64,000 nucleotides of DNA, taken from contig OZ253584.1 of NCBI GenBank assembly GCA_965263165.1, positions 2,560,747 through 2,624,746 on the forward strand. Reading direction: 5' to 3'. The translations under genes were made by a program, and so were the position numbers. Within the stretch, counting starts at the first letter, position 1; each line of letters starts with the position of its first letter. The stretch comes from Dehalococcoidia bacterium. Lineage in GTDB: Bacteria; Chloroflexota; Dehalococcoidia; Lucifugimonadales; SAR202-VII-2. This document shows, in pieces, positions 1-64,000 of this stretch. The notes below the pieces were generated by a model, which saw nothing but the letters and a program-made list of their open reading frames with translations, was not told the DNA's origin and did not search any database.

Positions 1-164
1 TCCCCGCCCCTTTCTTGGAACAGGACGTTATAGGTGGCGTTGGAGTTGAAGGGCGGGTCGAGGTAGATGAGGTCTACGGTCTCGTCGGCGACATGCTCCC
101 TGAGGATGTCGAGGTTGTCCCCGAAGTAGAGCTTGTTCTTTCAGTTGATCTCTTTGCTCGACAC
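1..164 (-). pseudogene. Site-specific DNA methyltransferase (N4/N6 type), N-terminal part, in-frame TGA at codon 8; runs off the window start
   Basis: Minus strand reads AGGAG-6nt-GTG TCG AGC AAA GAG ATC AAC TGA AAG AAC AAG..., i.e. VSSKEIN*KNKLYFGDNLDILREHVADETVDLIYLDPPFNSNATYNVLF, with the DPPF motif. TGA at 141-143. Confidence 0.8.
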
Positions 165-235
165 CTGTGTCTCCTCAGGGGATGTTGCCTTCCTCGCCAG
201 GTTGCCGCGCCCGCGAGTCTCGCTCGCATCTTGAC

Positions 236-1405
236 CTAGGGCCGCGACCAGAGTGACGCGACTTGGGGGGCTGCTTTTTCAACCTCCGCTTCCACGACCC
301 GCAGGAGGTCGTCGAGGCCCCAGCGGCGCTCGGCGGATATGACGACCGTGGGCATGTCCCTATCCTGCTTCCCCGCGATCTCAGCGGCGTCGATGCTCCC
401 GTTGGCCGCCGGTTGGATGAGGTCGGCCTTGTTGAGCACGAGGACCCGCGGGTAGGCGTCGACGCCAAGCTCCCGCAGTGTCTCGTCGACGACCTGGGCC
501 TGTTCGGCGGCGTTGGGATGGGTGATGTCCACGACGTGGAGGATCACGCTGGCTTCCTGAAGCTCCTCGAGGGTTGCCCTGAAGGCCGCAACGAGGCCGT
601 GGGAAAGCTTCTGGATGAACCCCACGGTGTCGGTGAGGAGAATAGGCCGCTCGTCCGGCAACTGAATGCGACGGGTTACCGGGTCCAGCGTGGAGAAGAG
701 CTGGTCCTGAGCGATGACGCCGGCCTTGCTGAGGGCGTTGAACAGGGTGCTCTTGCCGGCGTTGGTGTACCCGACCAAGGAGACCACGGAGATGCCGGCG
801 GCCCGGCGGCGCTCTCGGTAGCGGGAGCGGTGGCGCCGCACGAGGTCAAGCTCCCGCTTGAGACGTTGAATCCTGTTGTTGACAAGCCTGCGGTCCGTTT
901 CGAGCTGGCTCTCGCCGGGGCCTCGGGTGCCGATGCCGCCGCCCAGCCGCTCCAGGTGGGTCCATTGCCCTGCCAGCCGCGGCAGCAGGTACTCGTACTG
1001 CGCGAGCTCCACCTGGAGGCGTCCCTCGCGGGTGCTGGCGTGGCTGCCAAAGACATCCAGGATCAGGCTTGTGCGGTCGAGGACCTTGATCTCGAGGACG
1101 TGTTCAAGGTTTTGCTGCTGCGTGGGCCTGAGCTCATCGTCGAAGATGACGGATTCGGCGTCCAGCGCAGCGATGGCCTCCTTGAGCTCATCGAGTTTGC
1201 CCCGGCCGAGGTAGAACGGCCCCGGCTTCGCCCTCCGCTGCTTGACTCGGCCCACAACAGTGGCCCCTGCCGTGTGAGCGAGACGGCCCAACTCCTCCAA
1301 CGAGTCGTCGAGGTCCCAGAGCGCGAATCCCGGCGCAGGGCCAACGCCGACAAGGATTGCCCGCTCGGACCGGGCCTCCGTAGCATGCGTGGTTGGCTTG
1401 ACTAT
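236..1405 (-). CDS. hflX: GTPase HflX
   Basis: GYTNAGKS, DTVG and NKAD G-motifs plus the GIGTRGPGESQLE motif. The frame extends upstream of the tracked start (1300) through the conserved ERAILVGV. The only plausible start there is ATA at 1405, 8 nt after AGGGGG. Confidence 0.93.
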   Translation of the reverse strand: MVKPTTHATEARSERAILVGVGPAPGFALWDLDDSLEELGRLAHTAGATVVGRVKQRRAKPGPFYLGRGKLDELKEAIAALDAESVIFDDELRPTQQQNLEHVLEIKVLDRTSLILDVFGSHASTREGRLQVELAQYEYLLPRLAGQWTHLERLGGGIGTRGPGESQLETDRRLVNNRIQRLKRELDLVRRHRSRYRERRRAAGISVVSLVGYTNAGKSTLFNALSKAGVIAQDQLFSTLDPVTRRIQLPDERPILLTDTVGFIQKLSHGLVAAFRATLEELQEASVILHVVDITHPNAAEQAQVVDETLRELGVDAYPRVLVLNKADLIQPAANGSIDAAEIAGKQDRDMPTVVISAERRWGLDDLLRVVEAEVEKAAPQVASLWSRP

Positions 1406-1417
1406 TTCGGCAGCCCC

Positions 1418-2593
1418 CTACCCGTCCTTAGGTGGAATCTTCAGGTTGCGGAGCCGGTTCAGGCCCTCTTCGACCCGTTCACCGGGCGTTGTGAGGGAGA
1501 TGCGGAAGTAGCCCTCGCCGGCCTGGCCGTAGCCGGTCCCGGGCGTCACCACGACGCTGGCCTCGTCGAGGAGGAGGGTGGCGAACTCCGCCGAGGCGTA
1601 GCCGGGGGGGACGCTGGCCCAGATGTAGAGGCCGGCCTTGGGGTAGGTGTAAGCCAGGCCCATGTCGTCGAGGGCGGCCAGCACCTGGTCCCTGCGCCGG
1701 CGGTACACGGCCACGTTGTCGGCAATGATGTCCTGGGGCCCGGTGAGGGCCTCGATGGCGCCGTATTGGATGGACTGAGGAATGCCGGAGTCCAGGTTGG
1801 ACTTGAGGCGGGTCAGGGCGTCGACCATTGCGGCATTGCCAACGGCCATGCCGACGCGCCAGCCGGTCATGTTGTAGCACTTGGACAGTGAATGGAACTC
1901 CACGCCGACCTCGCGGGCGCCCGGCACTTCCAGGAAGCTCATGGGCTTGTAGCCATCGAAGGCCATCTCGCTGTAGGCGGCGTCGGAGAGGATGGCGACC
2001 TCATAGCGGCGGGCGAAGGCAATGCAGCGTTCGTAGAAATCGGCCTCGGCGACGGCGCCGGTGGGGTTGTTGGGATAGTTGACCCACAGGCAGGTTGCCC
2101 GTTGAGCGACGTCCGCGGGTATGGCGTCGAGGTCAGGGAGCCAACCGTTCTCTTCCTTTAAGGGGGTGAAGTACGGCTCTCCGCCGGCGAAGAGGGTTCC
2201 GGCGTTGTACACCGGATAGGCCGGATCCGGTATGAGGGCCACATCGCCCGGGTCGACGAAGCAGAAGGCGGTGTGCCCTATCCCCTCCTTGGCGCCGATG
2301 AGGGGCACGACTTCCTTGTTGGGGTCCAGCTCCTGGCCGAAGCGCTGGCCGTACCAGTCGGCGATAGCCTTGCGAAGCGCCGGGAGGCCGTCGGTTTCGG
2401 GGTAGCGGTGGTTCGGGGGGTTGTAGGTCTCGCTGGCGATTTTGTCCAGGATGTGCTTGGGTGTGGGAATATCGGGGTCGCCGATGCCGAAGGTGACGAC
2501 GTCTTCGCCCCGGGCCCGCTTCTCGGCGATCTTGCGGGAGATCTCAAGGAAGAGGTAGGGGGGAAGCCGGTCCAGGCGCTTGGATAGCCGCAT
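1418..2593 (-). CDS. dapL: LL-diaminopimelate aminotransferase (PLP class I)
   Basis: MRLSKRLDRLPPYLF start, NYPNNPTG, SLSKCYNMTGWRVG PLP-lysine motif; dapF nearby. Confidence 0.85.
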   Translation of the reverse strand: MRLSKRLDRLPPYLFLEISRKIAEKRARGEDVVTFGIGDPDIPTPKHILDKIASETYNPPNHRYPETDGLPALRKAIADWYGQRFGQELDPNKEVVPLIGAKEGIGHTAFCFVDPGDVALIPDPAYPVYNAGTLFAGGEPYFTPLKEENGWLPDLDAIPADVAQRATCLWVNYPNNPTGAVAEADFYERCIAFARRYEVAILSDAAYSEMAFDGYKPMSFLEVPGAREVGVEFHSLSKCYNMTGWRVGMAVGNAAMVDALTRLKSNLDSGIPQSIQYGAIEALTGPQDIIADNVAVYRRRRDQVLAALDDMGLAYTYPKAGLYIWASVPPGYASAEFATLLLDEASVVVTPGTGYGQAGEGYFRISLTTPGERVEEGLNRLRNLKIPPKDG

Positions 2594-2629
2594 GCAGTCT
2601 CCTTGGTGTGGTGAATGGCCGCCACGGGG

Positions 2630-2658
2630 ATTTTACAGGGCCGAGGCTGACTTTAGAA
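2630..2658 (-). promoter_or_regulatory. sigma70-type promoter for dapL-hflX
   Basis: Minus strand TTCTAA-17nt-TAAAAT upstream of the dapL start. Confidence 0.55.
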
Positions 2659-2762
2659 GGGCGGGGGTTGCGCGGCGGGCGGCGGCGCCCGCTTGGCTGA
2701 ACAGCGATATGAACGAGCGCTTCCTATTAAGGAAGAGGGTTCCCCCGGCTGGGGCGAAGGGA

Positions 2763-2860
2763 GGGGGCTTATGGCGGCGGGCGTTGTTGTCCCACCTAGC
2801 CCACCCCCCCCCCGGCGGGGGGTGGGCCCCCTGCACCCTGCTTGGGGGGACGGAGGGGGG
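2763..2860 (+). repeat. Intergenic repeat family B, copy 1
   Basis: Shares gtcccacct...ccccggcggggg...ccccctgcaccctgcttggggggacggagg with copies near 5771, 11176, 13165 and 40570. Confidence 0.85.
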
Positions 2861-2870
2861 AGGAGACGCA

Positions 2871-2891
2871 CCCTAACCTTCCCCCGAGTAC
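2871..2891. repeat. REP-like palindrome family A, left half (split by IS5; right half 4109-4125)
   Basis: Removing the IS restores cccccgagtactcggggg(cagggac), a perfect palindrome. Confidence 0.85.
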
Positions 2892-4108
2892 GAGACCTTT
2901 GCGTAATCCCCATTGATGCGCCGTTTGGTTGGAATGAGGGTTCTGGCGGGGATTGGGGGGCCTGATGGCGGCCTGCGGCCTGGCTCTCCTCCCCGGTCTC
3001 CCTGACTTCTCAGGGCTTCCCGGGCGCTTCCACCCCCTGCGGGCACACGCCGCCCCCGGCGGTCAGGCGGCATCCAGCAGAAGACGGTCAGCCCGCCGCA
3101 GGTTGTATGCCGCACACTTGAAGAACAGCTCCGTGGCGTTCCGCGCTAGCCCCATGTACCGCACCCGCCGGTAGCCGTAGGTCCGCTTCAGCGTCCCAAA
3201 CACCTTCTCCACCGCCGACCGCTGCTGTGCTATCAGTGCGTTCCGCCGCTGCTCCCACGGCGGCAGCACCGGATGATGCTTGTCCGCCCGCCGCATGATC
3301 CGGTCCTTGATGCCCAGGGACTTGAGCCAGGCACTCCGCTGCTTCGACCCGTAGGCCTTGTCCGCATACACCGCCGCCTCATCTCCCCTCACCAACGCCT
3401 CCGCCACTTCCGTATCGTTCACGTTGGCCGGCGTCAGCACCGCCTCCCGGATCAGCCCTGACCCTGCATCCACCCCCACGTGCGCCTTGTAGCCGAACTG
3501 CGACACCCCCCGCTGGCGCGTGAACCGCGCATCGGGGTCGGTCTCGCTCGGCGCTCCCGGCCGCCTCCCTCGCAGCGAAGGACGCTTCGCCTGCGCCTCC
3601 ACGATGGTCGCATCAAGGAGCGTCCCCTTCTTCACGAAGAGGTTGCGCTGCGCCAATTGCCGGTCCATCTCCTTGAACAGTCGCAGGGCCAAACCCCGCT
3701 CCGTCACTTCCCTGCGGAAGCGGCTGATCGTCGAGTGGTCGGGGACGGCGTCCTCCAGGCCAAGCCCCACGAACCGCTTGAACGAGACCCGGTCCCACAG
3801 CGCTTCCTCGATCGCTTCGTCGGAAGCGTCATACCACTGCTGGAGCACCATGACCTTGACCATCACCACCGGCGGATAGCTCGGACGGCCTGACGGGGCG
3901 GCATAGATGCCCTTGACCACGTTGGCCAACTCCTTCCAGTCCAGCATCGCCTCGAGCCGCTCCAACTTCCCGTTCCGTCCGACTCGGTCCGGGAGAAGCA
4001 CCTCAATGAACGACTGTCCACGTATCGTCCGGTGCATGGCTTCCCCTCCTTGGCGTTGGCTCTCCGTGCTGATTGTGCCTGACCAGAAAGAGGTTATGCA
4101 AAGGTCTC
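2892..4108 (-). mobile_element. IS5-family insertion sequence, complete (1217 bp), GTAC target duplication
   Basis: Terminal IRs GAGACCTTTGCRTAA at both ends; GTAC at 2888-2891 and 4109-4112; single transposase ORF. Confidence 0.95.
3063..4037 (-). CDS. IS5-family DDE transposase (324 aa)
   Basis: GRPSYP, PDHSTISRFR, LDATIVEA, GYKAHVGVD, YADKAY, VEKVFG motifs. Confidence 0.95.
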   Translation of the reverse strand: MHRTIRGQSFIEVLLPDRVGRNGKLERLEAMLDWKELANVVKGIYAAPSGRPSYPPVVMVKVMVLQQWYDASDEAIEEALWDRVSFKRFVGLGLEDAVPDHSTISRFRREVTERGLALRLFKEMDRQLAQRNLFVKKGTLLDATIVEAQAKRPSLRGRRPGAPSETDPDARFTRQRGVSQFGYKAHVGVDAGSGLIREAVLTPANVNDTEVAEALVRGDEAAVYADKAYGSKQRSAWLKSLGIKDRIMRRADKHHPVLPPWEQRRNALIAQQRSAVEKVFGTLKRTYGYRRVRYMGLARNATELFFKCAAYNLRRADRLLLDAA

Positions 4109-4202
4109 GTACTCGGGGGCAGGGACCGGAGGGTTGCCTTGAGCACGAGGGCAGTGATAGGAGGAGGCGACGCCGCGCCGAGGGGCGGCGGGGAAGGGTC
4201 CG

Positions 4203-5063
4203 CTACCGCGTCCACTCGCCGCGGAAGACCTCTTCCGCGGGGCCGGACATGAACATTTCGCCGAGGCCGTCCCACTCGATGTTCAGGGCGCCGCCCGGCA
4301 GCTCGACCTGAGCCACGTTGCCGGTGAGGCCCTGCAGGCGCGCCGCAGCGGCGGCCGCGCAGGCCCCGGTGCCGCAGGCAAGGGTCAGGCCGGCGCCGCG
4401 TTCCCAGACTCGCACCTTCATATGCGTGGGGTCGACGACCGAGACGATCTCGAAGTTGGTCCGCTTGGGGAACAGAGGGTGGCGCTCCACCTGCGGGCCG
4501 ATCTCAGCGAGGGGAAAGTCTTCCACGGGTTCGTCGAGGAAGGTCACGGCGTGGGGGTTGCCCAGGGAGACGAAGGTCATGGGCATCGTCCGCCCGTTCA
4601 CGGCGACGGGGTAGTTGAGCACCGGGCCGCCGGCGAGAGCGGTTGCCCCGTTGCCGCCATCGAGGTTGACGGGCACGAGCTCAGGAGCAACCACCGGTTG
4701 GCCCATGCCGATGCGAGCCCCGGTCACTCTACCCGCCTCCATGAAAGGCTCCACGGTCAGCGCGCCGGCGCCGGTCTCCACCCTGAACGATTCCGGCAAC
4801 ATGACGCCGTCCTCGACGACGTACTTGGCGAAGCAGCGGATGCCGTTGCCGCACATTTCGGCCTCGGAGCCATCCGGGTTGAACATGCGCATGCGGATGT
4901 CTGCAACATCCGATAGGCCGGCCACCAGCAGACCGTCGGCGCCGACGCCGAAGTGCCGGTCGCACATGTCCACGGCCAGCGAGGGCCAGTCGAGGTCGTC
5001 GTCGCGGCCGTCGACAAGGATGAAGTCATTGCCGCATCCGTGCATTTTGCTGAAGAGAATCAT
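4203..5063 (-). CDS. dapF: Diaminopimelate epimerase
   Basis: KMHGCGNDF, AEMCGNGIRC, GNPHAV, ERGAGLTLACGTG motifs. Confidence 0.97.
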   Translation of the reverse strand: MILFSKMHGCGNDFILVDGRDDDLDWPSLAVDMCDRHFGVGADGLLVAGLSDVADIRMRMFNPDGSEAEMCGNGIRCFAKYVVEDGVMLPESFRVETGAGALTVEPFMEAGRVTGARIGMGQPVVAPELVPVNLDGGNGATALAGGPVLNYPVAVNGRTMPMTFVSLGNPHAVTFLDEPVEDFPLAEIGPQVERHPLFPKRTNFEIVSVVDPTHMKVRVWERGAGLTLACGTGACAAAAAARLQGLTGNVAQVELPGGALNIEWDGLGEMFMSGPAEEVFRGEWTR

Positions 5064-5242
5064 GATTCCCGCTTCTCGTCCTTCTTACCAGGGATGATGT
5101 CGAGGTCGTCAATGTTGCCGTAGTTTTCCTTGGGCAGGTTCTGAAATCGCTCCCGGAAGTCTTCCACGCGGCGTTGTGCAAAGGTGCGCACGGCATAGGT
5201 CACCAGGGCCCCGACGGCAACTCCCAACAGGCGTCGCATCAT
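5060..5242 (-). CDS. Small (60 aa) protein with an N-terminal hydrophobic segment
   Basis: GGAGG RBS, own extended -10 promoter, stop overlaps the dapF start (ATGA). Confidence 0.6.
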   Translation of the reverse strand: MMRRLLGVAVGALVTYAVRTFAQRRVEDFRERFQNLPKENYGNIDDLDIIPGKKDEKRES

Positions 5243-5262
5243 TGACGATAACCTCCACCATC

Positions 5263-5271
5263 AGTATAGCA
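5263..5271 (-). promoter_or_regulatory. Extended -10 promoter for the small ORF and dapF
   Basis: TG-C-TATACT on the minus strand. Confidence 0.55.
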
Positions 5272-5387
5272 CCCCTACCCTTGTGCAGATAGCGCTCCTC
5301 CCGACTCCACCACTGTTGCGACGCTGAGACGGTGAGCGAGGCTTTGTAACGTTACTCAGCCGGATTTCGGGGTTTGCAGGCACGAAG

Positions 5388-5494
5388 CCATTACAAAGGC
5401 ATTACAGGTCATTACAAAGCCATTAAGAGTCGCTACAGAGTCATTACGGAGTCGTTACGGACCGTTGCCCAGCCGTTACGAGTCATTCGTCATT
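5388..5494. repeat. Degenerate tandem array of about 11 units of 10-11 bp (consensus approx. GTCATTACRRA)
   Basis: gccattacaaa ggcattacag gtcattacaaa gccattaaga gtcgctacaga gtcattacgga gtcgttacgga ccgttgccca gccgttacga gtcattc gtcatt. Confidence 0.75.
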
Positions 5495-5690
5495 TTGGAG
5501 CCATCCTGCTCCAAAGAGCCTGTGCCGTACAACGGCATTCGCTCCGGTCCCAGCCTTCCTCGGAGGGTTGTGGGCCTAGGGGTGTTCCCTCAGCGCGCCT
5601 GCCACAGGGGGATTCTCTGTGGTTAGCCCCCAGTGCTCATGTATGCGGCAGGCTCCGAGGAGGAGAAGCGGGCCAGTGGCTGACTTCATG
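5494..5690 (-). ncRNA. Candidate structured non-coding RNA
   Basis: Strong promoter upstream but no convincing ORF. Long-range stems gagcctg/caggctc, ccg/cgg, taca/tgta; internal hairpins; terminal hairpin ttggagc/gctccaa. Confidence 0.35.
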
Positions 5691-5696
5691 GGGGGC

Positions 5697-5725
5697 ACTA
5701 TAGCACAAATGAGCGGCTTCTGCAA
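5697..5725 (-). promoter_or_regulatory. Strong sigma70-type promoter with no downstream CDS
   Basis: TTGCAG-17nt-TATAGT with extended TG. Confidence 0.6.
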
Positions 5726-5770
5726 GGGGAGGAGGGCATAACCTAGGCGGATGGTCTTGTTGTGGCTTGC

Positions 5771-5915
5771 GCCCTCCTTCAGCGGAGGGGTTGGCTTGGC
5801 GTGCGCCGTTGTCCCACCTGCCCACCCTCCAACGTTTTTGGAAACAGGGGGACTCCCCCTGTACCCCCGGCGGGGGCTGCTGCGGCCTGCGCCCTGCTTT
5901 GGGGGACGGGGGGGC
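5771..5915 (+). repeat. Intergenic repeat family B, copy 2
   Basis: Matches the other family B copies (caggggga-ctccccctgt hairpin, ccccggcgggggctgc). Confidence 0.85.
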
Positions 5916-5945
5916 GCGACGGCCCCGAGCACTCCGAACGCTGGC

Positions 5946-6017
5946 CTAGGGGCTGTTCACACTGGCGGACTGGATTACCGGCCTTGGCCGGAAGGATGGC
6001 GGCTTTGTCAGGCCACA
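5946..6017 (-). mobile_element. 68-bp IS-end remnant (family C), copy 1
   Basis: Near-identical to 13036-13107; begins (C/T)TAG-GG(G/C)CTGTTCACACT; minus strand encodes ...PVIQSASVNSP* with the stop in the flanking TAG. Confidence 0.5.
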
Positions 6018-6055
6018 GGTGACAACCTCGCTAGCATAAGATACAGTCGTAAGCA

Positions 6056-6180
6056 CTCTGGCACGAGTTGGTCTGCCGCGCTCATCGCTGTGGACCATTG
6101 GTACTTGGGCTTGCCCGCAAGGAACAGGCACACGCCCCCTTGCGGCCCAACGTACCAGGAGACGGCAACTCGTGCCAGAG
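6056..6180 (+). ncRNA. Candidate rod-like structured RNA/element (125 nt)
   Basis: Perfect 15-bp terminal IR ctctggcacgagttg/caactcgtgccagag, nested stems tggtac/gtacca, ttggg/cccaa, ccgcaagg/ccttgcgg; GTGACA-17-TACAGT at 6019-6047. Confidence 0.4.
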
Positions 6181-6212
6181 GAGCCTGAATCCTTGCCTCA
6201 AGGGGGCTTCCC

Positions 6213-6719
6213 ATGTTGAAAAAGGTGGCGTTGGCCTTGGCCGCACTGGTTACCCTTTTCCTCGTCTGCACGGTCGCCATTACTGTGTTCGGGGACAGCG
6301 AAGAGACTCCTCGCTCCCCAGCGCCGTCAGCTACCTCTACGCTCGCGTCTGCGCCGAGTGTCACCCAAGCCCCTCCTACGCCTACGCCATCACGACCCAC
6401 AGACATATCAGACGGGACGCTTAAAATGGTCACAGATACCATCATCCTCTCGGACCCGCTCATCCGCGATGCGGCGATAAGTCAAGACGGCAACGACCTG
6501 AGTCTCGTGCTTGTGGTGGGGAATGCGATCAACGAGCAACACGCCAAAAGACTTGGGGACAACTTTGTCAGGATGCTCAAGAGCCTTGGCCCCGACGATC
6601 CCCCGGGCCAGGACATCGGAGCCGGGAAGTACAACTACCTTGTCGGCGTTTACTTCCCGGACGGGCAACGCTTGGTTCAAGGAGCCAAGTCGAGTAATAG
6701 CCAACGCATCGCCTGGTAG
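6213..6719 (+). CDS. Membrane-anchored/secreted hypothetical protein (TM or signal peptide, P/T/S linker, C-terminal domain)
   Basis: AAGGGGG RBS; hydrophobic N-terminus; PTPTPS linker. Confidence 0.75.
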   Translation: MLKKVALALAALVTLFLVCTVAITVFGDSEETPRSPAPSATSTLASAPSVTQAPPTPTPSRPTDISDGTLKMVTDTIILSDPLIRDAAISQDGNDLSLVLVVGNAINEQHAKRLGDNFVRMLKSLGPDDPPGQDIGAGKYNYLVGVYFPDGQRLVQGAKSSNSQRIAW

Positions 6720-6865
6720 CGGGTAACCAGGTGAGCGGCTTACCCTTCCTTGGGTTCGCCCCCAATCTCAAAGCGGGTGACTGCCGGGAGACCATTCGCG
6801 CGGAGCACAGCGATGATGGCGCGAGCAAGTTCTTGATTGGGGTCAGGAGGGGGCGAAACCCCCAT

Positions 6866-6903
6866 CCTAACCTGCCCCCGTATTCGGGGGGCAGGGACAG
6901 AGG
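6866..6903. repeat. REP-like palindrome family A
   Basis: cctaacctgcccccgtattcggggggcagggacagagg. Confidence 0.75.
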
Positions 6904-7003
6904 CGTCTCCGGCGGCAGTTGGAACCCGCAATTGCAGAAATAGGTAGCGTCCCTACCGTGATAAGCCAATGGCGCTCCGTCCTACAAGTGTTAAAGGGCA
7001 GAC

Positions 7004-7453
7004 GTGCAGCAACCTAGCTGGAAAGGGGTCAAGGTCGGCATCCTTCTAGGGACGCTTGGCCTCGCCCTCGCCCTGATCAACTGTAGCAGCGGCTCGGAGG
7101 CCGGCGACTATGGGCAAAGCTCAGAGTCCGGCTACTATTCGTATGCGGCGATCGGCGAGGGCGGTGTAGAACCCAGTCCCGACTTGGCTCTCATCGATAC
7201 CCTCCACTTTCATCGAGACGGGGCGCAGCTGGTTCTGTCGTACGACCTGGGCACCAACGCCTTCACAGGCACAGTGGAAAACACCACAGAGTCCACGCTG
7301 TCCAAGGTCAGGGTCGAAGTCCACCTCTCAAACGGGAGTAAGTTAGGTCCGACCACTCCGGTCGACCTGGCTCCCAGTCAGGTTGTGGCCATCACCCTCC
7401 CGGCAAGCAGTCACTCCTTCACCTTTTGGAGCGCATACCCAGAAGTCGGCTGA
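7004..7453 (+). CDS. Putative lipoprotein, hypothetical
   Basis: Hydrophobic signal ending LALALINC-SSG; beta-rich C-terminal domain; ends at the group II intron remnant. Confidence 0.7.
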   Translation: MQQPSWKGVKVGILLGTLGLALALINCSSGSEAGDYGQSSESGYYSYAAIGEGGVEPSPDLALIDTLHFHRDGAQLVLSYDLGTNAFTGTVENTTESTLSKVRVEVHLSNGSKLGPTTPVDLAPSQVVAITLPASSHSFTFWSAYPEVG

Positions 7454-7603
7454 TCTCTGGAATGCCCAACACTTTCCAGACACTACCGCTTTGTACCGAC
7501 ACAGGAGAGCCGGATGCGATGAAAGCCACACGTCCGGTTCGGAGGGGGGCCGACGGAAGAGTGCTCCGGGGCACCGGAGTAACTCGCCTGCGGCCTACCC
7601 TAC
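7454..7603 (+). mobile_element. Group II intron 3' remnant (domains V and VI only)
   Basis: DV gAGCcggatgcgatgaaagccacacgtccggttc (7507-7540) followed by ggagggggg and DVI ending cctaccctAC at 7603. Confidence 0.85.
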
Positions 7604-7605
7604 AC

Positions 7606-7742
7606 TAGCGGCGCCTCGTTGGTGATTGTGTTGACTGCTCTCTTACCACCATCGCCAGCTTCACACGCAGCTCCAGCGAGGCGTTTCTTTTATCGCCAGG
7701 TGGTGAATCTGGGTTCCTACTGCCGTCTCGATGGCGCCGCTA
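7606..7742. other. 137-nt structured element closed by a perfect 10-bp inverted repeat
   Basis: tagcggcgcc ... ggcgccgcta, with further nested helices. Confidence 0.45.
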
Positions 7743-7772
7743 CCCGTGTACGGATATGTCCCTACCCGCCCC

Positions 7773-8705
7773 CTACCCGCCCCGGGCGAGGAATGCCGCT
7801 ACTAGGTCCGCGGCGGGGTCTTCGGGGGCGGGGGCGGCGTCGAGCCAGTTGATGCGCGGGTCGTAGGGGCGGAACCAAGCGTACTGCCGTCTGGCGAAAC
7901 GGCGGGTTGCCTTCTGGATACGAGCTATGGCGTCGTCTAGGGTGATGCCGCCGGTAAGGCAGGCCATGATTTCCCTGTAGCCCAGGGCGCTCATGGCCGG
8001 AGTATGCGGGCCGCAGCCGCCTGCTATGAGCATCTTCACCTCGTCGAGCCAGCCCGCAGCCGCCATGTCCACGACGCGGCGGTCGAGTGCGCCGTACAGC
8101 GCCTGCCGGTCCATCGTCAGGCCTATGGACAATGTGTCGAATGGGGGCTTGCTCCGCCGCCGTTGCTGCGAGAAGGGCTGACCCGTCTCCAGGCACACTT
8201 CCAGCGCCCGCACGATGCGCCGGGGGTTCTTGGGGTCGATGCGGGCTGCCGCGTCAGGGTCCAGCGTATGGAGGTCGGCCAACAGCGCGCCCATGCCCTC
8301 CGCTTCAACGCGCTGCTCCAACGACCGGCGGAGCGCCCAGTTGGGGGGAACCCGCGGGGCCTGAAAGCCCTCCACGACGCCGGACACATAGAGACCCGTG
8401 CCTCCGGCGAGGATAGGCAACCCGCCCCGGGCGTGGATGGCGTCGATGGCCGCCCTGGCTAGCTCCAGGTAGCGAGCGAGGTTGAATTCCTCCGTTGGCT
8501 CGACGACGTCGATGAGGTGGTGAGGCGCCGCCTCTTGGTCCTCCCTCGATGGCTTGGCTGTTCCGACGTCCATGCCCCGGTAGACCAGGCGGCTATCGGC
8601 ATTGACGACCTCGCCGCTGAAGCGCTTTGCCAGCGCCAAGGCCAGGGCGCTCTTGCCGGCGCCCGTCGGGCCAACCACGGCCACCAGCTTCGAGGGCCTG
8701 TTCAT
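7773..8705 (-). CDS. miaA: tRNA dimethylallyltransferase
   Basis: VVGPTGAGKS, NADSRLVY, DVGTAKP, GGTGLY, RRFARRQYAWF; start trimmed to the ATG at 8705. Confidence 0.95.
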   Translation of the reverse strand: MNRPSKLVAVVGPTGAGKSALALALAKRFSGEVVNADSRLVYRGMDVGTAKPSREDQEAAPHHLIDVVEPTEEFNLARYLELARAAIDAIHARGGLPILAGGTGLYVSGVVEGFQAPRVPPNWALRRSLEQRVEAEGMGALLADLHTLDPDAAARIDPKNPRRIVRALEVCLETGQPFSQQRRRSKPPFDTLSIGLTMDRQALYGALDRRVVDMAAAGWLDEVKMLIAGGCGPHTPAMSALGYREIMACLTGGITLDDAIARIQKATRRFARRQYAWFRPYDPRINWLDAAPAPEDPAADLVAAFLARGG

Positions 8706-8786
8706 GCCCCTAGGCCTCGGATTGGCGGGGCGCCGCGTCCGGGGCGTCGTGGTATTATGGGCATATCCTCTCCACATAGGAGTGCG

Positions 8787-9830
8787 ATGCGGCAGCACAT
8801 GCCCCGCCTCACAGAGCTGGCGCACTGCGCCGGGTGAGCCTCCAAGTTTAGCAGAGGCGACCTGGTCCAGGCCCTCGGTCAGCTTGCCAAGGTTGATGCG
8901 CCTGAGCTTCTCGTGGGGATCAACACCGGCGACGACGCAGCCGTCTATCAACTGAGCGACGACGTTGCGCTGGTGCAGACGGTGGACTTCTTCCCGCCCA
9001 TCGTGGACGATCCCTACCAGTACGGCGCCATCGCCGCGGCCAACTCCCTAAGCGACGTTTACGCCATGGGGGGCAGGCCACTCATTGCCCTGAACATCGT
9101 CTGCTTTCCCGTAACCCTGGATAGAGAGGTGCTGGCGGAGATCCTCCGGGGAGGCCAGGACAAGGCGACGGAAGCGGGCGCTCTGATCGTGGGGGGGCAC
9201 ACCATTGACGACGCCGAGCCAAAGTACGGGCTGTCGGTTACGGGGCTGGTGAAACCGGGTGCCCACGTCTGCAACGTAGGCGCCCGCCCCGGCGACGCGC
9301 TCATTCTCACAAAGCCGCTCGGCACAGGCATCATCACGACTGCCGGAAAGGCTGGCAGGATAGGCCCAGAGGCGATGGACGAGGCCGTCCGCGTTATGTC
9401 CACACTCAACGCCGCGGCATCGGAGGCGATGCTGGAGGTGGGCGTCAACGCTTGCACTGACGTCACGGGGTTCGGGCTGCTGGGGCACCTGCTCCCCATG
9501 GCGGAAGGCAGCGGTGTATCGGCTGCGGTGCACTTTTCCTCCACGCCCATGCTTCCCCACGCCGTGGAATTGGCGGAGGAAGGAGTGGCGCCCGGCGGCA
9601 CGCTCCGAAACCTCGACAACGTCTCGCCTTCCGTGGAGTGGGCCGACGACATCAGCGACGTGGAGAAGATACTCCTCTGCGACGCTCAAACGTCCGGGGG
9701 GCTGCTGATGGCCACATCACCAGACAAGTGTGACGCCCTTCTGGAAGCCCTGGCGCGCCGTGGCGTCGAGGGGGCCGTCGTCGGGGGGATAACGGAGGCG
9801 GCGGAAAAGCCCCTCCGAGTCACGCGCTAG
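8787..9830 (+). CDS. selD: Selenide, water dikinase, selenocysteine-containing (UGA at codon 17)
   Basis: AGGAG RBS then MRQHMPRLTELAHCAG-TGA(8835-8837)-ASKF; GDDAAVY, QTVDFFPPIVDDP, GGHTIDD, DVTGFGLLGH, DAQTSGGLL. Confidence 0.95.
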
Positions 9831-9851
9831 CGGCTCTACGGCCCAAAAGCT

Positions 9852-11096
9852 ATGAAGAAGCGGGTCTTTCTGGCATGGTTGGCCGCCCTCGTCCTGTTGT
9901 TCACGCCCGGCGCCGCCGGTCCCGACTCTAGGACGTTGCTGGCGGGCGCCCTGGGGTTCTCCCTGGCGCAGTGGGAGATTGCTTCCTTCCCCGAGAAGTG
10001 GCTCAACTACGTCAAGGGATTCGTTGGCGTGGGCCCCGACCCCGCGGACCTGGAAGAGATCGAGGAGTTCCTTGCGCGGGGCCAGGACCTACGCAGGGCT
10101 GAGGACGAGCTTCAAAGGGCCATGACCCTGGGCCAGGGAGCGCCTGAGGAGCTACGCGTCTCGCTGGATGGGGCGAGGGACCGATGGGCCGAGCTTCGGT
10201 CGCCTACGGAGCAGGCGATCGAAGGGGCGATAAGCTCGGTCGTGCGGGACATGGGCCTCACCATGAGCCTCAAGGGCATCTTGGATTTCCAGTTCCCGCC
10301 CGTGGACGTCAAGTTCGGCAGCCTGCCGCGAGTGCTGGTGCTGTCGCCGCGGGACCGGATCGAATACTTCGCGACATATCTCCTGCGAACAGACGCGTCG
10401 TTGGAGGAGGTCGAGACCTTGGAGGAAGCGTTCTTTACCGACGAAGGTCTTTCGGCCCTGGCGGTCCTGCCGGGTGGCCTTGCCACCTACCCGGCCGTGA
10501 TATCGCCGTTCTATTCCTTGGAGCACACTCTTACAGTGGCCGCGCACGAGTGGGCGCACCACTACCTTTTCTTCTACCCCCTGGGGCGGAGCTACTTCGG
10601 GGCCGACGGTCGCATGATTACGGTCAACGAAACCCTGGCTGACATCATCGGCCGGGAGTTGGGCCGGGAGACCTACTTCCGCATCACCGGCATTCGCCTT
10701 CCCGAGCCCCCGGACGAGGACGCGCCACGCCCCCAAGCTTCATTCGACGAGCCCGACGCTTTCGATTTCAACGATGAGATGCGGGAGACGCGCTTGCGCG
10801 TGGATGAGCTTCTGGCCGAAGGGAAGGTGGAGGAGGCGGAATCGTATATGGAAAAGCGCAGGCAGGTCTTTCTGGACAACGGGCACCTGGTGCGGAAGCT
10901 GAATCAGGCGTTCTTCGCCTTCCATGGCAGCTACGGCAAGAGCTCCGCCTCGTCAAGTCCCGTGGGCAGAGAGTTGGAGAACCTGCGGGACAGGTTCGAC
11001 AGGCTGGAGGAGATGATCGAGGCCATCCGGGACGTGGGCAGCTACGACTCGTACACGGCGTTGATCAACGAGTATGAGGCGAACGTCCCTAGCTAG
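9852..11096 (+). CDS. Hypothetical exported protein with a zincin HEXXH motif
   Basis: Signal-like N-terminus; AHEWAHH followed by NETLADIIG (gluzincin-like). Confidence 0.75.
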   Translation: MKKRVFLAWLAALVLLFTPGAAGPDSRTLLAGALGFSLAQWEIASFPEKWLNYVKGFVGVGPDPADLEEIEEFLARGQDLRRAEDELQRAMTLGQGAPEELRVSLDGARDRWAELRSPTEQAIEGAISSVVRDMGLTMSLKGILDFQFPPVDVKFGSLPRVLVLSPRDRIEYFATYLLRTDASLEEVETLEEAFFTDEGLSALAVLPGGLATYPAVISPFYSLEHTLTVAAHEWAHHYLFFYPLGRSYFGADGRMITVNETLADIIGRELGRETYFRITGIRLPEPPDEDAPRPQASFDEPDAFDFNDEMRETRLRVDELLAEGKVEEAESYMEKRRQVFLDNGHLVRKLNQAFFAFHGSYGKSSASSSPVGRELENLRDRFDRLEEMIEAIRDVGSYDSYTALINEYEANVPS

Positions 11097-11138
11097 CTGT
11101 CGTTTCCCGTAGCGGTTGTTGAGGGCCCCCCAATCGTG

Positions 11139-11384
11139 ACCTTTCCCTGAGGTACGGGGGGAGGGACGGGAGGGATGGGGCTTATGGTGGCGGGCGCCGT
11201 TGTCCCACCTAACCCACCCTCCAACGTTTTTGGGCACAGGGGGACTCCCCCTGTGCCCCCCGGCGGGGGCTGCGCCCCCTGCACCCTGCTTGGGGGGACG
11301 GAGGGAGAGCGCATCCTGACCTTGCTGCGTTGCAGAGGGGAACGATTCCTCGGTTGCCAACGAGTACGAGGCAGGGACGGGAGG
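11139..11384 (+). repeat. Composite repeat: family A, family B copy 3, degenerate A
   Basis: ggtacgggggagggac, then the B body, tail gcgcatcctgaccttgctgc (shared with 13310), then gagtacgaggcagggac. Confidence 0.8.
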
Positions 11385-11429
11385 ATTGTCCCGCCCCGCG
11401 CCCGTAGCGAAAGTCCCCGGGAGTTGCGG

Positions 11430-12917
11430 CTAGGCCAGGGCCTCTCGGGCCGCTTCCGTCCCCGCCAGCTTGCCAAAGACGGCGCCCGCCATTAGCCCCG
11501 AACCGCCGGGGTAGTTGTGGTAGAAGAGGCCGCCGACCAATTCCCCGGCGGCGTATAGGCCGGGGATGGAGGTTTCCTCGGTGTCTTGGACCTGGCCCCT
11601 AGCGTTGATGCGGAGCCCTCCGAAGGTGAACGTGATGCCACAGGTGACGGCGTACCCAACGTAGGGCGGCGCGTCGATGGGCAGGGCCCAGTTGGACTTG
11701 GGCGGGTCTATGCCCTGGGTGTGCTTGCCATCTAGGACCGTTGGGTTGAATTCGTCGTTGGAGACGGAGGCGTTGAATTCCCGCACGGTCTGGGCCAGCC
11801 CCTCGGGGTCCACGTCCAGCCGCCTTGCCAGCTCCTCGATGGTGTCGGCCTGCGCCGACGTGACCTCGGGAATAAAGTACTCGTCTCTCAGAAGTTCCAT
11901 GACCTTGGCGTCGAAGATCTGGACGGCGGCCCGTCCGGACTGCTTCATGATCTCCCTGCCGTACTTGGCATAGGTGTAGTTGCGGAAGTCGGCGCCCTCA
12001 TCCACGAACCGCTCTCCTTCCATGTTAACGACGATGCCAAAGGGATAGGAGTGCTTTTGGAACAGGTCTGTGAGGCGGCGGTCGCCGTAGGGGGGGGCGT
12101 TGAGGTCCCAGGCGACGGCGTGGCAGGAGCTCCAGTGGCCGTAGGAGGCGGCCCCGATGTCCATTGCCATGCGAATGCCGTCGCCGGTGTCGTACTGAGT
12201 TCCGCGTACCTTGGCAAGCTCCCAGTCGGCGCCGAGGTAACGGGTGCGCATTTCGGGGTTGGCCTGGAAGCCACCGCTGGCCAGCACGACGGTTGCGCCC
12301 ATCACGTCGTAGAAACCGTCCGGCCCCTTAACCTTTACGCCCACTACCCTTCCGGCGTTGTCCTGAAGGAGAGCTGCGGCTTTGGCCTGGTAGCGAATGT
12401 CCACGCCCTTGGCCTCGCTAATCTCGAACTGCTGGTCGGCGAGGCCCTTGCCCCCGCCGCTGGCCTCAAGGATGAGGCCGCCCCAGAAGCGGAACTTGTC
12501 ACCGATCTTGAAGGCCTGGCGGCGATACATGAGCACCCACTTGATGCCGTTCCGGCCCAGCCACTTCATGGTGGGGTTTGCCTGGGTGACGAGGATGTTG
12601 GCGAGCTCGGGGTCGGTGAGGCCCTCCGTGACTCGCATGAGATCGCTGTAGAACTTCTCCTGCGAGTATTGGCCCACGTCGACGGAGGCCTCTTCCTCCT
12701 CGGAGAGGTCGGGGATCAGGTCCCTGACGTCCTCGATACCAGAGAAGGGAAAGCGCAGCGTGCCACCCGTGAAATAGGTGTTGCCTCCCCGCAGATGCTC
12801 GGGGGCCTTTTCCAGCGCGATGACCTTCGCCCCACCCTCGGCGGCGGCGATGGCGGCGGAAAGGGCGGCGTTGCCGGCGCCCACAACAATGACATCGTAC
12901 CGGTCCTGCGTAGTCAA
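11430..12917 (-). CDS. tcuA: FAD-dependent tricarballylate dehydrogenase TcuA-like flavoprotein
   Basis: VVGAGNAA, RGGNTYFT, RGTQYDTGDG, RFVDEGADFRNYTYAKYGR, TFTFGGL, GLYAAGELVGG, YPGGSGL. Confidence 0.8.
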   Translation of the reverse strand: MTTQDRYDVIVVGAGNAALSAAIAAAEGGAKVIALEKAPEHLRGGNTYFTGGTLRFPFSGIEDVRDLIPDLSEEEEASVDVGQYSQEKFYSDLMRVTEGLTDPELANILVTQANPTMKWLGRNGIKWVLMYRRQAFKIGDKFRFWGGLILEASGGGKGLADQQFEISEAKGVDIRYQAKAAALLQDNAGRVVGVKVKGPDGFYDVMGATVVLASGGFQANPEMRTRYLGADWELAKVRGTQYDTGDGIRMAMDIGAASYGHWSSCHAVAWDLNAPPYGDRRLTDLFQKHSYPFGIVVNMEGERFVDEGADFRNYTYAKYGREIMKQSGRAAVQIFDAKVMELLRDEYFIPEVTSAQADTIEELARRLDVDPEGLAQTVREFNASVSNDEFNPTVLDGKHTQGIDPPKSNWALPIDAPPYVGYAVTCGITFTFGGLRINARGQVQDTEETSIPGLYAAGELVGGLFYHNYPGGSGLMAGAVFGKLAGTEAAREALA

Positions 12918-13035
12918 CCGCGCCTCCTAGAGAGAGAGTCCATGCGCTACGGCGCCCAATCACCCAACGCCACCATCCCCTTCTTTCGCACCCGCTGTAG
13001 GATATAGTATGGCGCAGCCACAATCCAAACAAGGA

Positions 13036-13107
13036 TTAGGGCCTGTTCACACTGGCGGGCTGGATTACCGGCCTTGACCGGAGGGAGGGCAGCTTTGTAA
13101 GGCCACA
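13036..13107 (-). mobile_element. 68-bp IS-end remnant (family C), copy 2
   Basis: Near-identical to 5946-6017; encodes ...PVIQPASVNRP*. Confidence 0.5.
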
Positions 13108-13164
13108 TAAGTTTGATGAAAACGGGCTGGCGCCATAAACCGGCGGGTACCTTGGGTTCCCTGC

Positions 13165-13413
13165 GCCCTCCTTCGGCGGAGGGTTTTGTTTTGGCTTGCG
13201 CCGCTATCCCGCCCGCTCCGCCCTCCGACGTTTTCCAGGACAGGGGGAGTCCCCCTGTCCCCCCGGCGGGGGCTGCGCCCCCTGCACCCCGCTTGGGGAA
13301 CGAGGAGAGCGCATCTTGACCTTGCTGCATTGCAGAGGGGGGGACGCTTCCTCGGCAGGGGGCGAGATGGGGACCCCCTTCCTAAATCTGCCCCCGTACC
13401 CGGGGGCAGGGAC
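13165..13413 (+). repeat. Composite repeat: family B copy 4 plus family A palindrome
   Basis: B body and tail, then ctgcccccgtacccgggggcagggac at 13388-13413. Confidence 0.85.
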
Positions 13414-13434
13414 ACAGAGGCTTCCCCTGTCGCG

Positions 13435-13657
13435 GCGCCATTGAGCGGCTGAACGTCTCCGTAAACCCCCGTCCAATGACCTCATTCACCCTCCAACGGC
13501 CCTCGCCGACTTGTCCAGACCATCCGTAGCCTGGGAGCGCACCTACAACACCACCCGCCCCACCAGGCCCTCGGCTACCTCACCCCGCTTAGTTCATGCA
13601 ACGCTGGTCTACTCAGAGAAAGGAGGCTCAGTTTCACTCATGTATTGGACGAGAACA
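13435..13657 (+). pseudogene. Frameshifted C-terminal remnant of an IS481/IS3-type integrase-core transposase with right end
   Basis: WERTYNTTRP / HQALGYLTP across a frameshift; ends ...tgtattggacgagaACA. Confidence 0.7.
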
Positions 13658-13662
13658 CCCGT

Positions 13663-13691
13663 TTGACAGGCAGCGCGGCTCCTGCTACACT
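13663..13691 (+). promoter_or_regulatory. Promoter of the rpsL/ribosomal superoperon
   Basis: TTGACA-17nt-TACACT. Confidence 0.8.
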
Positions 13692-13747
13692 CCCTGAGTT
13701 GCGCGGGGCCACCCCGGCCTATTACCAACGCCCTCCAGAGGGAACGC

Positions 13748-14161
13748 ATGCCGACGGTAAACCAGTTGATTCGCAAGGGCCGCAAGCCTCTCAAGAAGAA
13801 GACGAAGGCACCGGCACTGCGTTATGTGCATAATTCCCTGAAGAACGTCACGCGCAGGGGGCCCGGCTGCCCACAGAGGCGGGGCGTCTGCGTGCAGGTG
13901 AGGACGGTGACGCCCAAGAAGCCGAACTCGGCCCTGCGGAAGGTTGCCAGGGTCCGTCTGACCAACGGGGTGGAGGTCACGGCCTACATCCCGGGCGAGG
14001 GGCACAACCTCCAGGAGCACTCGGTGGTTCTGGTGAGGGGCGGCAGAGTGAAGGACCTGCCCGGCGTCCGCTATCACATCGTGCGGGGCACGTTGGACGC
14101 CGGCGGGGTGCAGAGCCGCAAGCGAGGCCGAAGCAAGTACGGCGCCAAGCGGGGCCGTTAG
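13748..14161 (+). CDS. rpsL: 30S ribosomal protein uS12
   Basis: [27 protein letters not shown]. Confidence 0.99.
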
Positions 14162-14176
14162 GAATCACGAGGAACA

Positions 14177-14647
14177 ATGGCGCGAAGACATCGAGCAGTC
14201 CGAAGGGACGTTGAACCCGACCCACGCTACGGCAGCAGGGACTTGGCCCGGTTCATTAACAAAATTATGGAGCGCGGCAAGAAGTCGGTGGCGCAGCGGG
14301 TGGTCTACACGGCGCTGCAATCCGCGGAGGCGGGTGCCCACCGGGACGCCCTGGAAGTGTTCAACATGGCGCTGCGCAACACCACGCCCCTGCTGGAAGT
14401 GAAACCCCGGCGGGTTGGAGGGGCCACCTACCAGGTGCCCATAGAGGTCCGCCCGTCGCGGGGCCAGACCCTGGCGATGCGCTGGCTGATCAACGCTTGC
14501 AGGGCGCGCACCGGCAGGCCCATGGCAGAGCGCCTCGCCCAGGAATTGCTCGAGGCCTCCCGGGGCCAGGGCGCGGCCGCAAAACGACGCGAAGACACAC
14601 ACCGCATGGCCGAGGCAAACAGGGCGTTCGTACATTACCGATGGTAG
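14177..14647 (+). CDS. rpsG: 30S ribosomal protein uS7
   Basis: [19 protein letters not shown]. Confidence 0.99.
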
Positions 14648-14696
14648 GTGCGCATGTCAGAATATCGCCGCGATCAGAGGAAATGGTTCAGGAGAC

Positions 14697-16772
14697 ATGG
14701 ACGAACAGGTTCCGTTACATCTAATTCGCAATATCGGATTTATCGCTCACATCGACGCCGGAAAGACGACCGTCACAGAGCGCGCGCTGTTTTTTACTGG
14801 CCGCACCTACAAGCTCGGATCGGTTGACGACGGCACTGCCGTGATGGATTGGATGGCCCAGGAGCGAGAGAGGGGCATCACCATCACCGCAGCGGCCACC
14901 ACGGCAGATTGGAAGGGCTATCGAATCAACGTCATCGACACGCCAGGCCACGTGGACTTCACCGCTGAGGTCGAGCGGAGCCTGCGAGTCCTGGACGGGG
15001 GCGTTGTCATTTTCGACGGCGTTGCCGGCGTGCAACCTCAGTCGGAAACCGTCTGGCGGCAGGCCGAGCGATACCGGGTCCCTCGCATTTGCTTCATCAA
15101 CAAGTTGGACAGGGTCGGCGCGGACTTCCTCCGGGCCATCGGCACGATTCGCCAACGCTTGGGCGCCAACCCCATTCCCATTCAGCTTCCGATCGGCAGC
15201 GAGGGCGAGTTTCACGGCGTCGTGGACCTCATTGACGGCGTCGCCTACTTCTACACGGACGCCAAGGCGATGGTCCCCGAGGAGGGGCCAGTCCCGGACA
15301 ACCTCCGGGAAGAGTTCCAGCGGGCGAGAGATACGATGCTGGAGCAGGTCGCCGAGGTGGACGACGACCTCGCCACCAAGTACCTGGAGGGAATGGACAT
15401 CAGCCCCGGCGAGATCCGGGCGGCGCTCCGGAAGGCCACGCTTTTGCACAGGGCCGTACCGGTGGTTGGAGGCTCCGCCCTCCGCAACATGGGCGTGCAG
15501 CCCATGTTGGACGCTGTTCTGGCCTACCTGCCTTCCCCTATCGATGTCCCTCCGGTTGAGGGAGTCCATCCGGTGAGCGAAGCCCCCGAAATCCGCGAGG
15601 TCAACGACCAGGAGCCCTTCTCAGCGCTTGCCTTCAAGGTGGTGACCGACCCTCACGTTGGCCGGCTGGTCTACTTCCGGGTGTACTCCGGGGTCGTGAA
15701 GTCCGGCGGAATGGTGTACAACTCCGTCAAGGGAAGACGCGAGCGTATTGGCCGGCTCCTCCGCATGCACGCCAACCACCGGGAGGAGTCGGAAACCATT
15801 TCCACCGGCAACATCGCCGCCGCGGTTGGCCTGAAGAACTGTTTCACCGGCGACACCATCTGCGACGAGAAGTCGCTGATCCTGCTGGAAGCCATCCGGT
15901 TCCCCGAACCCGTCCTCTCCGTTGCCATAGAGCCCAAGACCAAAACAGACCAGGACTCGTTGACGGACGCGCTGGCCAAGCTCTCTGACGAAGACCCCAC
16001 CTTCCGCGTGCGCTACGACCAAGAGACCGGGCAGACCCTGATCTCCGGCATGGGCGAGCTCCATTTGGAGGTCCTCGTTGACCGCCTGAAGCGGGAGTTC
16101 AACGTCAACGCCAATATGGGCAAGCCCCGCGTCGCCTACCGGGAGACGATCGGCGAGCCCGCCAAGGCGGAGGGCCGGTTCGTGCGGCAGACCGGCGGGC
16201 GCGGACAATACGGCCACGTCGAGCTGCTCTTGGAGCCCACCGAGATCGGACAACCTTTCTCATTCGAGAATCGCACGGTTGGCGGCACGGTGCCTAGGGA
16301 ATTCATTCCGGGCGTGCAAGCGGGCGCCAGGGAAGCTATGGACAACGGCATCGTGGCGGGATACCCGGTGGTCGGCGTCAAGGCGGTGTTGTTGGACGGT
16401 AGCTATCACCCGGTGGACTCCTCAGAGATCGCCTTCAAGGTGGCGGCCTCCATGGCGTTCAAGGCAGCCATGCGCAAGGCCAAGCCGTATCTCCTGGAGC
16501 CGGTCATGAAGCTCGTGGTCATCACCCCCGGCGAGTTTCTTGGCGACGTGCTCGGCGACCTGAGCGGGCGCGGGGCCCAGATTCACAGCGTGGAAGGCCA
16601 GGTGGGCGAAGAGGCGACTCAGGTGGTTCAGGCGACCGTACCGTTGGCCGAACTTTCCGGCTACACTACGGACCTGCGGTCCATGACTCAGGGCAGGGCC
16701 ACGGGATCGGTAGAGTTTGATAACTACCATCGGGCGCCCGATTCCGTTTCACAGGAAGTCCTCGTAAGATAA
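14697..16772 (+). CDS. fusA: Elongation factor G
   Basis: [34 protein letters not shown]. Confidence 0.99.
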
Positions 16773-16838
16773 CAACGGCGTTTGGCCCGGCGCCTCAGGC
16801 AGCGGGCCACAAACCATCGAGGAGATGCAGAAAGCGCT

Positions 16839-17147
16839 ATGGCGCGGCAAAAGATAAGAATAGTCCTGAAGGCGTTCGATCACCGGACCCTCGATTTGTC
16901 CGCGAGGCAGATCGTGGAGGCCGCCGAGCGCACCGGCGCCATCGTGGCGGGACCGGTGCCCCTGCCCACCCACATCAAGCGGTGGTGCGTCATCCGCTCC
17001 CCGCACATTGACAAGGACTCGAGAGAGCATTTCCAGCTCTCCACCCATAAGCGCCTGATCGATATTCTTGATCCCACTAGCAAGACCATCGACTCGCTGA
17101 CCCGGCTGAACGTGCCGGCGGGAGTCGACATCTCCATCAAGCTCTAG
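16839..17147 (+). CDS. rpsJ: 30S ribosomal protein uS10
   Basis: [33 protein letters not shown]. Confidence 0.98.
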
Positions 17148-17153
17148 TTCATC

Positions 17154-17780
17154 ATGGTCAACGGCATCATCGGCAAAAAGATAGGCATGACGCGGGTCTT
17201 CCACGAGAATGGCGTGGTGTCCGCAGTGAGTGTGATCCAGGCGGGCCCGTGCACGGTCACCACCGTGAAGACGCAAGCCAGGGATGGCTATGAGGCCGTG
17301 CAGCTTGGGTACGGGGCAAGCCACCGGCTGACCAAGCCGGAGAAGGGGCATCTCCGAGCCAGCGGCTCGGAGGCGCGGCACCTCAGGGAATTCCCCGTCG
17401 ATGGCCAGACCGTGGAGGTTGGCCATCGGGTCACCGTCGACATATTCGAGCCCGGGGAGAGGGTGGACATCATCTCCAACTCCAAGGGCAAGGGATTCGC
17501 GGGCGTGGTCAAGCGGCATCATTTCAAGGGCGGCCCTCGAACCCATGGACAGAAGGACCGGCTCCGCGCTCCCGGGTCCATTGGCGCCGGCACCTTTCCG
17601 GGCCGCGTCGTCAAGGGTCAAAAAATGGCCGGGCACATGGGCAATGCTCGCACAACCGTGCAGAACGTTGAAGTGGTGCAGGCGGATGCGGAACGAAACC
17701 TCCTCTTTGTGAAGGGGTCTGTTCCCGGCGCCCGCAACACACTCGTCATGATTCGCCGAGCGAAGAAGGCTTCGAGGTAG
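17154..17780 (+). CDS. rplC: 50S ribosomal protein uL3
   Basis: [27 protein letters not shown]. Confidence 0.99.
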
Positions 17781-17783
17781 GCA

Positions 17784-18686
17784 GTGCAACTCCCGATTCA
17801 CAATAGTAAGGGTGAAGTAGTCGGCCAGGCTGAGGTGGCGGATGTCCTCTTTGGCGGGCCGGTCAACCGGCCCCTGCTCCACCAGGTCCTGGTAACCCAG
17901 CTTGGCAATCACCGAGCGGGAACCCACTCCACGAAGACCCGCGCGGAAGTGGCCGGAGGCGGTCGCAAGCCCCGGCCCCAGAAGTACACCGGACGGTCCC
18001 GCCAGGGGAGCATTCGCTCGCCCCAGTGGAAGGGCGGCGGCATCGTCTTTGGCCCCAGGCCCCGCAGCCATCGCCGCGATATTCCCAAGAAGATGCGCAG
18101 GCTGGCCCTCCGGTCAGCGCTGTCTTCCCGGGTGGGTTCCAGCGAAGTGATCCTGCTCGAGTCCTTAGCCTTCGCCGCGCCCAAGACGCAGGAGCTCCGC
18201 ATCGCCCTCCAGAACGTGGGCGCCCACAGGTCCACGCTCGTGGTCATCGGCGAACCCACGCGGACTGTCGCGCTGTCGGCCCGCAACCTGCCGAGGGTTC
18301 GGGTTCTGCCAGCCGACAGGCTCAATGTTGAAGACGTGCTGCGGTACCATCGGATCGTCATGACGGTGGATGCCGTCCGCAAGGCGGAAGAGCTATGGGC
18401 AAGGCCGCTGATGAAACGAGAGGTCGGCCTACTGGAGGCGGTTGTGACAGCGCCGGAGGCTGAGGCAGAGGACGCCGCGGCCACTGAGGATAGATCTGAA
18501 GTTTCCGCCCAGCCCGAGGCGGCAATCGCGGCCTCAGTGGATGACGCAGCCGCGGCAACAGATGACGATGCCGACGCGACAGCGGAGGCTTCTGTCGAGG
18601 CGCCCTTAGAAGCCGGCTCCGAGCCAGCGCCTGCCGCTTCTTCGGAAGAAGCGGCGGAAGACGGCCAACCAGAGGACAAAGAGTAA
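17784..18686 (+). CDS. rplD: 50S ribosomal protein uL4 with an acidic C-terminal extension (~85 aa)
   Basis: [30 protein letters not shown] core, then an A/E/D-rich tail. Confidence 0.97.
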
Positions 18687-18692
18687 ACAGCC

Positions 18693-18977
18693 ATGGACCT
18701 TCACGAAGTTCTCCGGAAGCCGGTCGTAACCGAGAAGAGCACGCTGATGCAGGACCGGCAGAAGTACGTGTTCGAGGTGGCGCCCGAGGCCAACAAGGTC
18801 CAGATAAAGGAAGCGGTGGAGACGGTCTTCAGCGTAAGCGTCATTGACGTCAATGTGATGAAGGTGCGGCCCAAGCCCAAGCGGCGGGGCGCGCACCGGT
18901 ACCAGACGCGTACGTGGAAGAAGGCCATCGTCACGCTGACCGCAGAGTCCAAGATCGAATTTTTCGAAGGGGCATAG
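18693..18977 (+). CDS. rplW: 50S ribosomal protein uL23
   Basis: [25 protein letters not shown]. Confidence 0.98.
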
Positions 18978-18980
18978 GCT

Positions 18981-19811
18981 ATGCCGGCCACGAAGAAGTA
19001 CAAACCAACGACTCCAGGGCAACGCGGCACGGTGCGCTCCTCGTTCGAGGAGATCACAAAGACGAAGCCGGAAAAGCGCTTGGTCGTGGGAGGGAAGCGC
19101 TCCGGGGGACGAGGCGTCCGCGGGACAATCACCGTCCGACACCGCGGCGGCGGACACAAGCGGAGGCTCCGTATTGTGGACCTGAAGCGGGTGAAGCGGG
19201 GGGTTCCCGGCAAGGTCATTGCCATCGAGTACGACCCCTACCGGTCCTCGAGGCTGGCCCTGGTGCAGTACGTGGACGGGGCCAAGGGCTACATTCTGGC
19301 GGCCAATGGGGTCCAGGTTGGGGCGTCCGTTGAGGCGGGGCCGGATGCAGCGCTGAAGCCCGGGTGCGCCCTACCCTTGCGAGTAATACCCACGGGCCAG
19401 CAGGTCCACAACATCGAGCTGAACCCTGGCGCGGGCGGACAACTGGTGCGCAGCGCTGGGACCTCTGCCCAGGTCATGGCGCGGGAGGACAACAGAGTGA
19501 GCCTGCGCTTGCCCTCTGGGGAGACCCGTTGGGTGAACCATGAGTGCTACGCAACGATTGGCCAGGTTGGCAACGTTGAGCACAAGAACCTCAAAATCGG
19601 CAAGGCAGGACGCAAGCGGCACATGGGCTGGCGTCCCACGGTGAGGGGCTCGGCGATGACGCCCAGGGATCACCCCCACGGTGGCGGCGAGGGGCGGTCG
19701 CCGATTGGGATGCCCCACCCCAAGACGCCTTGGGGCAAACCGGCGCTGGGCGCGCGCACTCGCCGCAACAAGCGCACGAACGTTTTCATCGTGCGGCGGC
19801 GGAACAAGTAG
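18981..19811 (+). CDS. rplB: 50S ribosomal protein uL2
   Basis: [27 protein letters not shown]. Confidence 0.99.
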
Positions 19812-19875
19812 GCCAGGGCTGGCCACCGAGTCTCAAGGCGAGGACTAGTCAAAAAGACACAGGGGAGAGGGATCG

Positions 19876-20160
19876 ATGTCCCGATCGATTAAGAAGGGTC
19901 CGTACGTACACCCGAAGTTGGCCAAGAAGGTGGAGCGCATCCAGAGGAGCGGCTCCAAGATCATCATCAAGACGTGGTCTCGGGCCTCCATGATCATGCC
20001 TGACATGATCAGCCTGACCATCGCGATTCACAATGGACGCCGGCACATACCGATCTTCATCACGGAAAACATGGTGGGGCACCGGCTTGGGGAGTTTGCT
20101 CCCACCCGGACCTTCCACGGGCACGTATCCAAGTCGGACCGGACGCGGATGCGGAGCTAG
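19876..20160 (+). CDS. rpsS: 30S ribosomal protein uS19
   Basis: [23 protein letters not shown]. Confidence 0.99.
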
Positions 20161-20168
20161 GAGCGGCA

Positions 20169-20507
20169 ATGGCAGTGACAGCGAGTGTGAGGAATTTGGG
20201 CGTGTCGCCCCAGAAGGCGCGGCTGATTCTGGATGTCATCCGGGGACAGCGGGTGGAGCAGGCGCTGAACGTGCTCAAATTCATGCCCAGCCCCACGGCC
20301 CGCGATATTGCCAAGGTAGTCAAGTCGGCGGCCGCCAACGCGGAGAACAACAACTTTCTGGCGCCTGGCGAGCTGCACATCGTGGCGGCTTACGCCAACG
20401 ACGGGATGCGGCTCCGCCGCTTCCGGCCAAGGGCCAGGGGCCGGGCGGACCGCATAACGCGGCGGCACGCGCACGTCACCATCGTCGTGGACGAGAAGGA
20501 GCAATAG
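20169..20507 (+). CDS. rplV: 50S ribosomal protein uL22
   Basis: SPQKARL, SAAANAENN, RFRPRARGR. Confidence 0.99.
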   Translation: MAVTASVRNLGVSPQKARLILDVIRGQRVEQALNVLKFMPSPTARDIAKVVKSAAANAENNNFLAPGELHIVAAYANDGMRLRRFRPRARGRADRITRRHAHVTIVVDEKEQ

Positions 20508-20508
20508 C

Positions 20509-21345
20509 TTGGGCCACAAAACCCATCCCGTGGGCTTTCGCCTCGGAGTGATCAAGGACTGGCAGGCCAGGTGGTTCGGTCATAGGGCCGAAGATTACCG
20601 AAAGCAGGTCCAGGAAGACCTTCGCATCCGGTTGATCATCTTCAAGAAGCTGCCGGACGCGGGCATCTCCCGCGTCGAAATCGAACGCGGGTCTCAGGAA
20701 CTGGTCGTCAATATTCACACCGCCAGGCCCGGGATCGTCATCGGACGCGGCGGGACGCGGGTGGAGGAATTGCGGCAGGCGTTGGAAAGCCTGACCGAGA
20801 ACAAGGCCCGGCTCAATGTCGTGGAGGTTCGGAACCCTGAGCTCGACGCCTTTCTGGTGGCGCGCAACATCGCCGACCAGCTTGAGCGGCGTATCGCCTA
20901 TCGGCGGGCGATGCGCCAAGGCCTCACCCGTACGATGCAGGCCGGGGCCAAGGGCATCAAGATCGTGTCCTCGGGTAGGCTGGGAGGCGCCGAGATCGCC
21001 CGCCAGGAAAAGGCCATGGATGGCAGGGTGCCCCTGCACACGCTTCGGGCGGACATTGACTTCGCCATCGCCGAGGCCCGGACCCAGATGGGGGTGGTCG
21101 GAGTGAAGGTGTGGATCTACAAGGGCGACATCCTGCCAGAGCTTGACGTCGCTGAAGAGGACATGGCGCCCATTGAGTTCCAGGTCGTGGACGAGGGCGG
21201 TGAGAAGGCTGCGGCGGAAGAGGGCGGGATGGCGTCTGTAGCGGCGCCTCAAGCTGCGGCCGCAGCAGACCCGCCGGTTGCTGGACAGCTCGCGGCGGAA
21301 CCGACGTCCCCTGCCCCACAGGCGGCGGACGGAGAAAGGACCTAG
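20509..21345 (+). CDS. rpsC: 30S ribosomal protein uS3 with an acidic C-terminal extension
   Basis: [34 protein letters not shown], then an E/A/P-rich tail. Confidence 0.98.
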
Positions 21346-21355
21346 GAGAGCGGAG

Positions 21356-21796
21356 ATGCTTCAACCAAGGAGGATCAAGTACCGAAAGATGCACCGCGGC
21401 CGCCGCCGGGGCAAGGCTCAGGGCGGCAATCAGGTCGACTTCGGTGAATTCGGTATGAAGGCCATGGGCGTCACGTGGCTCACGGCTCGGCAGATCGAAG
21501 CGGCTCGGCGGGCCATCGTGCGGCACCTCCGCCGGGGCGGGCAGCTCTGGATACGGGTATTCCCGGACAAGCCGATCACCGAGAAGCCGCTGGAAACACG
21601 GATGGGCAGCGGCAAGGGCAACGTGGAAGGCTGGGTGGCCGTGGTAAAGCCCGGAAGGATACTGTTTGAATTGGCGGGCGTAAGGGAAGAGGTGGCCAAA
21701 GAAGCGTTTCGCAAGGCTTCCCACAAGCTGCCCATTGACGTCCGCATGGTGTTCCGCGAGGAAACGATAGAGAGCGGCGCTGGCGCGCCTCTCTAG
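21356..21796 (+). CDS. rplP: 50S ribosomal protein uL16
   Basis: [18 protein letters not shown]; start at the ATG after GGAG. Confidence 0.98.
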
Positions 21797-21818
21797 CACT
21801 AAGGGATAGCGATACGAA

Positions 21819-22028
21819 ATGGCAAAACTAAGGGCAAGCGAGCTGAGGCAGTTGAATGATAAGGAGTTGGCGGACGAGCTCTTGGAGTCGCGCCGCTCCC
21901 TGCTGAATCTCCGCTTCAGAAAGGCAACGATGCAGTTGGACAACGTTAACGAGGTGGGCCAGGCCCGGAAGAAGGTGGCCCAGCTTCTCACCATCATCCA
22001 AGAGCGGCGGCTCGTAAGCGAGAGCTAG
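21819..22028 (+). CDS. rpmC: 50S ribosomal protein uL29
   Basis: [16 protein letters not shown]; position in the operon. Confidence 0.95.
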
Positions 22029-22030
22029 TA

Positions 22031-23335
22031 ATGGCGAACCGAAGGACCCGCGTTGGGCGGGTGATCAGAGACAAGATGGAAAAGACCGTCATTGTGGCGG
22101 TGGAGCGGCGGACGACGCACCCGGTGTACCGGAAGACCGTCAAACGACTGACGAAGTTCGCGGCACATGCCGAGAGCGGCGTTTGCTCGGTGGGGGACCT
22201 CGTCCGCATCGAGGAAACGCGGCCACTGTCGCGCTCCAAGCGCTGGCGGGTCATAGAGGTCCTGGAGCGCAAGGCGATCCCGGTGGCAGCCACTGTGGAG
22301 GTGGCAGTGCAAGAGGCCGTCGCCCCGCCAACGCAGGCGCCGGCGGTTGCCCAGGAAACCCCCGCAGCTGAGGTAGCTCCCGGTGAGGTGGCTGAGGCGG
22401 AAGCGCCCGTTGTGGAGGCTTCGTTGGACGAGCCGGTAGCTGAGACGGAGGCATCCGCTGAGGAGGCCTCGTCGGACGAGCCGGTGGCTGAGACGGAGGC
22501 TCCCGTTGAGGATGCGCCGTCGGATGAGCCAGTGCCTGAGACGGGGGCGGCCGTTGAGGATGCGCCGTCGGACGAGCCAGTGGCTGAGACGGAGGCGGCC
22601 GTTGAGGATGCGCCGTCCGATGAGCCGGGAGCTGAGGTGGAAGCGCTCGCTGAGGAGGCTTCGTCGGACGAGCCGGCAGTTGAGGTGGAAGCGCTCGCTG
22701 AGCAGGCTTCGTCGGACGAGCCGGCAGTTGAGGTGGAAGCGTCCGTTGAGGAAGCTTCGTCAGACGAGCCGGTAGCTGAGGCGGAAGCGCCCGTTGAGGA
22801 GGCTTCGTCTGACGAGCCGGCAGTTGAGGTGGAAGCGCTCGCTGAGCAGGCTTCGTCGGACGAGCCGGTAGCTGAGGCGGAAGCGCTCGCTGAGCAGGCT
22901 TCGTCGGACGAGCCGGCAGTTGAGGTGGAAGCGCTCGCTGAGGAGGCTTCGTCGGACGAGCCGGCAGTTGAGGTGGAAGCGTCCGTTGAGGAAGCTTCGT
23001 CAGACGAGCCGGTAGCTGAGGCGGAAGCGCCCGTTGAGGAGGCTTCGTCTGACGAGCCGGCAGTTGAGGTGGAAGCGCCCGTTGAGGAAGCTTCGTCAGA
23101 CGAGCCGGTAGCTGAGGCGGAAGCGCCCGTTGAGGAGGCTTCGTCGGACGAGCCGGTAGCTGAGGCGGAGGCGCTTGTTGAGGATGCGCCAGCGGATGAG
23201 CCGGTAGCTGAGGTGGAAGCGCCCGCTGAGGAGGCTTCGTCGGATGAGGCGGTAGCTGAAGCGGAGGCGTCCGTTGACGAGGCGCCGTCGGAATCCAGTG
23301 AATCCCGGCAGGACGAGCCGGAGAAAGCCCAATGA
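22031..23335 (+). CDS. rpsQ: 30S ribosomal protein uS17 with a ~345-aa acidic repeat tail
   Basis: [33 protein letters not shown] core, then 16-aa repeats; stop overlaps the rplN ATG. Confidence 0.95.
22409..23272 (+). repeat. 18 tandem 48-bp coding repeats ((A/V)EEASSDEP(V/A)(A/V)E(A/V)EA(P/L/S))
   Basis: 48-bp period verified (e.g. tgaggtggaagcg at 22681 and 22729); no unique spacers. Confidence 0.95.
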
Positions 23336-23700
23336 TTCAGCCCCAAACTCGCCTGCGAGTAGCTGACAACTCCGGCGCCAAGGTCATCATGTGCATAAAC
23401 GTTCCGGGCGGCACGCGAAGACGTTACGCCCGGGTCGGCGACATCATCGTGGCATCCGTGAAGGAGGCCATCCCCAACTCGGCGGTGCCCAAGGGGGAGG
23501 TCATCCGAGCCGTCATCGTGCGGACCACCAACCCTACCCGACGGCCCGACGGCACCTACATCCGCTTCGACGACAACGCAGCGGTGGTGCTGTCCGACCA
23601 GCACAATCCGAGGGGAACCCGTATATTCGGGCCCGTCGCTCGAGAGCTGCGAGAGAAGGCATTCACGCGCATCGTTTCCCTGGCTCCGGAGGTGCTCTAG
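23332..23700 (+). CDS. rplN: 50S ribosomal protein uL14
   Basis: [32 protein letters not shown]. Confidence 0.99.
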
Positions 23701-23701
23701 C

Positions 23702-24019
23702 ATGGCGGCAAAGATTCGAAAGGGAGATACGGTGGAGATCATGCGGGGCAAGGACCGGGGCAAGCGGGGCGCCGTTCAGGGATTGGACCCCAAGAACGGT
23801 CTGATTATGGTGGAGGGGCTCAACCAGGTTACGAAGCACGTGCGCCCCAACCCCAGGATGCGCCAGGCCGGACGGATTACCAGCGAGATGCCGTTGCCTG
23901 TTGGCAACGTCCGGTTCGTATGCGTCAATTGCGGAAAGGCCGTCCGGGTGGGTTTTCAGATGCTCGACGATGGAACTAAGGTCCGGGTGTGCAAACACTG
24001 TGGCGAGTCGGTGGAGTAA
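23702..24019 (+). CDS. rplX: 50S ribosomal protein uL24
   Basis: [17 protein letters not shown] (KOW). Confidence 0.98.
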
Positions 24020-24729
24020 TGGACGACAACGAAGTTCAACAGCCAGAGGAAGCCGCCAAGGCCGAAAAGCCCGCGGCCCAAGAGAAAGCGCCGGCGGCGC
24101 CCCGCCAACAGCGGGCGAAGGGCCGGCGTCAGCAACCCAAGGCCACGGCTGAGGACGGCAACGCAGCGGCGGAGCCGCCGCCCAGCAGGCCCAGGATGTT
24201 GGAGCGCTATCGTCAGGAAGTGGCCCCTGCGATGGTCCGCGACTTCAGCTACGCCAACGTGATGGAGATTCCGCGGGTCACCAAGGTGGTGGTCAACGTG
24301 GGGTTGGGCGAGAGCCTCCTGAATCCGCGGGCGCTTGAAGCAGCAATGGGGGATCTCACGGCCATTGTTGGCCAACGCCCCGTCACGACCAAGGCTCGGA
24401 AGTCAATCGCCGGATTCAAGCTGCGCAAGGACATGACCATCGGAGCGATGGTGACGTTGCGGGGCAGGCGGATGTGGGAGTTCCTGGACAGGCTCATCAA
24501 CGTGGCCCTGCCCCGGATCCGCGACTTCCGCGGCATATCCCGCCATAGCTTCGACGGCCGGGGCAACTTCTCGCTGGGACTGCGCGAGCAAGTCATTTTC
24601 CCCGAGATCGACTACAATTCGGTGGACCGGCTGCGCGGCCTGCAGATCGCCATCGTCACCACGGCAAAGACCGACGAGGAGAGCCTGCGGCTGCTGGAGC
24701 ATCTGGGCATGCCGTTCAGCAAGAACTGA
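24019..24729 (+). CDS. rplE: 50S ribosomal protein uL5 with an N-terminal extension
   Basis: [29 protein letters not shown]; ATG overlaps the rplX stop. Confidence 0.97.
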
Positions 24730-24769
24730 TACCGCCTCCAACGCGGAGGCCGGACCAAGGGGAGGATGC

Positions 24770-24955
24770 GTGGCCAAGGTTTCGAAGGTCGTCAAAGACC
24801 GCAAGGCGCCGAAGTTTTCGACGCGGCAGCACAATCGGTGCAATCGCTGTGGCCGTCCCAAGGCCTATATAAGGCACTTCGGGTTGTGCCGCATTTGCTT
24901 CCGGCAGTTAGCGCTCCGCGGGGAGTTGCCGGGTATTAGAAAGGCAAGCTGGTAA
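24770..24955 (+). CDS. rpsN: 30S ribosomal protein uS14, zinc-binding type Z (61 aa)
   Basis: RCNRCGRP and LCRICFR CxxC pairs. Confidence 0.98.
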
Positions 24956-24986
24956 TTGGGCCTCAGGCCCAGAAGCAGGAAGGGAA

Positions 24987-25388
24987 ATGTCAGTAAGCGA
25001 CCCCATAGCCGACATGTTGACCAGGATTCGCAATAGCGTCATGGCCCGCCACGACGCCGTGCTCGTCCCCGCCTCCAAGCCGAAGATAGCCCTGGCTCGA
25101 ATCCTGAAGGAGGAGAGCTTCATCAGGGACTACGAGGTGGTGAGGGGGCCCACGCCGCAGAAGTTGATACGGGTATTCCTTCGCTACTACGAGGACAAGC
25201 GGCCCGCGATTGCGGGCCTGCGCAGGGTCAGCAAGCCCGGCCTCCGCGTCTACGTGGCGAAGCATGAGATACCCAGACACTACGGTGGGGTTGGTATCTC
25301 CATTGTGTCCACTCCTGAGGGCATGATGCCCGGCCAGGAGGCGTGGAAGAAGGGCATTGGCGGCGAGCTAATGTGCTACGTCTGGTAG
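24987..25388 (+). CDS. rpsH: 30S ribosomal protein uS8
   Basis: DPIADMLTRIRN, SKPGLRVY. Confidence 0.99.
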   Translation: MSVSDPIADMLTRIRNSVMARHDAVLVPASKPKIALARILKEESFIRDYEVVRGPTPQKLIRVFLRYYEDKRPAIAGLRRVSKPGLRVYVAKHEIPRHYGGVGISIVSTPEGMMPGQEAWKKGIGGELMCYVW

Positions 25389-25398
25389 GAGTTCCTCT

Positions 25399-25947
25399 AT
25401 GTCGAGAATCGGACGAAAACCCATTCCCGTGCCTGGCAACGTCGATGTGCAAATCGCCGGCAGCAGTGTCACGGTCAAAGGTCCATTGGGGACGCTGTTC
25501 CGGGAGTTTCACCCGGACATGGGCATTGCCCCCGCCGACGGGACCCTCGTGGTCACCCGGCCCACCGACCACCGGTTTCACCGGTCGCTCCATGGTCTGA
25601 CGCGGGCGCTGCTGAGCAACATGGTGGTGGGTGTGAGCGACGGCTTCACCAAGGTCATCGAAATGGTGGGCGTGGGGTATCGGGCCCAGCAGCAGGGACA
25701 GGGGATCAGCCTGGCGGCGGGATTCACGCACACGGTGGAGATCCAACCCGACCCTGGCGTCACCCTGACCGTTGAGGGCAACAATCGCATCCTAGTTCAG
25801 GGCAGCGACCGCGAGTCCGTGGGACACCAGGCCGCCCGGATAAGGGCCATACGGCCCCCCAACCGGTACACCGGGAAGGGCATCCGCTACTCCGGCGAGG
25901 TGGTGCGGCTCAAGGCGGGTAAAGCTGCAGCAGGAAGGAAACGCTAG
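25399..25947 (+). CDS. rplF: 50S ribosomal protein uL6
   Basis: [23 protein letters not shown]. Confidence 0.99.
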
Positions 25948-25948
25948 C

Positions 25949-26317
25949 ATGGCTGAGATCAAGAATGCGCGCCGGCAACGGATTCAGCGTCACAAACGCG
26001 TTCGCCGCAAGGTTGGCGGCAACGCGGAACGCCCTCGTTTGGCGGTCTTCCGCAGCCTTCAGCACGTCTACGCACAGGTGATCGACGACAGCCAGGGCCG
26101 GACGCTCACCGCGGCCTCCAGTATGGAGCCCGAGGTGCGTTCGCAGGCCTCGGGCAAGTCCAAGGCGGAAGTTTCCAAGATCGTGGGGGCTCTCGTGGCC
26201 CGCAGGGCCAAGGGGGCCGGTATTGATAAGGTGGTGTTCGACCGAGGCGGGTACAAGTACCACGGTCGGGTGAAGGCTTTGGCGGATTCAGCGCGCCAGG
26301 AGGGCTTGATAATTTAG
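25949..26317 (+). CDS. rplR: 50S ribosomal protein uL18
   Basis: [22 protein letters not shown]. Confidence 0.99.
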
Positions 26318-26319
26318 CT

Positions 26320-27099
26320 ATGACCACCAATCAGAACCGCCAAGACCGCGTCGACCCTTCAGACCTCAACCTCACGGAGAAGGTGGTGCAAATCCGCCGT
26401 GTGGCCAAGGTGGTCAAGGGTGGCCGGCGCCTCAGCTTCAACGCCATGGTCGTCATCGGCGATGGCGACGGACACGTGGGCATCGGACTGGGCCGGGCCA
26501 CGGCTGTGCCGGACGCCGTGCGCAAGGGCACGGCCATCGCCCGCAAGAGCCTCGTCCGGGTGTCCCGGCGAGGCAACACGGTGCCCCACGAGACCATTGC
26601 GCGCCACGGGCCGGCGCGGGTGCTCATAAAGCCCGCGTCCGCCGGGACCGGGATCATCGCCGGGGGCGCAGTGCGAGCCGTCCTGGAGCAGGCCGGCATC
26701 AAGGATGTGATCAGCAAGTGCCTGGGCAGCAGAAACCCCATCAACGTGGCCAAGGCCACGGTCAATGGGCTGGCCTCCATGCGTGATCCCGCGGTTGAGC
26801 TAGCGCGCCGCAAGGGTATTTCCCTATCCGCCGCCGTCGCCGCCATCAGGGCGCCCGCGCCTGAGGTTGTGGCCCCGCGGGAGGTCGCCCTGCCGGACGA
26901 ACCCGCTCCGCAGCCGTCTGCCGAGGCGGATGCCGCCGGAGCGCCGACCGCCGCAGTTGGGGAGACCCCGGCGGGAGAGGAAGCGGCGTCCACAGGCCCC
27001 ACCCGGGAAAGCGGCCCGGAGCAACGCATATTCTCGCCCGAAGACGATTCCAGCGAGGGAGCCCCCGCGGCGGAAGCCGGAGGGGATGCCTCCTCTTAG
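26320..27099 (+). CDS. rpsE: 30S ribosomal protein uS5 with an A/P/E-rich C-terminal extension
   Basis: RVAKVVKGGRRLSF, GTGIIAGG. Confidence 0.98.
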   Translation: MTTNQNRQDRVDPSDLNLTEKVVQIRRVAKVVKGGRRLSFNAMVVIGDGDGHVGIGLGRATAVPDAVRKGTAIARKSLVRVSRRGNTVPHETIARHGPARVLIKPASAGTGIIAGGAVRAVLEQAGIKDVISKCLGSRNPINVAKATVNGLASMRDPAVELARRKGISLSAAVAAIRAPAPEVVAPREVALPDEPAPQPSAEADAAGAPTAAVGETPAGEEAASTGPTRESGPEQRIFSPEDDSSEGAPAAEAGGDASS

Positions 27100-27138
27100 C
27101 CGCTGCCGAAACGCAGCAACCGGTAGGTAACCAAGTTC

Positions 27139-27333
27139 ATGGGAAAGCTACGCATCACCTGGAAGAAAAGCGCCATTGGCTACAATAAGAAGCAGCGGGC
27201 CGTTGTCCAGGCTTTGGGCCTGCGGCGGCTGAACCACACCGTGGAGCACTACGACACGCCCATCATCAGGGGTATGGCCAACAAGGTCATCCACCTCCTG
27301 CATGTCGAAGAAGTGTCCGAGGGAGAGGCCTAA
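27139..27333 (+). CDS. rpmD: 50S ribosomal protein uL30
   Basis: LRITWKKSAIG, ALGLRRL. Confidence 0.98.
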   Translation: MGKLRITWKKSAIGYNKKQRAVVQALGLRRLNHTVEHYDTPIIRGMANKVIHLLHVEEVSEGEA

Positions 27334-27338
27334 CCACC

Positions 27339-27788
27339 ATGCGCATGCATCAACTGCAACCGGCCAAGGGGGCCGTTCGTAAACGCCTCCGCTTGGGCCG
27401 AGGCGACGCCAGCGGCTCGGGCAGCTACTCCGGCCGCGGTATGAAAGGGCAGAAGTCGCGCAGCGGCGGCGGCGTGCCCCCCTGGTTCGAGGGTGGCCAG
27501 CTTCCGTTGGTGAAGCGGATGCCCTATCGCCGGGGGTTTACCAACATCTTCCGGAAGGTCTACGCCGAGGTGAACCTGGACAGGCTGGGGGACTTCCCAG
27601 CCGGCGCTGAGGTGACCCCCGACGCTCTGGTGGCGGCCCGTCTGCTGAAGAACACGCGGACACCAGTGAAGGTCATGGCAAGGGGTGACCTCGACAGGGC
27701 CTTGAACGTCTCCGCCCACCGGTTCACGGCCGCTGCAAGGGCGAAGATCGAAGCTGCTGGAGGCTCGGTAACGGAGCTCAAGGCTTAA
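27339..27788 (+). CDS. rplO: 50S ribosomal protein uL15
   Basis: GRGMKGQKSRSG, FEGGQLPL. Confidence 0.99.
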   Translation: MRMHQLQPAKGAVRKRLRLGRGDASGSGSYSGRGMKGQKSRSGGGVPPWFEGGQLPLVKRMPYRRGFTNIFRKVYAEVNLDRLGDFPAGAEVTPDALVAARLLKNTRTPVKVMARGDLDRALNVSAHRFTAAARAKIEAAGGSVTELKA

Positions 27789-29134
27789 TGCGTCCCGCAG
27801 CGGCCAGCCGGCAACAGACAGGGCGCCCTGCCCTGCTTCAGGCCATGATCGACGCCTTCAGGGTCCCTGACCTTCGGGCCAAGATCCTGTTCACGATCAT
27901 GATCCTGGTGCTGTTCCGATTCATTGCCCACGTGCCGGTCCCCGGTGCCGAACGGGAGGCCCTAGCCGGCTTCTTCAACGACCCCAACAACCAGCTCTTC
28001 GGGCTATTGGACATCTTCAGCGGCGGAGCGCTGCGTAACCTCAGCATAGCCGCCCTCGGCGTCTATCCCTATATCACGGCGTCCATCGTGATGCAGCTCA
28101 TGGTCCCGGTCATTCCGGGGCTCAAGAACCTATCGCAGGAAGGTGAATGGGGCCGTCAGCGGATCAACCAGATCACGCACCTGTTGGCCGTTCCCGTGGC
28201 GATGGCCCAGGGCTACGGCCAGTTGCTCATTCTGCAACAGGCGGGCGTCTTTGGCGGGCTCTCCTTCAGCGGCGGGCAACTCCTCACATCAATTGCTATC
28301 ATTCTTGGCCTTGCCGCCGGAACTATGCTGCTCGTCTGGATGGGCGAGCTGATCACAGAACGCGGCATTGGCAACGGCATATCCCTGATCATCTTCGCCG
28401 GCGTGGTGGCGGGCTTCCCGCAGTTGATCCAGCAGGGCTATCTAAGCAGGGGGAACCTCACCGGGCTGCTCGTCTTCGTCGCCATCGGCCTTGGGCTCAT
28501 CTTTCTCATCGTTATCTTCAATGAGGCCGAGCGCCGGATCCCCGTGCAATACGGGCGCAGCGTCTTCCAAGGGGGACGCATGTACAGGCAGGGAGGGGCG
28601 ACGCATCTGCCCATACGGGTCAACTCCGCCGGCATGATCCCGTTGATCTTCGCGTTTTCCGTGGTCATCCTTCCGGGCACCATCGCCAGCTACTTCGCTC
28701 AACCCGGAGACACTGCGATTATTTCCCGGGTGGCGCTGGCGATATACAACCTCTTCAACTCCACGGGGCCGGTGTACTGGCTCGCCATCTTCGTCCTTGT
28801 TGTGGCCTTTGCATTCTTCTATACGATTGTCGTATTCCAACAGCAGGACTTGGCAAAGAATCTGCAACGCAACGGTGGTTTCATACCAGGAATCCGCCCA
28901 GGTAGACCGACCAGCGACTACCTCAACAGGATTATTTTGCGTGTCACGTGGGGCGGCGCCTTCTTCCTGGGCTTCGTGGCGGTCGCGCCCTATTTGGCCA
29001 GCCTCGTCACCAGTGTGAACGCAATCACGCTCTCCAGTACGGCCCTCCTCATCCTGGTCGGCGTGGCCTTGGATACGATGCGCCAATTGGAGGCGCAATT
29101 GATGATGAGAAACTACGAAGGCTTCCTGAAATAG
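27788..29134 (+). CDS. secY: Preprotein translocase SecY
   Basis: LGVYPYITASI, GIGNGISL, GGFIPGIRPG; multiple TM segments. Confidence 0.99.
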   Translation: MRPAAASRQQTGRPALLQAMIDAFRVPDLRAKILFTIMILVLFRFIAHVPVPGAEREALAGFFNDPNNQLFGLLDIFSGGALRNLSIAALGVYPYITASIVMQLMVPVIPGLKNLSQEGEWGRQRINQITHLLAVPVAMAQGYGQLLILQQAGVFGGLSFSGGQLLTSIAIILGLAAGTMLLVWMGELITERGIGNGISLIIFAGVVAGFPQLIQQGYLSRGNLTGLLVFVAIGLGLIFLIVIFNEAERRIPVQYGRSVFQGGRMYRQGGATHLPIRVNSAGMIPLIFAFSVVILPGTIASYFAQPGDTAIISRVALAIYNLFNSTGPVYWLAIFVLVVAFAFFYTIVVFQQQDLAKNLQRNGGFIPGIRPGRPTSDYLNRIILRVTWGGAFFLGFVAVAPYLASLVTSVNAITLSSTALLILVGVALDTMRQLEAQLMMRNYEGFLK

Positions 29135-29137
29135 CGC

Positions 29138-29779
29138 ATGCGAATACTTTTGCTAGGGCCCCCGGGGGCCGGAAAGGGCACCCAGGCCGGAACCGTGGCT
29201 GAGAAGCTGGGCGCGCCCCACGTCGCCACGGGCGACATATTTCGAGAGAACGTTGGCCAGGCCACCGAGTTGGGAATCCTGGCCAAGCAGTACATGGATC
29301 AAGGCCAGCTCGTCCCTGACGATGTCACCATCGCCATGGTGCTGGACCGCTTGGGCCGGGACGATTGCGCCAACGGCGTGGTACTAGACGGCTTCCCGCG
29401 CACCATCGCTCAGGCGGAGGCCTTGGACCTAGCCCTTGCAGCCAAGGGCCAGCAGATTGATCGAGCGCTGCTTGTTGAGGTATCCGAGGACGAGTTGGTG
29501 AGCCGGCTCAGCGGGCGCAGGGTATGCCCAGGTTGCCAGCACTCCTACCACGTGGTGGAGGCGCCTCCAGGGGCCGAGGGCGTTTGCGACGATTGCGGCG
29601 GCAGGCTGGAGCAGCGGCCCGACGACGCGCCGGACAAGATACGGATCCGGTTCCAGGTGTACGCGGACCAGACGGCCCCGCTCGTTGGGTATTTTGAGAT
29701 GCAGGGCAAGCTGACGAGAATCAACGGAGAGCAACCGATTGAAGCAGTGACCCGCGACCTCGCGGCATCACTGCTTTGA
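29138..29779 (+). CDS. adk: Adenylate kinase (Zn-lid type)
   Basis: GPPGAGKGT, LDGFPRT, CPGC...CDDC lid. Confidence 0.99.
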   Translation: MRILLLGPPGAGKGTQAGTVAEKLGAPHVATGDIFRENVGQATELGILAKQYMDQGQLVPDDVTIAMVLDRLGRDDCANGVVLDGFPRTIAQAEALDLALAAKGQQIDRALLVEVSEDELVSRLSGRRVCPGCQHSYHVVEAPPGAEGVCDDCGGRLEQRPDDAPDKIRIRFQVYADQTAPLVGYFEMQGKLTRINGEQPIEAVTRDLAASLL

Positions 29780-29899
29780 GGCATAGAGCATTGCCCCATC
29801 ACAGCCACGGCGCTCACAGGGAACGTCGCGGGCCTCATGCGGCGGTTGGGACCAGCGCTGGGGAAATAGGGCTTGGCAAGCGGTCCATCGGTTGGGCTT

Positions 29900-29928
29900 T
29901 GGACTTTCCAGCAGGAACGAGTACAATA
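29900..29928 (+). promoter_or_regulatory. Internal promoter upstream of map
   Basis: TTGGAC-17nt-TACAAT in the adk-map gap (coordinates approximate to within 2 nt). Confidence 0.55.
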
Positions 29929-29986
29929 GAGAGCAGGCATCCCCGCCCGCAGCGGCAAGGCAGCGCCGGCGGGGTATGTTGACGTT

Positions 29987-30802
29987 ATGAACAACAGCTT
30001 CGTTTTTACCGCCGCGGCGGACCAACAGCAGGATGGGATAACCATCAAATCGGCCCGCGAGCTCAACGCCATGCGGCAGGCTGGGCGCGTCGTGGCATGG
30101 ACGGTTGAGGCCCTCCTCGCCGCTGTCCGGCCCGGCATGACCACAGGGGAGTTGGATGGCGTGGCGCGCCGGGAGATAGCCCGGCACGGGGCAGCGCCGT
30201 CATTCCTGGGCTACCGGGGATTTCCCGCCACGATCTGCACCTCGCTGAACGAGGAGATCGTACACGGCATTCCCGGCGACCGCGTCCTGCAGGAGGGAGA
30301 CCTCATAAAGCTGGATTGCGGCGCCATCGTCGACGGCGTCCATGCCGACTCGGCGGTAACCGTGGGTGTTGGCAGCGTCACGTCTGAGCAGGAGGAGTTG
30401 CTGCGGGTTACGCGCAACAGCTTGGAAGCAGGCATCAGCGCCAGCCGGGGCGGCGCCCGCGTCGGGGACATTGGGGCCGCTGTAGAGGGCTACGTTGCCA
30501 CACAGGGAGACTACGGGGTCGTCAGAGAATACGTGGGGCACGGGATTGGGCGGCGGTTGCACGAAGAACCACAAGTGCCCAATTACGCCCAGCCCTCGAA
30601 GGGTTCCCTGCTCAGACCCGGAATGGCCTTGGCCATTGAGCCGATGGTGAACCTGGGCACGTGGCGCACAAGAGTGCTGGACGATGGATGGACGGTGCTG
30701 ACGGCGGACGGAAAGCTGTCGGCCCATTTCGAACACACGATGATCATTACGGACGGCGAGGCAGAGGTAGTAACCCGCCGCCAACATGAGGAAACGCTCT
30801 AG
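29987..30802 (+). CDS. map: Methionine aminopeptidase type I
   Basis: NEEIVHGIP, DCGAIVDG, HADSA, GHGIG, AIEPMVN, SAHFEHT. Confidence 0.99.
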   Translation: MNNSFVFTAAADQQQDGITIKSARELNAMRQAGRVVAWTVEALLAAVRPGMTTGELDGVARREIARHGAAPSFLGYRGFPATICTSLNEEIVHGIPGDRVLQEGDLIKLDCGAIVDGVHADSAVTVGVGSVTSEQEELLRVTRNSLEAGISASRGGARVGDIGAAVEGYVATQGDYGVVREYVGHGIGRRLHEEPQVPNYAQPSKGSLLRPGMALAIEPMVNLGTWRTRVLDDGWTVLTADGKLSAHFEHTMIITDGEAEVVTRRQHEETL

Positions 30803-30817
30803 ACGGTAAGGAGGTCG

Positions 30818-31036
30818 ATGGCGAAGAAGGAGAGCATTGAAGTCGAGGGGTTGGTCAAGGAGGCGCTGCCCAACGCTTCCTTCCGCGTAGAGCTGGCCAA
30901 CGGGCACCTGGTTCTGGCCCATGCCTCCGGTAAGATACGTCTCCACTTCATCCGGGTTCTGCCTGGCGACCGCGTCCTAGTGGAACTCTCTCCCTACGAC
31001 CTCACCCGCGGCCGAATCACCTACCGGTTCAAGTAG
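30818..31036 (+). CDS. infA: Translation initiation factor IF-1
   Basis: [24 protein letters not shown]. Confidence 0.99.
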
Positions 31037-31074
31037 GCGTTGCGTCCCGCCAGCCACTGAAAGGAACTATTGCT

Positions 31075-31188
31075 ATGAAAGTGAGAAGTTCGGCCAAGCC
31101 GATGTGCGACAAGTGCAAAATCATCCGTCGGAGAGGTGTGGTGCTGGTTATTTGCGAGAACCCGCGCCACCGCCAGAGACAGGGATAG
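31075..31188 (+). CDS. rpmJ: 50S ribosomal protein bL36 (37 aa, not in the ORF track)
   Basis: [37 protein letters not shown]. Confidence 0.97.
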
Positions 31189-31198
31189 GAGGCAAACG

Positions 31199-31582
31199 AT
31201 GGCTCTAGTAGCCGGCGTCAACATTCCGGACAACAAACGAGTCGAGATCGCTCTGCGGCGAGTGCATGGCGTGGGGCCTACGCGCTCCAAGGAGATCGTG
31301 GCCAGGCTTGGCATCGAGGGCAACCCTCGCATCTCCGAGCTCACCGACCAGGACATGAGCCGCATCCGCGAGGTCATAGACCGGGAATACACGGTGGAGG
31401 GTGACCTGCGGCGCGAGGTGAACCTCAACATTCGCCGCCTCATCGACATCGGGAGCTACCGGGGGCTGAGGCACCGCCACAACCTGCCGGCGCGGGGCCA
31501 GCAGACCCGCACCAATGCACGTACCCGCCGCGGGGCGCGGAAGACGGTGGCCGGACGCCGCCGCACCTTCGCCAAGAAGTAA
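31199..31582 (+). CDS. rpsM: 30S ribosomal protein uS13
   Basis: [29 protein letters not shown]. Confidence 0.98.
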
Positions 31583-31615
31583 TCGCTTCAGAAGCAAACG
31601 CATCAAAGGAGAAAC

Positions 31616-32005
31616 ATGGCGCGCCAGCGAACGCGAACCCGCCGCCGGGAACGCAAATCCGTACCCGTGGGCAGGGCCTACGTCCAGTCCACCTTCAACA
31701 ACTCGCTCATCACGCTTACGGACCCGCAGGGAAATGTGATTTCGTGGAGCAGCTCGGGATCCGTGGGCTTCAAGGGGTCCCGGAAGGGCACCGCGTTCGC
31801 CGCCCAGAGGGCGGCTGAAGCTGCGGCCCGCAAGGCAATGGAGCATGGGCTGCACCAGATAGACGTTTACGTCAAGGGCGCCGGCTCCGGCCGCGAGGCC
31901 GCCATCCGCGCGCTGCAGGTGGCGGGCTTGCACGTCACAGGTATCATCGACGTAACCCCTGTTCCACACAACGGTTGCCGGCCACCCAAACAGCGCCGGG
32001 TCTAA
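31616..32005 (+). CDS. rpsK: 30S ribosomal protein uS11
   Basis: [22 protein letters not shown]. Confidence 0.99.
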
Positions 32006-32022
32006 GGAGTTCGCACGAGCAT

Positions 32023-32649
32023 ATGGCACACTACACAGGACCAGTTTGTCGATTTTGCAGGCGCGCGGGGGAGAAGCTCTTCCTGAAGGGAGAGCGCTGC
32101 TTCTCACCAAAGTGCGCCATTGAGAAGCGCCGCCGGGCGCCCGGGGAGCAGATGCCCAGGCGCCGACGTCAGTCCGACCGGGCCGTTCAGCTCCGCGAGA
32201 AGCAGAAGCTGCGGCAGACCTACGGGGTGCTGGAGCGGCAGTTCAGCAACTACATGGCCGACGCCCGGCGGCAGAAGGGTGTTACGGGCCAGTTGCTGCT
32301 GCAGACGCTGGAAAGCCGCCTGGACAACGTCGTGTTCCGGTTGGGTTTCGCCGACTCCCGCAGCCAGGCGCGGCAATTGGTGACGCACGGCCACTTCAAC
32401 GTCAACGACAGAAAGACCGACATTCCGTCGTACTTGGTCAAGGCCGGCGACGCGATTGGGTGGCGCGAAAACAGCGCCAAGAACGAGTACTTCAAGATAT
32501 TAAAGGAGGGTGGCCTCAGACGCACACCCCCGAGTTGGCTTGGGTTGGACAGCGAGACGATGGCAGGCCGGGTCTATTCCATGCCCGACCCGCAGGAGGT
32601 TGACACTCGCATAGATACGCGGCTCATCGTGGAGTACTACTCCCGGTAG
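32023..32649 (+). CDS. rpsD: 30S ribosomal protein uS4
   Basis: [27 protein letters not shown]. Confidence 0.98.
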
Positions 32650-32705
32650 CGATCCAAAGCCCTTTCGACGTAGCGCATGAGCCGTTCGGCGGCATATGAG
32701 GAGGA

Positions 32706-33749
32706 TTGCACACAGCTATGGTAACCAATGGGGTTCCCCGCCCCGAAGTCAAGACACTCGAGAGCACCAACATCTATGCAAAATTCGCCGTGGAACCCTT
32801 GGAGCGGGGCTTCGCCACCTCCTTGGGCAATCCCTTGCGCCGGGTTCTGCTCAATAGCGTTCTAGGGGCAGCGGTCACCTGGATTCGGATTGATGGGATT
32901 CTTCACGAGTACACGGCCATCCCAAACGTGAGGGAGGATGTCCAAGAGTTCATCCTGAACGTCAAATCCCTCCGGCTGCGCGCCCGCAGCGAACGCTCCT
33001 GCACCCTTCAGTTGGAGACAGAGGGCCAGACGGAGGTGTACGCCAGGGACATTGTGGCGCCGCCGGACTTCGAGATCATGAACCCGGACCTGCTGCTGGC
33101 CACGCTGGACTCCCCGGAGGCCAGGCTGTCCGTGCAGTTCAACGTCGAGCACGGCAAGGGCTACCAGCCCGCGGAAGCCAAGGACGGCATGCCCATCGGC
33201 GTTATTCCGGTGGACGCCATCTTCAGCCCCGTTCGAAAGGTGAACTACACGGTTGAGCACACGCGGGTCGGTCAGTTCACCGACTACGAACGCCTGATCG
33301 TGGAGGTGCTCACCGACGGCACCCTCAACCCCCTGGAGGCCATGCGCTCGGCCGCCGACATGCTGGTGGAGCACTTCTTCCTCCTGACGAACGCGGCGGC
33401 AGCCGAGGGCAAAGAGGGTTCTCCGGCCGCTCTATCGGAGCCGATCGAGACGCTAGGCCTGACATCCCGCACAATGAACAGCTTGAAGCGGGCCGGGCTC
33501 AACAATGTGGGCGATCTTGTGGAGATGCCCAAACAGGTACTCCTGAAGACGCGGAACTTCGGCGAGAAGTCCATGCAGGAAGTGTACGAGAAGCTAGAGG
33601 AGATGGGGTTTGTCCTGCCCGACGACGCGGCGGGAGTGGCAGGAAGCCCCGAAGGGGATGCGCCGGATGATGAGGCGGGCAGCTTCGAAGACGATGCGGC
33701 GGTGGCGACCGCCGCTGAGGCGCCCGATGAAGAGGAGGAGACAGCATGA
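32706..33749 (+). CDS. rpoA: RNA polymerase alpha subunit with an acidic tail
   Basis: EPLERGF, LGNPLRRVLL, HEY, KVNYTVE, RNFGEKS. Confidence 0.98.
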   Translation: MHTAMVTNGVPRPEVKTLESTNIYAKFAVEPLERGFATSLGNPLRRVLLNSVLGAAVTWIRIDGILHEYTAIPNVREDVQEFILNVKSLRLRARSERSCTLQLETEGQTEVYARDIVAPPDFEIMNPDLLLATLDSPEARLSVQFNVEHGKGYQPAEAKDGMPIGVIPVDAIFSPVRKVNYTVEHTRVGQFTDYERLIVEVLTDGTLNPLEAMRSAADMLVEHFFLLTNAAAAEGKEGSPAALSEPIETLGLTSRTMNSLKRAGLNNVGDLVEMPKQVLLKTRNFGEKSMQEVYEKLEEMGFVLPDDAAGVAGSPEGDAPDDEAGSFEDDAAVATAAEAPDEEEETA

Positions 33750-34099
33750 TCCATCGAGTAGCAGGGCGGCGGTTGGGGCGCACTTCCGGGCCCCGGCGGG
33801 CGCTGTTGAGAAACCTCGTTGCCTCTCTGATCCGCCACGAGCACATCCGCACTACCGAGGCCAAAGCCAAGGAGGCGCGGCCAATGGCCGAATCGTTGAT
33901 CACGCTGGCCAAGAAGGGCACGTTGCACAGCCGGCGTCAGGCCTTGTCGAAGGTGCCTCAGAAGGATGTTGTGAAGAAGCTCTTCGACGAGCTTGGCCCC
34001 CGTTATGAAGAGCGGGCGGGCGGCTACACGCGCATCATCAAGATTGGTTTTCGCAAAGGGGACGCCGCTCCCTTGGTGCAGTTGGAGTTCGTGGAGTAA
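33746..34099 (+). CDS. rplQ: 50S ribosomal protein bL17
   Basis: RRLGRTSG, TTEAKAKE, GGYTRIIK. Confidence 0.99.
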   Translation: MIHRVAGRRLGRTSGPRRALLRNLVASLIRHEHIRTTEAKAKEARPMAESLITLAKKGTLHSRRQALSKVPQKDVVKKLFDELGPRYEERAGGYTRIIKIGFRKGDAAPLVQLEFVE

Positions 34100-34105
34100 C
34101 ACAGC

Positions 34106-34930
34106 GTGCGTAGCCAACCCCTCGAGACATCGAGGAGGCGGATCGCCCTTCGCATTGAGTACGATGGAACCGAATACCTGGGCTCGCAGCTTCAAAGCTC
34201 CGGGCCCACAATCCAGGGAGAGCTCGAGCGAGCCCTGGAGCAGTTGACCAGCACCTTTACACGAGTGAGCTTGGCAGGCCGCACGGACGCCGGGGTTCAT
34301 GCCCTGGGACAGGTGGCAGCCTTCACAACGCCGGCCCCCTACCCGCCTGATACGTTCCGACGGGCTCTCAACGCCCACCTGCCGGACGGCATCAAGGTCC
34401 GGGCCGCCCACGACGTGGCGGCCTCCTTCGATCCAAGGCGCGAGGCGGCAAGCCGCACCTATTGCTACGCCATCCTGAACCGCGATGCGCCGTCGCCGCT
34501 ACTGCGGCGCTACACGCACCACGTGGCGCAGGCCCTATCCGTCGATGCGATGGACATGGCGGCAAGGAGCCTTGAAGGGCGACGCGACGCGGCATCGTTC
34601 GGAGGGATCCCTGGCGCGGGGCGGTCGTCTGTGAGGACGGTGCAGTTGTGCCGGGTCTTCAAGCAGGGGGACCTAGTCCTGCTGGTGATCCGGGCGAGCG
34701 CCTTCCTTCAGGGGCAGGTGCGGCGCACCGCAGGAACGTTGGCCCAGGTCGGCGCAGGGAAGCTTGATGGCGATGGATTCCTGCGGATCAGGGATGCGGC
34801 GCAGGCCGGGGCTGCGGGGCCAGCCTTGCCGGCGCAGGGCCTGTGCCTGCTCGCAGTGGAGTACAGCGGCCTACCGCCAGCGCCTTTGGAGGGCTGGCCG
34901 CCCGGAGCGCGCCCGCCGGCGCAACAGTAG
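34106..34930 (+). CDS. truA: tRNA pseudouridine(38-40) synthase
   Basis: [31 protein letters not shown]. Confidence 0.96.
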
Positions 34931-35063
34931 CCGCCGGCGCAGGATTGAGACAGGTTGGCATCGCCGCGAGGAGAACGCGAGGAAGACACCGGGGCCGTAC
35001 GCCCCGCGAATAGGACAGGTAGGACCGCCCGCGTGGGTCTCGCCTGACACAAGGAATATTGCA

Positions 35064-35789
35064 ATGGTTGAAAAGACGTATAGTCCGAAAGCATCAGAGC
35101 TATCGAGCACCTGGCGCGTCATAGATGCCGAAGGCCAAGTGCTGGGGCGGCTGGCGACGCAGATCGCAGGGCTGCTCCAGGGCAAGCACAAGCCGGGGTA
35201 CGCGCGCCACATGTTGACCGGCGACTTCATCATCGTCGTGAACGCCGAAAAGGTGGCGATCACGGGGCGAAAGCGCGCGCAGAAGGTGTACTACCGCCAC
35301 ACCGGCTACATGGGCCACCTGAAGGAGACGCCCCTGTGGAAGATGCTGGAAACGCACCCGGAGCGGGTGCTTCAGAAAGCCATCAAGGGCATGCTGCCAA
35401 AGAACTCCCTGGGCAGCCAGATGTTTCGACGGCTGAAGATTTACCCGGGACCCGATCATCCGCACCAGGCTCAGGTCCTCGGTGGAGAGAGGGCCAATCT
35501 GCGCACGCCGCAGCGCCCGCTAGAAGAGCGGCGAAAGAAACGCCCCGGGCGAGTCAAGACTCCTGTCGAGGAGGCCGCCGTAGCAGCGGCGGCCGCGGAA
35601 GAAGCAGTCTCCACTATCGAGGAGCCGGCAGCCGCGGCTGAGGAGCAGACGGTGGCGGAGGCTTCCCAGGAGCCGGTGGCCGAGGGACAGACGGACGCCG
35701 TTGCCGGGCCGGAGGGAGAGGACGTGGCCCCCGCCGATGAGCCCGCCGAGGCGGAAGCCGCCGAGACCGAAGAGAAAAGAGAGGCCTAA
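35064..35789 (+). CDS. rplM: 50S ribosomal protein uL13 with a C-terminal basic-then-acidic extension
   Basis: [38 protein letters not shown] core. Confidence 0.97.
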
Positions 35790-35792
35790 GAA

Positions 35793-36200
35793 ATGACCAC
35801 AGAAATCACTGCTCACTATCACTACGGGACTGGCCGCCGGAAGAACGCTATCGCCCAGGTCCGGCTGTATCCCGGCGACGGCAGCGTTGTGATCAACAAC
35901 AAGCCCTGGGAGGAGTACTTTCCCCTGGAGATCTGGCGCAACGAGATCGCCGCCCCTCTGCGGGTGACCCAGACCCAGAGCAAGTACAACGTCATTGCTA
36001 AGGTGCACGGCGGCGGCGTCCACGGCCAGGCCGGGGCCACGCGCCTGGGCATTGCCCGCGCGCTGGTCAAGGCCGACGAGGAGCAGTACAAACCGCTATT
36101 GCGTCGGAACCGCCTCCTGACCAGGGACTCCCGAGTGAAGGAGAGCAAGAAATACGGTCTCAAGCGGGCTCGCCGGGCGCAGCAGTACACCAAGCGGTAG
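35793..36200 (+). CDS. rpsI: 30S ribosomal protein uS9
   Basis: GTGRRKNAIA, GGGVHGQAGA, ARRAQQYTKR. Confidence 0.99.
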   Translation: MTTEITAHYHYGTGRRKNAIAQVRLYPGDGSVVINNKPWEEYFPLEIWRNEIAAPLRVTQTQSKYNVIAKVHGGGVHGQAGATRLGIARALVKADEEQYKPLLRRNRLLTRDSRVKESKKYGLKRARRAQQYTKR

Positions 36201-36222
36201 CATCACGCCATCGGGACGCTTT

Positions 36223-36262
36223 ACCGGGGGGCCGCATCGGTGCGGCCCCCCGGTTTCTGTTT
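36223..36262 (+). terminator. Rho-independent terminator of the ribosomal superoperon
   Basis: 14-bp GC-rich stem with a tcgg loop, followed by tttctgttt. Confidence 0.85.
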
Positions 36263-36545
36263 GGCGGGGTGGTGCACAGGACGCCCGGCCAGACCGGCTG
36301 AAGCAGAACCGCGGCCACGCGCCGCCCCAACCGGGGCAAGGGCGTTAACGCCGGCAGCCGGCCTACCATCAGACTCGATTCGAGATGGCCCCCGACATCG
36401 CTTGCATAGGAAACGGCGCCGGACTGGGATTGGGGCCGCCCGGGGGCGCAAGGGAATGGCTCACTCTGGGGCGTCTACCAGATGAGGCAACCGCGCCGCC
36501 TCATCTGGCGTCCTGCAGAAAGCGCGGTGTATGATAATGTGCGAA

Positions 36546-37685
36546 ATGCACACCCCGAAACGTCTCGCGGTGCTTGGGTCAGGCGGAGCTCTTGGAGGGG
36601 CGGTCCTGGAGATCGCCAGAGCCTTTCCGGATCGGATCAAGGTTGTGGGGCTGGGGGCGCGCAGCAACACTTCCCTGCTGGCCCAGCAGATTCAAGAATT
36701 CCAGCCGGCCATGGTAGCCAACAGTGGCGGCTTCCAGCTTCCCCGCGGCTTCGAGGCCGGGTCCGCCAAGGTCGTTTCCACCGAAGAATTGGTGTCGAGC
36801 CCTGACGTTCACACGGTAGTGGTCACGGAAATGGGCGCCCTGGCGCTTGACTCCATCCTCCGGGCAATTCGCAACGGAAAGACCGTCGTCCTAGGCAACA
36901 AGGAAGCACTGATCATGGCGGGCCCGCTCCTGACCTATGAAGCCGCCCTGCACGACGCCAAGCTCATTCCGATGGACAGCGAGACGACGGCGGTGTGGCA
37001 GTGCATGATGGAGGAGCAGGAGCCGCCGGATCGGCTGATCATTCCGTCGCGGTTCGGGCCGGTTCTCGCGGGAGAGATGGGCCACATGGCCCGCGTTAGC
37101 CCGGAAACCTTCACCACCAGGGCCCGCCGTCCCCTGGGGCGGAAACGGGCCATAGACGGATCAACGCTGATGAATAAGGCCATGCAGGTCGCCGAGGTCC
37201 ACTACCTGTTCAACATACCCCTAGACCGCATTGCCGTGCTGTTCCACCCACAGGACCGGGTGAGGGCGCTGCTGGAGCTTTCGGACGGTGCCATCAAGGC
37301 TGTGATGGCCTCATCCGATCCGCGCCTGGCTATTCAGGTTGCGTTGGCCTTTCCAGAACGATGGGGGAACGCCGAGCTGCCGAGCATTACAGCTGCAGAC
37401 CTGACGGAGCTGACGTTTCACTCATTAGAGGAGAACCAGTTCCCGTGCTTCAGCCTTGCGTTGGATGCCGTGAAACGGGGCAGCACCTACCCCGCCGCCC
37501 TCAACGCCGCCAACGAGACGGCGGTATCCCTGTTCCTCTACCAACAGATAGGCTTCCAAGAGATACCCACGATTATCGAGCGGACGCTGGCCTCGCACCA
37601 GCCTGTGGCAGACCCCACCTACGACGACATCATCGCCACCGATAACTGGGCTAGGGAGTTTGCCGCCGCGCAAACGGCCAGCTAG
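36546..37685 (+). CDS. DXR (1-deoxy-D-xylulose 5-phosphate reductoisomerase)-like protein with a degenerate active site
   Basis: DXR fold (LGSGGALG, LGNKE, MDSE, MNK, AALNAANE), but multiple catalytic residues are substituted. Confidence 0.85.
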   Translation: MHTPKRLAVLGSGGALGGAVLEIARAFPDRIKVVGLGARSNTSLLAQQIQEFQPAMVANSGGFQLPRGFEAGSAKVVSTEELVSSPDVHTVVVTEMGALALDSILRAIRNGKTVVLGNKEALIMAGPLLTYEAALHDAKLIPMDSETTAVWQCMMEEQEPPDRLIIPSRFGPVLAGEMGHMARVSPETFTTRARRPLGRKRAIDGSTLMNKAMQVAEVHYLFNIPLDRIAVLFHPQDRVRALLELSDGAIKAVMASSDPRLAIQVALAFPERWGNAELPSITAADLTELTFHSLEENQFPCFSLALDAVKRGSTYPAALNAANETAVSLFLYQQIGFQEIPTIIERTLASHQPVADPTYDDIIATDNWAREFAAAQTAS

Positions 37686-37693
37686 GGCTACAG

Positions 37694-38788
37694 CTACTCG
37701 TAGACGATGACGCCTCGGCCGGGCAGGCCGCGCTCCAGGTCTCCGTAGGCCTCGTTGACTTGGTCTATGCCGTAGGCGCGTTGCTTGAGGTTCGCCAGGT
37801 CCAGCTTGCCCTCCTGCACCAGCCGCGTCAGTTTGGGAAAGTCCACGTGGGCGCGCGCCGATCCGTAGTAGCAGCCCTTGACGACCTTCTCCATGCGGGT
37901 AAGCGTCGTCAGATCGACTGACAGGGCTTCGCCCACCGGCGCCAACCCGACGATGGTCACGGTCCCGGCCTTGCGGGCGGCGTCGTAGGCAACCTTGGAC
38001 GTTGCTGCGCCCCCAAAGGACTCGAAGGTGTAGTCGGCGCCAAGGCCTCCGGTGAGCTCCTTGATGCGGGCCACGGGATCTTCCCTGGATGCGTTGACGG
38101 CGTCTGTGGCGCCGAACTGCGCGGCCATCTGCAATGCCTCGTCGCTAACGTCCACGGCGATGATCGTCCCGGCGTTGACCAGGCGGGCGCCCTGCAGGAT
38201 GTTGAGCCCCACTCCGCCGCAACCGATCACGGCAACGCTGCTGCCTGCCTCAACCTGGGCCGTGTTGATCACGGCGCCCACGCCCGTGGGGACGCTGCAC
38301 CCCATGAGGGCCGCCTGGTCCAGCGGAAACCCCTGCGGAAGCTTCACGCACGCCGAGGCGGGCACCACGGCATACTGTCCAAAGCAGCCGAGCTTTGCGA
38401 ATTGGTAGATCTCAGTGTCGCCCTTGCGGAGGCGGGTTGTGCCGTCCATCAAGGCGCCCCTGGCCACGGAGCCCACGTCGCAGAGATACGGACGGCCAAT
38501 GCTGCAATAGTGGCAGAAGCCGCAGTTGGGGACGAAGCTGAGGATAACGGGGTCGCCCACGCCGATGGTGGATACGCCGGGCCCCAACTCTTCCACAATG
38601 GCCGCTCCTTCGTGGCCCAGCACGACAGGCATCATGAAGGGAGCGTGGCCCACCATGAAATGGTAGTCGCTCCGACAGACTCCGGCGGAGGCCATGCGCA
38701 CCAGGACCTCGTTCTCGCGAGGCGGCAGGACCTCCAACTCCGCAATGACCATGGGTGTATTGGGCTCGTAGAGAACAGCCGCTTTCAT
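37694..38788 (-). CDS. Zn-dependent alcohol dehydrogenase (class III-like)
   Basis: CRSD, GHEGA, CGFCHYC...C, GCGGVG. Confidence 0.92.
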   Translation of the reverse strand: MKAAVLYEPNTPMVIAELEVLPPRENEVLVRMASAGVCRSDYHFMVGHAPFMMPVVLGHEGAAIVEELGPGVSTIGVGDPVILSFVPNCGFCHYCSIGRPYLCDVGSVARGALMDGTTRLRKGDTEIYQFAKLGCFGQYAVVPASACVKLPQGFPLDQAALMGCSVPTGVGAVINTAQVEAGSSVAVIGCGGVGLNILQGARLVNAGTIIAVDVSDEALQMAAQFGATDAVNASREDPVARIKELTGGLGADYTFESFGGAATSKVAYDAARKAGTVTIVGLAPVGEALSVDLTTLTRMEKVVKGCYYGSARAHVDFPKLTRLVQEGKLDLANLKQRAYGIDQVNEAYGDLERGLPGRGVIVYE

Positions 38789-38875
38789 GGTTTGATTCCT
38801 CCCTTGCTGTGTGGGCCCGGCCCTTCGGGGCCAAACTTTCCTAGCTTCAACTGCGATTCAGGCTCTTGAACAGCG

Positions 38876-39646
38876 CTAGCGAGCGTCTCTCCGCGGCATG
38901 AAAAAGTCGTCGCGGACGAAGATGTTTCCGGTCAGGTAGTAACCCTGGGGAGAGGCGAGCAGCACCGCCAGCGGAGCAATGTCCTCCGGCAAGCCGACTG
39001 TGTTCGCTTCACGTTTGTGGGACTGTATCTGTTGCGGCATATCCCGACGCCACAACTCGGTGTCGGTGGCGCCGGGGGCGAAGGCATTCACCGTAATGCT
39101 GGAGGCCGCCAGCTCCTGGGCCAGGGCCCTGGTGAAGGCGATGACGCCTCCTTTGGACGCGACGTAATGGGCGTTGCCCACTGCCAGGGGGACCGCTCTG
39201 GGCCGCACCCCAAGCAGGGAGGCAAAGTTGATGATCCTTCCCTCTCCGCGGGTCTCCATGTGAGGGATCGAGGCCTTGCAACAGAGGTATGTTCCCTTCA
39301 AGTTCAGGTCCAGGATGCGGTCCCATTCATCTTCCGGCAGGTCTTTGAGGTTGAAGTTCCCGCCGCTGGCGGCCGTGTTCACGAGGACGTCCAATCCACC
39401 AAGTGCGTCGACCACCGACGCCACCGTCTGCGTCACCTGGGACGCATCCGAAATGTCGGCGGCGAATGCCTCGGCTTTGCCTCCCTCCTCCTTGATCTGC
39501 GCCTTCACGCTCTCAGCGCTGGCAAGCCGGTTGTCGACCAACGCAACGGTCGCACCGGACCGGGCCATCTCGAGGGCGAACGCCCTGCCGAAGCCCCCGC
39601 CCCCACCGGTGATGAGGGCCACCTTATCGTCCAATCGGATGTCCAT
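38876..39646 (-). CDS. SDR family oxidoreductase
   Basis: TGGGGGFG, YVASK. Confidence 0.92.
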   Translation of the reverse strand: MDIRLDDKVALITGGGGGFGRAFALEMARSGATVALVDNRLASAESVKAQIKEEGGKAEAFAADISDASQVTQTVASVVDALGGLDVLVNTAASGGNFNLKDLPEDEWDRILDLNLKGTYLCCKASIPHMETRGEGRIINFASLLGVRPRAVPLAVGNAHYVASKGGVIAFTRALAQELAASSITVNAFAPGATDTELWRRDMPQQIQSHKREANTVGLPEDIAPLAVLLASPQGYYLTGNIFVRDDFFMPRRDAR

Positions 39647-39670
39647 AGATTCTCCCTGGCGGGTGGGCGG

Positions 39671-40483
39671 CTAAGCTTGGGGCGAAGACCCGCCCCGGCC
39701 GCCGTTGACGTCCAAGACCGCTCCGGTGATGTAACCCGCAGCGTCGGAGGCGAGATAGGTCACAGCTGCGGCGTGCTCCTCAACGAGGCCCACGCGTCCC
39801 AGGGGCGTGCTGCTCAGCATTGCAGCCTCCACTGCCCCGCCTCCACCCTTCGTTCGATGAGGCGTCTCTATCAGCGACGGAGCGATGACGTTGACGCGGA
39901 TGGTGGGTGCCCATTCAGCGGCCATGGTCTTGGTCAGGCTGATGACGGCGGCTTTGGCGGCGCCGTATGACGCTTGTCCAGGACACGGCCCCTGCCCTGT
40001 GATTGAAGCCACGTTTACGATGGCGCCCCTGCCCTGCTCCATCATCGCCGGGGCGACTGCGCGGCTGCAGAGAAAGGCCGTGACGACGTTCAGGCGATAG
40101 GCCTCCATCATGTCGCGGCTGCCTATTTCGAGGATGGGACCCTTCGTGAACGTTTCCCCCCAGCTTCCCTCGGCGTTGTTGACCAGGATGTCGACGCGCC
40201 CGAACTCCGCCAGGGCCTTCTCGACAATGCCGTCCACCTGCGCCTCATCCCTAACGTCGGCGGTGATGCCAATGGCGCGGCGTCCCTTGGCCCGAAGCTC
40301 CTCAACGGCCGCATTGACAGGAGCGTGAGGGCGTTCGGCGCCGCTGGTCACAGCCTCTGGGAGTCTGGCCACGACGACGATATTGGCGCCGGCGTCGGCA
40401 AGGGAATGGGCTATGCCCCGCCCTAGCCCCTGGCTGCCACCGGTCACAATGGCGACCCTGCCTTCGAGATCGAACAGCGACAT
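39671..40483 (-). CDS. SDR family oxidoreductase
   Basis: TGGSQGLG, YGAAK. Confidence 0.92.
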   Translation of the reverse strand: MSLFDLEGRVAIVTGGSQGLGRGIAHSLADAGANIVVVARLPEAVTSGAERPHAPVNAAVEELRAKGRRAIGITADVRDEAQVDGIVEKALAEFGRVDILVNNAEGSWGETFTKGPILEIGSRDMMEAYRLNVVTAFLCSRAVAPAMMEQGRGAIVNVASITGQGPCPGQASYGAAKAAVISLTKTMAAEWAPTIRVNVIAPSLIETPHRTKGGGGAVEAAMLSSTPLGRVGLVEEHAAAVTYLASDAAGYITGAVLDVNGGRGGSSPQA

Positions 40484-40569
40484 GCGCCACCTGCAAGGGA
40501 GGGATGTTCCGCCTTCGGAGCAGGGCTATTATGCTGGAACGTTGGAGCGGGGGCAAGGGCAACGGCGTG

Positions 40570-40660
40570 GCGGCGCTGTTGTCCCGCCCGCCACCCTCAA
40601 AGGTTCTTGTGGGGGATACCCCCACTCTCCCGGCAGGGGCTGCGCCCCCTGCACCCCTAC
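40570..40660 (+). repeat. Intergenic repeat family B, divergent copy 5
   Basis: gttgtcccgccc...gtgggggatacccccac...ggggctgcgccccctgcacccc. Confidence 0.7.
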
Positions 40661-40793
40661 CTTGAGGACTGTAAGGAGAGGCTGGCAGCTTGCCCCTATT
40701 CTCAGTCTCGAACGGTCTTGCGGGGGCCGCCTCGACTGCCAGCGCGGCCCCGCCTATAATGAGCATTGCACCCTTGCCGCTCAGGAGTTCTCC

Positions 40794-41402
40794 TTGCCAG
40801 CATCCGCTCTTCGCCTTGCCCTAAAAGAATGGGCGGTCACCGTCAAGGCCATGGATGAAGGACGGCAGATACTCCTACTGCGAAAGGGAGGCATCCGGGA
40901 GGAAGCAAAGGAGTTTCGCCTGCTTCATCCCCGCTTTCTTCTCTACCCCAGCTACGAGCATCAACAGGAGTCGCTGCTGCAACCCGCGTTCCACAGCGCC
41001 CTTGCCGCCACGTTCCGGGAACGGCCGGAAGAGGGCTTCGCTCTCTTCACTCATTGGGGCGAGGTCACTGAATCGTTCGACATCATGGAGGAAGAGCGGG
41101 TGGCGGCGCTGACCCCGCTCCACATCTGGACAGCGGAGTACGCGGCCAAACGACTCCACTGGCGGCCCCGCAAGCCTCTCATGGCCATGCTGGTGCGCCT
41201 GTACCGGCTTCCGGCGGCGCGCCTCGTTCCGGTGTTGCCCCGGTACGCCGGTTGCACCTCTTGGGTGGAGCTGGAAGACGAGATACCCGTCGAAGGATCG
41301 GTTCCCGCCGTGTCAGAGAGCCGGTTCGCAGAGCAGTCAGAAGCGGCGCGCCGGATTCTGAGGACATCGATGTCTCCAACCACCGCAGAGGTTGCTGGGT
41401 GA
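40794..41402 (+). CDS. DUF1802-family protein
   Basis: ALKEWAV...GRQILLLRKGGIRE; TTG start after AGGAG; TATAAT at 40755-40760. Confidence 0.8.
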   Translation: MPASALRLALKEWAVTVKAMDEGRQILLLRKGGIREEAKEFRLLHPRFLLYPSYEHQQESLLQPAFHSALAATFRERPEEGFALFTHWGEVTESFDIMEEERVAALTPLHIWTAEYAAKRLHWRPRKPLMAMLVRLYRLPAARLVPVLPRYAGCTSWVELEDEIPVEGSVPAVSESRFAEQSEAARRILRTSMSPTTAEVAG

Positions 41403-42409
41403 AATACCGCAAGCTGGGACGCACTGATCTCGAACTGTCGGAGGTGGGTTTTGGGGTGTGGACTGTCAGCACGGGCTGGTGGGGCCGGATTGAGCCGTCC
41501 GACGCCGAGAGGCTGTTGCAACAGGCCCTCGACCTGGGCGTAACGTTCTTTGACACCGCTGACACCTATGGCCTGGGCGCCGGCGAGGAGATCCTGGCGA
41601 GGGCCTTCAAGAACCAGCGCCATGAAATCATCATCGGCGACAAGTTTGGTTACGACTGGTACGCCAACCGGGAGCGCACCGGCCACCAGGAGCGGCCGCA
41701 GAGGTGGGAGCCCGACTTCATCCGGTATGCCTGCGAGCAGTCTCTGCGCCGCCTTCAGACCGACTACATTGACCTCTATCAGCTCCACAACCCCCGTCTC
41801 GACGCCATAGAGCGGGACGAGATCTTCTCGATCCTCGACGCGTTGGTGGCGGAGGGGAAGATCCGGCATTACGGCATCGCTATTGGCCCAGACATCGGTT
41901 GGGAAGACGAGGGCATGGCCAGCATGCAGGAGCGCGGCGTCGAAAGCCTGCAGATCATCTACAGCGCCTTGGAGCAGCAGCCGGCCCGCAACTTCTTCCC
42001 GGTCGCTGAGGAGACGCAGACAGGCCTCCTGTCTCGCGTGCCCCACGCTTCGGAGGTGCTGACCGACGATTTTGTGGCCAAGCCACCGTCATTCGACGCT
42101 GACGATCACAGGGCCCATCGCCGTCAGCGGTGGTTGGACAACGCCATGAGGAAACGGGAGCAGGTGGTGTTCATGGGCGCCAGCGCCGGCAGGACACTGG
42201 CGCAGGCCGCCATTCAGTTCTGCCTCGCTGAGCCGACGATCGCCTCGGTGTTGCCGAACATTGTGCGACCGGACCAGTTGAGCGAGTTCGCGGCCGCACC
42301 GGAGAAGCCGCCACTGGAGCAGGACGAGTTGGCGCACCTGAAAGAGCGCTTCGATGAGAACTTCGGCTTGGAGCCCCTACCGGAGGAAGCCCTGCGCTCG
42401 TCGCGCTAG
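41399..42409 (+). CDS. Aldo/keto reductase
   Basis: YRKLGRTDLELSEVGFG, FDTADTYG, SLRRLQTDYIDLYQLH; GTG overlaps the upstream stop. Confidence 0.92.
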   Translation: MKYRKLGRTDLELSEVGFGVWTVSTGWWGRIEPSDAERLLQQALDLGVTFFDTADTYGLGAGEEILARAFKNQRHEIIIGDKFGYDWYANRERTGHQERPQRWEPDFIRYACEQSLRRLQTDYIDLYQLHNPRLDAIERDEIFSILDALVAEGKIRHYGIAIGPDIGWEDEGMASMQERGVESLQIIYSALEQQPARNFFPVAEETQTGLLSRVPHASEVLTDDFVAKPPSFDADDHRAHRRQRWLDNAMRKREQVVFMGASAGRTLAQAAIQFCLAEPTIASVLPNIVRPDQLSEFAAAPEKPPLEQDELAHLKERFDENFGLEPLPEEALRSSR

Positions 42410-42687
42410 GAGTCGGCGAAGATCCCTTCTCCGACAAAGTGGTCCGCCGCCTCTTCGAAGGTGGTGTCGGGCGGGGGTATCACCACATCAGACGGCACTA
42501 GCTCGTCCTCGGATAGTGGTTGCCCCTCAGAGCGCACGAGATCCTGCATCTGCTCGAACAGCGTGTGGAAAGCGTCGCGGTCGCCCTGGTCAACGACCTC
42601 GACGAGCTGGTTGTCGAGGTCGTTCAGCCTGGTGATAAGGTCGTCGTCTAACCTGAATTGGCCCGCCGTCACAATTCGTACGATCAT
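42406..42687 (-). CDS. pspAA: PspA-associated protein PspAA
   Basis: MIVRIVTAGQFRL...PSDVVIPPPD; coupled to the pspA stop. Confidence 0.8.
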   Translation of the reverse strand: MIVRIVTAGQFRLDDDLITRLNDLDNQLVEVVDQGDRDAFHTLFEQMQDLVRSEGQPLSEDELVPSDVVIPPPDTTFEEAADHFVGEGIFADS

Positions 42688-43415
42688 GAGGCACCGTCCC
42701 CCAGTTGCTTGTTGTCGCCGCTCCCAAGCTGACGCCTCATTGCCTCCAGCTCCAGGTCGACGTTCTGGCCGGCCGTAAGCTCCGCAAGCTCCCTATCGAG
42801 GCTGTCACCTGACAGCGAAACGTCGTCTAGGACGCCCGAATCGGCAAGCTGGTCAATGGCTGATGACCTGGAGCGCATCGCCTCGATCTTGTGCTCCGCT
42901 CGCTCCACAGCGAGGCCGACGTCCGCCATCTCCTCGGAGACGCCTGTGAGGGCTTCACCGATCTTCACGCTGGCCTCGGCGGCGGTGTATTGGGCCTTCA
43001 GACTCTCCCGGCGGGTGCGGAACGCTTCGACCTTAGCCGACAGCCGCTGCTCAGAGAGGGTCAGGCGCTCCTGTTCCTCCTCGACGCCGGTAATCTGTTG
43101 CTCAAGCCCCTCCAACTCAATGAGGGCGGCCTGCTTCCGTTGTAGGGCGAGCCGGGCCAGGTCCTCGCGGCCCAACTCCATTGCCTGCCGCGCCTGTTCC
43201 TCGAGCTTGGGAATCTTGGCGCTGACCTTCTCCGACTGCATCTCCAGGCGGCGGCGGGAGGAGGCAACTTCAACCACGCCCTGCTTCACCTTGCGCAGCA
43301 GTTCAACCTGCTTCTCGTAGGAGTAGTCGAGCGTCTGACGGGGGTCTTCGGCTCTGTCGAGGACGGAGCTCATCTTGGACTTGAGGATCATTGATGTCCG
43401 TGAGAGCAGACCCAT
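42684..43415 (-). CDS. pspA: PspA/IM30 family protein (own RBS, but in frame with the upstream cytochrome c)
   Basis: AEDPRQTLDYSYEKQ, REDLARLAL, coiled coil; GGAGG before the ATG at 43415. Confidence 0.9.
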   Translation of the reverse strand: MGLLSRTSMILKSKMSSVLDRAEDPRQTLDYSYEKQVELLRKVKQGVVEVASSRRRLEMQSEKVSAKIPKLEEQARQAMELGREDLARLALQRKQAALIELEGLEQQITGVEEEQERLTLSEQRLSAKVEAFRTRRESLKAQYTAAEASVKIGEALTGVSEEMADVGLAVERAEHKIEAMRSRSSAIDQLADSGVLDDVSLSGDSLDRELAELTAGQNVDLELEAMRRQLGSGDNKQLGDGAS

Positions 43416-44000
43416 GGCGCCTCCCGTTGGCGGGTCCTGCGGCGCGCGTGGCGCGCCTCGTGGATACCGCTTCTGTATCGTTTTTATGTACGCTATGAGG
43501 GCGCGAACGTCGTCCTGGGACATGATGCCGGCGTAGGCGGCGGGCATCATATTCGGTTGAAAGCCATCCACGAGCTTCGCGCCCGGTTCCATGATGGACT
43601 CCTCGAGGTAGGCGTCGTCCACCAAGACGGTCGAGCCGTCCGATAGAGTCTCGGTACTGCCGAAGACCCCCAGCCAGGTGGGGCCAATGCCGCTGCTGCC
43701 ATCCAGGGAGTGACACGCTATGCAGCCATTGGCTTGGGCCACGGCCTCTCCAATCGCCGCGAGGTCTGGTTCGCCATCGCCGTTGGAAGACGGTTCATGG
43801 CCATCACTGCCGGGCGGGGGAGGCGTGGGCGACGGGGTGATGTCGTCGATGGTAAGGCTGGTGTCGATGCCCGAAGCCGGGGGAGGATTGGCGCTGGCCT
43901 GCCAGCCGTAGCGGGCGGCCCGGCAGCCGCTCAGCGCAACGACGAGGATCAAGGCGACGATGGCGACAAGCAGGGCCTTTCGGAGGAGGGTGAAGCTCAT
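43416..44000 (-). CDS. Lipoprotein monoheme cytochrome c; no stop before pspA
   Basis: Lipobox LSGC, CIACH heme motif, GPTW..DDAYLEESI..MMP typical of CoxB-type cytochrome c domains; extended -10 TGGTACTAT at 44051-44059. Confidence 0.85.
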
Positions 44001-44116
44001 GCCGCGGGGCTCTCCGTGGGTGTGATTGTCGAAGCTGTCCACGGCCAGCCATAGTACCACAGATTGGGCCGAGGCTGCATCCGCGGCTCGGGGTTGGCGC
44101 ACCCCTGCCCCAGTCT

Positions 44117-44190
44117 GTCCCTTCCCCCGACTAACAGGGAAGGTGTGTTGCGCGTCACTACCCCCCGTACTCGGGGGCAGGGAGGAAGGG
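44117..44190. repeat. REP-like family A copies (two degenerate)
   Basis: gtcccttcccccgac...gggaagg and ccccccgtactcgggggcaggga. Confidence 0.65.
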
Positions 44191-44211
44191 GGTCCCATTC
44201 CCTCCGGGCCC

Positions 44212-45312
44212 CTAGCCGCCGTTCAGCCGGTAGAAGACCTCCGAGTTCGTGTGCCGGATGCGCGCCTTCGCTAGGTCGTCAATCCCCTCCTGCTCCAGCA
44301 CTTCCTCCAACTCGTGCTTGCACATCTCGTTGTTCACTTCGTGCGGAAAGTCCGACGAGAAGAACAGGAACTTCGGCCCCGCCTCCCGCACCGCCGCCGG
44401 AATGAACGGCTCGTTCCCCTCACACCCCACGTAGATCCGGTCTTCCTTGATGTGCCGTTTGATGTAGTCGCTCACCCGCTCACCCGCCCGCAACTGGATC
44501 AGCTCCTCCCGCGGGTCCTGGTGGATGTGCGTCTCATACGACCGGTCGAACCGCTCCAGACACAGCATGAACCACGAGATGCCCCCCTCCAGAAACCCCC
44601 ACTTGACGTTGGGGTACTTCTCCAGCAGCCCGTTGAACACCACCCCCGCAAACCCGATCATCTGGCCGAAGGGGTGCCCAAGGGCGTGCACCGGGGCGTA
44701 GACGTTCATGTGGTCGAAGCCGAAGTTCTCGTGGGAACCGCCGTGCACGGCCATGGCGCACTTCAGGCGGTCGGCCTCTTCATAGACCGGCCAGTAGTCC
44801 TTGGCGCCGATGTGGTCCTTGAACCCGTTGGAGGGCAGCATTGCCCCCACCATGCCCAACTCTTCCACGCACCTGCGGAGCTCCTTGATGGCCTCTCCCG
44901 GCTCCTGCATAGGGATGAGCCCCACGGCCTTGAAGCGGGAGTCCCGCTTCAGGTAGGTGTCGTACAGCCAGTTGTTGTACGCCTGGGCCAGGGCAACGGC
45001 CCAGTCCCGGTTGACCACGTTGCCGTAGGCAAGCCCGTGCGTGGGATAGAGCACGGCGGAGTCGATGCCGACGTCGTCGGCGAAGTCAACCCACCCATCG
45101 ACGCCGACGGGGGCAAAGGACCCCTCCGGCACCTCGACGGGGTTCGCCGAGTGGAAGTGGTCTATGGGCGGGAAGAGCTGGCCTCTGCCGCCTGGGCCGA
45201 ATATGCGGTCCCTGAATCTGGGGGGCATGTACTGGATGATGGCTGGGATGTCTTCATTCAGATGGCCGTCGCCATCAACAACGGTTTCCAGGTCTACTTC
45301 CTTGAGCACCAT
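44212..45312 (-). CDS. Amidohydrolase family 2 protein (decarboxylase/hydrolase-like)
   Basis: DGDGH, LYPT, AVHGG, FLEGG, SSDFPHE. Confidence 0.88.
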   Translation of the reverse strand: MVLKEVDLETVVDGDGHLNEDIPAIIQYMPPRFRDRIFGPGGRGQLFPPIDHFHSANPVEVPEGSFAPVGVDGWVDFADDVGIDSAVLYPTHGLAYGNVVNRDWAVALAQAYNNWLYDTYLKRDSRFKAVGLIPMQEPGEAIKELRRCVEELGMVGAMLPSNGFKDHIGAKDYWPVYEEADRLKCAMAVHGGSHENFGFDHMNVYAPVHALGHPFGQMIGFAGVVFNGLLEKYPNVKWGFLEGGISWFMLCLERFDRSYETHIHQDPREELIQLRAGERVSDYIKRHIKEDRIYVGCEGNEPFIPAAVREAGPKFLFFSSDFPHEVNNEMCKHELEEVLEQEGIDDLAKARIRHTNSEVFYRLNGG

Positions 45313-45465
45313 AGCTTCACCTCCCAAGCGTTACTTCCCACCGACGGCGCGTCAATACTACCACGGCAGACTGTCGCGGCGCAGCGTCTACGGGCCGGCG
45401 GTTTGGACAGTCATTGGGCATTCAGAGGTGACTCATTCAGAGGTGACTGAAGATGGCGGTACGCT

Positions 45466-46395
45466 CTATCCGTCCGCGACTTTGATCAGCAGGCGGCAAT
45501 GGTCGCTGGCGCCCCACTCTTCGACGTCGTTCATGGCCCGCACCTTCACGCTCTCCTGAAAGCCGCGCGAGGCGAAGACGTAGTCCAGTTGGTTGTTGCT
45601 TGCCGTCGCTGGGTTCTTGCCGGGGAGGTAGAACGTAACCACGTTGCGGGAGTCCGCGGGTTCGTGTGTCGCCAGCGTCTCCGCCTGTCGCCCGTTCGGC
45701 GCCTGCGGCCCCATGAACTCCAGCCCAATGGCCGCCATCCTCTCGAACACGGACCGATAGCGTGCCTCCCAGTACGGAGGACTGCCGCCATCGCCGTAGC
45801 CGTGCGCGATGTTGAGGTCGCCGGCGGCCAGGATACGATGCGTCTGCGGATTGTCGTGGCCGATGAACGTCGAGAGGTCCGAGATGATGCGGTGGACGGA
45901 GCCGTCGGCATAGCCAAAGCTCCACGCGGTCTTGACGCTCGGATGCGACCCGATCCAACGGCCGTACATGGAGACGGCGATGAACGGCTCAGTCGAGCCG
46001 TCGCGTGGCGTGACGCGGGCCGCCGCTATCGTCCCGATGCCGCTGACGGCGATCTCGTCCTGCTCCGGCCACCCTATTGGACCGACCTGCTTGAACCACT
46101 CGACGTCGACCCGGTCCGACAGGCGCACCACCATCGGCCAGCGGTCGAACAGTGCGTCGCCTCGCCCGCGCCACCAGTCGGAGTTCCACGCATGCGAGTC
46201 CCACGCCTCTCGCGGGCCGATGTCCAGAGGGCCGGCGCCCTCCACGTGCGGGAGCGTCGCGTCCCGTAATCGCACCACGTCGTCCGGCGGCGGCGCGGCC
46301 TCCTGCAAGAGAGCGACGTCGGCGTCCATCTGCAGCAGTTGACGCCACGGCTCGTGGCGCCTAGCGATGTTCCAGCTCACTACTGTTACGACCAA
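45466..46395 (-). CDS. Endonuclease/exonuclease/phosphatase (EEP) family protein
   Basis: SWNI, LLQEA, AGDLN, LDYVF, SDH. Confidence 0.85.
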   Translation of the reverse strand: MVVTVVSWNIARRHEPWRQLLQMDADVALLQEAAPPPDDVVRLRDATLPHVEGAGPLDIGPREAWDSHAWNSDWWRGRGDALFDRWPMVVRLSDRVDVEWFKQVGPIGWPEQDEIAVSGIGTIAAARVTPRDGSTEPFIAVSMYGRWIGSHPSVKTAWSFGYADGSVHRIISDLSTFIGHDNPQTHRILAAGDLNIAHGYGDGGSPPYWEARYRSVFERMAAIGLEFMGPQAPNGRQAETLATHEPADSRNVVTFYLPGKNPATASNNQLDYVFASRGFQESVKVRAMNDVEEWGASDHCRLLIKVADG

Positions 46396-46470
46396 TTCAT
46401 TCTCCGATGGTTTTGTCAGAATCCTACCGCATATCTTTCGTGGTCCACTTCTCGCAGGAACAAGCCAACG

Positions 46471-47199
46471 CTACTGGAAGTCCTGGACAGACAAGTCGGC
46501 GACGACGCCGAAATGGTCTGACAGCTTCCTCCCCTCTTGGATGTTGCTAATCACACCCAGGGAGGTAACTGCCAAGTCCACACTCAATGCAATGTGGTCG
46601 ATGCTTCTGCGTCCCTGGAAGGCAAGATCCGACGTAGCGATTCGCATGCTCGGCGGGAAGGCTTTCCGAAGTGCCAATCGAAGCTTGGGACGCGCGCGGT
46701 TGCCCCGCCCCACAATCTGATTAAAGTCCCCCATCACTATCAGACGCTTCACTTCCGCCCGTTCGAGAACTTCATTGAGACCGGCCAGGTACTGTTCATG
46801 GTCCTCCCACGGTATCCTGCGCTCCACCTTGCGACTAGCCTCAGTCCGTGATCCGAACCAGGGGATGCAGATTCCAATGACGGCGACCTCGCCCACTGAT
46901 GTTTGTGTGACGCCAGACACGAACCGTCCGGGCGGCATTGAGTCGATTCCCATGTCATCGACCTGATTCCAAGGTTCCCTCGACCAGAGCATGACCTTCC
47001 GCCGACCTTCCTTGACCGCGTACCCGTAGTCCGGTTGCGAGCAGATCGTGTGCCCATGTTGAGACAGCAGCCCGCCGTGCGTCTCAGTGAGACAGACGAC
47101 CTCCGGGACATGTCGGTCAATGCGGCCCAGGATTTCTGTGGTTCGTCGTGAGTTGGGTGTAGCCCACTCGACATTCCAGTTAACCACCTTCAAAGACAT
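46471..47199 (-). CDS. EEP family protein
   Basis: NWNV, CLTE, MGDFN, IDHI, SDH. Confidence 0.85.
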   Translation of the reverse strand: MSLKVVNWNVEWATPNSRRTTEILGRIDRHVPEVVCLTETHGGLLSQHGHTICSQPDYGYAVKEGRRKVMLWSREPWNQVDDMGIDSMPPGRFVSGVTQTSVGEVAVIGICIPWFGSRTEASRKVERRIPWEDHEQYLAGLNEVLERAEVKRLIVMGDFNQIVGRGNRARPKLRLALRKAFPPSMRIATSDLAFQGRRSIDHIALSVDLAVTSLGVISNIQEGRKLSDHFGVVADLSVQDFQ

Positions 47200-47355
47200 A
47201 GCCTTGCTCTCTTCGCCCACATACGGGAACGGCGAGTCAGACTCCTCGGCGCTCATTCGCAGGAGAGTCAGATCCAGGTTAGCAGACTTGCCGGTGAGGA
47301 GGCCCTACAGGTCCAAAACGAACCTCAGGGTGAAGGTTTTTGAGTTTGTGTAGTC

Positions 47356-47440
47356 TGGTGGGGAAGCCGGCACTCGAACCCGGACGCCTTGCGGCACATG
47401 ATCCTAAGTCATGCTCGTCTGCCAGTTCCGAGACTTCCCC
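47356..47440 (-). tRNA. trnL: tRNA-Leu(TAG), variant copy with a broken G53-C61 pair (possible pseudo-tRNA)
   Basis: Cloverleaf with long variable arm and CCA; three substitutions relative to 48542-48626. Confidence 0.85.
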
Positions 47441-47659
47441 ACGTGAAGCGTTTCTTCCCTAAGGATAATCTAGATGCGTCCGTGGATTGCGGCAAGTCAG
47501 AGAGGGAGGATAGCCGCGTCCTACCTGTCGCTGCACATCCTGGCGTAGGGGACCGCCGGTGCGAGGGGCTGCGTATGTTTCATAGTGGTCCCCTCGTTGC
47601 AATGAATTGTACTTCGGCCGCGTAATTCAACCTGCTAATTCAGCGGACCACGACGCCCG

Positions 47660-48391
47660 TCAGAACGTCTCGGCGTCAGGGCCGAACCACTTCTCAATGA
47701 GGGCGTTCAATGAGCCGTCTTCCTTCATAGCGTCGATGGCCCGGTTCAGCTTGTCTTTCAACGAGCCGTCGTCCTCCCGTACACCGATGCCGATACCGGA
47801 GTCGAGCGTTACTTGGGGGCCGACTATTGCCAACCCCTCTGCGCTTTTCGCCATGCGCTCGTGGGCGAACTCGATATCGACCAGCGTCGCATCCGCCTCA
47901 CCGCTCAGGACAGCCGAAAAGACATCCTCGGCCAATTCGTACTCCAGCAGCGTTGCGTCGGATTGGGACAGATAGTCTGCTTGGATGGTGGCCACCTGTG
48001 CGGCCACCCTACCGGCAACCACTTCGTCACCGGCTCCCGCCAGGGCAACGTAGACCGACGCGCCGGGCGGAATATACGGCTGCGTGAAGTCGATAACCTC
48101 GTCCCGCTCATCGGTGATGCTCATTCCGGCGAGGATGGTGTCGTAGTCGCCCGCAACCAGGTTGGGTATGATGCTGTCCCATGCGTTGGTCACCCAGGCG
48201 CATTCGAGTTCGGCCCGCCGGCATAGTTCGTCGCCCAACTCCCGCTCGAACCCGTCGACCTCGCCGCTATCGTTGATGAAGTTGTAGGGAGGATAGGCTC
48301 CCTCTGTGCCCATTTTGACGGCGTCGGATCCTCCGGTGCACGACAGGCAGATGAAGATGAGTATGGCGATCGCAAGAGTCAGTCTAACCAT
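47660..48391 (-). CDS. ABC transporter polar amino acid substrate-binding lipoprotein
   Basis: Lipobox LSC, GTEGAYPPYNF, AGMSITDER; no permease or ATPase nearby. Confidence 0.9.
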   Translation of the reverse strand: MVRLTLAIAILIFICLSCTGGSDAVKMGTEGAYPPYNFINDSGEVDGFERELGDELCRRAELECAWVTNAWDSIIPNLVAGDYDTILAGMSITDERDEVIDFTQPYIPPGASVYVALAGAGDEVVAGRVAAQVATIQADYLSQSDATLLEYELAEDVFSAVLSGEADATLVDIEFAHERMAKSAEGLAIVGPQVTLDSGIGIGVREDDGSLKDKLNRAIDAMKEDGSLNALIEKWFGPDAETF

Positions 48392-48541
48392 GTTTCCGTT
48401 CTCCTTGATTGCTCCGTGATGCCGAGCGCTACCAACATCTTCCCATCCAGACCGATCAGCGTTTCTGGGGCAGACCCGGAGACCGGATATCCTGTTCGCC
48501 GGTCGCTCCTGGCGCAGTGGTGTAGACTCGGGGGAGAATAC

Positions 48542-48626
48542 TGGTGGGGAAGCCGGGACTCGAACCCGGACGCCTTGCGGCACATGATCCTAAGTCATGC
48601 TCGTCTGCCAATTCCGACACTTCCCC
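48542..48626 (-). tRNA. trnL: tRNA-Leu(TAG), intact
   Basis: GGGGAAG/CTTCCCC acceptor stem, CATGA-CTTAGGA-TCATG anticodon arm, CCGGG-TTCGAGT-CCCGG T arm, ACCA end. Confidence 0.97.
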
Positions 48627-48756
48627 GCCTGAGGTCCGTATCCTAAGGATAGTCCAGATAGGTCCGTGGATTGCGACATAGCCAGATAACGAATATGGCC
48701 CCGTTGATAGGTTGTTCATAGGTTCCTCAATGCCTGACGCCGCGTGCGTCCAACTC

Positions 48757-49206
48757 TCACAGGCCGTAGAAGTAGGCCGACGCCTCGCGCATGCTGACCT
48801 CAGCCGACCTTATAAGGCCCTCGAACATGTTCTTCTGATAGGCCACGTTCACCACGGCTCGCTTGGAGCCGTCGTTGACCTTGCTCCCAAGGTTGTCCCT
48901 TAGGCTGTGGTGGAGTTGCATGGCCCGGCGCGAGCCTTCAATGGCGTCCTGAGCGGCTGCGTCCAGCTTGCTCCAAGCGCGCCGGGCGCCACGAGAAGTG
49001 GGCTTCGGAATCTCTCTGAAGTCCAACACCACGGGCACCATCTCCGGAATTACCTCTTGAATGACGCGCACTTGTTCGGCAGGCGAGCCGAACTCGACAA
49101 CATTCGCCAACTTCTGCGTGTAGGGCCGGAGCGCCTTGAAGAGCGGCGTCACCGCTTGGCGCCATTCTTCGTCCGAAATGCCATTCTTCATGGTGAACAA
49201 TCCCAT
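48757..49206 (-). CDS. Hypothetical alpha-helical protein
   Basis: Open frame with an RBS-like GGAAGG before MGLFTMK. Confidence 0.6.
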   Translation of the reverse strand: MGLFTMKNGISDEEWRQAVTPLFKALRPYTQKLANVVEFGSPAEQVRVIQEVIPEMVPVVLDFREIPKPTSRGARRAWSKLDAAAQDAIEGSRRAMQLHHSLRDNLGSKVNDGSKRAVVNVAYQKNMFEGLIRSAEVSMREASAYFYGL

Positions 49207-49362
49207 GGCCAGCCAACCTTCCCGCTGCTCTGCCGAATAGAGGGCCACTCCATGTTACCCACGCGATTCCAGGCGCCGCAACCGAGCCGTTGCGGCAAGG
49301 GCCCGCCCTCGCTACCATCTGAGACAACATTCGGCTAGCGCCATCTGCGCCGCCCCGCCGAG

Positions 49363-50211
49363 GTGGGCCCCTTGCAATCTATCACTACCCCCACCCTGCG
49401 TCTCTCCGACCTGGACTTGGACTTCGTCTTGGAGCAGGTGACCGAAGGGAAGGGCAGCAGCGACAGCTTCCGCGAGCTGCTTCAGGACGATGAAGCATTC
49501 CACAGCGGTCTCGTGGGCGACCCACGGGTCTTCAGCCGCCTCATGGACGACGATGAGGCCTTTTTGCGCGTCTCCCCTGCCCTCTTCTTCGAAGTGCTGC
49601 TCCGCAAGGCCCGCTCCGAGCTCGAGAAGGCCACGCACACTATGGAGCGCACCGGCAAACAGGCTGTCCCCGTCTTCGATGCCCACAACGTTGTTGCCCT
49701 GCTGGACCAGCCCCGCGTCATCTACTATCTCGCCGACATGTTGGCCTCCTTCACGCGGGTCCGAAGCGGCGTGACCCGGGTGCGGGTGCGGCGGGGGTTG
49801 TGGCGCAAGGTCCGGTACAGCGACATGGATGTCGACGGACTTGTGAAGTACGGCGCGGCGCTTGAGGAGGAACAGCGGTTTCCCGTCTACAAGAGGATAG
49901 GCGACGTCTGTCTCTTCATCCTGGGCGTGTTCCCCGGACACGCTCCCACAGCCCACGGCCGCGCATCGCTGAGCGAGTCGCGGCCGCAGGGTTCCGGCAG
50001 AGCGCGCCGGGGAGCGGAGGAATACGAGGAGGACGGCCGTCGGTTCTACCGGCTGGCAGCCGAGCACCCGTCGGCCGGCGAGTTGAATGTCTCGGAGGTG
50101 CTTCACACCCTCCACGACCATTTCAGCGTCGCCAGAAAGCCGCTGACGTTCATAGCCGAGCATTACCTTCAGGGCATGAAGCGGCGGGTCTTCACCGGGG
50201 ACCATGAGTAG
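49363..50211 (+). CDS. Conserved-looking hypothetical protein
   Basis: 282 aa; TTGCGG-17-TACCAT promoter upstream; hairpin downstream. Confidence 0.75.
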   Translation: MGPLQSITTPTLRLSDLDLDFVLEQVTEGKGSSDSFRELLQDDEAFHSGLVGDPRVFSRLMDDDEAFLRVSPALFFEVLLRKARSELEKATHTMERTGKQAVPVFDAHNVVALLDQPRVIYYLADMLASFTRVRSGVTRVRVRRGLWRKVRYSDMDVDGLVKYGAALEEEQRFPVYKRIGDVCLFILGVFPGHAPTAHGRASLSESRPQGSGRARRGAEEYEEDGRRFYRLAAEHPSAGELNVSEVLHTLHDHFSVARKPLTFIAEHYLQGMKRRVFTGDHE

Positions 50212-50235
50212 GCCGCTGATTTTCGAAGACACCGA

Positions 50236-50266
50236 CAGAGGCCCCCGGCAATGCCGGGGGCCTCTG
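50236..50266. terminator. Hairpin between convergent genes (probable bidirectional terminator)
   Basis: Perfect 14-bp stem cagaggcccccggc/gccgggggcctctg. Confidence 0.7.
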
Positions 50267-50299
50267 GGCGTCCCTATACGATAAGCGCAGAGCGCTCGC

Positions 50300-51043
50300 C
50301 TACATCACGCTGCCGCCGGCGTCCACGTTGATTGTTTGACCATAGACGTGGGCGGCATCGTCGCTGGCGAGGAAGAGCGCCACCATTGCCTGCTCCTCGG
50401 GCAGTCCTGGCCGGCCCCCGATGACGTTCCGCGATGTCCTGTCCTCCATGGGAATCGTACCGCCGACCTGTGACCCAGTGATCCCTGGCGCTATGGCGTT
50501 GGCCCTGATGCCGTACTGGGCCAATTGCACAGCCAAGTCCATAGTGAGCGTAACGATTGCGCCCTTCGCCATGTCGTAGGCGACCCTGGACGTGCTGCCG
50601 CGGAAGGCGGACCCGGAGGAAAAGTTTACAATCGAGCCGCCGGTCCCCTGCTTCACCATCTGTTCGGCCACGTACTTGCAGGTGTAGTAGCTGCCGTGCA
50701 TCGTTACCTCGACTATGCGCAGGTACTCCTCGTCGGCCAGCTCCAGCATCGGCTGGCGGTCGGAGATGGCGGCGCAGTTGGTCAGGACGTCGATCTTGCC
50801 AAGCCGCTCCACCACAGTCGTCACCATGTTCTTGACCGAGTCCACGTTCTCCACCGGGCCGACGACGTAGGTACACTCGCCTCCCTGCGCCTCGATCTCT
50901 TCAGCCACGGCGGCGGCGCGGCCCTCATCGACGTCGAAGATGGCGATCCTGGCGCCCTCCTTGGCAAATAAGAGAGAGATTGCCCTGCCAATGTTGCGTC
51001 CACCCCCGACAATCACAGCGACCTTTCCGTCTAGTCTTCCCAT
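50300..51043 (-). CDS. SDR family oxidoreductase
   Basis: MGRLDGKVAVIVGGGRNIG, YDMAK. Confidence 0.9.
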   Translation of the reverse strand: MGRLDGKVAVIVGGGRNIGRAISLLFAKEGARIAIFDVDEGRAAAVAEEIEAQGGECTYVVGPVENVDSVKNMVTTVVERLGKIDVLTNCAAISDRQPMLELADEEYLRIVEVTMHGSYYTCKYVAEQMVKQGTGGSIVNFSSGSAFRGSTSRVAYDMAKGAIVTLTMDLAVQLAQYGIRANAIAPGITGSQVGGTIPMEDRTSRNVIGGRPGLPEEQAMVALFLASDDAAHVYGQTINVDAGGSVM

Positions 51044-51316
51044 TGTCCCCCTCCTGTGAGCTGTTTGTTCAGAGCCGGCGGAAACCCGGGGCTCCCGCCG
51101 CATGCGCCGGGATTGTATCCCCCTGCTTGCAGCCACGCAAGGAGACCGCCCTAGAGACGGCCTCGCGGCGCCGGGAGCCGCCGCCGGCGCCCACTTCAAT
51201 GACAGAATGCCTGGATGCTGGTACCTTGGCCGCGGCGTTGCGCCTTTCGAACTCCCCCGGCAAGCGGCGATGCGAGGGCGCCTGAAGGCGGGCAGTCCTC
51301 TTTTGTGAGGGTTTCC

Positions 51317-53032
51317 ATGGCAGTAGACCCCATCGTTTTCGAGATCATCAACTCCCGCATGCAGGGCATCGTCCGGGAGATGCAGATCGACACTTTCCGC
51401 ACCGGCTACTCCACCCTCATCCGCGAGACCCACGACCTTTCCTGCGGCCTCGTCGACAAGGAGGGGCGCGTGGTCGCCCAGTTCGCCGGCATCCCCATCC
51501 ACATGGGCTCCTACCCCGACTGCATCCAGGGTCTTTTCAAGTACTACCCCCCTGACCAGATCGAGGACGGGGACTGCTTCTTCGTCAATCACCCCTACGA
51601 GTCCGGCTGCGCCCACTCCCTCGACAGCGCCGCCATCGTCCCCATCTTCCACCACGACGACCTCGTGGCGTTCGGCATCGGCATTAGCCACAAGGGCGAC
51701 ATCGGCGGCCTAGCCCCCGGCAGCCGCGCCGCCAATGCCCGCGACCTCTTCGGCGAGGGCATGCAGGTTCCCCCCGTTAAGTACATGAGCCGCCACAGGG
51801 TCGTCAAGGAGACCGAGAACCTTATCTGGGCCAACACCCGCACCCCTGAACTGCTCCTAGGCGATTACAACTCCCAGGCCGGCCCCATGTGGAGCGTCGG
51901 CGCCCGCAGACTGACCGAGCTGATGGACCGCTACGGCAGGGACACGGTCCTAGAGGTGTTCGAAGAGGTGGGGCGGAAGACTGAGCAGCACCTGCGGGCG
52001 GAGATCTCCAAGTGGAAGGACGGCGTCTACGAGGCCGAGTCCTACCTCGACAACGACCTTGTGGATCTGGACACGCCGGTGCGCCTGAGCGTGAAGGTCA
52101 CCAAGGAAGGCTCGAACCTTCTGCTGGACTTCTCGGAGTCCGCCGACCAGAACCGGGGCCCGCTGAACGTCCGGCCCCCCATCATCCGGGGGAGTTGCCT
52201 CTACGCCATCGTGTCCATGATGGAATCACCGCCGGAGAACAACCACGGCGTCACCAGCGTCATCGATTACAAATTCCGGCCCGGCAGCGTCCTCGACCCC
52301 ATCTACCCCTCGCCTGTCGGCTTCTATGCCTACGTTCTCTGGGTGCTGGAAGATATGGTCATCCAGGCGCTATCGCAGGCCTCCGGCCGGCCGGCGCGCG
52401 CCAACCACGGCGCCAATGGGCTCTTCACCATGGGAAGCGTGGGGCCAGGCGGCCGGCCCATGGTGCACTATGAGTTGATGGCCGGCGGAAGCGGGGCCTA
52501 CGGCGGCGGCGACGGATGGACCGGCTGCGGCTACGGAGGCACGGGCCCGAAGATAACCTGCGTCGAAGTTATCGAAACAGAGTTTCCGGTGCGGATGGAG
52601 CAGTTCAGGACAGTGCCGGACTCGGCGGGCGCCGGCAAATTCCGGGGAGGCAATGCCCATTTCCGGGACTACCGGATTCTGGCCGGGGGCCGTTACTCCG
52701 GCGGCGGCAGCCGCTACCGGGTTCCGCCAAGGGGGATGAATGGGGGCGGCGACGGGGCTGTGGGCTTTATCGTGGTCAATCCAGGAACAGACAACGAGGC
52801 GCGCTACAGAAACCTGGTGTCCAATGTGCAGCTCAATAGCGGCGATCTGCTTCGCATCTCCACGGGCAGCGGCGGAGGCGTGGGCAATCCCAAGGAGCGG
52901 GACCCGGCCCGGGTAGTCGAGGATCTGAAGGATGGCTACGTCACGCCGGAGACGGCCGCAACGGTCTACGGCCTTGCCAGGGAAAGCATCGAAGAGGCCC
53001 TAGCCTGGAATGCTCCGCATCCGCATGAATGA
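51317..53032 (+). CDS. Hydantoinase B/oxoprolinase family protein
   Basis: GYSTLIRE..D.SCG, NHPY...HSLD, DSAGAGKFRGG, GGGVGNP.ERDP. Confidence 0.9.
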   Translation: MAVDPIVFEIINSRMQGIVREMQIDTFRTGYSTLIRETHDLSCGLVDKEGRVVAQFAGIPIHMGSYPDCIQGLFKYYPPDQIEDGDCFFVNHPYESGCAHSLDSAAIVPIFHHDDLVAFGIGISHKGDIGGLAPGSRAANARDLFGEGMQVPPVKYMSRHRVVKETENLIWANTRTPELLLGDYNSQAGPMWSVGARRLTELMDRYGRDTVLEVFEEVGRKTEQHLRAEISKWKDGVYEAESYLDNDLVDLDTPVRLSVKVTKEGSNLLLDFSESADQNRGPLNVRPPIIRGSCLYAIVSMMESPPENNHGVTSVIDYKFRPGSVLDPIYPSPVGFYAYVLWVLEDMVIQALSQASGRPARANHGANGLFTMGSVGPGGRPMVHYELMAGGSGAYGGGDGWTGCGYGGTGPKITCVEVIETEFPVRMEQFRTVPDSAGAGKFRGGNAHFRDYRILAGGRYSGGGSRYRVPPRGMNGGGDGAVGFIVVNPGTDNEARYRNLVSNVQLNSGDLLRISTGSGGGVGNPKERDPARVVEDLKDGYVTPETAATVYGLARESIEEALAWNAPHPHE

Positions 53033-53232
53033 AAAGCAAGAGAGTGAGCCACAACCGGCACAGCGGTGGTGGGTGGACTGGGTGGTATACTCCGTCTCGG
53101 CCAGCCGGCTCAGCGGGCCTGCCGCCAGTGAGCAGCGCCCGAGGGCTGGGCAGGCGCGGGCATGAACAAGCCCCTTAGGAGTCGGAGTAGGACGCGAAGC
53201 GGGATACCTTGGACGGAGTGACGGCGTAACCA

Positions 53233-53988
53233 ATGAACAGACTTCAGGACACCGTAGCGATCATCACCGGGGCCAGCCGGGGCATCGGCAGGGCAGTTGC
53301 CTTGGAATTTGCCAGGGAGGGAGCGGACGTCGTCGTGGTGGGGGCCACCGACGCGGCGGCGGCGCAGGAGGTGGCCAGCGCCGTCGAGGCGCTGGGTCGG
53401 GAAGCGCTTACCGTCATGGCCGACGTTTCGCAGAGAGCCGAGGTTGACGCCTTCGTCAAAGGGGCGCTGGACAGGTTTGGCAAGATCGACATCCTCGTCA
53501 ACAACGCTGGCATCATCAGCCCCGTTCCGCTGCTGGACATGCCGGAAAGCCAATGGGACCGCACCATGGAGGTCCACCTCAAGGGGACGTTCAACTGCAC
53601 GCAGTCGGTGGGCCGGCACATGAAGGAGCGGGGCGGAGGCAAGATCATCAACGTCGCCGCCCCGGCGGCCCTGCGGGGTTCCCCACTGGGCGTTTCCGAC
53701 TACGCCGCAGCCAAGGGCGGCATCATTGCCTTCACCAAGAATGCCGCCAGGGAGCTGGCCCCATTCCGGGTGTGCGTGAACTGCATCAGCCCCGCGGTCT
53801 ACACGCGGATGACGGACAGCCTGATGGAGGTCGACCACTCCACCCTGGAGGAGAGGCACAGCCGCGTTCCTTTGGGTTGGTTCGGCCAGCCGGAGGATGC
53901 CGCTCCGGCCTTCGTGTTCTTTGCCTCGAAGGACGCCGACTATATCACCGGCCAACTCCTGTCAGTGGACGGCGGAACGACGGCCTGA
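53233..53988 (+). CDS. SDR (FabG-like) oxidoreductase
   Basis: TGASRGIG, NNAG, YAAAK. Confidence 0.92.
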   Translation: MNRLQDTVAIITGASRGIGRAVALEFAREGADVVVVGATDAAAAQEVASAVEALGREALTVMADVSQRAEVDAFVKGALDRFGKIDILVNNAGIISPVPLLDMPESQWDRTMEVHLKGTFNCTQSVGRHMKERGGGKIINVAAPAALRGSPLGVSDYAAAKGGIIAFTKNAARELAPFRVCVNCISPAVYTRMTDSLMEVDHSTLEERHSRVPLGWFGQPEDAAPAFVFFASKDADYITGQLLSVDGGTTA

Positions 53989-53992
53989 ATCC

Positions 53993-55204
53993 CTACGTTT
54001 CGAGCCGCTCAATCGTCTCGGCTGCCGCCCTAATCCTGCCGTCGCGCACCCTCGTCGCGGCAACCAGGGCACCAATGGCGGCGGCCGCCAGGCACGTGAA
54101 CCCGATTGCCTCGTAACCCCCGAAGGCGAGAGCGAGGCCGCCCAAGGCCGGGCCGAGCATTGCCCCACCCTGGTTGCTAAAGGCTGGGACGTTCATCGCA
54201 GTGCCTTGGAGTTTGCGCCCACCTATCAGGGACAGAAAGGTGTGAAACATGGTGAAGGGGGCGAAGATGGTGATGGTGAACAGCAGACCCAGCCCCACCA
54301 ACAGCCACAGGGGCATCCCCATGACGAATATCATCAGGGCAAGAGTACCACTGACGGCCATCCCCACAGGCATAACCTTGGAGCGATGGCGGCTGTCGGC
54401 GAGATAGCCCACCAGGGCCGGAGAGAGCACCGTACCGGCGCCGATGATGGCCACCGGTAGCGCCGTTCCCCCCGTGGACAGGTCCTGGCTGACTATCAGA
54501 TAGGCTGCGAAATAAGTCGAGAAGCTGAAGTAAGCGATCCTGTGGGTTATGTTGACGAGGCTCAGGTCCCAGATAATGCCAAGCCGGACCAGAGGCGCGA
54601 ACCTCGAGAATATGCCGCCGGAGGGTCCAACGGGCGGCGGGTTGGGAAGCCACAGGAACACGAAGGCCCAGGCTACTGCCGTGATCGCGGCTGCCGTGTA
54701 GAAGCTGGCGCGCCACCCCGCCAATTCACCGGCCAGCGTCGTCACCGGAACGCCGACTACGATGGCCAGTCCTCCCGTGGCGCTCATCCAGCCCAACGCC
54801 TTTCCCCGGTTTGCCGGCGGCACGTAGTCCGCCAAGAAGGCCGAGTAGGTGGGCGGTATGAGCCCTCCGAGCCCCGTCAACGCCCGGAAGAACATCGCCG
54901 CTGCGAAGGTCCAGGACATGGCCATGCCGAGCACGCCAACCATGGTGGCGCTCAGCCCTATGAGCAGGATCTTCTTGCGCCCGTAGCGGTCGGAGAAGTA
55001 CCCCGCCGAACCGGCTACGAAGAGCCACACGCCCGCCGTCACGGTGTTGAATTGGCCGGCGACGGCCACCCCGACCCCCAGGTCGTCGGAAATGTCGACG
55101 AGGAGAGGGCCCATCATGAACACGACGAGCTGGATGATGAAGATTCCTGACCCGGCAGCGGCTACCAGGAACACGAATCCCGGGGATTTCCTCTCTGGGC
55201 GCAT
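53993..55204 (-). CDS. MFS transporter
   Basis: About 12 hydrophobic segments; GYFSDRYGRK motif A. Confidence 0.85.
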   Translation of the reverse strand: MRPERKSPGFVFLVAAAGSGIFIIQLVVFMMGPLLVDISDDLGVGVAVAGQFNTVTAGVWLFVAGSAGYFSDRYGRKKILLIGLSATMVGVLGMAMSWTFAAAMFFRALTGLGGLIPPTYSAFLADYVPPANRGKALGWMSATGGLAIVVGVPVTTLAGELAGWRASFYTAAAITAVAWAFVFLWLPNPPPVGPSGGIFSRFAPLVRLGIIWDLSLVNITHRIAYFSFSTYFAAYLIVSQDLSTGGTALPVAIIGAGTVLSPALVGYLADSRHRSKVMPVGMAVSGTLALMIFVMGMPLWLLVGLGLLFTITIFAPFTMFHTFLSLIGGRKLQGTAMNVPAFSNQGGAMLGPALGGLALAFGGYEAIGFTCLAAAAIGALVAATRVRDGRIRAAAETIERLET

Positions 55205-55426
55205 AAGGGGCACGTTGGTCTGGGGCTTTGCTCGCTCTGCGAGAGCGCTGGGCCTCCTCACGTTACTGTGCGGGAGGGGCCGGCAACAAGGGCGAGCCAT
55301 CGGACGGCGCGGGAGACGCCAGGTCCGCTCGGCGTTCACCCACGCCCTTAGACTGACGCCAGTCCCTCCCTGGCGTACACTGGACGCTCTGGAGGCGCCG
55401 CCCAAACCAACGGAGGTAGACGCGCA

Positions 55427-56371
55427 ATGACCGATCTGAAGCTGAAAACCGCCATCGTCACCCGAGGACACACCGAGGCGCTCAAGGACGGGGCAGTCAG
55501 ACCCAAGACGTTCGACTTCGACTTTGAAGAGGTTCCCGTGATCATCCAGGCCTTCCGCCGCATGGTGCGCGGGCTGGAGTTCGACATCACCGAGATGGCC
55601 ATCACCACCTACATCTGCGCCCGCGCCCACGGGAAGCCGCTCACGGCGATTCCGGTGTTCCTTATGCGGCAGTTTCACCACGGCGCCATCCTGTATAACA
55701 CGGAGGCCGGGATTCACAGCCCCAGGGATCTGGAGGGCAAGAGGGTAGGCGTAAACCGGGGCTACACCGTCACGGGAGGCCTGTGGGCCCGCAGCATCCT
55801 CCAGCACGAGCACGGCGTGGACCTGAATAGCATCACGTGGGTGCTTTCCGGCGATGAACACGTGGCCGAATACCAGGCCCCTCCAAACGTTGTGCCCATC
55901 GAGGAGGGCGGGAAGCTGGAGGAAATGCTGGCCACCGGGGAGATTCCCGCCGCCATAGGCGTCCAGGTGGATGCTCCCAATGTAAGGCCCCTCATCCCCA
56001 ACGCCCTGGACGCGGGCCTCGATGCCGTTCGCCTACGGGGCCTCTACCCCATCAACCACACGCTTGTGGTCAAGAACGAGCTCCTAGCAGCCAACCCCAG
56101 CCTCGCCGCCGATGTGTTCGACGCGTTTGCCGAGGCCAAGCGTCTCTACATGGAGCGCCTGAAGGGAGGCGCTCTACAGGCGCCGTCTCAGGAGGACGAG
56201 ATAAACCGCAGGGTGATGGAGATCACCGGCGACCCCCTGCCCTACGGCATCGAGTCGAACCGGGTGGTCTTGGAGGCGATCCTGGAATACTGCGTGGAGC
56301 AGCGCATCCTTTCCGAACCTGTCGCCGTGGAGGACCTCTTCGCCGCGGGGACCCACGGCCTTACTGCTTAG
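55427..56371 (+). CDS. 4,5-dihydroxyphthalate decarboxylase (PhtD)-like / ABC substrate-binding fold protein
   Basis: EMAITTY, PVFLMRQFHH, DLEGKRVG, YPINH. Confidence 0.8.
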   Translation: MTDLKLKTAIVTRGHTEALKDGAVRPKTFDFDFEEVPVIIQAFRRMVRGLEFDITEMAITTYICARAHGKPLTAIPVFLMRQFHHGAILYNTEAGIHSPRDLEGKRVGVNRGYTVTGGLWARSILQHEHGVDLNSITWVLSGDEHVAEYQAPPNVVPIEEGGKLEEMLATGEIPAAIGVQVDAPNVRPLIPNALDAGLDAVRLRGLYPINHTLVVKNELLAANPSLAADVFDAFAEAKRLYMERLKGGALQAPSQEDEINRRVMEITGDPLPYGIESNRVVLEAILEYCVEQRILSEPVAVEDLFAAGTHGLTA

Positions 56372-56391
56372 AGGCAGCGGGAACTGCGCGG

Positions 56392-57255
56392 TTACGGCGC
56401 CGCGGTGGCCACTGCGTTCAGGAAGTCCAGCACGCGCGCCGGGGCCGTCTGCTCCGTCTGTTCCTCCACGGGGGCGTCCCAGTACTCGGCGCGGGGCAGG
56501 CACTCCTCCAGGTAGCGGGCCGCGGAGGTGGCGTGGTTGTCGTCGCGGCCTGGGATCACGAGGGCGGGAACATCGAGCCTGAGCAAGTCTTCCGGCTCAG
56601 CGCCTGGTGCCGAGTCCCTGTCCATCAGGGCGCGGCCCATGGCTATCACCAGAAGCGTGTAGCGCCCCACGTCCTGCTGCGCGTAGGAGCTTGCGAAGGC
56701 TGGGTCGCGGGCGATGACGGCGCCCCAGGGGCCGACGCGCGGGTCCATCCCGAAGGTCTTGCCCTCGTCTGAAGCCAGGGAGACGACACCCGCCAGGCCC
56801 TCCCGCTGAACGTAGGCCAAGTGCTCGGCGAATCGGAGGTTGCCGTTGATGCGGTACTTGGCGCCACCGACCGGCCAGTACAACACGAGGCTTAGCGTCG
56901 TCTCGGGATGGGCGACGCCAAAGGCCATGGCCGGAGAGCAGCCCATGCAGCCGCCCATGACGTGGGCGCGTTCAATGTTGAGTCGCTCCAGCAACCCCCG
57001 CCCCTGCCTGGCGTAGTGCTCCCATGAAATCCGCTCGACCCTGCCCCCCGATTCCCCCGCCTCGCGCCGGTCGAACATGATGCAGGCGTAACTTTGCGAC
57101 AGGTGGTCCAGGATCTTGGTGCGGCTGTAGGCGCCCAATGTGCGCCACTTTCCCATGGTGGCGTCGAAGCCCCCGGGCGAGAACATGAGCAGCGGCTGCC
57201 CAGAGCCAACCACCTCATAGCGGGTCATGATGCCGTCGATGTTCTCGGTGGGCAT
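56392..57255 (-). CDS. Alpha/beta hydrolase with a Cys at the nucleophile elbow
   Basis: GGCMG in place of GxSxG; DNH near the C-terminus. Confidence 0.8.
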   Translation of the reverse strand: MPTENIDGIMTRYEVVGSGQPLLMFSPGGFDATMGKWRTLGAYSRTKILDHLSQSYACIMFDRREAGESGGRVERISWEHYARQGRGLLERLNIERAHVMGGCMGCSPAMAFGVAHPETTLSLVLYWPVGGAKYRINGNLRFAEHLAYVQREGLAGVVSLASDEGKTFGMDPRVGPWGAVIARDPAFASSYAQQDVGRYTLLVIAMGRALMDRDSAPGAEPEDLLRLDVPALVIPGRDDNHATSAARYLEECLPRAEYWDAPVEEQTEQTAPARVLDFLNAVATAAP

Positions 57256-57389
57256 GGTCTACCTCCCTGGTCTTGTATCAGGCGCATGCAACGGATGTCG
57301 CGGCCAACGCGCGCGTCCGGCGCCAAGGGAGCGCCAACCGCTTCAGGAAGCAGCGGAAGAGCCTCTAGAATACGTCAGGAGGGTGACGC

Positions 57390-58211
57390 CTAGGCGGGTG
57401 GGGTGACCGGTGGAGCGCCTCGAATCTGGCGTCCCGCTCTGACATCGTCAGCGTATGCGCTCACGGCGTCGAGGGCTGTGCGGGCGACGTTTGCGTAACG
57501 CTCCGTGGTGTCGTCGATGGCGCTGGCCGTATAGCCGATGGCGGCGAAGGTCGCCCTTACGCGTCCGTCCAGCCACGGTCCGCCGCCAAGCCCGCCTATC
57601 ACGGGAACAGAAATGGCCTGGGTGACGTAAGGCCCAGCCACGGGCCCTGAGTTGGTGAAGTCCAGCATGAAGGCTCCCGCCTCTTCCGCGACCCTCGCCT
57701 CCTGGAGAAGGCGCTCCTTCATGCCGGTGGCCATCTCCGGGCCGGCCTTGCTCATGCCGCCGTATTGGAGCGCCGTTTGAGGCGTTATGCCGAACTGTCC
57801 CCATACCGGAATACCTGCGCGGGTTATGGCCCGCACGGCCTCGGGGAAGCTGGGGGCGCCGTCCAGTTTGACCATGTCGGCCCCACCCTCCTTGACCAGC
57901 CGGATGGCCGCCCGCACCGCCTCTCGAGGTCCTTCCTGCAAGGGGCCGAAGGGGAAGTCACAGCTCACCAAAGCCCTCTTCACGCCGCGGCGGACGGCCC
58001 GGCACGCCAGCACCATCTGGTCCATGGTGACCTCCAACTCGCTGGACTGGCCCCAGAGGTTCGCGCCCACGGAGTCGCCAACAGAGACGAGATCCACCCC
58101 AGCCCGGTCGACGATCTGCGCCATCTGGTAGTCATAAGCCACGACCGCCACGATCTTCCGGCCGTCGCGTTTCATCTGCTGAAGGGTTGGTATGGTGACG
58201 TTGGCCGCCAT
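57390..58211 (-). CDS. PanB-like (ketopantoate hydroxymethyltransferase fold), divergent
   Basis: AYDY, VGDS, DFPFG, VKLDG, GITPQ. Confidence 0.8.
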   Translation of the reverse strand: MAANVTIPTLQQMKRDGRKIVAVVAYDYQMAQIVDRAGVDLVSVGDSVGANLWGQSSELEVTMDQMVLACRAVRRGVKRALVSCDFPFGPLQEGPREAVRAAIRLVKEGGADMVKLDGAPSFPEAVRAITRAGIPVWGQFGITPQTALQYGGMSKAGPEMATGMKERLLQEARVAEEAGAFMLDFTNSGPVAGPYVTQAISVPVIGGLGGGPWLDGRVRATFAAIGYTASAIDDTTERYANVARTALDAVSAYADDVRAGRQIRGAPPVTPPA

Positions 58212-58315
58212 TGCTCTCCGTGTGGGCGTTCCCTATCGCGATGTTGCAGGACGATAGCTTTAGCAGGCGCGTCCTAGATGTCGTTCCTATCGAGGTTGTT
58301 GCGCGGGGCCCCCAT

Positions 58316-58352
58316 CCTAGCCTTCCTCCGTAGCCGGGGAAGGGACGAGAGG
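58316..58352. repeat. REP-like family A copy
   Basis: cctagccttcctccgtagccggggaagggacgagagg. Confidence 0.65.
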
Positions 58353-58395
58353 ATTCTTCCGCCTGGCGCCCGTGGCAACGTCCCTGGGAAGCGCG

Positions 58396-59682
58396 CTAGA
58401 ACGGCGCCCCCGCTGGGTACATGAGGTCCTTGAGGGAGTCCAACCAATCGGCGTCCGTTGGCAGCACCCGCTCAATGGCGCGAATCTCGTAGTAGGACCT
58501 GTCGGCGCCGGGAGGGCTGCCGCCGTCGGCCACCGTCCTCGTCGCGTCGAGGAGCAGCTTTCGCGCCGCAATGACCGCTTTGTCCGTTTGCCCCAATCGC
58601 TCCTTGCTTCTATCGGTGATGCGTTCCATCGACTCCTGGACGGCCCGGTCCTGCTGGTTGACGCCCTCTATGCCGGTGAAGTTCTCCGTCCGTTGCACCT
58701 CCCGGTCGATGCCCCAACTGTTGCTCTTGCTAAATTGGGGGTGCGGGCGAAAGCCGTTTTGCTCGTCGATGAATACAGGGCCGTTGCCCCAAAACGACTC
58801 GTCCCGTTCGCTGTCGTCCAGGGGGTTGTCCAGGCTGTAGTACCAGTTCCAGACCATGCAGTTCTCGTCGTCCACGGGAACCCACACGTGCCCTGCCATC
58901 TTGAACTTCTTCATAGAGCCGTCGTCGGTGAACTCCTGAATGGCGCGGATTTGATGGTGCGGCATGACGTAGTGGTATGTCCGAACGTATTTCTCACCGC
59001 TGTCCTTCAGGGGCCGCAGGGAGGCATAGGTGAAGCCATAGGGAGTCAACTTGACGTCGAGCTTGGCCGCTGTCACCTGCGCCCGGAGCCCGCCCAGGCC
59101 TGCGCGGTTGCCGCTGATCTTGCGGTGGAGGAAGGATGAGTGTATGGAGTCGATGCCGCCCTCCAGCGCTTGGAGCCAGTTGCACTCCTGAAGGGACTTG
59201 GAGACGTGGAGGTGGCTCTCCGGCTGGCGCGTCCACTCGAAGCTGGGCGGCGGCGGCGCCTGCTCCTCCGGCCCCAGGTAGGCCCAGATGACGCCTCCCA
59301 ACTCCTGGGTCGCATACCCAGCGATCTTCACCTTGTGCTTGAAGTCGTACTCCGGCAGCTCATTCGGCATGTCAACGCACTGGCCGGTGACGTCGAACTT
59401 CCAGCCGTGGAATACGCATCGCAGCCCATCTTCTTCGTTGCGGCCTAGCCACAGCGACGTCCGGCGGTGAGGGCAACGCTCATCGATCAGGCCCACGCGC
59501 CCGTTGGTGTCCCGGAAGGCCACAAGGTCCTCGCCAAGGAGTCGGACGCGCACGGGAGGGCAGTCCGGCTCGGGAACCTCCCAGGACATCAGCACCGGCT
59601 GCCAGTAGCGGCGCATCAACTCCCCCATGGGAGCGCCCGGCCCCACTCTGGTGACCGCTTCGTTATCGGCTACAGACAACAT
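58396..59682 (-). CDS. Rieske non-heme iron oxygenase alpha subunit (phthalate 4,5-dioxygenase/LigX-like)
   Basis: CPHR...CVFHGW Rieske motif; DSIHSSFLH mononuclear iron motif; PGAPMGELMRRYW N-terminus. Confidence 0.92.
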   Translation of the reverse strand: MLSVADNEAVTRVGPGAPMGELMRRYWQPVLMSWEVPEPDCPPVRVRLLGEDLVAFRDTNGRVGLIDERCPHRRTSLWLGRNEEDGLRCVFHGWKFDVTGQCVDMPNELPEYDFKHKVKIAGYATQELGGVIWAYLGPEEQAPPPPSFEWTRQPESHLHVSKSLQECNWLQALEGGIDSIHSSFLHRKISGNRAGLGGLRAQVTAAKLDVKLTPYGFTYASLRPLKDSGEKYVRTYHYVMPHHQIRAIQEFTDDGSMKKFKMAGHVWVPVDDENCMVWNWYYSLDNPLDDSERDESFWGNGPVFIDEQNGFRPHPQFSKSNSWGIDREVQRTENFTGIEGVNQQDRAVQESMERITDRSKERLGQTDKAVIAARKLLLDATRTVADGGSPPGADRSYYEIRAIERVLPTDADWLDSLKDLMYPAGAPF

Positions 59683-59841
59683 CCAACACCTCCGCTCGAT
59701 CCGGCGCAGAACAGGGCTCCGCATGCCTCATCCGCACAGGGCCATTGTAGATTATCCGCCCCAAGCCTTCCACGGGCCTCGGGCGGGGACGTCTGACCGC
59801 TGACCGCCCGGACGCCCGCCCGGCTTGGGGGAAGGGCCGGA

Positions 59842-60954
59842 TCACTTCCACGGCATGACCGAAACGTGGATGGCGCCGGGGGCCCCCACCCCGCCAACGG
59901 ACTTGATGGCGTAGTCCAACTCGGTCAGGCCGAAGGAGTGGGTCGTCATCAGGTCGAGGGGGAAGCGCCCGGAACCCAGATGCTGAAGGGCCAGCTCCAC
60001 CGACCGGTAGGAATGGCCCCTTGCCGCCTTGAGAGTCATGCCCTTCCTGCTGATCCTGCCCATTGGGAAGGAGGCGAAGTCAGCGTCGCCCTCAGACTGC
60101 ACAACCATGGTGGCGGCCCGGCGCTTGGCCGCCTCGATCGCAAGTAGCGTCGGCGCGGTCCCCGCTCCCGACGTGCAATCGAGGGCCACATCCACGCCGC
60201 GCCCGCCGGTGATCTCCCTAATGCGCTCCAGGGGGTCCTCCGTCTCGACGTCGATGACGTCGTCAGCGCCCAAGGCTTTGGCTACTTCCAGGCGCCGAGC
60301 GTCTCTGGATGTCCCGGTCATGATGATGCGAGCGGCGCCTGCCTGCTTGGCGGCCATGACGCAGCACAGCCCCTGTTGGCCCGGCCCCTGAATGAGAACC
60401 GTGGACGCATACCCAACGCCGCCATCGAACAGGGCCCACTGGATTCCGTTGGCCATGGGAGTCCCTATGCCCGCCCTTTCCGGCGTCAGCCCATCAGGGA
60501 CGTTGTGGATAACCGCGTTGTGCGGCAGGTACAGATAGCGGCTGAAGCCGCCCCACAGTCCCGGAGCGATGTCTATGGGAGTGTAGCCGTACCTGATGGC
60601 CTGGGGGTCGTAGAACCAGTCGGTGGCGGGGCAATGACGGTAGTCGCCTTGGTGGTCCCACTCGCAGTTGCCGCAAGGCAGATAGTGCTCCAAGAAGACC
60701 AGGTCGCCCTCCTTGACGCCCTTGCGCTCGGCAAATGCCCTGCCCACCTTGGCGAGGTAGCCCACGTTCTCGTGCCCCATGATGATGGGGCCGCCCCTCA
60801 AAGGCTTGGGGTACTGGCTGACGTCGGTGCCGCAGACGCCGGCCACTTCCACCTTCAGCAACGCGCCGTCGGCGGGGATGTCGGGAAGGTCCACCTCCCT
60901 TAGCTCCAATTCCCCGGGGCCCACCTTCAACGAGGCCAGTGTCTTCTCCGCCAC
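59842..60954 (-). CDS. Zn-dependent medium-chain dehydrogenase
   Basis: CGTD, GHE, CGNC, GPGQQG. Confidence 0.88.
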   Translation of the reverse strand: MAEKTLASLKVGPGELELREVDLPDIPADGALLKVEVAGVCGTDVSQYPKPLRGGPIIMGHENVGYLAKVGRAFAERKGVKEGDLVFLEHYLPCGNCEWDHQGDYRHCPATDWFYDPQAIRYGYTPIDIAPGLWGGFSRYLYLPHNAVIHNVPDGLTPERAGIGTPMANGIQWALFDGGVGYASTVLIQGPGQQGLCCVMAAKQAGAARIIMTGTSRDARRLEVAKALGADDVIDVETEDPLERIREITGGRGVDVALDCTSGAGTAPTLLAIEAAKRRAATMVVQSEGDADFASFPMGRISRKGMTLKAARGHSYRSVELALQHLGSGRFPLDLMTTHSFGLTELDYAIKSVGGVGAPGAIHVSVMPWK

Positions 60955-61207
60955 GCAGTCACCTCCAGAGCGGTTTCCTGCTTCGGAACACGCATTGCGG
61001 TTGGGGTCATCAACCCTGGCGCGAGCTTATTGCCCACCTCACGCGCCCGTCAATGTTCTCCCCGTTCTCCTGCTCGGAGCATGTGTGGCCGGCGCAGAAC
61101 GCGCGGCGGCGTTTGGCCAAATGGCGAGGATGCGTCGTTGTTGACCCTCGCGGCCCGCTGCCCCATGATGAAGCGCAGCCTGTCGCCCGCGCCTGGGATG
61201 AGGAGCT

Positions 61208-62188
61208 ATGGCCGACCTCGTTTTGACGTTTGCCCTGACACATCGGTGGGACCGCATCCAACCCCTGATAACGGGTGAAGTCAAGCCCAGAGACATCACC
61301 CTCCAGTACGTCCAGGTTGCCACCGGCAAGCTGTGGGAAGCCCAGTTGTTGGAGCAAGCCTACGACGTGTCCGAGATGTCGTTCTCGTTCACGCTTCAGG
61401 CCATCCCATTGGGCTGGGATTATCGTGTGCTGCCGGTCTTTCACAACAGGACCTTCTCCTACGTCAACACGCTGGTCAGGTTGGATTCCGGCATCCGGCC
61501 GGGCTACCCAGGCGACCTGAAGGGCAAGCGCGTAGGCGTAGTGGACTACACGATGACGGCGGCTCTCTGGGCCCGCGGGATTCTGCACCATGAGTTCGGC
61601 ATTGCGCCCCAGGACGTGGAATGGTTCCAGGGCCGCGCCTTCCCCTCCATTCCTGGACAGTCCGAGCCGCTGGCGCCTATCGAGGGTTTGGTGGTGCAAC
61701 CTCCGCCCAACGACATCAACGCAATGCTGGCGGCGGGCCAGTTGGACGCCATCTTCAGCGTATTCCCCGTCACCGAGAGCACGCTGTCGGACAGGCGCCG
61801 CTTCTCGTCGCTGTTTCCCGACGGCCAGGCGGAGGCCGAGCGCTACTTCACCAACACTGGCATCTTCCCGGCCCACCACGCCACCATCGTGCGGCAGAGC
61901 CTGCTGCAACAGCACCCCTGGATCGCCGAAAGCCTGCTGGAGGCCTTCACGGAAGCCCAGCGGCTGGCGATGGAGCAGACCCTCTATGAGCCGCCATCGG
62001 TCCTCATCTTCGCTCAGGACCAATTGGAGCGGCAGCGGCGGGTGTTTGGCGAGAACCCCTACGAGTATGGGGTCAAAGCCAACGCCGCGGTGGTTGACCT
62101 GGTGCAGACATTTGGGGTGGAACATGGCATTACGCCGTACAAGCTGCCATTCGAGGAGTTCTTCGCCGAGGGGATACTTGGGAGCTGA
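61208..62188 (+). CDS. PhtD-like decarboxylase / substrate-binding fold protein (second paralogue)
   Basis: SEMS, LPVFHNR, DLKGKRVG, IFPAHH. Confidence 0.8.
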   Translation: MADLVLTFALTHRWDRIQPLITGEVKPRDITLQYVQVATGKLWEAQLLEQAYDVSEMSFSFTLQAIPLGWDYRVLPVFHNRTFSYVNTLVRLDSGIRPGYPGDLKGKRVGVVDYTMTAALWARGILHHEFGIAPQDVEWFQGRAFPSIPGQSEPLAPIEGLVVQPPPNDINAMLAAGQLDAIFSVFPVTESTLSDRRRFSSLFPDGQAEAERYFTNTGIFPAHHATIVRQSLLQQHPWIAESLLEAFTEAQRLAMEQTLYEPPSVLIFAQDQLERQRRVFGENPYEYGVKANAAVVDLVQTFGVEHGITPYKLPFEEFFAEGILGS

Positions 62189-62259
62189 TTCGCCTGCTCG
62201 CTCAACGGTCGTCTGGCCATTGCATGGCCGTGGCGCCGACGCGTGGCTCGGGGGTGTAA

Positions 62260-62475
62260 ATGTGCAGAAGCATCAAGGTGCTGCGGCAGCCTGCGGGCGT
62301 CGCCACGGAAGACGAGATTCGATCGGCTGCTCTGCAGTTCGTCAGAAAGGTCAGCGGCTACCGGAAGCCCTCCCGCGCCAACGAAGCGGCCTTCGACGGA
62401 GCGGTTGAGGACGTGGCCTTGGCGGCCCGCAGGCTGCTCCACTCCCTCGCCGCGCCCACGAGCTCAGTCTCTTAG
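62260..62475 (+). CDS. DUF2277 family small protein
   Basis: MCRSIKVL...AALQFVRKVSGY..PS.AN..AF. Confidence 0.85.
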   Translation: MCRSIKVLRQPAGVATEDEIRSAALQFVRKVSGYRKPSRANEAAFDGAVEDVALAARRLLHSLAAPTSSVS

Positions 62476-62542
62476 GGATCCTCTGAACAAGCCTGCAGGA
62501 AGGCGCCGCGCATCAGGCGCCTTCCGCTGCTCGGGGTATCCT

Positions 62543-62577
62543 CCCATCCCTGCCCCCGAGTGCGGAGGCAGGTTGGG
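62543..62577. repeat. REP-like family A copy
   Basis: cccatccctgcccccgagtgcggaggcaggttggg. Confidence 0.6.
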
Positions 62578-62621
62578 AAGCGTCTTACCCCGCCCCGCTT
62601 CCACGCCGCCACCCCGCCTAC

Positions 62622-62650
62622 TTGCAAAATACGAACGATTGTGCTAGAGT
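62622..62650 (+). promoter_or_regulatory. sigma70-type promoter pointing into the IS
   Basis: TTGCAA-17nt-TAGAGT with extended TG. Confidence 0.6.
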
Positions 62651-62865
62651 ATCGTCAAGATGCTCAAGTATCACCATGAAGCGGGCTGCCGCTCCACTCC
62701 GTTCCTGGCGCCGGACTACCCCTCTGCGACGGCTACACTACGGCTACGCGACAGTTCTGTGCCTGGCGCCCCCAACATTCGGCTGATGAGAGTAGCCAAC
62801 ATACAACATGCAATCAAAGACCGAACCTTCTCCCGGTGAATTCCCCCGTCCCTTCCCCCGGGTAC

Positions 62866-64000
62866 GAGACCTTTGCATAACCTCTTTCTGGTCAGGCACA
62901 ATCAGCACGGAGAGCCAACGCCAAGGAGGGGAAGCCATGCACCGGACGATACGTGGACAGTCGTTCATTGAGGTGCTTCTCCCGGACCGAGTCGGACGGA
63001 ACGGGAAGTTGGAGCGGCTCGAGGCGATGCTGGACTGGAAGGAGTTGGCCAACGTGGTCAAGGGCATCTATGCCGCCCCGTCAGGCCGTCCGAGCTATCC
63101 GCCGGTGGTGATGGTCAAGGTCATGGTGCTCCAGCAGTGGTATGACGCTTCCGACGAAGCGATCGAGGAAGCGCTGTGGGACCGGGTCTCGTTCAAGCGG
63201 TTCGTGGGGCTTGGCCTGGAGGACGCCGTCCCCGACCACTCGACGATCAGCCGCTTCCGCAGGGAAGTGACGGAGCGGGGTTTGGCCCTGCGACTGTTCA
63301 AGGAGATGGACCGGCAATTGGCGCAGCGCAACCTCTTCGTGAAGAAGGGGACGCTCCTCGATGCGACCATCGTGGAGGCGCAGGCGAAGCGTCCTTCGCT
63401 GCGAGGGAGGCGGCCGGGAGCGCCGAGCGAGACCGACCCCGATGCGCGGTTCACGCGCCAGCGGGGGGTGTCGCAGTTCGGCTACAAGGCGCACGTGGGG
63501 GTGGATGCAGGGTCAGGGCTGATCCGGGAGGCGGTGCTGACGCCGGCCAACGTGAACGATACGGAAGTGGCGGAGGCGTTGGTGAGGGGAGATGAGGCGG
63601 CGGTGTATGCGGACAAGGCCTACGGGTCGAAGCAGCGGAGTGCCTGGCTCAAGTCCCTGGGCATCAAGGACCGGATCATGCGGCGGGCGGACAAGCATCA
63701 TCCGGTGCTGCCGCCGTGGGAGCAGCGGCGGAACGCACTGATAGCACAGCAGCGGTCGGCGGTGGAGAAGGTGTTTGGGACGCTGAAGCGGACCTACGGC
63801 TACCGGCGGGTGCGGTACATGGGGCTAGCGCGGAACGCCACGGAGCTGTTCTTCAAATGTGCGGCATACAACCTGCGGCGGGCGGACCGTCTTCTGCTGG
63901 ATGCCGCCTGACCGCCGGGGGCGGCGTGTGCCCGCAGGGGGTGGAAGCGCCCGGGAAGCCCTGAGAAGTCAGGGAGACCGGGGAGGAGAGCCAGGCCGCA
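62866..64000 (+). mobile_element. IS5-family element, second copy (right end beyond the window)
   Basis: Left IR GAGACCTTTGCATAA preceded by cccccgggTAC; near-identical to 2892-4108. Confidence 0.95.
62937..63911 (+). CDS. IS5-family transposase (324 aa)
   Basis: Same protein sequence as 3063-4037. Confidence 0.95.
   Translation: MHRTIRGQSFIEVLLPDRVGRNGKLERLEAMLDWKELANVVKGIYAAPSGRPSYPPVVMVKVMVLQQWYDASDEAIEEALWDRVSFKRFVGLGLEDAVPDHSTISRFRREVTERGLALRLFKEMDRQLAQRNLFVKKGTLLDATIVEAQAKRPSLRGRRPGAPSETDPDARFTRQRGVSQFGYKAHVGVDAGSGLIREAVLTPANVNDTEVAEALVRGDEAAVYADKAYGSKQRSAWLKSLGIKDRIMRRADKHHPVLPPWEQRRNALIAQQRSAVEKVFGTLKRTYGYRRVRYMGLARNATELFFKCAAYNLRRADRLLLDAA

Follow-up and report, generated by a model that had tools for sequence, protein, structure and literature searches.

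Probable recent loss of a stop codon joins the reading frames of a lipoprotein cytochrome c and PspA in a single population of a Dehalococcoidia bacterium

Introduction

Can a single protein hold both a cytochrome c lipoprotein and PspA, whose places are on opposite sides of the membrane? The question is raised by one minus-strand reading frame of the window, by which we mean the whole stretch of 64,000 nucleotides that was analysed, from an uncultured, SAR202-like member of the Dehalococcoidia. From its conserved start codon, this frame passes without a stop through a lipoprotein-type class I cytochrome c and then through a full-length member of the PspA/IM30 family. An earlier note on this DNA had offered two readings: that a stop codon had recently been lost, or that the locus makes two products and links respiration to envelope-stress repair. 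Here, we describe the parts of the frame, follow the junction through the relatives and through public sequencing runs, and weigh the explanations for it.

The fused frame and its parts

The features that the argument needs, all on the minus strand, are as follows.

44001..44070, minus strand: conserved upstream element of the cytochrome c gene (alignment of the window with the relatives L001, L003 and L008)
43473..44000, minus strand: lipoprotein-type class I cytochrome c gene (Pfam Cytochrom_C, E 2.6e-08)
43470..43472, minus strand: apparently lost stop codon, AAG (Lys) here and TAG in all relatives (junction alignment)
43416..43469, minus strand: presumed former intergenic spacer of 54 nt, now an 18-codon linker, RYPRGAPRAPQDPPTGGA (sequence and fold)
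42684..43415, minus strand: pspA (PspA/IM30 family), 243 aa from its own ATG (Pfam PspA_IM30)
42406..42687, minus strand: pspAA (PspA-associated protein A), 93 aa (Pfam PspAA, E 5.5e-31)

The frame is a single ORF that is open from 44198 to 42684. Its true start is the ATG at 44000, which is preceded by GGAGAG and is conserved as the start in the relatives; counted from there, the frame has 438 aa (44000..42684). The earlier note had seen no stop between the CxxCH domain and PspA, and the ORF check upholds both this observation and the coordinates given with it. The linker that had been quoted, KRYPRGAPRAPQDPPTGGA, is present in frame, as is the hairpin that had been described in the spacer, a 7-bp G+C hairpin at 43457-43441 (GGCGCGC at 43457-43451, loop CAC, GCGCGCC at 43447-43441). 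PspA does keep a ribosome-binding site of its own, GGGAGG at 43425-43420, which stands 4 nt before the ATG at 43415-43413. The pspAA ORF (42687..42406) then begins within an ATGA overlap with the pspA stop.

The upstream part of the frame is a class I c-type cytochrome (PF00034), having a CxxCH motif, a distal Met and a profile match; heme attachment is predicted. The Pfam Cytochrom_C match extends over aa 82-175 of the fused ORF with a score above the gathering score, the heme motif CIACH occupies aa 93-97 (43724-43710), and the distal MMP is at aa 151-153. The N-terminus, MSFTLLRKALLVAIVALILVVALSGC, is a predicted signal peptide with a lipobox, L-S-G-C, at aa 23-26 (the pattern [LVI][ASTVI][GAS]C, matched by eye), in which the Cys26 codon is at 43925-43923, and the product also contains a Pro/Thr/Ser-rich tether. 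Cys26, CxxCH and MMP are invariant in four relatives, all four of which end in ...YIKT(I/L)Q, and residues -3 to -1 of the lipobox are LGA in L003 and LSA in L008. The representative of the 50%-identity cluster, P0124, is a stand-alone 176-aa protein that is 95% identical and ends in ...AYIKTIQ. Judged from these sequences, the ancestral cytochrome c product has 176 aa and the same ...AYIKTIQ end, and it would be a small protein that a lipid anchors on the outside of the membrane. Among known cytochromes, the small c-type lipoproteins found in monoderm bacteria, Bacillus cytochrome c-551 for instance, are presumably close in kind.

Among solved structures, the best match is to PDB 1W2L, a cytochrome c domain from subunit II of the Rhodothermus marinus caa3-type oxidase, with E 1.4e-25 over aa 80-174. 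The two have in common the class I fold, CxxCH and the distal Met; unlike 1W2L, however, the cytochrome c of the window corresponds to a stand-alone 176-aa lipoprotein, outside any oxidase subunit. As a separate observation on this gene, the strain of run X6 has about 15 of its 35 differences from the window within 200 bases (43922-44115), in the signal-peptide/upstream region of the cytochrome c.

The PspA–PspAA dyad

The downstream part of the frame belongs to the PspA/IM30 family (PF04012). The PspA_IM30 profile is matched at aa 197-424 of the fused ORF with E 7.5e-26, over profile positions 1-217 of 220, a full-length match from the N-terminal amphipathic helix onwards, and the protein has the canonical N-terminus of the family, MGLLSR... 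Its identity to stand-alone PspA proteins is 99-60% among the best 120 of 2361 matches, and the PspA match starts at query residue 1 in nearly all of 80 related loci. With the NCBIfam equivalog models for proteobacterial PspA and for LiaH, the scores of the window PspA are under the cut-offs; thus, it is a family member that is the equivalog of neither.

The ORF directly downstream of pspA encodes a PspAA protein (PF22743), which matches profile positions 1-91 of 92. In most of 86 related loci, which come from Chloroflexota, Thermoleophilia and Methanococcoides, the same gene is directly 3′ of pspA. This PspA–PspAA dyad has been described in Actinobacteria, Chloroflexi and archaea (PMC11237479, mSystems 2024), and the window shares with it the full-length PspA_IM30 protein followed by the gene for a PspAA of about 92 aa, here coupled by the ATGA. 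It departs from the described dyad in that a narrow SAR202-like clade has a lipoprotein cytochrome c gene 54-57 nt upstream, and in that the population of the window has also, it appears, lost the stop codon of that gene. According to the same survey of PSP systems, more than 98% of PspA homologues are single-domain; the word "cytochrome" occurs in it 0 times, and neither a cytochrome partner nor a fusion is reported (PMC11237479).

Two related loci deserve mention for their surroundings. In a relative with 64% identity (L090, 4402-6001), the dyad has PspAB and an M48/M56 metallopeptidase as neighbours; this is the other PspAA context of PMC11237479 and is absent from the window. Loci L015 and L016 are the same PspA–PspAA locus at both ends of contig DATCLE010000108.1 (25090 bases), in opposite orientation. 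Such an arrangement points to a terminal duplication in inverted form, which probably arose in assembly.

The stop codon in relatives and in sequencing runs

If the two domains come from two genes, what stands at the end of the cytochrome c gene elsewhere? The codon that follows ...AYIKTIQ is AAG in the window (43472..43470) and TAG in all relatives of the junction alignment; on the plus strand, base 43472 is T in the window and A elsewhere. Among these relatives, L001, L002 and L007 are of the same species as the window, L007 being the species representative, a Dehalococcoidia MAG; L003-L006 are a lineage with 90% PspA identity, and L008 is a MAG labelled SAR202-VII-2. The junction reads ...ACG ATA CAG TAG in L001 and L002, which have 99% PspA identity, and ...ACG CTT CAG TAG in L003, L004 and L006, with 90%. 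The cytochrome c ORF of L007 and of L008 ends at the same place, likewise with TAG.

The sequencing runs draw the same line between one sample and all others. Logan contigs of four runs from one sample (X1, X2, X3 and X8) are identical to the window and carry AAG, and that of X2 shows 0 differences over 6258 bases (38000-44257). This sample is probably the one from which the window was assembled. On the other side are 12 runs from 10 other samples and 9 studies, with a locus identity of 95-99.9%, all of which read A at 43472 and hence TAG; the closest of them, X4, has 4 differences in 3351 bases, and site 43472 is among them.

Since TAG is found in all relatives and in the other samples, it is the ancestral codon and is widely maintained, and AAG is recent. 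As far as public data show, the change to AAG is confined to one population. The suspicion of the earlier note that a stop had recently been lost was therefore right in substance, as TAG follows ...YIKTIQ in relatives and in near-identical strains, but the change is TAG to AAG, not the TAG to CAG given there as an example.

Recurrence of the fusion and of the gene pair

A fused frame may be a mutation in one population and still resemble an architecture known from other organisms. No such architecture was found. Among the best 120 of 2361 protein matches to the full fusion query there is no cytochrome c–PspA fusion; these homologues are stand-alone PspA proteins of 240-262 aa that cover at most 55% of the query. 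A second query spanned the junction, running from the cytochrome c domain through the linker to residue 60 of PspA; among 1.84 billion cluster representatives, its best 150 matches are cytochromes c, many of them with several heme domains, and PspA is absent from these 150. The gene-position index has no entry for exactly this 438-aa product. The relatives, as well as the 12 other runs, all have the stop. The fusion thus fails the test of recurrence and is not a conserved protein architecture.

What about the gene pair? On the contigs of the closest relatives, a separate cytochrome c gene of 176-177 aa is found just upstream of pspA, and this adjacency occurs only in L001-L008, in which PspA identity is at least 88%. 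In a survey of 80 PspA loci, taken at one genome per species, a CxxCH gene is upstream of PspA only in L007 and L008, and the cytochrome c–pspA adjacency is absent from the other 78 PspA–PspAA loci. It is already absent at 76%, 70% and 64% PspA identity, where DUF72, ABC-transporter ATPases or gyrA are found upstream instead. As the adjacency does not reach across distant lineages and is limited to L001-L008, we regard it as peculiar to a narrow SAR202-like clade, and neither as a general association nor as a conserved cytochrome c–pspA operon.

These results bear on two further points of the earlier note. It had proposed a search among homologues for the fusion or the adjacency, and two large protein searches yielded no fusion, with adjacency in the narrow clade only. 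It had also named what would count against its reading, namely a stop after YIKT in reads or relatives together with genes unlinked elsewhere. The stop is indeed there, after the YIKTIQ of the relatives; the unlinking is only partial, for the genes are still adjacent in the closest clade.

Other long open stretches before pspA were considered and set aside. In six loci of Thermoleophilia/Miltoncostaeaceae (L057, L058, L059, L037, L047 and L052), the pspA frame is open for 430-947 codons upstream; in such very G+C-rich DNA, the likeliest source of these stretches is an alternative reading frame of a large gene lying upstream. Separately, runs X5 and X6 have contigs with joints that pass over 1051 bases (window 40194 to 41246) or 4273 bases (40194 to 44468), and the larger skip would delete the DUF1802/aldo-keto reductase genes together with the whole cytochrome c–pspA–pspAA block. 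Given that the shorter side of these joints is 21 letters, they may stem from repeats or from other organisms.

Spacer, upstream element and transcription

For one substitution to join two ORFs, the spacer between them must be in frame and open. In the species of the window it is both: the spacers of L001, L002 and L007 are also 54 nt long, in frame and stop-free, so that the loss of the stop alone was enough to join the ORFs. The chance of an in-frame, stop-free path over the 18 codons that follow the lost stop is about 0.2, calculated from the local base composition, and at about 1 in 5 no special explanation is necessary. In L003-L006, the spacer has 56 nt and is out of frame, and in L008 it has 57 nt and contains an in-frame stop; accordingly, the same mutation would leave the genes unfused there. 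The spacer is also the most diverged segment relative to L001, with 91.2% identity, compared with 95-97% in the coding parts.

A G+C-rich hairpin is found in the spacer in three lineages, at a like position and with differing sequence (window 43441-43457, L003 at about 2960-2985, L008 at about 2950-2975). These hairpins are not significantly more stable than shuffled sequence (fold z from -1.85 to +0.04). The hairpin could be an intercistronic stabiliser or a partial terminator.

Upstream of the cytochrome c gene, about 70 nt (44001-44070) are nearly invariant in the window, L001, L003 and L008, and the remaining intergenic DNA cannot be aligned. The element consists of an extended -10-like TGgTACTAT (44059-44051), a leader, GGCTGGCCGTGGACAGCTTCGAC, and the ribosome-binding site GGAGAG. 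That a block should remain invariant amid unalignable DNA suggests that there is a promoter in it, from which pspA may be co-transcribed; judged by its conservation, the element is probably where the gene block has its promoter and 5′ UTR. A scan of 42200-44400 for consensus sigma-70 promoters and terminators returned nothing relevant and did not report TGgTACTAT, and Rfam gave nothing above noise.

Metatranscriptome contigs of related strains (RNA runs X23-X25) cover parts of pspA/pspAA only, 43198-43412 and 42395-42616, and one RNA contig of X23 ends at 43412, at the start codon of PspA. None of the RNA contigs of X23-X25 crosses the cytochrome c–pspA junction, and most of the cytochrome c gene is uncovered by them. 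This gives a weak hint that pspA–pspAA RNA is commoner than cytochrome c RNA.

Competing explanations

Taking these results together, we consider it very probable that the locus is an ordinary three-gene block in which the cytochrome c stop was lost by one substitution, in the population of one sample, and that it is not a selected fusion. One objection is that nothing was lost and that the organism has TAG, the T at 43472 being an error that base calling or consensus building made systematically in the data of the source sample. In keeping with such an error, the AAG allele is present in runs of one sample only, the word depths are low (2.5-8.6), and neither library type nor sequencing platform is on record; since contigs hide minor alleles and there is a single source sample, there is room for a base-call error or a mixed population. 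Because the four own-sample runs agree with the window, its assembler cannot have introduced the base; an error in the sequencing of that sample would have escaped this comparison. Nevertheless, these runs differ in size, were assembled apart from the window, and give the same base in long contigs that are unbroken at the site, and the sequence context, ACCGCTTCTGTATCG, shows to the eye neither a homopolymer nor an obvious methylation motif. An artefact of this kind is, in our judgement, unlikely.

If the substitution is real, could the fused frame be adaptive, as a selected fusion or a dual-product locus that provides, for example, a PspA module held on an exported heme protein or a PspA output tuned by upstream translation? 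The gene order, the hairpin-bearing spacer of 54-57 nt and the upstream element have been kept in three lineages, over cytochrome c identities down to 66%, and the AAG allele appears dominant in its sample. On the other hand, no other strain, species or database protein is fused, the L003 spacer is out of frame and that of L008 is interrupted by its stop, the adjacency is gone at 76% PspA identity and below, and PMC11237479 knows no cytochrome partner. Moreover, the N-terminal helix of PspA begins at Met1 in every relative; in the fusion it would lie inside the chain, and the domain would be sent across the membrane. A product whose two parts have their places on either side of the membrane is unlikely to be useful, and we think selection for it very unlikely. 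The two-product locus linking respiration to envelope-stress repair, as put forward in the earlier note, likewise finds no support, there being no fusion in the relatives or in the two protein searches and an adjacency restricted to a narrow clade. It is tempting to propose that the SAR202-like cytochrome c, PspA and PspAA genes are an operon under the conserved upstream element and couple the state of extracytoplasmic electron transfer to membrane repair, with a stop-loss allele that is tolerated or even useful and yields free PspA as well as an exported PspA module tethered to the cytochrome; we hold this proposal to be highly improbable. One might also imagine a natural, low-level readthrough of the TAG, for which the spacer is kept open and which the window allele makes constitutive. 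The open, in-frame spacers of L001, L002 and L007 would fit such a scheme, but these are expected by chance about once in five, the open frame is conserved neither in L003-L006 nor in L008, and the spacer diverges faster than any other segment. As neither the frame nor the openness of the spacer is conserved, programmed TAG readthrough was rejected, and we give readthrough in general next to no credence.

Proposed outcome and significance

We return to the loss of the stop codon by a single substitution. A T-to-A change on the coding strand would have turned the TAG of the cytochrome c gene into AAG, and the frame would then continue across the spacer to the end of pspA. Translation begun at the cytochrome c ATG would give a 438-aa precursor, which the signal peptide would send through Sec. 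The exported product would be a cytochrome c tethered to the membrane, with PspA as its tail at the outer face and the N-terminal helix of PspA internal. This fused product would probably be non-functional as PspA and liable to degradation, with the cytochrome c compromised or unstable. Ribosomes at the retained GGGAGG and ATG would still make the cytoplasmic 243-aa PspA; we infer, from the conserved Met1 and the kept GGGAGG, that normal PspA is probably still made. PspAA, too, would still be made, by coupling at the ATGA. The likeliest outcome would be little or no loss of PspA function, and the stop-loss mutation is most likely neutral or mildly harmful, as well as recent.

In its mechanism, the case matches a generic stop-loss gene fusion, in which one substitution converts a stop into a sense codon and the upstream ORF runs on via an in-frame spacer. 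It is set apart by its two partners, one proper to each side of the membrane, and by the confinement of the allele to one sample. The locus as a whole is the known PspA–PspAA dyad with a clade-specific cytochrome c neighbour, and its fusion is of the generic stop-loss class.

As a clean and dated case, the locus shows one substitution making a chimeric ORF out of neighbours whose products belong across the membrane from each other, and it shows the form that such a stop-loss chimera takes in a metagenome-assembled genome. Its weight for biology in general is small. Annotators are warned not to derive a novel cytochrome c–PspA domain architecture from this genome. The clade-specific cytochrome c gene that precedes the PspA–PspAA dyad, together with its promoter-like leader, is a minor lead for the study of PSP systems in Chloroflexota.
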